Positions 1 through 29,490 of a DNA stretch of 29,490 nucleotides are shown here, one piece after another (position 1 is the first letter of the stretch; each line of letters begins with the position of its first letter). Origin of the DNA: a bacterium. Its GTDB lineage: Bacteria; Patescibacteriota; Minisyncoccia; UBA6257; JAGOQP01. The DNA lies in assembly GCA_021780615.1 (NCBI GenBank), contig JAJXYJ010000018.1:1-29490 (forward strand). The letters run 5' to 3'. The notes under the pieces are model-generated. The model was not told where the DNA came from, did not search any database, and saw only the letters and a list, made by a program, of their open reading frames with translations. The translations under genes and the position numbers were made by a program.

Positions 1-177
1 TCTCACGGACAGCCGATACAAATATCGTTTAATTGGAGGTTTATTCTTGATGGTATTAAAAATATTAAAGCACCATCAGTACGTATTGGATTAAATAGTG
101 AACACAAACCAAGTGTTATTCAAGCGCCCGATGATGATTCATTCCTCTATGTGCTTACTTCTATAAAATCAGGGTAA
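1..177 (+). CDS. 3' end (C-terminal ~58 aa) of an unidentified protein-coding gene running in from upstream of the window
   Basis: Frame 1 is open from position 1 to a TAA at ~175-177 (…FNWRFILDGIKNIKAPSVRIGLNSEHKPSVIQAPDDDSFLYVLTSIKSG*). An intrinsic terminator follows immediately. No family recognised. Confidence 0.3.
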   Translation, partial: SHGQPIQISFNWRFILDGIKNIKAPSVRIGLNSEHKPSVIQAPDDDSFLYVLTSIKSG

Positions 178-180
178 CAT

Positions 181-209
181 AAAAAAACCGGCAAAAGCCG
201 GTTTTTTTA
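181..209. terminator. Bidirectional intrinsic terminator (AAAAAAACCGGC-AAAA-GCCGGTTTTTTT)
   Basis: GC stem flanked by an A-tract and a T-tract. It sits between the partial + strand CDS and the 3' end of the minus-strand PBP gene. Confidence 0.7.
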
Positions 210-242
210 TGTTTAAATATTATTTTTTATAAACTATTAAAT

Positions 243-2450
243 CTACTGTGGAGCAAGAGCTGGTGTTGATGTTACTGTGTTTGTGGTTGCGCAATTTTGA
301 TTGTAGCTTTGTGTGAAGTTGGGAATATTTTGTCGTGCCCAATTAAGCACTGGTTGTTCCCAATTATTAAATTGCGGATCAGATGATGGTGGTGGTGGGA
401 AAGGAAGTTGTTGTTGAGGATTGTTTTTATTAATGTAGTAGAGAATGGTATGAATTTGTGGACATGATTTTCCATCAGCTCCCGCGTAGAAAATATCTTG
501 TCCGTTAAGCATGGGAATAGACGAAGAAACGGGATTGGGGGATGGAAAAGATGCGGGGGGATATGTGTTAATAATACTCTTCATAAACGCGCTCCACATA
601 GGAAGTGCTGCCAAAAGACTACTCCCCTGTTGTTTCATAGGGGTATTATCGCTGTTTCCTGCCCATACACCAACGGTAATGAATGGAGTGTAGCCAATGG
701 TCCATGCGTCCCGATAATCGTTTGTAGTGCCTGTTTTAAGGGCTACCTGATAGCCATCAAATTTAGTAAGTGCAAGGCTTGCTTGAAAAAGTGGTTGGCG
801 GAGATCGGCGCTTGAAAGTATTTGATTGAGCATGCGTACATATTGTGGATCGATAACTTTCTGTGGGTGATCGGTGTAGTTTTCATATGTTTTTCCCGTA
901 CTGTCTTCAATATGAAGAATGAATGATTGAGGATGAAGTGTTCCATCTTGAGCAAAGGCGGAATATGCCTGTACCATTTGAGCGAGAGTCACCTCTCCTC
1001 CACCTAACACCAAGGAGAGTCCATAACGCGATGGGTCGGTAAGCGTGGTAATACCAAATTTTTGAGCGGTTGCAATCGCATTTTGGATACCAACTAGATA
1101 GAGTAATTTTACCGCTGGTACATTTACTGATTGGGCAAGTGCTTCTTTAAGTGACATGGGGCCAGTGAACGTTCCTTCAAAATTTTGAGGAGTATAATCA
1201 TATTTCGGATTTCCCGTGGTATTAAAATTTGTTTCAACGTTAAAGAGAATAGTGTCGGGTGTGTATCCTTTTTCAAAAGCAGTAAGATATACAAATGGTT
1301 TAAAGGATGATCCTGGTTGGCGGAGTCCTTGTGTGGCAACATTAAAGTTTCCATCAATAGCGGTGTTAAAATAATCAGCCGATCCAACAAGCGCAAGAAT
1401 TTGTCCTGTTGTTGGGTCTTCGGCAACAAGAGCTCCGTTTTTTCCTCCGTATAATTGTGTGTCACGTTGCACGCCTTCGGTGATTGCTTTTTCTGCAAGT
1501 TGTTGCGTATTCCAATCAAGTGTGGTTATTACCTTAAGTCCCCCATGATCAACAACATCTTGTCCGTAGGTGTTAATAAGATAATCACGCACCATCATAG
1601 AAAAGTGAGGCGCTTTAATAACACCAATATTTTCAGGTAAGAAAGTGATTTTTTCATGAAGAGCCTCTTGAAGTTCTTGATCGGTGATAAAGCCCAATTT
1701 TGACATCTGTTCAAGTACAAAATTTTTACGATCCATGAGATCGCTTACGTGTGATCCCCATGGCGAATAGTATGAAGGGGCTTGAATGAGTGCGGCGAGT
1801 GTCGCGGACTGAGCGATGGTAAGGTCAACTGCATTTTTTCCAAAAAAGCGAGTACTGGCAGATTGAATGCCGTAACTATTGGATCCGTAGTTGATTTGAT
1901 TGATGTAAAAATTAAGAATTTGATCTTTTGAATATTCTTGCTCAATCCAATATGCCAGGACGAGTTCTTTTATTTTGCGGGTAATTGTTTTTTCTGGAGA
2001 AAGAAAAACGTTTTTTACTAACTGCTGAGTGATGGTTGATCCCCCTTGTATAAATTGTCCATGTATAACATCGGTAATAAGTGAACGAATGAGACTCTTC
2101 CAATCGAGAGCTGAGTGTTGATAAAATTGTTGATCTTCAACGGCAAGCGTTGCCTGTTTTACGTACGGCGGCAATGTATTGGCGTCGACAAGTGTTCTGT
2201 TTTGATCGCCGTGTATTTCATAAAGGAGCACGGTGCCAGTACGGTCATATATTTTTGTTGATTGTGTTGGTTGAAATGAGGTGATTTTTTCAGGATGGGG
2301 GAGGTTATTAATAATTTGAATAAATTCAATAACACAAAAAATTGCGATTGCTAAAAATGCTATAAAGATATACAAAAGCCATCGTCGCCGTTTGCGAGGG
2401 TGATGTGGTTGAGTGTTAAATATAGGGTGGTGTGGTGTTAGGGAAGTCAT
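243..2450 (-). CDS. Class A penicillin-binding protein (bifunctional GT51 glycosyltransferase/transpeptidase, PBP1A-type)
   Basis: N-terminal TM helix. GT51 motifs (…ITQQLVKNVF…, …RKIKELVLAYWIEQEYSKDQILNFYINQINYG…). Transpeptidase SxxK (SSFKPF) and KTG (KTGTT) motifs. Likely start at MTSLTPHHP (2450), because the tool's N-terminal extension runs into the upstream terminator hairpin. Pro/Gln-rich C-terminal tail. Confidence 0.9.
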   Translation of the reverse strand: MTSLTPHHPIFNTQPHHPRKRRRWLLYIFIAFLAIAIFCVIEFIQIINNLPHPEKITSFQPTQSTKIYDRTGTVLLYEIHGDQNRTLVDANTLPPYVKQATLAVEDQQFYQHSALDWKSLIRSLITDVIHGQFIQGGSTITQQLVKNVFLSPEKTITRKIKELVLAYWIEQEYSKDQILNFYINQINYGSNSYGIQSASTRFFGKNAVDLTIAQSATLAALIQAPSYYSPWGSHVSDLMDRKNFVLEQMSKLGFITDQELQEALHEKITFLPENIGVIKAPHFSMMVRDYLINTYGQDVVDHGGLKVITTLDWNTQQLAEKAITEGVQRDTQLYGGKNGALVAEDPTTGQILALVGSADYFNTAIDGNFNVATQGLRQPGSSFKPFVYLTAFEKGYTPDTILFNVETNFNTTGNPKYDYTPQNFEGTFTGPMSLKEALAQSVNVPAVKLLYLVGIQNAIATAQKFGITTLTDPSRYGLSLVLGGGEVTLAQMVQAYSAFAQDGTLHPQSFILHIEDSTGKTYENYTDHPQKVIDPQYVRMLNQILSSADLRQPLFQASLALTKFDGYQVALKTGTTNDYRDAWTIGYTPFITVGVWAGNSDNTPMKQQGSSLLAALPMWSAFMKSIINTYPPASFPSPNPVSSSIPMLNGQDIFYAGADGKSCPQIHTILYYINKNNPQQQLPFPPPPSSDPQFNNWEQPVLNWARQNIPNFTQSYNQNCATTNTVTSTPALAPQ

Positions 2451-2467
2451 ATTATATAAAGATAAAC

Positions 2468-2502
2468 AAAAAACCCACACAAAGAAAGGGTGTGGGTTTT
2501 TT
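2468..2502 (-). terminator. Intrinsic terminator of the acidic-protein gene (CCCACAC…GTGTGGG stem plus T-tract on the minus strand)
   Basis: AAAAAACCCACAC-AAAGAAAGG-GTGTGGGTTTTTT. It lies downstream of the minus-strand ORF at 2522-2734 and upstream of the PBP start. Confidence 0.6.
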
Positions 2503-2521
2503 ATAATGTGAGTTGGTGACG

Positions 2522-2734
2522 TTACTCCCCTTCCTCTTCTTTGCCTTCATCGTCGGTAGATTCGTCATCCTCATCTTCAGAATCATCATCGATGAAATCA
2601 TCATCGTCACCGTAATCAAGATTTTCATCCTCTACTTCCTCTTCTTCTGTAGCATCTTCTTCTTCGTAATCTTTTTCTGCATGTAATGCATCGAGAACAA
2701 ATGATGGTAATGTTCGTGAAGTTTTTGTTGTCAT
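2522..2734 (-). CDS. Small (~70 aa) extremely acidic hypothetical protein (short N-terminal segment plus poly-Asp/Glu tail)
   Basis: MTTKTSRTLPSFVLDALHAEKDYEEEDATEEEEVEDENLDYGDDDDFIDDDSEDEDDESTDDEGKEEEGE. About 60% of the last 50 residues are D/E. It has its own terminator. The start is taken at the internal Met, since the longer tool ORF would overlap the promoter/5' region. Confidence 0.5.
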   Translation of the reverse strand: MTTKTSRTLPSFVLDALHAEKDYEEEDATEEEEVEDENLDYGDDDDFIDDDSEDEDDESTDDEGKEEEGE

Positions 2735-2834
2735 GGTAAAAATAAATAATATTGCGACCTGTACACCCTTGCGAGTGCAATGCATAAACTATATCGTACA
2801 GGCTATTGTTGTCAAATGGTGTGTGTGGATGAAT

Positions 2835-3329
2835 TTACAAGGAATGGTGCCGTTCTTTTGTTGCGGTATATCCGGCAATAAGCGCGATGGCAAGTGCGTC
2901 AAAAACATCATCAGGAACATGGGCGAATGTAGGGGGGAGATGGAGCGTTCCTTGCACCATGCGAGTGATTGATTTTTTATCAGCGGATCCATATCCGGTC
3001 ATCCCCTGCTTTACTTCAAGGGGAGTAAATTCGTAGAGAGGAATATTATACTGCGCAATACAAAGTGCGATAACGCCTCGCGACTGAGATACGTCAGTTG
3101 CGGTTTTTATATTTTTACCAAAGAATAATTTCTCCATTCCTACGACATCAGGGCAATGGTGTTTAAAGAGAGTATGACACTCATCATAAAGCTCTTTGAG
3201 GCGTTGGTGATTGTGGGAGGAGGTGACTGAAAAAATACCCCCATCAATAAATGTTGCCGATTGAGCGTGAAATTCAATAACGCCATATCCTGCGCGAGTA
3301 CTCCCCGGATCAATACCTATAATTTTCAT
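2835..3329 (-). CDS. ruvC: Crossover junction endodeoxyribonuclease RuvC (Holliday junction resolvase)
   Basis: MKIIGIDPGSTRAGYGVIEF… is the typical RuvC N-terminus with its catalytic Asp. Length 164 aa. ATGA overlap with the upstream yebC stop. Confidence 0.9.
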   Translation of the reverse strand: MKIIGIDPGSTRAGYGVIEFHAQSATFIDGGIFSVTSSHNHQRLKELYDECHTLFKHHCPDVVGMEKLFFGKNIKTATDVSQSRGVIALCIAQYNIPLYEFTPLEVKQGMTGYGSADKKSITRMVQGTLHLPPTFAHVPDDVFDALAIALIAGYTATKERHHSL

Positions 3330-3877
3330 AAAGATGTCTCATCCTGGGTGAGCGGTGTGTTGGTGTATAAATGAGAAACGTCACTGTGTTCATCAAGGGC
3401 GTCCATAAGTGCAATAAGAGTTTCTTGTGTTTGGGGAGAAATGTCTTGTATGAATTTTGCATGATACTCCCCTTCCTTAAAATCAAATGACCACATAACG
3501 CTACCGGGGTCAGCCCATTTTCCGTGATGGTCGGAAAGAATTTTTTTAATCTCTGCAACGGTACGATTCCGATTGTCTGTGTGGGCTTGTACAAGAATCG
3601 CGGTGCCATTGGGTCCGTATGCTTCTATGATAAGTTCATCAATAAGATTTTTTGACTCTTGTGACTTTTTAATGGCGCGTTCAATATTTTCCATGGGAAC
3701 ATTGTGTTCGCGTGCTTGGTCTATTGCTGAACGTAGAGATGGATTAAATTGTGGATGAGGATCTTTCTGTGCCGCAACAGTAATGGCTCTGAGGAGTTTT
3801 GAAAAGAGAGTGCTGCGTCGCTGATCAGTGACGGCCTTTTTTTCTTTTATTTGAGACCATTTATTATGTCCAGACAT
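3326..3877 (-). CDS. yebC: YebC/PmpR-family probable transcriptional regulator (DUF28)
   Basis: MSGHNKWSQIKEKKAVTDQRRSTLFSKLLRAITVAAQ… matches the canonical YebC start (MAGHSKWANIKHRK…). The conserved yebC-ruvC arrangement is present. The start is set at the internal Met (3877); the tool ORF is extended upstream. Confidence 0.85.
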   Translation of the reverse strand: MSGHNKWSQIKEKKAVTDQRRSTLFSKLLRAITVAAQKDPHPQFNPSLRSAIDQAREHNVPMENIERAIKKSQESKNLIDELIIEAYGPNGTAILVQAHTDNRNRTVAEIKKILSDHHGKWADPGSVMWSFDFKEGEYHAKFIQDISPQTQETLIALMDALDEHSDVSHLYTNTPLTQDETSL

Positions 3878-3947
3878 AGTGTTGGAGAGATTAAGTATCA
3901 CCATCATATCCGCCAAAAGAGAAAAATGAAACATTGACAGATTTATA

Positions 3948-4397
3948 TTATGTGTTGTGTATATTTTTATAACGACGCAATGTATGACCTGTGTCCCACA
4001 ATTCTATTGCGATAGCATCAAGGCGATATCCATTCCTAGAAAGATCAGGATGTTTATTTGCATACCACTGTGAAATTTTTGAAAACAAATTTATTTTTCT
4101 ATAAGTAAGGTTATGTTCCGGAATATAGGGTTTTAAATTAGTATACTCTTCCGGATTTTCCGGAATGGGTGTGGAGAACTGTGGATAACTTTCCGGAAAC
4201 AAAATAATGGATAATGATGATTGATTGAGGGTTTTAACTTCTGAAAAAACTAAGGTTTTATCTATGTCTTTTGAGATTATGTCAATTTCACCAAATTTAG
4301 TCATAAAGTTTCTGTCGATAATTTTATGACCAATACCCTCAAGATATCCACAGGCGATTTCCTCACCAATCATTCCAATTACCTTATTTTTTATCAT
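3948..4397 (-). CDS. yraN: YraN/UPF0102-family predicted endonuclease
   Basis: GEEIACGYLEGIGHKIIDRNFMTKFGEIDIISKD…TLVFSEVKT matches the UPF0102 core. An insertion of roughly 40 aa lies between the core and the C-terminal helix. Confidence 0.65.
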   Translation of the reverse strand: MIKNKVIGMIGEEIACGYLEGIGHKIIDRNFMTKFGEIDIISKDIDKTLVFSEVKTLNQSSLSIILFPESYPQFSTPIPENPEEYTNLKPYIPEHNLTYRKINLFSKISQWYANKHPDLSRNGYRLDAIAIELWDTGHTLRRYKNIHNT

Positions 4398-4465
4398 ATA
4401 TAAAATATATATAAGTGGAAATTAGAAATCAATTTTTTATAGGATGCTTTTATTGAATTTTCTTT

Positions 4466-4745
4466 AATTTTTGTACCAAATGTTTCACGTGAAACATTTG
4501 GTACAAAAATAGGGCCTAAATATGATATAAAATGTTTCACGTGAAACATTTTATATCGTTTTGAGTCTGGCAATGGAGTCTGGCAACTTTTGTATGTATA
4601 GATTTTAAGCCATTTTTTAGTTTCCGGACTTATTTTGTTGCCAGATATGTTTCACACTATGTTTCACACACAAAAAAGAATAGGTTTTAAGCTGTATGTG
4701 AATAATTTCATCCACAATTATAATATTTATATTGCCAGACTCATT
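4466..4745. promoter_or_regulatory. Divergent yraN/obg control region with two long perfect palindromes and repeated half-sites
   Basis: A 42-nt perfect palindrome TTTTTGTACCAAATGTTTCACGTGAAACATTTGGTACAAAAA lies at ~4468-4509. A 34-nt perfect palindrome GATATAAAATGTTTCACGTGAAACATTTTATATC lies at ~4524-4557. Both share the core AATGTTTCACGTGAAACATT. Direct repeats ATGTTTCACA x2 (~4647-4671) and GAGTCTGGCAA x2 (~4563-4586) are present, with the reverse complement TTGCCAGACTC at ~4732-4742. Confidence 0.6.
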
Positions 4746-4827
4746 CCGGATTATTTTAAAAAGTAAGATTTTATGTATGTAGTTTTAAAATATTGCTAAA
4801 AAACATCTTTTGTGTGAGAATGGCAAA

Positions 4828-5802
4828 ATGCTTATAGACGATGTAAAGGTAAAAATAAAAGGAGGAGATGGTGGAAATGGTGCTGTTGCTTTTAATAAAA
4901 ATCTAATGGAACTTGGTCCAGCGGGAGGAAGCGGGGGAAATGGCGGTGCGGTATATATAGAAGGATCATCTGATATTAGTCTTTTAAATCAATTTAGATT
5001 TAAAAAGAAAATAGAGGCAGAGGATGGCCAAGATGGAAGGTCTCAATTTCGAGATGGAAAAAGGGGAGACGACATGATATTAAAAGTTCCCGTAGGAACA
5101 ATTGCACATAATATAACAACGGGAAGTAGCGAAGATGTGACGCATGTAGGTCAACGCATTTGTGTTGCTCATGGAGGAAGAGGAGGGAAGGGGAATTTTC
5201 TTTTTAGGTCATCGACCAATGTGAGTCCAAAAGAATTTGAAGAAGGGAACCTTGGCGATGTATATGAATTTAGATTTGAATTAAAATATATTGCCGATGT
5301 AGGAATTGTGGGACTACCGAATGTGGGGAAATCAAGTCTTTTAAATGAATTAACAGATGCAAAGAGTAAGGTTGCAAATTATCAATTCACCACACTGGAA
5401 CCAAACCTTGGCACGTATTATGAATTGATACTGGCTGACGTGCCGGGACTTATAGAAGGAGCTTCGGAAGGGAAGGGATTGGGGGATCGATTTTTACGGC
5501 ACATTGAACGCACGAAGGTGTTGTTTCATTTAGTGTCTGCGGAGTCTGATGATGTGTGGCATGATTACCGTGTGGTGCGTGATGAGTTGAGTGCATACAA
5601 TGCAGCGTTGGGGAAAAAAGAAGAATATATATTTTTAAGCAAGAGTGATGATGTTCCCATTGATGATCTTCATAAAAAAATAGCACTATTTAAAAAACAT
5701 AAAAAAAATATAGTGCCGCTATCCATTCTTGATGAGGAGAGCGTAAAGAATGTTACGATAATACTGAATCATCTTCAGGAGAAAAAGATTGCTAAGAAAT
5801 AA
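4828..5802 (+). CDS. obg: GTPase Obg (short form lacking the C-terminal OCT/TGS extension)
   Basis: Gly-rich Obg fold (KGGDGGNGAVAF…GGSGGNGGAVY). G1 motif GIVGLPNVGKSSLLN. DVPGLIEGA switch region. ATG taken at MLIDDVKV; the tool ORF starts at an upstream TTG. Confidence 0.9.
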   Translation: MLIDDVKVKIKGGDGGNGAVAFNKNLMELGPAGGSGGNGGAVYIEGSSDISLLNQFRFKKKIEAEDGQDGRSQFRDGKRGDDMILKVPVGTIAHNITTGSSEDVTHVGQRICVAHGGRGGKGNFLFRSSTNVSPKEFEEGNLGDVYEFRFELKYIADVGIVGLPNVGKSSLLNELTDAKSKVANYQFTTLEPNLGTYYELILADVPGLIEGASEGKGLGDRFLRHIERTKVLFHLVSAESDDVWHDYRVVRDELSAYNAALGKKEEYIFLSKSDDVPIDDLHKKIALFKKHKKNIVPLSILDEESVKNVTIILNHLQEKKIAKK

Positions 5803-5843
5803 TTGTATACAGTCTAATATACGAATATATAATATATTTATCT

Positions 5844-5876
5844 CCATAAAAACCGCCCTTAAGCGGTTTTTATGGA
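5844..5876. terminator. Bidirectional intrinsic terminator between obg and pepF (CCATAAAAACCGC-CCTTAA-GCGGTTTTTATGG)
   Basis: Perfect GC-rich hairpin with A/T tracts on both sides, between convergent genes. Confidence 0.75.
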
Positions 5877-5888
5877 GCACAAACAGAT

Positions 5889-7685
5889 TTAGCGGATGGT
5901 GCGTGCAAGATTCTCGGCCTGGCTTAAAAGATTTTTTACCTCATTAATTCCCGTATCCCAAAAGGATGGTGTGGCGATGTCGAGATTGAGTTTTTTAAAT
6001 ATGTCATAAGGGGAACTGGAAAGACCTGTGGACAAAAATTCTTTCACATGGGAGATGTAGGTTGGATCTCTGCGTACTGAGGCTTGTAGTGCTTTTGAAA
6101 TAAGAAGTCCGCTTGCATAGGAATAATTGTAAAAGAAAGATCGGATGTGCGTCCAATGTATCCACCAGCGTTGAGAGCCTTCTGATTGAATGACACTACG
6201 TCCCATGTAGGCGGCCATATGTTTTTTAAATAGTAAACCAATGTGTGTGCTAGAAATATATCCGGTGGCGCGAAATGTTGTATGTAATTCTTGTTCAAAT
6301 TGATAGCAAGCAATTTGACGGAAGATGGTGGAAATATCTCCATTTAATTTCTCCATAATAAGGGTGAGAGCGAGGTTGTCATCGGCGTCACGCATGAGTT
6401 CTTCAAATACAAAGTCTTCCATAAAAGTACTTGCGGTTTCCGCTGTAGCTAGCGTTGTGCCGAACGTGAGAGCGTTCTGGTGACGCTTCATGAGTTCATC
6501 ATTAATACCATGTCCCAATTCATGAGCGAAGGTAAGTACATCATGAAGAGTGTTGGTGTGGTTAAGAAGAATGTAGACCGGCTGAGCAATGGTTCCGTGA
6601 GTACAAAACGCTCCGCCGGATTTTCCTTTTTGCGGAAAAACATCCACTCGGCGCTGTGCCATAAATGACTCGTAGATAGTCAGAAATGAAGGGTCGAGCT
6701 GTTTCAGAACGCGCTTTATAATGTCCATCGTTTCTTCAAATGAATACGTTGTGCGGGTGGTGACAAATGAGAGGGGAACATTGCGTTCATGATATGCAAG
6801 ACGTTGCACATGCATTAATTTTGCTTTTAGGCGATAATAGCGGTGTGAGATGGCGTATGTTTTTGATACAGCATGTACAAGGGCATCAACAATGGGTGTT
6901 TCAATATCATCACTCATATGGCGTGAAGTATCAGGACGGGGGAATGCACGCAAATCATCAACTGTTTTTTTGTGGGAAAGAATTGCATTTAACTCCGCTT
7001 CAGCAACTGGTTCGTATGATTGGAGAATGTCATTAAGAGCTTGCGCCGCACTGTCCCGAGTTGTTTTTAAGGGGTCGCTGGTGAGTGAAGTGATTTGGCT
7101 AAAATTCTTTTGCAGTACTCCTGACGGTGTATGAATCGGCCGTTCTTGCCAAGAAAGTAGGGACGAGGTCATGCGTACCCAATCGCCGTGTGCTGAGGCG
7201 TTGGTGAGTGTGAGGATTTTTTCCTCGGGCGCTGAGAGGAGGTGGGGTGCTTCAGCAAAAAGACGAGCAAGAAAATGTTTATAAGGAACACACGCCGCGC
7301 TTGCAAGCATTTTTTTCTGCATAGATGGGGAGATGTGGGCGATGCGGTAGGTGAAAAAAAGGACAAGGTTTTGCATGCGGGAACCGAATTCTTCTGCGCG
7401 GTGAAAGCCAGCTTTTGTTGTGGGATCTTGATTGTTTTGTTGCGTGCATAACCAGAAGTAGTATCCAGTATTTCCCTCAAATCCGTACGTACGCTGAAGG
7501 CGTTCATAATCATCAAGCGCTTTACGCAGAATACGCGGAGAGGAAAGATAGTCTGTCCGTGGTTCCCATTTCTTTTTAAATAAATGCCACGCGCGAGATA
7601 TGGTTGCTTGTTCACGCGGCATTGTTTGAGGTGATCCAAGGGACGTGAGATTCCAGGTATATTTTTTTACAGATTGTTTGTCCAT
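5889..7685 (-). CDS. pepF: Oligoendopeptidase F (M3B family zinc metallopeptidase)
   Basis: 598 aa. HExxH zinc motif in FAHELGHGINDELM. Overall PepF-like length and layout. Confidence 0.85.
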   Translation of the reverse strand: MDKQSVKKYTWNLTSLGSPQTMPREQATISRAWHLFKKKWEPRTDYLSSPRILRKALDDYERLQRTYGFEGNTGYYFWLCTQQNNQDPTTKAGFHRAEEFGSRMQNLVLFFTYRIAHISPSMQKKMLASAACVPYKHFLARLFAEAPHLLSAPEEKILTLTNASAHGDWVRMTSSLLSWQERPIHTPSGVLQKNFSQITSLTSDPLKTTRDSAAQALNDILQSYEPVAEAELNAILSHKKTVDDLRAFPRPDTSRHMSDDIETPIVDALVHAVSKTYAISHRYYRLKAKLMHVQRLAYHERNVPLSFVTTRTTYSFEETMDIIKRVLKQLDPSFLTIYESFMAQRRVDVFPQKGKSGGAFCTHGTIAQPVYILLNHTNTLHDVLTFAHELGHGINDELMKRHQNALTFGTTLATAETASTFMEDFVFEELMRDADDNLALTLIMEKLNGDISTIFRQIACYQFEQELHTTFRATGYISSTHIGLLFKKHMAAYMGRSVIQSEGSQRWWIHWTHIRSFFYNYSYASGLLISKALQASVRRDPTYISHVKEFLSTGLSSSPYDIFKKLNLDIATPSFWDTGINEVKNLLSQAENLARTIR

Positions 7686-7844
7686 AAAGATGGGTATGGC
7701 TATATAATATTAATGGTGCAAGGGGAAAGATTTTAGATGTGTTACCTATATTTCTTCATACCTCCAGTTTATATAGAATCAGCAATGTCCGCAATTTCTT
7801 GTATGCGGATGGCGATGGGATGTGGGGGTACCTTACATAAGTGA

Positions 7845-8375
7845 TTATAAGAGGTGTTGGTTTGTTGTATGTTGGTGGGTAATTATTTTTTTTCGTGATC
7901 GCCATTCCAAGGCAATGAGTAGAATAATAATCACATCAACAAAGGCGATAATAACTAAAAGAAGTGATGATGTTATATACGCTTGCCACAATTGATAGAA
8001 GAGGAGTGCGGTTAAAACAACTAATGCAACGGGGAATGCCCAAAAACGTTCTCTCCATAATTGTACCGAAAGGAATATTTTTATAATGCCGCGAGTGAGT
8101 GCATATATTGCAATAGCAGAAACAACTTGAATTGAGAGAGTGTTGGATGTATGCAGGGCGAGCGTTGCAAAAAAGTCATGGGGATCTTCACCAAGTTCTC
8201 GGGTTGCCAATAGACGCAGTAGGGCAGGAATCGTTCCTGATGGTTCAAGTATTAAAAATATGCCAAATACCAATTCAGCGACTCCGTCAACTCCCTTAAT
8301 AATAATACCAATATCAAAAAAGAGATGAATGCGTTTTTGTGCGGACGGGCTATGGATGCGTGATAGCATGCACAT
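7845..8375 (-). CDS. Small integral membrane protein (about 4 TM helices), possibly DUF2127-like
   Basis: Hydrophobic helices (GVAELVFGIFLILEP…, AIAIYALTRGIIKIFLSV…, AFPVALVVLTALLFYQL…, LLLVIIAFVDVIIILLIALEW). The family assignment is from memory only. Confidence 0.45.
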   Translation of the reverse strand: MCMLSRIHSPSAQKRIHLFFDIGIIIKGVDGVAELVFGIFLILEPSGTIPALLRLLATRELGEDPHDFFATLALHTSNTLSIQVVSAIAIYALTRGIIKIFLSVQLWRERFWAFPVALVVLTALLFYQLWQAYITSSLLLVIIAFVDVIIILLIALEWRSRKKIITHQHTTNQHLL

Positions 8376-8481
8376 AGTATATATGCTTTAGAGCTTCTGT
8401 GAAAATAGTTGCTATCGAAGAGGTGTAAGAAGCGCAAAATAAAAACCCCCACGTCAATGTGCGGCGTGGGGGTTTTATAAT

Positions 8482-8706
8482 GTGGACCCTGTTAGAAATC
8501 ATTGAAACAAAGCAGCTCAATAATAACTTGGAGTGTTTTATTTAAAATAACTATTTGAAAATTGTTATATAGATTTCTAACAGGGTGGACCCCGTTAGAG
8601 TCAGTTGGAACCATTTTGGAAGAATTAAAATTATAGAACCAGACAGAGCTCTTTATTAAGGGGGATTGATTTGTAAATTTCAACACAAGACTCTAACAGG
8701 GTGGAC
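8482..8706. repeat. Two overlapping MITE-like units bounded by about 18-19-bp inverted repeats (GTGGACCC(T/C)GTTAGA…) abutting the tRNA-Val 3' end
   Basis: A = GTGGACCCTGTTAGAAATC (8482-8500). Its inverted partner A' = GATTTCTAACAGGGTGGAC (8572-8590). B = GTGGACCCCGTTAGAGTC (8585-8602). Its partner B' = GACTCTAACAGGGTGGAC (8689-8706). The 14-mer CTAACAGGGTGGAC is repeated directly about 117 bp apart, and the last copy includes the 3'-terminal bases of tRNA-Val. Confidence 0.55.
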
Positions 8707-8775
8707 GCTATAGGATTCGAACCTATGACCTCTTCGGTGTAAACGAAGCGCTCTAACCAGCTGAGCTAAGCGTCC
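8702..8775 (-). tRNA. tRNA-Val (anticodon UAC)
   Basis: Reverse complement GGACGCTTAGCTCAGCTGGTTAGAGCGCTTCGTTTACACCGAAGAGGTCATAGGTTCGAATCCTATAGCGTCCA is 74 nt. Cloverleaf with 7-bp acceptor stem, D-arm GCTC/GAGC, anticodon stem CTTCG/CGAAG, loop TTTACAC, T-arm ATAGG-TTCGAAT-CCTAT. CCA is not encoded (ACCC). Confidence 0.85.
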
Positions 8776-8825
8776 ACTTTAAGCGGGATTGCGATTTGTT
8801 GCTAAAAATTTTTAGACAAATCGGG

Positions 8826-8900
8826 AATAACCGAGGCGCTCTACCAGGCCGCCTGTCCCGTTTCCGCTTTGAGCGGATAGGGGGAAGCTAAGCGTCCAAG
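8826..8900 (-). pseudogene. Degenerate partial copy of the tRNA-Val 5' half (tRNA fragment or pseudo-tRNA)
   Basis: The reverse complement starts GGACGCTTAGC…, identical to the tRNA-Val 5' end, and later has CTGGTAGAGCGCCTCGG (compare CTGGTTAGAGCGCTTCG). A ~38-nt insertion is present and no anticodon or T-arm can be formed. Confidence 0.45.
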
Positions 8901-8950
8901 TACCGGCTTGTTATAGCAAAAATAAAGGTGTTGAGCAAGTTGTGTAAAAT

Positions 8951-9568
8951 TTATTTTTGCTGATCTTCGGGGACGCTGGTTCCGTTGAAGGAGTAAAATA
9001 CTTTGGTAATAATTTTTTTAATATAGAGTTGGAAAAGGATAATAAGAACAATAACGCCTGCGATGAAGATGCCCACACGCTCAAGTCCATATCGAAAAAG
9101 TTGTGTTTGGTCGGCAAAAACATATCCAATGGAAAGATATAAGAGCGGCCAGGCGATAGCGGCAATAAGAGAGTATCGCATGAGCCGTTGTAAACTGACT
9201 TTAATATAACCAATGGAAACAAGAATAACGCGGTTAAAATTCCATGCGAATTTTGAAAAAACAATAAAGATGCCGGCAAAACGTTCCATACGTTTCATGG
9301 TTGCGGATATTTTTTCAAGATTAAAACCAAGGTATCTTTTTTTCTGTAGTTGTCCGAGGCGATTGCCAATTTTCCAAAAAAGAACGTCATGAATGAGTGT
9401 GGCAATAAATGCCACAATGAATACTTCGTAGAAGTGTATATTTTTTTCTCTACTAATGAGCGCGCCAGTAAAGAGGAGTGTGAGATCTCCTTCGATAAAC
9501 ATGGCGATAAAAAAAGCTCCGTAAAAGAGTATGGGGTAATAGTGGTGGAACCAGGTGAGCCATTCCAT
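8951..9568 (-). CDS. DedA/SNARE-associated (TVP38/TMEM64) family membrane protein
   Basis: 205 aa polytopic membrane protein with DedA-like core (…FFIAMFIEGDLTLLFTGAL…, …FSKFAWNFNRVILVSIGY…). Confidence 0.65.
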   Translation of the reverse strand: MEWLTWFHHYYPILFYGAFFIAMFIEGDLTLLFTGALISREKNIHFYEVFIVAFIATLIHDVLFWKIGNRLGQLQKKRYLGFNLEKISATMKRMERFAGIFIVFSKFAWNFNRVILVSIGYIKVSLQRLMRYSLIAAIAWPLLYLSIGYVFADQTQLFRYGLERVGIFIAGVIVLIILFQLYIKKIITKVFYSFNGTSVPEDQQK

Positions 9569-9736
9569 ATCTACGTAGCATAACTGAAGAGGCGCTGATT
9601 TTCAATTTCTCATGGTTGAAAACATATGATAAAAAGTATAGAGTAAATCCGGAAAACAGTACTTGCGCCTATATCTGCCTCATCGGCAGATAGGGCTCAG
9701 TTTCTGTGGAATAACATTTGTTAGCATAGTGTATAT

Positions 9737-9809
9737 GCGCCCATAGCTCAGCTGGTAGAGCAACCGTCTTATACACGGTCGGCCCTAGGTTCGAATCCTA
9801 GTGGGCGCA
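9737..9809 (+). tRNA. tRNA-Ile with anticodon UAU (reads AUA)
   Basis: GCGCCCATAGCTCAGCTGGTAGAGCAACCGTCTTATACACGGTCGGCCCTAGGTTCGAATCCTAGTGGGCGCA. Anticodon stem ACCGT/ACGGT with loop C-U-UAU-A-C. Ile identity elements are present: discriminator A73, C4-G69, U12-A23, C29-G41. Followed by a terminator. Confidence 0.75.
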
Positions 9810-9815
9810 CATAAC

Positions 9816-9842
9816 AAAAAAACACCCTGCGGTGTTTTTTGT
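9816..9842 (+). terminator. Intrinsic terminator after tRNA-Ile (AAAAAACACC-CTGC-GGTGTTTTTTT)
   Basis: Hairpin plus T-tract immediately 3' of the tRNA. Confidence 0.7.
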
Positions 9843-9997
9843 TATGTGGTGTCCCAGGGATTCGAAGCAGAGGGGGTCGGGGAACAGCGGTTCCCCGTGT
9901 CGGAAAAAGCCCCGAGCTTGTCGAAGGGCGTCAAAAAACCGAGGGTTTTTTGGGAGGAACGAAGTGACGACGTGAGACTCCTAGTGGGCGCACATAA

Positions 9998-10024
9998 TAA
10001 AAAACACCTTGCGGTGTTTTTTAT
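9998..10024. terminator. Second copy of the same hairpin/T-tract, positioned as the terminator of the convergent ftsH (minus strand)
   Basis: AAAAAACACCTTGCGGTGTTTTTTATT lies just downstream of the ftsH stop (10042) and is A-rich on the minus-strand 3' side. Confidence 0.55.
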
Positions 10025-10041
10025 TTAACTTAAGCGTGTTT

Positions 10042-11889
10042 TTATACGATCGCCTGAGGAATGATTTTAAACTTTTCAATCAATGCATCAAAACTTTCTT
10101 TTTCTATAGTTTCTTTCTCCATAAGTTCGTGGGCAATGGCATCAAGTGCCTTGCGATTTTTTGTGAGAACACTTTTAGCAAGAGCGTACGCTTTTTGAAT
10201 AATGCCTTCGACTTCTTTATCTATTTCTGCGGCAACCACATCGGAATAGTTTCTTTCATTTGAAATCTCCTTTCCTAAAAAGATGAGCTCTTGCGTTTTA
10301 CCGAAGGTGATAGGGCCAAACTTGCTCATACCATATTTTGTCACCATGCGGCGAGCGATTTCGGAAGCGACCGAAAGATCGTTTGAGGCACCGGTACTTA
10401 AATCTTTAAACACCATTTCCTCGGTGGTGTATCCGCCAAAGGTAACAGCAAGGTCGGCGAGAAATTGTTTGCGGGTGCGCAAGTAACGGTCTTCGGCGGG
10501 AAGTTTGAGGGTATAACCGCCAGCTTGTCCGCGAGCAATGATGGATACTTTGTGCACCGGATCGGCATCTTCCAAGCTTGCCGCAATGAGTGCATGACCT
10601 GCTTCGTGATATGCGGTTATTTCTTTTTCTTTTTGATTAAGTACGCGTGACCGTCGTTCAGGACCCAGGAGTACTTTTTCTATGGATTGATATAAATCTT
10701 CTTGGTCAATAATTTTCTTTCCCTTGGTGGCGGCTAATATTGCCGCTTCATTCATAAGATTGGCAAGATCAGCACCAGAAAATCCTGGGGTGCGAACGGC
10801 AATCGGTCGGAGGTCGACGGTTTTTTCAAGTACTTTGTTACGGCTATGGATTTTTAAAATAGCTTCGCGATCATTAATGTCAGGAAGATCCATGACAACA
10901 CGCCGATCAAATCGTCCAGGGCGCAAGAGCGCTGGATCAAGAATATCGGGACGGTTTGTGGCGGCAAGCACAATGACCTGCGCTTCTTTTTCAAAACCAT
11001 CCATTTCAACCAAGATTTGATTGAGTGTTTGTTCGCGTTCGTCGTGACCACCTCCTAATCCCGCCCCACGTTCGCGGCCAATAGCGTCTATTTCATCAAT
11101 GAAGAGGATGGCAGGGGCGGCTTTTTTTGCGGTCATGAACGCATCACGAGTACGCGAGGCACCAACGCCGACAAACATTTCAACAAACTCTGATGCGGAA
11201 ATGTGGAAGAAGGGGACTTGTGCTTCACCGGCAACCGCGCGTGCCAAGAGTGTTTTTCCCGTGCCCGGTTGTCCGAGCAGGAGTACGCCGCGAGGAATCT
11301 GCGCTCCGACATCAAGATATTTTTTAGGATTTCGTAAAAAATCAACCACCTCCATTAATTCTTGCTTTGCTTCAGAAAGACCAGCGACGTCGGCAAAGGT
11401 GATGCGATCTTTGAATGGGGTAAAGAGTTTTACGTTTGATTTGCCAAAATTGAATGCCGCCGAGGCGCCTGAACGGGCTTGGCGGAGAGTAAACCAAAAG
11501 AAGAGGCCGATGATAATAAGTGGAATGAGTGTGGGAAATAAAATACCCGCCCAAAACTGAAAACCGGAATTATCCTGTATTTCCAGAGGAATTTTTATGA
11601 GCTTTGTTTGATCGACATTGTAATTGTGGAGCGTATCAGAAAGACTTGCGTCTGATTCTTTTTGAGTAGTTCCCAAAGAGTTATCGGTAAAAGTGACGTG
11701 AATAGTATCACCCTGTACAACGATACGTTGGACCGTGCCCGCATTAATATCGGCGGCAAGTTCATTGAGGGTGATATTTTTTTCCTGCGGGGCAGGAGAG
11801 TAGAACGAGCTAAAAAGCACGATAATACCCGCGAATGCCAGAAGGATGATGAGTAAATTTTTAATTGACGTGCGAATCATTTTTTTCAT
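10042..11889 (-). CDS. ftsH: ATP-dependent zinc metalloprotease FtsH
   Basis: N-terminal TM. Walker [22 protein letters not shown]+ SRH region. Zn-binding HEAGHAL. Likely start at MKKMIRT (~11889), preceded by a TATAAT-like element; the tool ORF is extended upstream. Confidence 0.95.
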
Positions 11890-11964
11890 ACGAATGTTAT
11901 TATAGTACAAAACGGGAGTAATTTACATAATAAAAAGAAAGAAAGCAACAACAATAAACGACAA

Positions 11965-11998
11965 ACAAAAAACAGTCTAGAATCAAAGACTGTTTTTT
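11965..11998 (-). terminator. Intrinsic terminator downstream of rpsA (AAAAAACAGTCT-AGAATCAA-AGACTGTTTTTTG)
   Basis: Perfect 8-bp GC-containing stem flanked by A and T tracts, between the rpsA stop (12025) and the ftsH start. Confidence 0.7.
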
Positions 11999-12024
11999 GT
12001 TTGTTTATGATAGATGTCAGTGTA

Positions 12025-13125
12025 TTATTTTTTGAGTTTCAAGATGATTCTTTTTTCTGTCGGCTTGAGCGTGGTTATGTTAAACGTAAGAACCTTGCCG
12101 ATTTCAAGTTCTTTTTTCATGGCATCCGGACTCTCAAATTCGGAAATATGAATAAGGCCTTGCAGGTCATGTCCAAGGGCAATGAGTGTGCCAAATGGAT
12201 TAAATTTCATTACTACTCCTTCCACATCTTGATTGACCTGGAAGTATTTTTCGGCGTCATCCCATGGATTTACCTTAAGTGCCTTAAAGGAAAGGGACAC
12301 CTTGCCGTCTTTAATCTCAATAATTTTTGCGCGCAATACATCGTTTACTTTCACCACTTCTTTGGGAGAATCAATGAGTTTGTGGTCGATTTCTGAGATA
12401 TGGACCAAGCCTTCAATGTTTGGATCTTCAACGAGGCGGACAAACACGCCGAAATCGGCAATGCCTGATACCACCACATCAACAACAGATCCTTCCTTAT
12501 AGTTTTCAAGGCTCTTACGAACACTTTCTCCGGTTACTTCTTTTTCCGATAAGATGAGTTTCTCATTTTTAGGATTAAAGTCTAGTACCCGCACCGAAAG
12601 TGATTGTCCAACAAACTTCTTGAGTTCTTCAAGAATCTTATTTTTATTGCCATCTTCTACGTGGGGGTAGTTCTCGGTGCTGAGTTGAGAGACGGGAATA
12701 AATGCACGAACGCCATTAATCTCAGTCATGAGTCCACCACTGTTAGCGGCGCTAATTTTTACCGGGAAGGTTTCTCCCGCATCTTTAAGGCGTTTGATGT
12801 CCTGCCAGTTCTGTTGACGCATTGCTCGAACCAAGGATAGTTCGGTGTACCCTTCATCATTTTCTGCGCAGACAATGGTGGCGGTAATAGTGTCGCCAGG
12901 TTTGAGACTTTTTATGATGTTTTGTGCATTGGCAAACTCAGATCCATACACAATGCCGCTTCCTTTTCCTTCCACGTCAAAGTAGGCAATACGTCCTTCG
13001 CGAGCAAGAAGAGTTGCTTCCATGGTATCACCATCTTTTATGGGAACGGTGAGTTGAGGGTTGCTTCTCAAAATTCGCGCCAAGGGGTGTATTTTTTTTG
13101 ATTCATCAATTATGTTTTGAGACAT
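12025..13125 (-). CDS. rpsA: 30S ribosomal protein S1 (short form with 4 S1 domains)
   Basis: 366 aa with repeated S1/OB-fold domains (…GDTMEATLLAREGRIAYFDVEGKGSGIVYG…, …GSVVDVVVSGIADFGVFVRL…, …GLIHISEF…). Confidence 0.85.
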   Translation of the reverse strand: MSQNIIDESKKIHPLARILRSNPQLTVPIKDGDTMEATLLAREGRIAYFDVEGKGSGIVYGSEFANAQNIIKSLKPGDTITATIVCAENDEGYTELSLVRAMRQQNWQDIKRLKDAGETFPVKISAANSGGLMTEINGVRAFIPVSQLSTENYPHVEDGNKNKILEELKKFVGQSLSVRVLDFNPKNEKLILSEKEVTGESVRKSLENYKEGSVVDVVVSGIADFGVFVRLVEDPNIEGLVHISEIDHKLIDSPKEVVKVNDVLRAKIIEIKDGKVSLSFKALKVNPWDDAEKYFQVNQDVEGVVMKFNPFGTLIALGHDLQGLIHISEFESPDAMKKELEIGKVLTFNITTLKPTEKRIILKLKK

Positions 13126-13337
13126 ATGCTTGTTTGCTTGTTCTGTCTAGATCGTATGCGCGGTTCTACCGTCGCGCCTGCAGGGTACCAGAAACAACGT
13201 TGCAAATCAAGGGAAGATATGAGAAAATGAGGCATACAAAGAAAAAATGGCGCAATGTAAAGCATTCATAAACGGCTCATTGCGATGTTGGAGATGGTGT
13301 GGCATAACTTTTAATTTTAGATTTTTAATGTACTGAT

Positions 13338-13958
13338 ATGATTATTTCATGGTATGGAGAGGGGTGTTTTAAAATTCAACATGGCGAACGGGTACTGTTA
13401 GTAGACCCACCTGAAAAGTCATCTGGCTTGACTACTCCTCGTATGCAAACCGATGTGATTATTCGGACGCTGGTGCCGTGGCCCTTTGAAGACAATGAGG
13501 CTCGCGATGGAGAAATGGTGTATGGCGCCGGAGAGTATGATATTCAAGGTATTGTTATCAAGGGGTTTGCTTTAAATGATGAATCAGGAGAACAATTTAT
13601 AAAAACGGCATATGTCATTACGGTAGATGATGTTCGTATTGGCATAGCGGGGCATGTGAGTCAGACCCTTCCACCGGCGGCCGCGGAAAGTTTTGAGGAA
13701 TTGGATGTACTCATTGCTCCAGCAGGAGGAGAGCCATTTATGAGTCAAGAGGCAGTTGTGCGTATGGTAAAACAATTAAATCCCAAAGTATTCATCCCGT
13801 CCTTCTATAAAATTCCGGGCCTGAAACGATCCGCAAAGGATATTAAGCCAGTACTGGAAGAATTTAACGGAGAAGCATCATCGCAGGATAAATTTGTGTT
13901 TAAAAAGAAAGATATCGCCGACATAAAAAAGACCACGTGTGTATGTTTGCACGTATAA
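13338..13958 (+). CDS. MBL-fold (metallo-beta-lactamase-like) hydrolase family protein, apparently without the canonical HxHxDH metal site
   Basis: The N-terminus MIISWYGEGCFKIQHGERVLLVDPP resembles MBL-fold hydrolases (M.ITWLGH..F.I…ILIDP). The C-terminal segment …DVLIAPAGGEPFMSQEAVVRMVKQLNPKVFIPSFYK is also MBL-like. Very few His residues, so it may be a non-catalytic or divergent member. Confidence 0.4.
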   Translation: MIISWYGEGCFKIQHGERVLLVDPPEKSSGLTTPRMQTDVIIRTLVPWPFEDNEARDGEMVYGAGEYDIQGIVIKGFALNDESGEQFIKTAYVITVDDVRIGIAGHVSQTLPPAAAESFEELDVLIAPAGGEPFMSQEAVVRMVKQLNPKVFIPSFYKIPGLKRSAKDIKPVLEEFNGEASSQDKFVFKKKDIADIKKTTCVCLHV

Positions 13959-14320
13959 AAGAAGGCATTCAATCAATCCAATCTGGCAGCCCAAAGACTC
14001 AGCGCATGTGGCTGTGGGTGGTGTCGTTGGCACTATTTGTGATTGTGGTTCTTGCATGGCTCCTCTTTTTTCATTATCCTGTGGACACAACCGGATCGTT
14101 AACAGCATCGAGTACAAATCCATTTTCTGAGTTATTAAAACATGTGGATAGCCAATTTCATGCAATGACGGATGCAGTAAATCAAGGGATGAATGTCATC
14201 CAGGGAGTAGCTTCATCGTCGGTAATATTGTATGCTAGCTCAACAACACCTGAGGGAAGTACGACGCCGACACTGAGTAGTCCCTCTCTGGAATCAGTTA
14301 CATCATCAACAACGCACTAA
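13943..14320 (+). CDS. Hypothetical small membrane protein with a Ser/Thr-rich C-terminal tail
   Basis: One TM helix (WLWVVSLALFVIVVLAWLLFF) followed by a low-complexity S/T-rich region. It lies immediately upstream of gyrA and overlaps the MBL gene end. Coding status is uncertain. Confidence 0.3.
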   Translation: MFARIKEGIQSIQSGSPKTQRMWLWVVSLALFVIVVLAWLLFFHYPVDTTGSLTASSTNPFSELLKHVDSQFHAMTDAVNQGMNVIQGVASSSVILYASSTTPEGSTTPTLSSPSLESVTSSTTH

Positions 14321-14335
14321 CACACCGTATTTGGT

Positions 14336-16843
14336 ATGAAGGAAAAAAAACAGCAAACGCCATCGCCACAAGAAGATTCAACACAAGCAGTGACATCGGA
14401 AAATCAACATATTACCGATACAGAAATTACCGCTGAGCTTGAAAAATCGTATATCGACTATGCCATGTCGGTTATTGTGGCGCGCGCACTTCCTGATGTG
14501 CGTGATGGATTAAAGCCGGTGCATCGGAGAATTTTATGGGCAATGTGGGATAGCGGACTCACGCACAGTGCGAAATATCGCAAATCAGCAAACGTTGTTG
14601 GTGAGGTGTTGGGAAGATACCATCCGCACGGCGATTCATCGGTATATGACGCCATGGTGCGCATGGCACAAAGCTTTTCATTGCGCTACCCCCTCATTGA
14701 AGGTCAGGGAAACTGGGGATCGGTTGATGGTGATAACGCGGCGGCAATGCGGTACACAGAGTGTAAACTTTCAAAAATAGCCGAAGAGATGCTGACCGAC
14801 ATTGAAAAGGAGACTGTTGATTTTATTCCTAACTATGATGGCACGCGTCTTGAGCCACTCGTACTGCCCTCAAAAATTCCACAACTGTTATTAAATGGAA
14901 CGGTTGGTATTGCGGTGGGTATGGCAACTGACATTCCTCCCCACAACCTTGGGGAAGTGACGAGCGCTATTCAATATCTTATTCAAAAACCATCGGCGAC
15001 TGTTGCTGATCTTATGGGATTTATTAAGGGGCCTGACTTTCCAACGGGGGGGATTATTTATGATCAAAAAAATATCGTTGAAACGTATAGCACGGGACAA
15101 GGATCCATTACGTGTCGCGCGCGCGCAGAGATTGTTGAGCGCAAGGCGGGACAATTTAATATTGTTATTTCAGAAATTCCCTATCGTGTAAACAAGTCAG
15201 ATCTTATACAAAAAATCGCTCTCTTAGTGGGAGAGAAAAAACTGGAAGGAATAAAAGATTTGCGTGACGAAAGCGATAAAGACGGACTCTCTATTGTTGT
15301 GGAATTGAAAAATGACGCCGCACCGCAAAAGATTTTAAACCAACTCTTTAAACTGACAGAACTTCAAAAGGACTTTCATTTAAACATGATCGGACTCGTG
15401 GGCGGACTTCAGCCGCAGCTGCTTTCTATTAAGGATGTGTTGGAGCAGTATGTGGCGCATCGCAAGCAAGTGGTCCGCCGGCGCACTGAATTTGATTTAG
15501 CACGTGCCAAAGAGCGGGCGCATATTCTTGAGGGTTTTGTGAAAGCATTGGATGTTATTGATGCAGTGATTGCGACCATTAAAAAATCAAAAGACAAAGA
15601 CGACGCGCATACAAACTTGATGAAGAAGTTTGATTTTAGTGATGTGCAGGCAACCGCTATTTTGGAAATGCGCCTACAAACACTCGCATCCCTTGAGCGG
15701 CAAAAAATTGAAGATGAATTAGCCGAAAAGAGACAGCTCATCAAAGATTTGGAATTTATCTTGTCAGCAGATAAAAATATTTTGCATGTGGTAGAAGAAG
15801 AGCTGGCGGAGATGAAAGAAAAATATGGCGATGATCGTCGTACGGGCGTTGTGGGTACGGGATTAACCGAATTCAAAGACGAAGATTTGATTGCTGATGA
15901 GGATGTCATTATCACTCTTTCTTCGAGTGGCTACATTAAGCGATTAAACCCCAATATTTATAAAGTGCAGCACCGCGGCGGCAAAGGACTCATTGGCTCT
16001 GATGTGAATGATGATGATTTTTTGACGCATTTGGTGTCGGCGCGGACACACGATAACATTCTCTTTTTCACCGATTCAGGAAAAGTTTTTCAAACAAAGG
16101 TGTATGAAATTCCCCAAGGTTCGCGCACTGCAAAAGGAAAAATTATACATAATTTTCTCGACATTCCTTCAACAGAAACGGTAAAAGCGTTTGTGACCTA
16201 TAACGCCAAAACATCGGATGCAAAGTTTTTGGTTATGGCAACGGCACAGGGGGTTGTCAAAAAAACTCCGCTTGAAGATTTTGCCAATGTGCGGCGCAAC
16301 GGGATTATTGCTCTGAAATTAAAGCCAGGTGATGCCCTTAAGTGGGTCATGTCTTCGTCAGGCAAAGACGATGTGTTGTTTGCCACGGCGCTGGGGCAAG
16401 CGATTCGATTCAAAGAATCACAGCTACGTCCCATGGGCAGAGCGGCTGCGGGGGTGCGGGGTATGCGCCTAAAGAAAAATGATTACCTCATTGGCATTGA
16501 TATGGTGCGCAAGGGTGGCAGTGAGGAGTCGCGCATGAATGAAAAACATAAACTATTAGTCATGACGCAAAAAGGATTTGCCAAGCAGACACTGTTGGCA
16601 GAATACAAGATACAGTCGCGCGGGGGACAAGGTATCCGAACCGCAAAAATAAATGATAAAACAGGACCGTTGGTGGCGTGTAAAATTTTAACCAATGAAG
16701 AAGAAGCGCTTGTGTTGTCAGCAAAGGGGCAAGTCATTAAAACAAAACTGACCGACATTCGCGAAAGTTCTCGATCCACAAGCGGGGTACGAGTTATGCG
16801 TCTTAACGACAAGGACGCCATCGTCGCGGTTACCTGTTCATAA
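14336..16843 (+). CDS. gyrA: DNA gyrase subunit A
   Basis: [28 protein letters not shown]…; YHPHGD(S)[11 protein letters not shown] in the QRDR region (active-site Tyr further downstream); about 835 aa with a C-terminal beta-pinwheel region. No gyrB is adjacent. Confidence 0.95.
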
Positions 16844-16871
16844 TCATCCATTGCTTGTGCAGTAAAAATTG

Positions 16872-16904
16872 AACGTGTATACTTCGTGTATACACGTTTT
16901 ATTT
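16872..16904 (+). terminator. Intrinsic terminator after gyrA (AACGTGTATAC-TTCGT-GTATACACGTT plus TTTTATTTATT)
   Basis: 11-bp perfect stem with a T-rich tail. It lies inside the tool's extended ORF for the next gene, so the SBP most likely starts at the ATG at 16910. Confidence 0.65.
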
Positions 16905-16909
16905 ATTGT

Positions 16910-18241
16910 ATGAATTTTCAAGGACTTTCTCGACAGCAAATGATTGTGCTCGGTATTGCCGGAGCGCTTGTGCTGATTCTGGTGCTGGGAATCATGGGGA
17001 TTCTTCCTCTCTTTAAGAGTACCACCACGGATCCAAACTTTCCTTCCGGGCCAGTTATATTGACTATGTGGGGGGTTGATAATCAAGCCGATTTTGCCGA
17101 TGTGTTTACTGCCTACCAAGCGCTCCCACAGGCAAAAAATGTTAAAATCCTTTACACGCAATTTAATTCAGTAAGCCAATATGAACAGGCGTTAGTTAAT
17201 GCTCTCGCGGAAGGGAAGGGACCTGATATTTTTATGGTTAAAAATACGTGGGCATATAAAGATGCCGCCAAGGGAGCTCCCGCTCCAACGACATTAGTAA
17301 CGCCGCTTATGGTGCAACAAAATTTCCCCGCGGTTGTTGGGCAGGATTTTTTGTTGCAAGCATCAAATGGGCAACAGTATGCATTTGCTCTACCTCTCTA
17401 TATGGATGCGCTCGGGTTGATATATAACAAAGATATCTTTAATACGCGGGGTATCGTATATCCACCACAGACGTGGGATCAGGTGCTTGCGGATGTGCAA
17501 CAGACTCGCGTGCAAGACGCATCTAAAAATATTACTCAAGCAGGCATTGCATTGGGAAGCGCAGTTAATATTACGAACGTGAGTGATATTCTTTCGGCAC
17601 TCATATTGCAACAAGGATCTTCTATCTATACGGCGGCTCAAGGAGGGGTGTCATTGCAAACCGCCGCGCAGCAAGCTGTTTCATTCTTTTTACAATTTGC
17701 TAATCCAACGAATCCATACTACACATGGAATGATGGTATGCCGGATGCGCGTACGGCATTTGCAAATGGTACGGTAGCAATGATACTTGATACACACGAC
17801 GCACTGGCGACCATGGCAGAAAAAAATCCCTTCATGCATGCTGCTATCGCTCCTTTGCCGCAACTGGCATCCGCGAATGCCGCCACCACAAAAAACTATG
17901 CAAGCTATTGGGGGTTAGCTGTGTCTCGACAATCACAAAATCAATACGTGGCATGGCATTTTATACGATTCGCAACAATGACGCCGTCGGTTGATACGCT
18001 GTACCTACAAAAAGCAAACAGATTTCCCGCGCTCCTTTCTTTGATACAAGCGCAGGAAAGTGGTCCTGACGAAGCGTTTATTAAAAGCTTTTTAACGGCA
18101 ACGTCGTGGAAGCAAGCGGATGATGAAAAAATCAGTGCTATATTTAATCAGATGATTGAAGATGTGACGAGTGGAAAAGCGGTGTTGGGAAAAGCGTTGC
18201 AAGCGGCAGAAGCAGATATAAACGCTCTCTATACCCATTAA
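16910..18241 (+). CDS. Extracellular solute-binding protein (ABC-transporter SBP family 1-like), N-terminally TM-anchored
   Basis: N-terminal signal anchor (MIVLGIAGALVLILVLGIMGIL), then an SBP_bac_1-like domain (…VILTMWGVDNQ…, …EGKGPDIFMVKNTWAYK…). No permease or ATPase genes are adjacent. Only 24 nt separate its stop from the first pilin-like gene. Confidence 0.6.
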   Translation: MNFQGLSRQQMIVLGIAGALVLILVLGIMGILPLFKSTTTDPNFPSGPVILTMWGVDNQADFADVFTAYQALPQAKNVKILYTQFNSVSQYEQALVNALAEGKGPDIFMVKNTWAYKDAAKGAPAPTTLVTPLMVQQNFPAVVGQDFLLQASNGQQYAFALPLYMDALGLIYNKDIFNTRGIVYPPQTWDQVLADVQQTRVQDASKNITQAGIALGSAVNITNVSDILSALILQQGSSIYTAAQGGVSLQTAAQQAVSFFLQFANPTNPYYTWNDGMPDARTAFANGTVAMILDTHDALATMAEKNPFMHAAIAPLPQLASANAATTKNYASYWGLAVSRQSQNQYVAWHFIRFATMTPSVDTLYLQKANRFPALLSLIQAQESGPDEAFIKSFLTATSWKQADDEKISAIFNQMIEDVTSGKAVLGKALQAAEADINALYTH

Positions 18242-18265
18242 CATAACTAATGTAGTATCTGTACT

Positions 18266-18646
18266 ATGGATTTTAATAAAAAAAATTTGTTCATAACATG
18301 GGGGGTACGTGCGATAACCGCATGTGGAGTCATTCTCTTTTCGCTTCCTCTGTGGGCACGCGCCGCACTTATTACTTGTGGAAATGATCCCAATGGTGCC
18401 CCCTGTACGTACAATGATTTTAAAACGACTCTTGATGGAGTGGTACAGTTTTCCATACTCTACATCGCTATTCCTGCGGCGGTGATAGTGATTGTTATTG
18501 GAGGCATTATGATGATTTTAGATGGTGGTAATGAGTCTCGATTCAAACAAGGAAAGAAAATGATACAGGGAGTTATTATTGGATTGCTCATAACATTGGG
18601 AGCATGGATTATTGTTAAAACAATTCTCAATCTTTTATTTACCTAA
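18266..18646 (+). CDS. TrbC/VirB2-like (T4SS pilin-like) small secreted two-helix protein, paralog 1 of 5
   Basis: Sec-type signal peptide with AxA site (…LPLWARA|A). The mature part has two hydrophobic helices separated by a Lys-rich loop (…IVIVIGGIMMILDGGNESRFKQGKKMIQGVIIGLLITLGAWIIV…). Confidence 0.55.
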   Translation: MDFNKKNLFITWGVRAITACGVILFSLPLWARAALITCGNDPNGAPCTYNDFKTTLDGVVQFSILYIAIPAAVIVIVIGGIMMILDGGNESRFKQGKKMIQGVIIGLLITLGAWIIVKTILNLLFT

Positions 18647-18649
18647 GGT

Positions 18650-19048
18650 ATGCAGTATACTAGGCGCATATATATGAAGAGATTCATTGTCACAATTCCT
18701 GTATTATATGTATTAAGCATAGCACCGAGTGTTTTTGCGAACGGTACAGGGGATACAGGGGGAGCAAATCCAACAGACATACAACTTACCAATCCATTGA
18801 GTGGTAATGTAAACGATGTTCCTTCTCTGTTAAATAAGATTATTCAGTACCTGCAGATTATCGCGGTACCACTTTTGACAATCGCCATTATTATGGGGGC
18901 GTTCCAAATGCTTACCGCCGGAGGAGATGAAGCTAAATTTAAAAAAGGCAAAAAAACAATTACCTATGCGGCTATTGGCGCGGCGGTCATTATGGCGGCG
19001 AGCGGTATTATTTTAATTATCAAACAATTTTTAGGGGCAACGTCGTAA
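18650..19048 (+). CDS. TrbC/VirB2-like small secreted two-helix protein, paralog 2
   Basis: Signal peptide …SIAPSVFA|N. Core …IQYLQIIAVPLLTIAIIMGAFQMLTAGGDEAKFKKGKKTITYAAIGAAVIMAASGIILIIKQF… is alignable with paralogs 1 and 3-5. The start could be the internal MKRF at 18674. Confidence 0.55.
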   Translation: MQYTRRIYMKRFIVTIPVLYVLSIAPSVFANGTGDTGGANPTDIQLTNPLSGNVNDVPSLLNKIIQYLQIIAVPLLTIAIIMGAFQMLTAGGDEAKFKKGKKTITYAAIGAAVIMAASGIILIIKQFLGATS

Positions 19049-19085
19049 CGTTGGTTGCAACGCATCCCCGCATTTATTATTTATT

Positions 19086-19436
19086 ATGATATACACTACA
19101 AAACTAAAAGCAGCCACATCGTCAATCTTTCTTTCACTACTAGTTCTTCCGGCTTACGCGGCGGCACAATCGCTTCCCAGCGCACCAATCAGTAGTTACA
19201 ATGATATTGTGTTACTTTTGGAGAAAGCGGTGCAGTGGATGTATCAAATATTTTTTATTCTTGCGGTGCTCTTTATCCTTGTTGCCGCGTTTACCTACCT
19301 GCGTGCTGGCGGGGATGCCGCGCAGGTAAAGAAGGCACAAACCATACTCAAGAACGCGGTCATTGCCATTGTTATTGCATTGATATCAACGGCTGCGTCG
19401 GTCATTATTCAAAATTTTATCAACCCTCATAATTAA
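19086..19436 (+). CDS. TrbC/VirB2-like small secreted two-helix protein, paralog 3
   Basis: Signal peptide …LVLPAYA|AAQ. Core AVQWMYQIFFILAVLFILVAAFTYLRAGGDAAQVKKAQTILKNAVIAIVIALISTAASVIIQNF. Confidence 0.55.
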   Translation: MIYTTKLKAATSSIFLSLLVLPAYAAAQSLPSAPISSYNDIVLLLEKAVQWMYQIFFILAVLFILVAAFTYLRAGGDAAQVKKAQTILKNAVIAIVIALISTAASVIIQNFINPHN

Positions 19437-19858
19437 TGACATCACGAAATGGTATGAAGAAATATTTATTACTCATTGCGCTTATTTTTCTCATTGGACT
19501 TCCCTTTGTAGTCCATGCGGGTATCATTGATCCCTTTAATAAGGGAGATATGACCTCTCCTATTCAATCAGCAGGGGGTGCTTTGGGAGTTGTCATTGTT
19601 GCTATTCAGTGGATGTATACTATCTTTTTTATTGTAGCAGTGTTCTTTATTTTAATGGCGGCATACAATTTTGTATTGGGGGGAGCGAATGAAAAAAAAG
19701 TTGCCGCCGCAAAAGGACAGTTAAAATATGCCGCCATTGCCATCGTGGTAGCACTCCTTGCTTCGGGTATGAGTTTGGTGATTAGTAATTTTTTGCAAAA
19801 TCCCGCAAGTGCCGGATCGCAACCGACCACCACGATTCCACCAACGACCACTCTCTAG
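19436..19858 (+). CDS. TrbC/VirB2-like small secreted two-helix protein, paralog 4 (Thr/Pro-rich C-terminal tail)
   Basis: TAATG stop-start overlap with paralog 3. Signal peptide …LPFVVHA|G. Core AIQWMYTIFFIVAVFFILMAAYNFVLGGANEKKVAAAKGQLKYAAIAIVVALLASGMSLVISNF. The tail is …GSQPTTTIPPTTTL. Confidence 0.55.
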   Translation: MTSRNGMKKYLLLIALIFLIGLPFVVHAGIIDPFNKGDMTSPIQSAGGALGVVIVAIQWMYTIFFIVAVFFILMAAYNFVLGGANEKKVAAAKGQLKYAAIAIVVALLASGMSLVISNFLQNPASAGSQPTTTIPPTTTL

Positions 19859-19939
19859 GTATCTCTTGCGACCAGATGTTGTATAGTATATACTGCCTGC
19901 AAGCATTCAAAGGTCGTTGCTTTTAAATAATGAATTGCT

Positions 19940-20341
19940 ATGAAAAATAAAATCATTCCCGTGTTCGTCTATATGTTCGTCATTGGCATTGTGGTATTGA
20001 GTGTCGGTCCCGCATTTGCACAGGTTATTATCCCTGGACAAACGCCGGCTCCATTCATTAACCAACAGGGCCCCAGTAGCGTTTCAGGATGGGTACAGGT
20101 AGTACTTACTGTTATTAAATGGTTTTACAGCATCATCTTTATCATTGCTGTATTCTTCATTCTTATGGCGGCATTCCATTTCGTCACCAGTAAGGGAGAT
20201 CCTGGTAAGACAAAGACAGCACGCTCGGAACTTATGTATGCAGTCGTAGGAATCGCCGTAGCATTGCTTTCCTATGGAATTGTGGCGTTTATCGGTAACA
20301 CTGTAAATACCGCAACAAACACGCAAGGAACATCCTTCTAG
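19940..20341 (+). CDS. TrbC/VirB2-like small secreted two-helix protein, paralog 5 (separated by an ~80-bp spacer with a possible own promoter)
   Basis: Signal peptide …SVGPAFA|Q. Core VIKWFYSIIFIIAVFFILMAAFHFVTSKGDPGKTKTARSELMYAVVGIAVALLSYGIVAFIGN. A terminator follows. Confidence 0.55.
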   Translation: MKNKIIPVFVYMFVIGIVVLSVGPAFAQVIIPGQTPAPFINQQGPSSVSGWVQVVLTVIKWFYSIIFIIAVFFILMAAFHFVTSKGDPGKTKTARSELMYAVVGIAVALLSYGIVAFIGNTVNTATNTQGTSF

Positions 20342-20366
20342 TTTTTCAGCAACATAATTTTTGAAA

Positions 20367-20397
20367 TAAAAAAGCCCCGCATACGCGGGGTTTTTAA
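20367..20397. terminator. Bidirectional intrinsic terminator (AAAAAAGCCCCGC-ATAC-GCGGGGTTTTT) between the pilin-like array and the convergent SPFH operon
   Basis: Perfect 7-bp GC stem flanked by an A-tract and a T-tract. Confidence 0.75.
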
Positions 20398-20415
20398 TTG
20401 AGCTTATGCCACAGT

Positions 20416-20862
20416 TTATTCTGTGGAAATAAGCATTTTCTGCGGGGATGGTCCGGACCATATCCAAAAGGTCCTTTCATCCCAATTAAAACGAACAAAC
20501 GGAGGTCCCTTCCCTCTTTTTGCCCAAATGGTATCGGGCTGAGCTCGTCCGAGGGACCATATAATACAATAGCCGGTGCTATTGTATGGCGGGAGGAAAT
20601 CCATATTCCACTTTGCAACATCCTTTAGGCGAAGGATGACTGCGCTGGTGGGAGCATTGAATGTCAAAGAATTTCCACCATGGATGACGAGTTCTCCATT
20701 GTGCCATCCGCTGGTGGACAAGGATGTTTTTTTAGAATTAGAAGTAAGATAATGAATCTCTATATATCCTATATATATTGCTATGAGGATAAAAATAATT
20801 GATATTTTTTTTAAAATACCGCTTATTTTTTTAGCTGCCGTCACCTTTTTTGCATTACTCAT
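20416..20862 (-). CDS. Hypothetical bitopic membrane protein (N-terminal TM plus Trp-rich extracytoplasmic domain) co-transcribed with the SPFH gene; possibly NfeD-like
   Basis: ATGA stop/start overlap with the upstream SPFH gene. One TM helix (ISIIFILIAIYIGYI). No recognisable motif. The NfeD-like role is guessed only from its association with an SPFH gene. Confidence 0.35.
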   Translation of the reverse strand: MSNAKKVTAAKKISGILKKISIIFILIAIYIGYIEIHYLTSNSKKTSLSTSGWHNGELVIHGGNSLTFNAPTSAVILRLKDVAKWNMDFLPPYNSTGYCIIWSLGRAQPDTIWAKRGKGPPFVRFNWDERTFWIWSGPSPQKMLISTE

Positions 20863-22022
20863 GATCTTCCTCCTTTCCTTTTCTTTTTGTTGTCGTCTTT
20901 TTCATCTTCGTCCTGTTGTCTAAGAGGAGATGAGCCGCTAAGATTAAGCATGGCTAGCGCATTATTTGCACCCCCTCCATCGATGATGAAGCGAGTTGCT
21001 TTTCCTCGTTCTGTTTGAACGAGATTTGCAGCCATTTCAGCGCTGAGTCCTGCTTTCATGTAGTCTTTAATGCCACGGATGACGCCCAGTCTTTCAACGC
21101 GTTCGCTTATTTTTTGGATGCGTTCCTTCTCTATTTTCCGCGTTTCTATATCTACGGATTCCTTTGCTTTTGTAACTGCCTCATCCGCTTTTACTTCTGT
21201 AATATTGAATCGGGACACTGTGATGCCGAGTCCTTTAACCTTAACGTTGCCGTTCCCCTTTTTAAGGAGGGTTATGTTTTCTTCAAGACCATCCTCTTCG
21301 GATATTTGGAGAAGTACCGATTTTACAAAATCAGTCCCTGCTCCAGCAGCATCTTCCCATGTTTCCGGGAACGCCCCATCTTTTTCCGCAAGCTCTCTGA
21401 TTGCTTGGGCAATCATCCCGACAAGGATTTTTTCTACCTTGTCAAAATGATTTTTTTCCGTTTTTTCTTTTATAAATCCTGCATATTCCGTAAACTTACG
21501 GAAATCATGGATAAAGAACGCAAGTTCAAACATCACTTTACTATCGACTTGATCCTTTGATGTCCGCACTTCGTCTATGGTTTCTGTATAGCTTTGAGAA
21601 GATACATCGACAAGTACAAAGTTTTGAAACCAGGGGTAAAATAACAAGAATCTATTTCCGGGCTGATAGAGGGGAATAGGTAGTCGTTCGAACCAGTTTT
21701 CGTCTTCCCCATTCCTTTTTTTTAACTTCTTGGAGATGTAATAGAAAGGAGAGACTCCTTCTCTGTAATAATCTTCAAGAATAATTAAGGCGAATTTATA
21801 GGGTTTACTAGGAATTTCTACATACCCTGTTTCGTACATATTCCTTGCCCATTGAATACATGATGCAAGTAATACAAGTATCAGAATCGAGAATACTGTT
21901 GCGGAAATAATTCCGAGCACTTCTATAATAAATGAAAGAAAAAAGAGGACTACATATAACCCTCCAGCAAAAACAAATGGCGTCTTAAATTTAAAGAGAC
22001 CATTATCATAAATCCAACTCAT
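20859..22022 (-). CDS. SPFH/band-7 (stomatin/prohibitin/flotillin-like) domain membrane protein
   Basis: Two N-terminal TM segments. SPFH-like core (…TIDEVRTSKDQVDSKVMFELAFFIHDF…ILVGMIAQAIRELAEKDGA…VKVKGLGITVSRFNITEV…). Then a coiled-coil region and a charged tail. Confidence 0.7.
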   Translation of the reverse strand: MSWIYDNGLFKFKTPFVFAGGLYVVLFFLSFIIEVLGIISATVFSILILVLLASCIQWARNMYETGYVEIPSKPYKFALIILEDYYREGVSPFYYISKKLKKRNGEDENWFERLPIPLYQPGNRFLLFYPWFQNFVLVDVSSQSYTETIDEVRTSKDQVDSKVMFELAFFIHDFRKFTEYAGFIKEKTEKNHFDKVEKILVGMIAQAIRELAEKDGAFPETWEDAAGAGTDFVKSVLLQISEEDGLEENITLLKKGNGNVKVKGLGITVSRFNITEVKADEAVTKAKESVDIETRKIEKERIQKISERVERLGVIRGIKDYMKAGLSAEMAANLVQTERGKATRFIIDGGGANNALAMLNLSGSSPLRQQDEDEKDDNKKKRKGGRS

Positions 22023-22191
22023 TGTCTTATCTCCTATATTTTTTTTGTTATTAAATTGTCAATTTGCATAGATAAACGGATGGTATGAGCAGTTGTTTAT
22101 CTGTATATATAATAGCATAATTATATAAAATAGTCAATAATATCTTTGACCTTTTATAACTGTCTACTATTTGCTATGGTATGTTTGTATT

Positions 22192-22273
22192 GGGGACGTG
22201 GCGGAACTGGTAGACGCACTAGCTTTAGGAGCTAGCACCGCAAGGTATGAGAGTTCAAATCTCTCCGTCCCCA
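22192..22273 (+). tRNA. tRNA-Leu (anticodon UAG), class II with long variable arm
   Basis: GGGGACGTGGCGGAACTGGTAGACGCACTAGCTTTAGGAGCTAGCACCGCAAGGTATGAGAGTTCAAATCTCTCCGTCCCCA. Anticodon stem CTAGC/GCTAG, loop TTTAGGA. Long extra arm. T-arm GAGAG-TTCAAAT-CTCTC. Followed by CC. Confidence 0.85.
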
Positions 22274-22413
22274 CCGTTTTACTTTTTAAAGCTACATAGT
22301 ATACAGTGCTATTTCACTAAGACTTCGTAATATCTGTTAGTTCATTCAAGTTATCTAATATGCGGTACTGTTTTACTGGTAGTAGAACAAAAGAATGTTT
22401 TCTGTAGGTTTTG

Positions 22414-22475
22414 TAAAACTATATTCAACTCACTGAATATAGTTTCAATTTTTACGATCGTAAAAATTGAAACTG
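22414..22475. promoter_or_regulatory. Hairpin plus 32-bp perfect palindrome in the hppA upstream region
   Basis: AAACTATATTC-AACTCACT-GAATATAGTTT is an 11-bp stem. Immediately after it is the perfect palindrome GTTTCAATTTTTACGATCGTAAAAATTGAAAC. Neither has a T-tract typical of a terminator. Confidence 0.45.
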
Positions 22476-22609
22476 AGATCAGCATATGGAGTCTATGAGT
22501 AATCAACATAGTCAAATGTTTGTAGATTCACTATTGAGCTTGAAATGCGTCCATGGGTAAGGTACTATAAACGGCATTAACACGTCGTTTTTTTTATTAA
22601 TCATTATTT

Positions 22610-24664
22610 ATGTTGTACTATCTCATTTTTGTTCCGATTGCAGCGGCAATAGTATATGCCGCCGCGTTAATAGGATGGCTCACTAAACAACCATCTGGTA
22701 GTGATGCCATGCAGGCAATTTCTAAAGCAATTCAGGTCGGTTCTAAAGCATACCTCAATCGTCAGTATCGGACGGTGGCGGTAGTGGCGGTCATTCTCTT
22801 TTTAGTCATTGGTATTTTTATTGGCTGGCTCTCCGCATTGGGGTTTGTTGTGGGTGCAGTCCTTTCTGCACTTGCTGGCTACATTGGTATGAATGTGGCG
22901 GTGCGCTCAAATACAAAGACGGCGCAGGCGGCACACAAGGGTGTGGGCTCAGCACTGTCGGTGGCCTTTCGCGCCGGTTCAGTGACGGGACTATTGGTGG
23001 TGGCCTTGGGGCTTTTGGCGGTTGCCGGATTTTATCTGGTGAGCGGACAACAAGTTGAAGCACTTATTGGTCTTGGATTTGGAGCGAGCTTAATATCTAT
23101 TTTTGCCCGTTTAGGTGGTGGTATTTTTACCAAAGCAGCTGATGTGGGCACTGATTTAGTTGGTAAGCTTGAGGCAGGCATTCCGGAAGACGATCCTCGT
23201 AATCCCGGTGTTATCGCTGACAATGTCGGTGATAACGTGGGAGATTGTGCGGGTATGGCGGCGGATCTTTTTGAGACATATGCGGTTACGTTAACAGCGG
23301 CAATGCTTATCGGCTCTACCTTTCAGTATATTTCTGGAGAGCAGTTGTTTTTCCCGCTCGTCTTGGGTGGCGCGGCAATTATCGCATCAATCATCGGTAC
23401 TTTCTTTGTGCGAGGGAACCACACCAAAGATATTATGAAAGCGCTCTACAAAGGATTGGCAGTGGCGCTGGTTATTTCTGCGGGACTCTTCTATTGGGCG
23501 TCAGCGGTATTTTTCCCCAACACTATTTCAAATGTATTTATTCCCAGTATTGTCGGTCTTGCGGTGACGGCGTTGATGGTGGTGATTACGGATTACTACA
23601 CTGCTAAAAAATTCCGTCCGGTTAAAAGTATTTCCAATGCTTCGAATTCGGGACATGGAACAAACATTATTATGGGACTTTCGGTTGGTATGGAGGCGAC
23701 GTTCCTGCCCATTCTGGTTATTGCGGCAGGTATTTTAGTTTCATACTTCAGCTTCGGGGTGTATGGAGTGGCGATTGCAGCAACGGCGATGCTTTCGGTG
23801 GCAGGCATTATTGTGGCTATTGATTCATTCGGTCCGGTCACTGACAACGCCGGTGGCATTGCAGAGATGACACAGGCTCCCGAAGAAGTGCGGAGAGTAA
23901 CCGATGCGCTTGATGCGGTGGGCAACACCACCAAAGCGGTAACTAAAGGATATGCGATTGCTTCCGCAGGACTTGCGGCACTAGCGCTTTTTGCCGGGTT
24001 TACCGATCAGGTGAGTAAGGCATTGGGTCCCTTGGGACAAAATATTACTCAGCTCATGTATAACATCACCGATCCGTTTGTATTAACGGGACTCTTGATT
24101 GGAGCATCTCTTCCGTACCTCTTCTCATCTATTGCTATGAAATCAGTGGGAAAGGCGGCGGGTGTATTAGTGCATGAAATCCGTCGACAATTTAGAGATA
24201 TTGCAGGACTTATGGAAGGAACTGCAAAACCGGAATACGACAAGGCGGTTGATATTGTTACCAAAGCGGCGCTTCGGGAAATGATTGTCCCGGCTCTGCT
24301 ACCGATTGTCGCGGTATTGGTTGTTGGATTTGGATTTAAATATGGCGCCGGAGCTTTTCTCAATGGTATTAATCCGCAGGCGGGCATGGTCATTGGAGCA
24401 CAAGCCCTCGGTGGCATGCTTATCGGTGTTATTGTCTCGGGATTATTCTTGGCAATCTCCATGACATCGGGTGGTGCCGCATGGGATAATGCAAAGAAGC
24501 ACATCGAAGACGGTAATCATGGTGGTAAAGGTTCCGAAGCACACAAGGCAGCAGTGACGGGAGACACTGTCGGTGATCCCTACAAGGATACTGCGGGCCC
24601 GGCAATCAATCCGCTTATTAAAGTGATTATGATTGTGGCATTGCTTATTGTGCCGTTGCTCTAA
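22610..24664 (+). CDS. hppA: Membrane-bound proton-translocating pyrophosphatase (H+-PPase), predicted K+-independent subtype
   Basis: 684 aa polytopic protein. PPase signature [17 protein letters not shown]…[35 protein letters not shown]. The GNTTKA motif has Lys where K+-dependent enzymes have Ala (GNTTAA). Confidence 0.9.
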
Positions 24665-24686
24665 TGAGATACGGCATGCAGTGTAT

Positions 24687-24718
24687 AAAAAAACAGTCCC
24701 CAGAGGGACTGTTTTTTT
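24687..24718. terminator. Bidirectional intrinsic terminator (AAAAAAACAGTCCC-CAGA-GGGACTGTTTTTTT) between hppA and the recombinase gene
   Basis: Perfect hairpin flanked by A and T tracts. The T-tract overlaps the recombinase stop codon. Confidence 0.75.
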
Positions 24719-25637
24719 ATGTATGTTTTTCCTGTCGGCGGCGCCCATGAAAACTTTTATGCACTTCTTTGAGTTGGTTGTTGGTCAGGTGGGTGTAGAC
24801 CTGTGTGGTGGCAATATTGGCGTGTCCCAATAGTTCTTGCACGGAACGCAAGTCAGCGCCATTCATTAAAAGGTCGGTGGCAAATTGGTGACGCAATTGG
24901 TGAGGGGTGACGCGTCCTAAGATGCCGGCTTTTTTTGCATAATATCCTACAAGGCGTTGTACCGTGCGGGGAATGATGGCGCCCAACACTTTTGGATGCG
25001 TTGCTTTGCTTATGCTGATAAATAATGATTCTTCGGCATCAGATCGTTTGTCCATATATGCCTTTATTGCTTGTTGTGCACGTTCAGAAAAGAAGACGAC
25101 GCGAAGTTTGTCTCCCTTACCGCGAATGGTAATTTCACCACGGTCAAAATCCATATAGCGGGACAGCGCGCAAAGCTCAGAGACACGAAGGCCGGTAGAA
25201 AAGAGCGTTTCTAGAATTGCCCGATCACGCAGTGCTCGAAAGCTATCGCCCTGGGGCGCGCGCAAAAAGCGCTCCAAATCCCCATATGCCACGATATCAA
25301 TCTGGCGTGAGGGTAATTTAGGCAATTCAATTTGTTCGGGGAGTACTCGCAGAGGAGCCTCTTGCTTAACCAAGTAGGTGAGAAAATTTCGAATGGCGAT
25401 GGCGTAGTAGGCCTGCGTGTTGCGTTTGAGATAGGTATCGGAAGAAAGTTTTTTGCGAGCAAGTGAAAGGCGGAAATTTTTTACCGTATCAGCGGTAATG
25501 TCGGCAATGGAGGTAATGTGTTGATCCTGTATGAATGCATCCAAGTAGCGGCGATAGTTAGCAACCGTTTTAGGAGATCTTCCTTTCTCTATTTCCAGGT
25601 AATCAATATATGATTGGACGGTGGATTGGATGGTCAT
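24717..25637 (-). CDS. xerC: Tyrosine site-specific recombinase, XerC/XerD-like
   Basis: N-terminal SAM-like domain (…YLEIEKGRSPKTVANYRRYLDAF…). C-terminal catalytic motifs (…HQLRHQFATDLLMNGADLRSVQELLGHANIATTQVYTHL…). No adjacent phage or plasmid genes. Confidence 0.8.
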   Translation of the reverse strand: MTIQSTVQSYIDYLEIEKGRSPKTVANYRRYLDAFIQDQHITSIADITADTVKNFRLSLARKKLSSDTYLKRNTQAYYAIAIRNFLTYLVKQEAPLRVLPEQIELPKLPSRQIDIVAYGDLERFLRAPQGDSFRALRDRAILETLFSTGLRVSELCALSRYMDFDRGEITIRGKGDKLRVVFFSERAQQAIKAYMDKRSDAEESLFISISKATHPKVLGAIIPRTVQRLVGYYAKKAGILGRVTPHQLRHQFATDLLMNGADLRSVQELLGHANIATTQVYTHLTNNQLKEVHKSFHGRRRQEKHT

Positions 25638-25883
25638 AAAATAATGTACAAATATTAGTTCACAATTTTCATTAAAATTCTTAAACCAACATCTATCACA
25701 GGAAAAAATTTTAATAGTATTGGAAATTGATCATTGGTAATTGAACATTCCACATGTGAAGATGTGTGGATTATATCATATTGTGCGACAGAATGGGGAA
25801 ATGGGGTATAAAAAAGAAAGGGAGGAGTGTTATTATGGACGCGAATTGACTTTTAGGGGCAAAAGCCGTATACTCAAAAAACT

Positions 25884-26150
25884 ATGTTAACGACTCGTAA
25901 AAAACAGAACGTCATCAAAGATGTGCGTATACACGACACTGATACCGGATCAGCGCAGGTTCAAGTAGGACTTGTGTCACGGCAAATAGATGAGCTCGCA
26001 AAGCATCTTAAGTCAAACCCGAAGGACAATTCCTCTCGCCGCGGACTTTTAAAGATGGTTTCAAAACGGCGTAAATTGCTTGATTATTTGTCTCACACCA
26101 ACGAAAAAGCCTACGCTACAGTAGTCAAAAAGCTTGGGCTCAAAAAATAA
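25884..26150 (+). CDS. rpsO: 30S ribosomal protein S15
   Basis: 88 aa (…GSAQVQVGLVSRQIDELAKHLKSNPKDNSSRRGLLKMVSKRRKLLDYL…), typical S15. Confidence 0.9.
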   Translation: MLTTRKKQNVIKDVRIHDTDTGSAQVQVGLVSRQIDELAKHLKSNPKDNSSRRGLLKMVSKRRKLLDYLSHTNEKAYATVVKKLGLKK

Positions 26151-26155
26151 GCATC

Positions 26156-26695
26156 ATGCACAATCAGGATCAACGAGTTGGAGTCTTTATTGATATCCAA
26201 AACTTGTATCACTCCGCCAAAAACCTGCACACTGCAAAGGTTAATTTTCCGTCGTTGTTAAAGTTTCTTGTGGGATCACGCCACCTCATTCGTGCGATTG
26301 GGTACGTGGTCAAAAGCGACTCCTCGCTTGGGGAGCAGTCTTTCTTTGAAGCCCTTGAAAAGGGCGGTATTGAATTACGCACCAAAGATTTGCAGGTGTA
26401 TGCTGATGGTATGAAAAAGGGTGATTGGGACGTGGGGATTGCTGTAGATGCTATCCGCATGAGCCAGTCACTTGATGTGGCAATTTTGGTGACCGGCGAC
26501 GGTGACTTTGTGCCACTCGTTGAATATTTAAAGTGGGGTCGCGGTTGTCATGTTGAGGTGGCGTCGTTTGGGCGGAGTACGTCCGCTCGTCTCAAAGATG
26601 TCGCTGACACCTACATTAATATCGACGATATGCCACAGATGCTTATTCGTGGAGGAAGAAATTCGCATTCGCGAATGAGTAGGAGGAGTAAGTAG
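26156..26695 (+). CDS. NYN-domain (LabA-like, PIN-fold) putative ribonuclease
   Basis: VGVFIDIQNLYHSAKNL… and …AILVTGDGDFVPLVEYL… match NYN/LabA signature regions. Starts 5 nt after the rpsO stop. Basic C-terminal tail. Confidence 0.65.
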   Translation: MHNQDQRVGVFIDIQNLYHSAKNLHTAKVNFPSLLKFLVGSRHLIRAIGYVVKSDSSLGEQSFFEALEKGGIELRTKDLQVYADGMKKGDWDVGIAVDAIRMSQSLDVAILVTGDGDFVPLVEYLKWGRGCHVEVASFGRSTSARLKDVADTYINIDDMPQMLIRGGRNSHSRMSRRSK

Positions 26696-26891
26696 TAAAC
26701 GGAACAGTCAAAGGGCAGAGATCAAAAGCGAGGAGGAGTAGAGTGGTAAAAAGTTTGCCACTTGTGCATCTTTTCACTTTTGACTTTTGCGCTTTTGGCA
26801 TTTCGTTTTGCATACAACGGGGTTTTGCGTGTGGCGCGATGCCTTCGTGGTACATATTATTTTTAACAAGGCAGAAGATATTATTATACAT

Positions 26892-29024
26892 ATGAATATT
26901 CCCAATCAAAAAACGTATACCCTTCCGTTCCATGGTCGTGATTTAAAATTTATCGTATCGTCCCTTGCAGGACAAGCGAATGCATCGGTCATTGGACAGT
27001 ATGGCGGAACGAGCGTCTTGGTGACGGTTGTCATGGGAAAAGAAGATCGTCCCATTGATTTCTTTCCGCTCACCGTTGACTACGAAGAGCGGTTTTACGC
27101 CGCTGGAAAAATTATTGGAAGCCGGTACGTCCGTCGCGAAGGACGTCCTTCACAGGAGGCTATTCTTTCAGGCAGACTCATTGACCGTTCTATTAGGCCG
27201 CTTTTTGACGAACGATTGCGCCGTGATGTGCAGGTGGTAGTGACGGTGCTTTCCTACGATGAAGAAAATGATCCTGACTTTTTGGCGCTCTGCGGTGCGT
27301 CATTAGCGCTTTCCATCTCCGATATTCCCTGGGGAGGTCCCATTGCGGGCGTAAAGCTTGTGCAAAATGGTGATATTACGGTTAATCCTTCCATTAAAGT
27401 CGTGGAGCAACTTCAAGAAACAGGAACTTGTGATGCATTTTTTGCAGGAACTGCAGATGTGGTGAATATGATTGAGTTGGGTGGGAGAGAAATTACGGAA
27501 GCTGGTGCACAGAAAATTTTTACCACCGCACATGAAGAAATAAAAAAATTGATTGCATTTCAAAACGGTATTATTAGTGAAATTGGAAAAAAGAAGGCTG
27601 ATGTTGTCTTCGTGGCAATTGACGAGGCTTTTAAAAAAGCTTTGCACGCGCGTGCGTTTGATGCGCTGAGTGAAACGCTTTTTATCGCTGATGCGACGGA
27701 GCGGGATGAAAAAACAAACGCGCTCAAAGAACTCGTGCATGAAGAGCTGCAGCAACAAGAAGCGTATGCGGTATGCATGCCGCAATTTGATGGTATCTGG
27801 GAGCGATTGTGCAACGAGGTCATCCATCGAACGATGTTGGAAAAGAACAAACGCCCTGATGGACGTGCATTTGATGAGATTCGTCCGCTCCATGCGGAAG
27901 TGGGTTTGTTTGAGCGCCTCCACGGATCATCAATTTTTATGCGTGGACAGACGCAATCATTGGCGGTAACGACATTGGCGGCTCCCGGATCCGAACAGTT
28001 TATAGAAACAATGGAAACGACTGGCAAACGACGCTTTATGTTGCATTACAATTTTCCGCCCTATGCCACCGGTGAAACGGGACGCGTGGGATCTCCGGGA
28101 CGTCGTGAAATTGGTCATGGGGCGCTTGCCGAAAAGGCATTGCGTGCGGTTATTCCTCCCAAGGATGTGTTTCCTTACACGATTCGCGTCGTGTCTGAAA
28201 TTGTCTCATCAAACGGATCTTCGTCTATGGCAAGTGTGTGCGCAGGCACGTTGTCGCTCATGGATGCGGGAGTGCCCCTTACCAAGCCGGTTGCCGGTAT
28301 TGCTATGGGATTAGCCACACCGCAAGGGTATGATAGTTCCAAGGGAGTGGACGAATTTAAAGTGTTTACTGACTTGCAAGGCCTTGAAGATCATTACGGT
28401 GACATGGACTTTAAAGTAGCAGGTACTCGTGATGGCATTACTGCCATTCAGATGGATGTAAAAATTAAAGGTATTTCCTTTGCTATTTATCAGCAGGGAC
28501 TTGCTATGGCACATGATGCGCGGATGAAGATTTTGGATGTCATACAACAAACAATCCCCGCACCTCGTACGAAACTTTCAGCATATGCTCCAAAGATTTT
28601 GACATATGTGGTGAAGCCGAATCAGATTGGATTGGTTATTGGGCAAGGAGGAAAGACGATTAACGGTATTATTGAAGAATTTGGCGTAGAATCGATTGAT
28701 ATTGACGAAGATGGAACAGTGTTTGTGTCCGGCACTGATCAGCAAAAGGTGGAGGATGCCATTGCATACATTAAAAATCTCACTAAAGAGTTTGAAGTAG
28801 GAGAGGTGATTACCGGCCCCATTATCAAACTTCTTGATTTTGGCGCCATTGTCGATTTAGGAGGTGGCAAAGATGGGATGATTCACGTGTCAGAAATAAA
28901 AAATGGCTACGTTGAACGAGCATCTGATCTTCTGAAACTTGGACAAGAAGTAACTGCTAAAGTGGTAAAAGTTGATGAGAATGGCAAGATTGGTCTTTCT
29001 ATAAAAGCGATGGGAGGAAAGTAA
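26892..29024 (+). CDS. pnp: Polyribonucleotide nucleotidyltransferase (PNPase)
   Basis: Two RNase PH-like domains, a KH domain (…VIGQGGKTINGIIEEFGVESIDI…) and a C-terminal S1 domain (…GEVITGPIIKLLDFGAIVDL…GMIHVSEI…). Start at MNIPNQK (26892); the tool ORF is extended upstream into the leader. Confidence 0.95.
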   Translation: MNIPNQKTYTLPFHGRDLKFIVSSLAGQANASVIGQYGGTSVLVTVVMGKEDRPIDFFPLTVDYEERFYAAGKIIGSRYVRREGRPSQEAILSGRLIDRSIRPLFDERLRRDVQVVVTVLSYDEENDPDFLALCGASLALSISDIPWGGPIAGVKLVQNGDITVNPSIKVVEQLQETGTCDAFFAGTADVVNMIELGGREITEAGAQKIFTTAHEEIKKLIAFQNGIISEIGKKKADVVFVAIDEAFKKALHARAFDALSETLFIADATERDEKTNALKELVHEELQQQEAYAVCMPQFDGIWERLCNEVIHRTMLEKNKRPDGRAFDEIRPLHAEVGLFERLHGSSIFMRGQTQSLAVTTLAAPGSEQFIETMETTGKRRFMLHYNFPPYATGETGRVGSPGRREIGHGALAEKALRAVIPPKDVFPYTIRVVSEIVSSNGSSSMASVCAGTLSLMDAGVPLTKPVAGIAMGLATPQGYDSSKGVDEFKVFTDLQGLEDHYGDMDFKVAGTRDGITAIQMDVKIKGISFAIYQQGLAMAHDARMKILDVIQQTIPAPRTKLSAYAPKILTYVVKPNQIGLVIGQGGKTINGIIEEFGVESIDIDEDGTVFVSGTDQQKVEDAIAYIKNLTKEFEVGEVITGPIIKLLDFGAIVDLGGGKDGMIHVSEIKNGYVERASDLLKLGQEVTAKVVKVDENGKIGLSIKAMGGK

Positions 29025-29063
29025 GTGCACTCTCTTGTCTCTACCTATAGAAGATTACCTATA

Positions 29064-29105
29064 TACAATCAAAAACCGCCTCATGGGCGGTTTTTGATTG
29101 TATAC
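29064..29105. terminator. Bidirectional intrinsic terminator within a larger inverted repeat (TACAATCAAAAACCGCC-TCAT-GGGCGGTTTTTGATTGTA)
   Basis: GC stem with symmetric A/T flanks, between pnp and the convergent 3D-domain gene. Confidence 0.75.
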
Positions 29106-29490
29106 TACAGTAATTCAATAGCGAGTCGTTGTCTGCCAAAATCAATCGCTGACTGTCTTGAATTAAACCATATATCAATTATATGTGTTCCATCATACCG
29201 AGCATTCATGCGATCATCGACGGTGAACACTTTATCACCATAGTACGCAGGGATTTTAAACCGAGTCCCAAAAGGGAGAAAGTTTGCCGCAACGATGCCA
29301 TCGTGGACATAATCACCTGACGCTGTAATGAAGGGGGTGCTATCGGTTTGATCGGGAGTGCTTGAGTAGGCGGTTGCTACGACAACTAAAGTTGCCGGAG
29401 GATTTCGCTTGATGACGGATGGTTTTGTTGAAGTTGAAGGATTTTCAACGACTGCATCCGGCACGGCAACGTCACAATGCCGCCGGTCGG
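29105..29490 (-). CDS. 3D-domain (MltA-like/RlpA-like double-psi beta-barrel) cell-wall-associated protein, N-terminally truncated by the window edge
   Basis: The C-terminus …VAANFLPFGTRFKIPAYYGDKVFTVDDRMNARYDGTHIIDIWFNSRQSAIDFGRQRLAIELL matches the 3D domain with its conserved Asp residues. The frame stays open to the window end; the tool start is a GTG. Confidence 0.6.
   Translation of the reverse strand, partial: DRRHCDVAVPDAVVENPSTSTKPSVIKRNPPATLVVVATAYSSTPDQTDSTPFITASGDYVHDGIVAANFLPFGTRFKIPAYYGDKVFTVDDRMNARYDGTHIIDIWFNSRQSAIDFGRQRLAIELL

Follow-up and report, generated by a model that had tools for sequence, protein, structure and literature searches.

The yraN–obg spacer

The window, by which we mean the whole 29.5-kb stretch of DNA that was analysed, is a housekeeping stretch of a Patescibacteria (CPR) chromosome. 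Within it, yraN and the GTPase gene obg are divergently oriented, and the spacer between them holds two long perfect palindromes accompanied by several kinds of short repeat (Table 1). An earlier note on this DNA had given the palindromes as 42 and 34 nt long, both perfect, with an identical 20-bp core. We found that both are perfect and that the second does have 34 nt, but the first measures 44 nt; the 20-bp core is present, inside a 22-bp sequence common to both palindromes (AAATGTTTCACGTGAAACATTT, 4478-4499 and 4530-4551). Their centres are 52 bp apart, as the note had estimated, and the other repeats that it described were recovered as well, namely a half-site occurring twice in direct orientation and a second motif, GAGTCTGGCAA, occurring twice directly and once inverted. 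A contig that was assembled independently from another sample (L081) has a spacer that is 100% identical, which speaks against an assembly artefact. Gene callers placed an open reading frame of 51-59 amino acids over the palindrome pair, in the window (4394-4573, minus strand) and on two other contigs (L088:9567-9722 and L217:9551-9730). This reading frame is probably spurious, because AATGTTTCACGTGAAACATT reads M-F-H-V-K-H on both strands.

Table 1 Features of the yraN–obg region and the third parS site (window positions unless a contig is named)
Feature	Position	Strand	Remarks
yraN (UPF0102), left flank	3948-4397	minus	variable insert holds motif copies
Four TTCCGGAA-type copies inside yraN	4113-4126, 4146-4170 (two), 4188-4201	.	
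Perfect DnaA-box 9-mer TTATCCACA	4180-4188	minus	yraN codons S-Y-P-Q
DnaA-box-like 9-mer ATATCCACA	4344-4352		in yraN codons ACGYL; conserved in nearly all lineages
parS-1, 16-bp core TGTTTCACGTGAAACA	4481-4496	.	perfect palindrome 4467-4510, 44 nt
Block AAATATGAT (AAAATATGGTT in relatives)	4518-4526	plus	adjoins left side of parS-2; invariant alignment columns
parS-2, 16-bp core TGTTTCACGTGAAACA	4533-4548	.	perfect palindrome 4524-4557, 34 nt
Two direct GAGTCTGGCAA (TCYGGMAA family)	4563-4573 and 4576-4586	plus	in every lineage
TAGATTTTAAGCC box, first copy	4599-4611	plus	conserved
Two inverted TCYGGMAA-family copies, TTTCCGGACTT, GTTGCCAGAT	4621-4645	minus	
Tandem half-parS satellites, TATGTTTCACAC twice	4646-4657 and 4658-4669	plus	12-bp units
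TAGGTTTTAAGC box, second copy	4681-4692	plus	conserved
Inverted ATTGCCAGACTCA then ATTCCGGATT (TCYGGMAA family)	4730-4752	minus	inverted GAGTCTGGCAA copy at 4732-4742
obg (GTPase), right flank	4810-5802	plus	gene callers start at ATG 4828
Third parS (28-nt perfect palindrome) with its half-site satellites	L092:16308-16391		about 10.3 kb to the left of the first letter of the window

Match to the chromosomal parS consensus

The central 16 bp of each palindrome are an exact match to the consensus of chromosomal parS, TGTTNCACGTGAAACA, which is described in a review as the conserved parS of most bacterial chromosomes (PMC7022226). The exact 16-mer found here, TGTTTCACGTGAAACA, has been used as parS in several publications. 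It occurs at only two places in the 29.5-kb window even with up to three mismatches tolerated (0.27 matches expected), and the chance of the 14 and 9 further symmetric pairs that extend the two sites, given the local base composition, is about 6e-8 and 2e-5, respectively. The palindromes are thus beyond chance, as had been claimed. The earlier note had also raised the possibility of a repeat dispersed throughout the genome. Over about 65 kb of the source genome, we found three copies at up to three mismatches, with no dispersal as a repeat family.

Position relative to the replication origin

We extended the window leftwards with two NCBI MAG contigs carrying the same genes. On the source contig, jag-yidC-rnpA and dnaA-dnaN lie directly before the first gene of the window. 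Both the rpmH-dnaA spacer and the dnaA-dnaN spacer contain perfect DnaA boxes. The GC skew changes from negative to positive across dnaA, where it has its minimum, and stays positive all through the window. These DnaA boxes and the skew switch place oriC at dnaA. The dnaA-dnaN genes, the perfect DnaA boxes and the skew minimum lie 5.5-7 kb to the left of the palindrome pair, and parS-1 is 6.9 kb to the right of the dnaA start. On the left side of dnaA, at a distance of 7.8 kb, a third perfect parS closely follows polA; the arms of its 28-nt palindrome are unrelated to those of parS-1 and parS-2. A few perfect parS sites bracketing the origin are the classical arrangement. In the relatives L216 and L217, the synteny on the origin side of the parS pair is the same; the third parS is absent from both, and polA adjoins jag there.

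Several other features were noted along these contigs. The dnaA-dnaN segment of L216 (2109-4767) has the opposite orientation to that in the source genome and in L217. A diversity-generating retroelement with a target protein of the FGE-sulfatase fold, a bAvd gene and a reverse transcriptase is inserted close to the origin, between jag and polA (L092:10832-14168); its GC content is about 0.50, compared with 0.40 nearby, and both L216 and L217 lack it. Downstream of a solute-binding protein gene, at 18266-20341 of the window, lie five tandem paralogues of small T4SS pilins (TrbC/VirB2-like), an arrangement kept in L216 and L217. An 87-amino-acid, extremely acidic (D/E-rich) open reading frame lies between PBP1 and ruvC (2522-2785, minus strand), and in the relatives with full gene tables (L088/L089, L216 and L217) a gene of similar size (87-91 amino acids, no Pfam match) is called at the equivalent position. 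In L084 (5194-6984), ftsH contains an intein with Intein_splicing and LAGLIDADG domains, giving a product of 1059 amino acids.

Conservation among relatives

Relatives were sampled through their Obg homologues and not through the motif. We found that seven lineages, with Obg identities of 100, 93, 83, 70, 69, 69 and 67%, each have two perfect parS sites in the yraN–obg spacer, and that both cores are invariant in all seven whereas the surrounding spacer has diverged. From the start of parS-1 to the start of parS-2, six lineages have 52-53 bp and L086 has 64 bp, which corresponds to about five or six helical turns. Comparison with close relatives had been proposed in the earlier note, and its outcome is that the cores are kept in the seven lineages but the palindrome arms are not. 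No parS was found within 4 kb of obg in 79 other Patescibacteria species representatives, whose Obg identity is 66% or less.

Clusters of parS also adjoin a yraN homologue in more distant Patescibacteria-like contigs (L193:8050-8700, L196:4700-5150 and L198:440-1100). In L193, full parS sites lie within the yraN reading frame, and in L198, dnaA/dnaN are 2.5 kb away. This pattern suggests an old linkage between yraN and parS.

ParB genes and the parS motif

We found no parB in about 65 kb around the origin (the window, L088, L092 and L094) using Pfam scans, gene tables and tblastn, a search that reached about 20 kb to the left and 35 kb to the right of the origin. The tblastn probe was a Spo0J sequence. 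The same probe detected ParB elsewhere: of the at least 120 metagenome loci listed with twin perfect parS, 70 have a Spo0J homologue (35-52% identity), mostly 1-2 kb off, which indicates that the probe works. The loci that combine twin parS with parB are a positive control for the meaning of the motif. We had considered twin parS sites about 50 bp apart to be an unusual trait, and this was ruled out, since at least 120 metagenome loci have twins. Among the metagenome contigs, L113 has 15 perfect parS sites in about 1 kb upstream of dnaA (1044-2100), and L185 has 17 parS sites in 9.7 kb. A literature search on ParB in Patescibacteria gave nothing relevant.

A predicted origin-proximal centromere

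We consider it very probable (roughly 0.88), judging from sequence and position, that the palindrome pair represents twin canonical chromosomal parS sites which, together with at least one more parS across dnaA, would form an origin-proximal centromere. The support in this analysis comes from the identity to parS, the position beside the origin, the retention in relatives and the association of the motif with parB elsewhere. We infer that ParB binds the palindromes in the source organism, and a cognate ParB is assumed there. The sites themselves are ordinary, being a known type of element in a new organism.

Following established ParABS biology, a Spo0J-type ParB dimer would grip each 16-bp site through its helix-turn-helix domains. 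CTP-bound ParB would then close to a clamp, quit parS and slide along the adjoining DNA, and repeated loading would build a partition complex beside oriC. This complex would be segregated by ParA and would recruit SMC.

Half-site satellites

Near the full sites lie additional half-sites. The tandem ATGTTTCACAC half-site repeats are invariant in all seven lineages, and four lineages add an inverted copy that produces an everted pair. Six of the window's eight GTTTCAC heptamers fall in the yraN–obg spacer. The third parS has satellites of its own, a direct GTGAAACA followed by an everted half-site pair that lies inside an inverted repeat with 15-nt arms, CATCTCTGTGAAACA-TTAT-TGTTTCACAGAGATG. The half-site copies are related to the palindromes, as the earlier note had held.

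The same association was seen in the comparison set. Among the at least 120 twin-parS loci, the density of half-sites is 10-fold higher in the 150 bp next to parS (1.18 vs 0.11 per kb), a figure that residual kinship between contigs may inflate, and the half-sites near parS have ATGTTTCAC in common, with G or A as the next base. The same layout of twin parS and two direct half-sites recurs in an unrelated low-GC group whose parB is about 1 kb off. ParB of P. aeruginosa binds GTTTCAC half-sites (PMC10419367, PMC7022226). By analogy, ParB probably also occupies the conserved ATGTTTCACA half-sites next to the parS pair.

Long palindrome arms

The length of the perfect palindromes at parS-1 and parS-2 differs among lineages. 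It is 44 and 34 nt in the window and L082, 30 and 24 in L083, 28 and 24 in L217, 20 and 24 in L001 and L084, and 22 and 16 in L086; parS-1 has 18 in L216. Only 16-24 bp are kept across relatives, and the long arms are lineage-specific, which weakens the earlier claim that palindrome length implies a special function. The sequence CAAATG...CATTTG is common to the window, L083 and L217; outside it the arms differ, but each is internally symmetric.

We compared these arms with 344 non-redundant parS sites from the at least 120 twin-parS loci, so that the statistics describe twin-parS loci only. Among the loci listed, positions 9 and 10 on each side of the parS centre prefer A or T, and the 20-bp core described earlier therefore corresponds to a wider parS consensus. 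Five or more extra symmetric pairs were found at 12.8% of the 344 sites and seven or more at 7.6%. In a control that matched the left flank of one site with the right flank of another, the figures were 0.8% and 0.18%, respectively; residual kinship between contigs may inflate this enrichment. Only two of the 344 sites reach 14 extra pairs, as in parS-1. Considering the difference between 12.8% and 0.8%, long arms are a recurrent property of parS, of which the window is an extreme case.

From this pattern, only the central 16-24 bp appear to be selected as a binding site. Template switching is known to homogenise and expand inverted repeats (PMC13100816, PMC7202029, PMC8794818). The lineage-specific arms are most simply explained in this way: the 44-, 34- and 28-nt palindromes, the last at the third site, would be by-products of hairpin-templated template switching during replication, seeded by a perfect palindrome. 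The same arm pattern would be expected if symmetric flanks, or cruciform extrusion, had been selected for.

Accessory motifs around the parS pair

The GAGTCTGGCAA family, (A)(G/T)TCYGGMAA(A), has 10-16 copies per lineage on both flanks of parS, all of them between about -400 and +275 bp relative to parS-1. The first GAGTCTGGCAA-type copy starts 31-33 bp after the start of parS-2 in every lineage, and positions 4731-4743 are the perfect 13-nt complement of 4562-4574. Six of the ten TCCGGA hexamers of the window fall within 4117-4750. Every lineage retains in yraN a pair of TCCGGA hexamers 9 bp apart, which some lineages translate as IPENPE and others as ISGNSG; the retention of this pair across different reading frames indicates a constraint on the DNA and not on the protein.

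Two TAGRTTTTAAGCC boxes are conserved in the spacer across lineages, and the TAGATTTTAAGCC box was also found beside parS in the distant yraN-linked locus L198. Neither the TCYGGMAA motifs nor the TAGRTTTTAAGCC boxes were found upstream of obg in the 79 other species or at the third parS. The block at 4518-4526 resembles a -10 promoter element, and a promoter scan lists TTGGTA-17-TATGAT there. We also considered reading TGGCAA-N7-TGGCAA as a sigma-54 promoter. Judged by eye, neither its spacing nor its -12 element suits such a promoter, and relatives carry CCGGAAA in its place, so this reading was rejected. It is probable that the TCYGGMAA array, the TAGRTTTTAAGCC boxes and the AAATATGRT block either serve as binding sites for one or more further factors or are part of the obg and yraN promoters.

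A broader proposal can be made, although we regard it as less likely than not. Its first part is that the yraN–obg region is a clade-specific compound centromere, in which helically phased twin parS sites, fixed half-sites and 10-16 flanking TCYGGMAA sites would act together. The TCYGGMAA sites would be bound by a second DNA-binding protein, possibly a diverged ParB/Noc-like protein or a CPR-specific factor, and the array would be important enough to persist inside the yraN coding sequence across reading frames. The second part of the proposal, separate from the first, is that parS sites throughout the bacteria may tend to have extended palindromes, a general trait that had not been remarked on before and that could have arisen by mutation or by selection.

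Alternative explanations

The earlier note had read the palindromes as operators, at which a dedicated dimeric or tetrameric transcription factor would control obg and/or yraN by looping. The sites do lie in a divergent promoter region. The -10-like AAATATGRT block adjoins parS-2 and a candidate -35 element overlaps the right arm of parS-1, so that any binder here could affect transcription, and in some species ParB itself influences genes near parS (PMC7022226). We nevertheless consider this reading very unlikely, because the core is the universal parS sequence and a third copy lies across the origin at an unrelated, polA-proximal locus. Moreover, the same motif pairs adjoin parB elsewhere, promoter-like sites are no more frequent in the region than in shuffled sequences, and the restriction of parS at yraN–obg to one clade, none of the 79 other species having it within 4 kb of obg, speaks against an obg operator. 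The proposed obg/yraN operator or regulon is thus not upheld. What survives of the proposal is a dimeric, high-affinity helix-turn-helix binder that forms DNA-bridging complexes; a dedicated regulator does not, the core being parS.

It is very unlikely that the palindromes act in RNA, as hairpins in an obg leader with the direct and inverted TCYGGMAA copies as the strands of long-range helices. The predicted hairpins are very stable (-18.8 and -11.0 kcal/mol, calculated as DNA), the 13-nt complementarity described above is perfect, and the paired copies have changed together, reading GGCAA/TTGCC in the sub-clade of the window and GGAAA/TTTCC elsewhere. However, no Rfam family matched at its gathering score, the only matches being sub-threshold ones to eukaryotic miRNA-like hairpins, and the consensus fold downstream of parS-2 is weak (-5.7 kcal/mol, with a covariation term of +0.17). 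There are no terminator-like sites, the hairpin arms are not conserved, and all of the supposed helices consist of one motif that is also present on the other side of parS, inside yraN. With no U-tract terminator, no RNA family and unconserved arms, neither the RNA-hairpin role nor the cruciform role suggested earlier is sustained.

We also weighed whether the locus is part of the origin or a cluster of DnaA-titrating boxes (datA-like or DBC-like) instead of a centromere. It is origin-proximal, 6 of the 15 box-like 9-mers of the window (up to one mismatch) lie at -311 to +227 of parS-1, and two boxes are conserved in nearly all lineages. One of these, TTATCCACA, is perfect in the window, L082, L083, L001/L216, L084 and L217 and has one mismatch in L086. 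Both conserved boxes lie in yraN codons (SYPQ/H and ACGYL) and can be explained by protein constraint, and the others are not conserved; for TTATCCACA, protein and DNA constraint are inseparable because the box is within codons. Both flanks of the spacer have a firmly positive GC skew, which reaches its minimum 5-7 kb off, at dnaA. This reading, which leaves the parS cores unaccounted for, is highly improbable. Terminal-inverted-repeat-like 13-mers flanking a 156-bp segment might speak for a dispersed repeat, a remnant of a plasmid or phage, or a REP- or MITE-like miniature mobile element. This idea is extremely unlikely given the same orthologous position in seven lineages, the lack of dispersal in about 65 kb and the absence of matches among 72,556 plasmid and 50,697 phage records.

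Implications

Read as parS, the palindromes would locate the centromere in the genome of this uncultured CPR bacterium and, taken together with dnaA, its origin region. To our knowledge, nothing has been established experimentally about chromosome segregation in Patescibacteria. The conserved parS module, its half-sites and the array of the second motif offer concrete DNA probes for segregation in this group. That parS palindromes are often much longer than 16 bp and that half-sites cluster by full sites could refine models of ParB loading and retention. The remaining interest of the locus is secondary and lies in the clade-conserved accessory motifs, one of which overlaps coding sequence, and in the arm and half-site tendency of parS.

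Comparison with known systems

In its palindromic version, ATTTCCGGAAAT, the second motif is similar to the Noc-binding site (NBS), whose consensus we take to be ATTTCCCGGGAAAT. Noc is confined to Firmicutes, and the NBS differs from parS at two positions per half-site (PMC7383237). The likeness is a resemblance only: ATTTCCGGAAAT is 2 bp shorter at its centre and has another half-site geometry, and the motif mostly occurs as single non-palindromic units. Identity with the NBS, a 14/16-bp palindrome, was ruled out, since the TCYGGMAA palindrome has at most 12 bp and the host belongs to the Patescibacteria whereas Noc is found only in Firmicutes. Copies of TCYGGMAA are clustered at parS, whereas the NBS is spread over the chromosome.

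The A-box heptamer of P1 parS, presumably ATTTCAC, resembles the parS half-site. P1 parS, with its A-boxes, B-boxes and IHF site, is likewise a centromere of two repeat classes in several orientations (PMC2910045). It is, however, a plasmid site used by a ParB with a specialised dimer domain, and TCYGGMAA is unrelated to the P1 B-box, so that the resemblance is architectural only. In quasipalindrome template-switch mutagenesis (PMC7202029, PMC13100816, PMC8794818), arms are made identical and longer, which fits the internally symmetric arms of the window. The mechanism is documented in those systems, whereas in the window it is a candidate suggested by the arm pattern.

The half-parS sites of Pseudomonas aeruginosa (PMC10419367, PMC7022226) share with those of the window the heptamer GTTTCAC, their presence in addition to full sites and, plausibly, binding by ParB. 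In Pseudomonas, there are hundreds of them scattered genome-wide. At the parS clusters described here there are two or three, lying 20-110 bp from a full parS in a fixed arrangement that is tandem, everted or split; unlike those of Pseudomonas, these predicted ParB sites are invariant across lineages and have an extended consensus, ATGTTTCAC(A/G).

The closest likeness is to the chromosomal parS/ParB (Spo0J) systems of Bacillus subtilis, Caulobacter, Hyphomonas and numerous other bacteria, with which the window shares the identical 16-bp TGTTTCACGTGAAACA. As elsewhere, the few copies are clustered within a few kb of oriC and kept in relatives, and the motif co-occurs with parB. The sites of the window differ from the usual parS in that parB is not adjacent, the twins are fixed five (or six) helical turns apart, symmetry extends to 44, 34 and 28 bp, and the pair is set within further conserved motifs.

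Follow-up and report, generated by a model that had tools for sequence, protein, structure and literature searches.

The window, by which we mean the whole analyzed stretch of 29,490 nucleotides, carries five consecutive plus-strand genes of 116 to 140 amino acids at 18266-20341. A preliminary description made from the DNA letters had presented them as a tandem array of secreted TrbC/VirB2-like mini-proteins, and all five open reading frames were recovered. dnaA is about 20 kb away from the array. The closest relatives of the GyrA encoded upstream came from Parcubacteria metagenome-assembled genomes (MAGs), which agrees with the host-dependent Patescibacteria (CPR) origin suggested before and identifies the host of the window as a Parcubacteria (Paceibacteria) MAG. 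The array and its surroundings comprise the following features.

14336-16843, plus strand: gyrA (Pfam DNA_topoisoIV, 3.8e-162)
16866-16904, no strand assigned: strong palindromic hairpin with a T-rich run after it, in the interval from the gyrA stop to the start of the next gene (fold z of -4.7)
16910-18241, plus strand: membrane-anchored MalE-like (family 1) oligosaccharide-binding protein, a predicted solute-binding protein (SBP; PF01547, 2.2e-22)
18266-18646, plus strand: P1, type A VirB2-like pilin, 126 aa, with a Cys pair in the N-terminal ectodomain segment
18650-19048, plus strand: P2, type B VirB2-like pilin, 132 aa, with an N-P-L motif; the most TrbC-like of P1 to P5
19086-19436, plus strand: P3, type C VirB2-like pilin, extra copy, 116 aa
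19436-19858, plus strand: P4, type C VirB2-like pilin, extra copy, 140 aa, with a 20-aa Ser/Thr/Pro-rich C-terminal tail
19859-19939, plus strand: spacer of 81 nt upstream of the terminal pilin gene
19940-20341, plus strand: P5, terminal type C VirB2-like pilin, 133 aa
20375-20390, no strand assigned: GC-rich hairpin between A-runs and T-runs, 3' of the array
20416-20862, minus strand: single-TM protein of 148 aa, convergent with the array
20859-22022, minus strand: SPFH/Band 7 membrane-scaffold protein (PF01145, 2e-6)

The gaps between the pilin genes measured 3, 37, -1 and 81 nt, close to the 4, ~38, -1 and ~80 nt given previously, and the gap of -1 nt between P3 and P4 is an ATGA overlap. 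The five proteins are alignable paralogs, as had been noted, with pairwise identities of 21 to 44%. All of them scored above the gathering cutoff of the Pfam family PF18895 (T4SS_pilin; 29.9, 44.0, 33.3, 28.1 and 31.2 bits for P1 to P5 against a cutoff of 26.6) and covered the profile end to end, and the proposed TrbC/VirB2-type homology therefore withstood the profile check. P2 also passed the TrbC family PF04956 over nearly the full length of the profile (32.6 bits, cutoff 27.9); P1 fell just under the same cutoff with 25.8 bits, and P3 to P5 gave no match to PF04956. Judged from these sequence profiles, the resemblance is far beyond chance. Among the 120 homologs listed, almost all belong to PF18895, some are called 'pilin' by NCBI, and about 8 match both families. 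The other suggestion of the preliminary description, a novel family of small membrane proteins, is wrong because PF18895 exists in Pfam and such arrays were already published in 2023 (PMC10633639) and 2025 (PMC12102498).

In hhalign, a 70-sequence family profile reached a probability of 0.6% against the verified VirB2 of the Agrobacterium Ti plasmid, a single-sequence template of low power, and a PDB sequence-profile search with the pilin family found no pilin. The fold match to the archaeal conjugation/DNA-import pilus of Aeropyrum pernix (PDB 8dfu) had a nonsignificant E of 3.6 and was indistinguishable from those to hundreds of generic helical hairpins; fold searches are unable to discriminate so simple a hairpin. 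P5 showed a weak, sub-threshold similarity to NF045849, the pilin-like protein of a mycoplasma ICE (E = 1.6e-6), and the best NF045849 score among the pilins was 27.7 bits against a curated cutoff of 40. P2 had no tblastn match at E <= 1 in 72,556 plasmids, and the pilins gave zero PHROGs and zero PADLOC matches in the search for phage holin and defence families.

Each protein starts with a basic segment, followed by a hydrophobic segment that runs up to a small-residue -3/-1 site (ARA-A, VFA-N, AYA-A, VHA-G and AFA-Q in P1 to P5, the hyphen marking the site). Signal peptides and helices were predicted from hydropathy and the -3/-1 rule. A signal peptide was thereby assigned to all five proteins, as described earlier, but the strict AxA site claimed with it occurs in only three; the remaining two have VxA. 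Two hydrophobic helices around a Lys-rich loop (G-G-D/N...K-rich) were found in all five, in keeping with the original outline. The mature part had been put at about 70 aa; it measured 90 to 112 aa, and the smaller figure fits the hairpin core only. The C-terminal 20 aa of P4 are indeed rich in Ser, Thr and Pro, and the protein ends in QPTTTIPPTTTL. In the AF2 model of P3, helices span residues 6-26 (signal) and 38-73 and 78-112 (two-helix hairpin), with a core pLDDT of ~86. Hydropathy and this model together point to the PF18895 architecture of a signal peptide and a two-helix hairpin with a basic loop.

The gene immediately upstream of the array encodes the SBP. It matched 5ci5 in a PDB profile search (1.6e-27), and its AF2 model (pLDDT 93.9) contains a TM helix (residues 8-28) and, after it, a two-lobe SBP fold, for which Foldseek returned malto-, cello- and manno-oligosaccharide SBPs at E about 1e-23 (9e-24). 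The modelled fold is that of a family 1 substrate-binding protein. No permease or ABC ATPase was found beside it among the ORFs of the window, and no ORF combining Walker-A and LSGGQ was present in 22 block loci (~440 kb). This SBP-like gene, tightly linked to the array, did not figure in the preliminary description.

Related loci were gathered by anchoring on GyrA; the alignment of the five paralogs was too diverged to seed a DNA-pattern scan. In all 35 gyrA-anchored loci that could be tested, the window among them, the pilin genes directly followed the SBP gene, and the same order was seen in six more loci, two anchored on pilins and four on the SBP. The first pilin gene started a few to ~50 nt after the SBP gene or overlapped it. 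The pairing was retained in two independently rearranged contexts, L010 and L098. That the array directly follows a MalE-like SBP in every locus examined appears to be a new observation. gyrA precedes the SBP-pilin unit in ~35 loci and is not at that position in L098 or L010; it is a conserved upstream anchor in most Parcubacteria, not a functional part of the pilin module. On the other side of the array, the gene of the 148-aa protein, which has no Pfam, NCBIfam, PHROGs or PADLOC match, forms an operon with the SPFH gene, with a 4-nt overlap. In most arrays, L010 and L098 with their rearrangements among them, the position of the 148-aa gene is occupied by a gene of ~150 to 210 aa, and a Band_7 gene lies at the equivalent position beside the array in L087, L088 and L092.

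Paralogs were compared across the related genomes with type-specific HMMs, which were trained on 16 three-gene arrays and then applied to held-out arrays. The held-out arrays sorted as A-B-C(n), and the window array reads ABCCC, with type margins of 44 bits for P1 (A), 50 for P2 (B) and 37, 28 and 26 for P3, P4 and P5 (C). Types A and B are single-copy and conserved one to one, and the copy number varies in type C alone, from 1 to 5 between genomes. Of 121 pilins, 107 had their best non-self match outside their own genome. P1 was most similar to position-1 genes of other arrays and P2 to position-2 genes, and P5 is orthologous to the terminal gene of the relatives' arrays (best match L004_7of7, 51% identity). 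The types carry specific motifs, and low-complexity C-terminal tails are confined to non-terminal type C copies. Within type C, the termini (18 to 30% identity) are less conserved than the core (46%), and divergence is faster in the pilins than in GyrA, S1 or Xer. From these sequence comparisons, the array consists of three ancient paralog types in the fixed order A-B-C(n), an arrangement that appears to be new.

The spacer of the fifth gene, remarked on before as its own, proved to be a conserved feature. The gap before the terminal gene had a median of 60 nt as opposed to 6 nt for the other gaps (p = 6e-5, 27 arrays), and it was the largest gap in 20 of the 27. A longer, conserved spacer hence separates the terminal C gene from the rest, a feature that appears not to have been described before. 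The 81-nt spacer between P4 and P5 showed no significant RNA structure (z = 0.11), and a promoter-like match at 19866-19894 is of a kind that occurs at chance frequency. All five genes are complete, and the array showed no cassettes, silent or partial, and no long repeats, invertible promoter elements or flanking inverted repeats; the sole DNA repeat in it, a 44-nt stretch with 82% identity, was attributed to paralogy. Differences between strains concentrate in P4 and P5, and 8 of the 10 in P4 are at third codon positions.

The claim that no T4SS machinery is in view was confirmed and extended to ~43 kb, in which no VirB4, VirB6, VirB3 or VirD4 was found. All window ORFs of 100 aa or more are either housekeeping genes or have no connection to a T4SS. 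The ~6 kb to the left of the window contain dnaN, dnaA, rnpA, yidC, jag and the gene of a type-IV-pilus-type pilin, and no T4SS gene; nor was one found in the ~7 kb to the right, which were reached from the NYN gene. VirB4, VirB3 and VirB6 were also missing within 8 to 10 kb on either side of six pilin- or SBP-anchored loci. A T4SS locus, taken as a pilin gene with VirB4, VirB3 and VirB6 within ~20 CDS, is thus not present here. VirB4 has been found in 2417 of 3035 Patescibacteria assemblies, with pilins near virB4 in just 1135 of 1948, and the usual site of virB4 is next to dnaA (PMC12102498). Three candidates were rejected. The gene after rnpA-yidC-jag beside dnaA encodes a type-IV-pilus-type N-methyl pilin-like protein; the large ORFs with a Walker-A motif near gyrB/gyrA in loci of the Saccharimonadia type match coupling-protein (VirD4/TraG) families; and the genes after gyrA in the sister-clade loci L001, L002 and L036 encode beta-CASP, RNase J, SBP_bac_5, SecG and NusA.

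Tandem VirB2-like arrays have already been published for Patescibacteria, and the window array therefore belongs to a known kind. Quinonero-Coronel et al. (2025, PMC12102498) found 441 arrays of 2 to 11 genes with PF18895/PF04956, with a mean identity of 25% and a maximum of 54%. Such an array amounts to at least two tandem PF18895/PF04956 genes of low identity in Patescibacteria, and the window has five at 21 to 44%; Pfam family, phylum, tandem layout, divergence range and detection method are the same. However, the array map in that study takes virB4 as its reference point ('array near virB4', Supplementary Fig. S9), whereas the window array has no T4SS gene in ~43 kb, and the published arrays are most abundant in Microgenomatia and Saccharimonadia, as opposed to the Parcubacteria genome studied here. 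Neither gyrA nor a solute-binding protein is mentioned in the text of that study, nor are paralog types in a set order, and the accessible part of its supplementary text does not mention the window assembly or AP024682. In Candidatus Southlakia epibionticum ML1, the pilins are essential and are encoded within the T4SS cluster (SEML1_0006-0019; Wang et al. 2023, PMC10633639); there are six VirB2-like pilins (PMC12857230). Both arrays are tandem, origin-proximal on a Patescibacteria chromosome and composed of sequence-divergent, structurally similar VirB2-like pilins. The Southlakia array is T4SS-embedded and experimentally essential, whereas the window array is detached, SBP-paired and known from its sequence.

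The likeness extends to VirB2, TrbC and TraA of Agrobacterium, RP4 and F, which share the signal peptide, the mature two-helix hairpin of ~70 to 100 aa and the short basic loop. In contrast to these canonical systems, which have one major pilin, the window has five paralogs of three types in a monoderm host, with genes away from virB3/virB4. VirB2 arrays of Bartonella and Anaplasma phagocytophilum, cited in PMC12102498, resemble the window array in tandem amplification, diversification and host-associated bacteria, but they arose by recent duplication within particular lineages of diderm pathogens and are read as antigenic variation, whereas two of the three types in the window are ancient, single-copy and fixed in order. 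The Mbov_0395 family pilin-like conjugal transfer protein of the mycoplasma ICE (NF045849) is likewise a small two-TM protein of a wall-less/monoderm MPF-FATA-type system; it is encoded by a single gene on a mobile element rather than by a five-gene array.

We consider it probable, at roughly 0.6, that P1 to P5 are a VirB2-like pilin set in a vertically inherited core-genome unit and are used by a T4SS in trans. The core unit would comprise the membrane-anchored MalE-like SBP, pilin A, pilin B and pilin C in 1 to 5 copies, faced by the small-ORF/SPFH operon on the opposite strand. The precursors, with a predicted signal peptide and -3/-1 site, would mature into N-out/C-out hairpins whose Lys-rich loop should face the cytoplasm. 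This pool of membrane hairpins may be used by a monoderm-type (MPF-FATA-like) T4SS encoded at another locus, by analogy with the VirB2/TrbC/TraA pilins and with the essential, T4SS-embedded Southlakia array. A T4SS occurs in about 80% of Patescibacteria (PMC12102498), and pilus formation in the phylum is called only a 'potential' in a 2025 review (PMC12857230). By the same analogy, the T4SS would build a pilus, or a structure close to the channel, where the cell touches its host. We infer the roles of types A, B and C and of the SBP from gene order alone. Since the order is fixed and orthology is one to one, the three types would have non-redundant roles: type C, which varies in copy number and in its C-terminal tails, would serve as the exposed or bulk subunit, and the minor, initiating or tip subunits would come from the single-copy types B and A, the latter with putatively disulfide-stapled ecto-segments. 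The co-transcribed SBP might, speculatively, recognize carbohydrates of the host surface or aid assembly.

A rather unlikely alternative for Parcubacteria is that the SBP-A-B-C(n) unit, perhaps with the small-ORF/SPFH pair, is a distinct, conserved envelope apparatus in which hairpins of the three types, each with its own role, join a carbohydrate receptor; it would be either a glycan-targeting pilus with the SBP as adhesin or a T4SS-independent host-contact/uptake complex. In the T4SS-independent form, which we rate as similarly doubtful, the hairpins were co-opted as membrane partners of an orphan MalE-like SBP, possibly SPFH-organized, and make up a carbohydrate-sensing, adhesion or uptake complex with neither VirB4 nor a pilus. 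The unit of SBP, A-B-C(n), small ORF and SPFH stayed intact through two independent rearrangements with T4SS genes never near, and the SBP fold is complete, confidently modelled and predicted to bind oligosaccharides, with no ABC ATPase in the 22 block loci and no permease in the window. Furthermore, the fixed, stoichiometric-looking A, B and C would suit a defined hetero-complex, and pilins are normally absent from Gram-positive T4SSs (PMC12102498, PMC12857230). Yet 1135 assemblies have PF18895 pilins within or beside a T4SS cluster (PMC12102498), in Southlakia such pilins are essential together with the T4SS (PMC10633639), and no known transporter or receptor is made of VirB2-like hairpins. 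SBPs without a local permease are not unusual, and the SPFH adjacency may be mere conserved gene order because synteny is generally high in streamlined genomes.

Less likely still is a variant repertoire, proposed in the preliminary description and in PMC12102498, in which equivalent paralogs would be differentially expressed against host defences or for different host strains. The varying number of type C copies, the variable low-complexity tails on the extra copies and the diverged termini of type C as a whole (18-30% against 46% in the core) would fit such a repertoire, as would the conserved spacer of the terminal gene, the cluster of strain differences in P4 and P5 and a pilin divergence that outpaces GyrA, S1 and Xer. 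Interchangeable variants for antigenic variation are nevertheless contradicted by the data, because there are three ancient types with one-to-one positional orthologs in a fixed order, and A and B keep their positions as single-copy genes across deep divergence. Cassettes, long repeats and invertible elements were not found, most P4 differences (8 of 10) are at third codon positions, and promoter-like matches are at chance level; the idea applies at most to the type C sub-array. The five could also be read as small hydrophobic proteins with no relation to pilins (for example holins, bacteriocin-immunity proteins or spurious ORFs) that match the HMMs only by composition, but this reading is effectively refuted. 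The HMM scores are modest (28-44 bits), the sequences are short and hydrophobic, and no significant sequence or fold link to a solved pilin was obtained. Against this, all five pass a curated cutoff over the whole profile, the same architecture recurs in hundreds of conserved homologs with conserved genomic order and orthology, PHROGs and PADLOC gave zero matches, and the virB4 linkage of the family is published (PMC12102498).

Patescibacteria, which depend on host cells, account for a large part of bacterial diversity. Their T4SS, with its pilin array, is one of the few functions with a demonstrated essential role in epibiotic growth. In Parcubacteria/Paceibacteria, the largest class, the pilins form a core-genome operon detached from the T4SS, with three ancient fixed-order types, only one of which expands, always paired with a predicted oligosaccharide-binding protein. 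Surveys centered on virB4 will overlook detached arrays such as that of the window. A vague idea of variable pilins is thereby turned into testable hypotheses on major versus minor subunits and on the SBP as adhesin or assembly partner. If true, the SBP-pilin apparatus would be a previously undescribed host-recognition architecture in ultrasmall episymbionts.

Apart from three tRNAs, no Rfam family was found in the window. The hairpin at 16866-16904 had counterparts with z < -2 in 12 of 32 relatives and was missing where gyrA and the SBP gene abut; it is possibly a terminator, attenuator or operator. The hairpin at 20375-20390 looks, from its sequence, like a bidirectional intrinsic terminator for the array and the convergent operon.

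The preliminary description had placed five consecutive plus-strand genes at 18266-20341. All five were found exactly there, downstream of gyrA and of the gene for a membrane-anchored MalE-like binding protein (SBP); two hairpins lie in the same region:

16866-16904: near-perfect palindrome, AAATTGAACGTGTATAC / GTATACACGTTTTATTT, 5-nt loop, between the gyrA stop and the SBP start; fold z-score -4.7
18266-18646, + strand: P1, 126 aa
18650-19048, + strand: P2, 132 aa
19086-19436, + strand: P3, 116 aa
19436-19858, + strand: P4, 140 aa
19940-20341, + strand: P5, 133 aa
20375-20390: GC-rich hairpin with A-runs and T-runs on its flanks, separating the array from the convergent operon

The intergenic gaps from P1 to P5 are 3, 37, -1 and 81 nt. 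Alignment of the five proteins gave pairwise identities of 21 to 44%, in agreement with their description as mutually alignable paralogs. Each N-terminus has a basic stretch followed by a hydrophobic stretch closing on a small-x-small site (ARA, VFA, AYA, VHA and AFA in P1 to P5, respectively). The AxA cleavage site claimed for every gene is strictly present in three of them, but the other two carry VFA and VHA. Two long hydrophobic helices, connected by a G-G-D/N...K-rich loop, lie downstream of the cleavage site, and the mature length is 90 to 112 aa rather than ~70 aa as originally described. These sequence features indicate precursors with signal peptides, whose mature forms are predicted N-out/C-out hairpins.

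All five proteins scored above the curated cutoff of PF18895 (T4SS_pilin; 28.1 to 44.0 bits, cutoff of 26.6). P2 also exceeded the cutoff of TrbC/VirB2 PF04956 (32.6 bits, cutoff of 27.9), covering the profile almost end to end, and P1 fell slightly under it (25.8 bits). The feature is real, and its VirB2-like identity was rightly recognised. A profile search of a large protein collection returned 167 matches at E ≤ 1e-5; among the 120 matches listed, nearly all carried PF18895 and a few PF04956 as well, and some were labelled 'pilin' by NCBI. NCBIfam gave only sub-threshold matches, to a mycoplasma ICE 'pilin-like conjugal transfer protein' (best 1.6e-6). Because PHROGs and PADLOC returned zero matches for the pilin genes, the alternatives of a holin or an immunity protein were set aside. 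The AlphaFold2 model of P3 (70 homologs) consisted of a signal helix followed by a hairpin of two helices (core pLDDT of ~86), a predicted fold too simple to be diagnostic. Foldseek gave no match better than E = 3.3, with an Aeropyrum pernix conjugation pilin at rank 2. A PDB sequence-profile search gave no pilin among its matches, hhalign detected no similarity between the family profile and Agrobacterium VirB2 (a template 99.2% identical to the annotated virB2), and a tblastn search of all PLSDB plasmids with P2 gave nothing at E ≤ 1. The homology to VirB2 therefore rests on the curated HMMs and the published genomic association of the family with virB4, not on structure.

Positions 4-25917 of the window matched contig JAKBFO010000003.1 of assembly GCA_021837645.1, and positions 25856-29473 matched JAKBFO010000021.1 of the same assembly. 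The nearest GyrA relatives are Parcubacteria MAGs with 71 to 76% identity, one of them the complete 562-kb genome AP024682.1. The sizeable ORFs of the window (PBP1a, RuvC, YebC, Obg, PepF, FtsH, S1, an MBL-fold protein, GyrA, SBP, SPFH, H+-PPase, Xer, NYN and PNPase) are all housekeeping or without T4SS relation. The left flank contains dnaN, dnaA, rnpA, yidC, jag and a type-IV-pilus-type pilin-like gene, and the right flank RecO, a surface protein, GlyRS, an M16 peptidase and an AI-2E transporter. No VirB4, VirB6, VirB3 or VirD4 gene was present in the ~43 kb covered by window and flanks, which upholds and widens the claimed absence of nearby T4SS machinery. The array lies at a distance of ~20 kb from the origin; cumulative GC skew rises along the plus strand, which suggests a leading-strand position. 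The pilin-like gene in the left flank (L086:17134-18525, ~4.7-6 kb left of the window start) follows dnaA, rnpA, yidC and jag. Its product, of at least 464 aa, combines a type-IV-pilin N-methylation motif with an FGE-sulfatase-like domain; it is a T4P-type pilin-like protein beside the origin, distinct from the VirB2-like pilins.

An HMM built from P1 to P5 was run on 80 GyrA-anchored loci and the window. Arrays of one to seven pilin genes were found in 35 loci (34 relatives and the window), those of one or two genes mainly at contig ends, and all lay downstream of gyrA except in the rearranged locus L010. Saccharimonadia-type loci showed no array, with contigs that stop within ~1.4 kb of gyrA and are thus uninformative. 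The best non-self match was in another genome for 107 of the 121 pilins: P1 matched position-1 genes of other arrays, P2 mostly position-2 genes, and P3 to P5 type C genes, usually the last of the array. HMMs of types A, B and C were trained on the 16 three-gene arrays only. The arrays held out were classed as A-B-C(n), with n copies of type C (among them ABCCCCC in three, ABCC in three and ABCCC in the window), except for a few AABC, ABBC or ACCCCB. Type A is marked by Cys in the N-terminal and C-terminal ecto-segments, type B by an N-P-L motif and type C by a conserved Trp in helix 1. No low-complexity Ser/Thr/Pro/Gly tail like that of P4 was seen outside the extra, non-terminal C copies. 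P5 is orthologous to the last gene of a relative's array (51% identity to the seventh of seven pilin genes in L004). A variant order was seen at L090:9280-12394, where the SBP gene and two pilin genes are followed by the convergent pair and, beyond it, a third, weakly matching pilin gene.

Most contigs of the Saccharimonadia-type loci L062 to L080, which come from independent assemblies, stop 500 to 1400 nt past gyrA, suggesting an assembly-breaking element just downstream in this class, e.g., an rRNA operon, a repeat or a hypervariable region. Saccharimonadia-type loci also encode, a few kb upstream of gyrA, VirD4/TraG-type coupling-protein homologs of 836 to 1031 aa with DUF87, TraG-D_C and T4SS-DNA_transf domains (L062:2384-5392, L054:3008-5545 and 14 similar ORFs). 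They therefore have a T4SS-family ATPase gene just upstream of gyrA, whereas Parcubacteria have the pilin array after it.

A protein of 425 to 460 aa was encoded directly upstream of the array in every locus whose sequence extends far enough to tell, in a count covering the 35 gyrA-anchored loci (window included), two pilin-anchored and four SBP-anchored ones. The partner gene is a few to ~50 nt from the first pilin gene or overlaps it; in L010 it adjoins the array but is transcribed divergently. The protein is a full-length family 1 carbohydrate-binding protein (PDB profile E = 1.6e-27), its model (pLDDT of 93.9) has an N-terminal TM anchor, and the closest structures bind malto-, cello- or manno-oligosaccharides or cycloalternan. 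No ABC ATPase was found in 22 block loci. This obligate MalE-like partner is a modest new observation. The unit lies upstream of gyrA with changed orientation in L010, and gyrA is missing from its usual position beside it in L098; in both, the SBP gene, the array, the convergent small ORF and a larger SPFH-sized ORF remain together, and the unit survives rearrangement.

The convergent SPFH/Band 7 gene and 148-aa single-TM gene (20416-22022, minus strand) overlap by 4 nt, and no family was found for the latter. They face the array in nearly every genome, both rearranged ones included. The two may form an NfeD-like/SPFH pair with a functional link to the array, or the arrangement may be mere conserved synteny. 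The relatives nearest by GyrA (L001, L002 and L036; 76% identity) have beta-CASP, RNase J, SBP_bac_5, SecG and NusA genes after gyrA and no pilin unit there, and in L098 FtsH is immediately followed by a close homolog of the SBP (55% identity) with its array. These orders hint that gyrA and the unit parted in that lineage, without demonstrating it. At L047:5155-6474, a frameshift or a sequencing error breaks the SBP-like gene into two ORFs, and the three pilin genes behind it are intact.

The gap before the terminal pilin gene had a median of 60 nt, compared to 6 nt elsewhere in arrays (Mann-Whitney p = 6e-5), and was the largest of the array in 20 of 27 arrays. The spacer proposed to set the fifth gene apart is thus conserved, but in the window its 81 nt showed no significant RNA fold and a promoter-like match only at chance frequency, so that differential expression of the last gene is plausible but unproven. 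The hairpin at 16866-16904 could be a terminator, an attenuator or a protein-binding operator; a similar one occurred in only 12 of 32 relatives and was missing where gyrA and the SBP gene abut.

Identity of window proteins to those of loci L004 / L087
GyrA: 71 / 77%
Xer: 69 / 68%
S1: 66 / 72%
SBP: 48 / 50%
pilins: 32-48%
SPFH: 28 / 31%

The type C copies of the window are 46% identical over the hairpin core, 30% over the N-terminal ecto-segment and 18% over the tails. Strain differences between near-identical assemblies were clustered in P4 and P5. The suggestion of an antigenic-variation locus is not supported: the array contains no recombination substrates, 8 of the 10 differences in P4 are at third codon positions, and the three-type architecture is fixed. 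The same architecture weakens a pure variant repertoire, in which the paralogs would be interchangeable alternatives; this fits the type C sub-array at most.

The best-supported reading takes these genes as encoding the VirB2-like pilins of a Parcubacteria genome, within an operon of the core genome that is separate from the T4SS. As their family suggests, an MPF-FATA-like T4SS would employ the predicted pilins in trans at host contact. Gene order points to types A and B as putative single-copy specialised subunits and type C as an expandable, exposed one; speculatively, the sugar-binding protein might recognise host glycans or aid assembly. The main rival is a T4SS-independent envelope complex of SBP, hairpins and SPFH, which is less likely but still plausible, given that no machinery is linked and no pilus has been seen in Patescibacteria.

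VirB4 has been reported in 2417 of 3035 Patescibacteria assemblies. In Southlakia epibionticum, a series of predicted pilins lies within the T4SS cluster, and pilins and T4SS are each essential to epibiotic growth (Wang et al. 2023, PMC10633639). Quinonero-Coronel et al. (2025, PMC12102498), using PF18895 and PF04956, detected VirB2-like pilins in 1948 VirB4-positive assemblies, near virB4 in only 1135 of them. They reported 441 arrays of 2 to 11 genes (mean identity 25%, maximum 54%), mainly from Microgenomatia and Saccharimonadia, mapped them relative to virB4 (Supplementary Fig. S9) and proposed a role in adaptation to differing hosts; neither gyrA nor a solute-binding protein is mentioned. 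A 2025 T4SS review termed pilus formation in Patescibacteria a 'potential' (PMC12857230). Given these surveys, a tandem divergent VirB2-like array in a CPR genome, even far from virB4, is an already-known kind of feature. Three observations are modestly new and merit a focused comparative study: the A-B-C(n) architecture, the conserved spacer before the terminal gene and the obligate MalE-like partner.

Strain SNPs were also clustered outside the array, at 24550-24604 in the H+-PPase gene (8 in 55 nt) and at 28253-28478 in the PNPase gene (at least 24 of 59 PNPase differences in ~230 nt), in assemblies otherwise near-identical. The SNPs are spaced in multiples of three, and each cluster is close to the end of at least one differing contig; they are probably strain-variable segments or a chimeric consensus.
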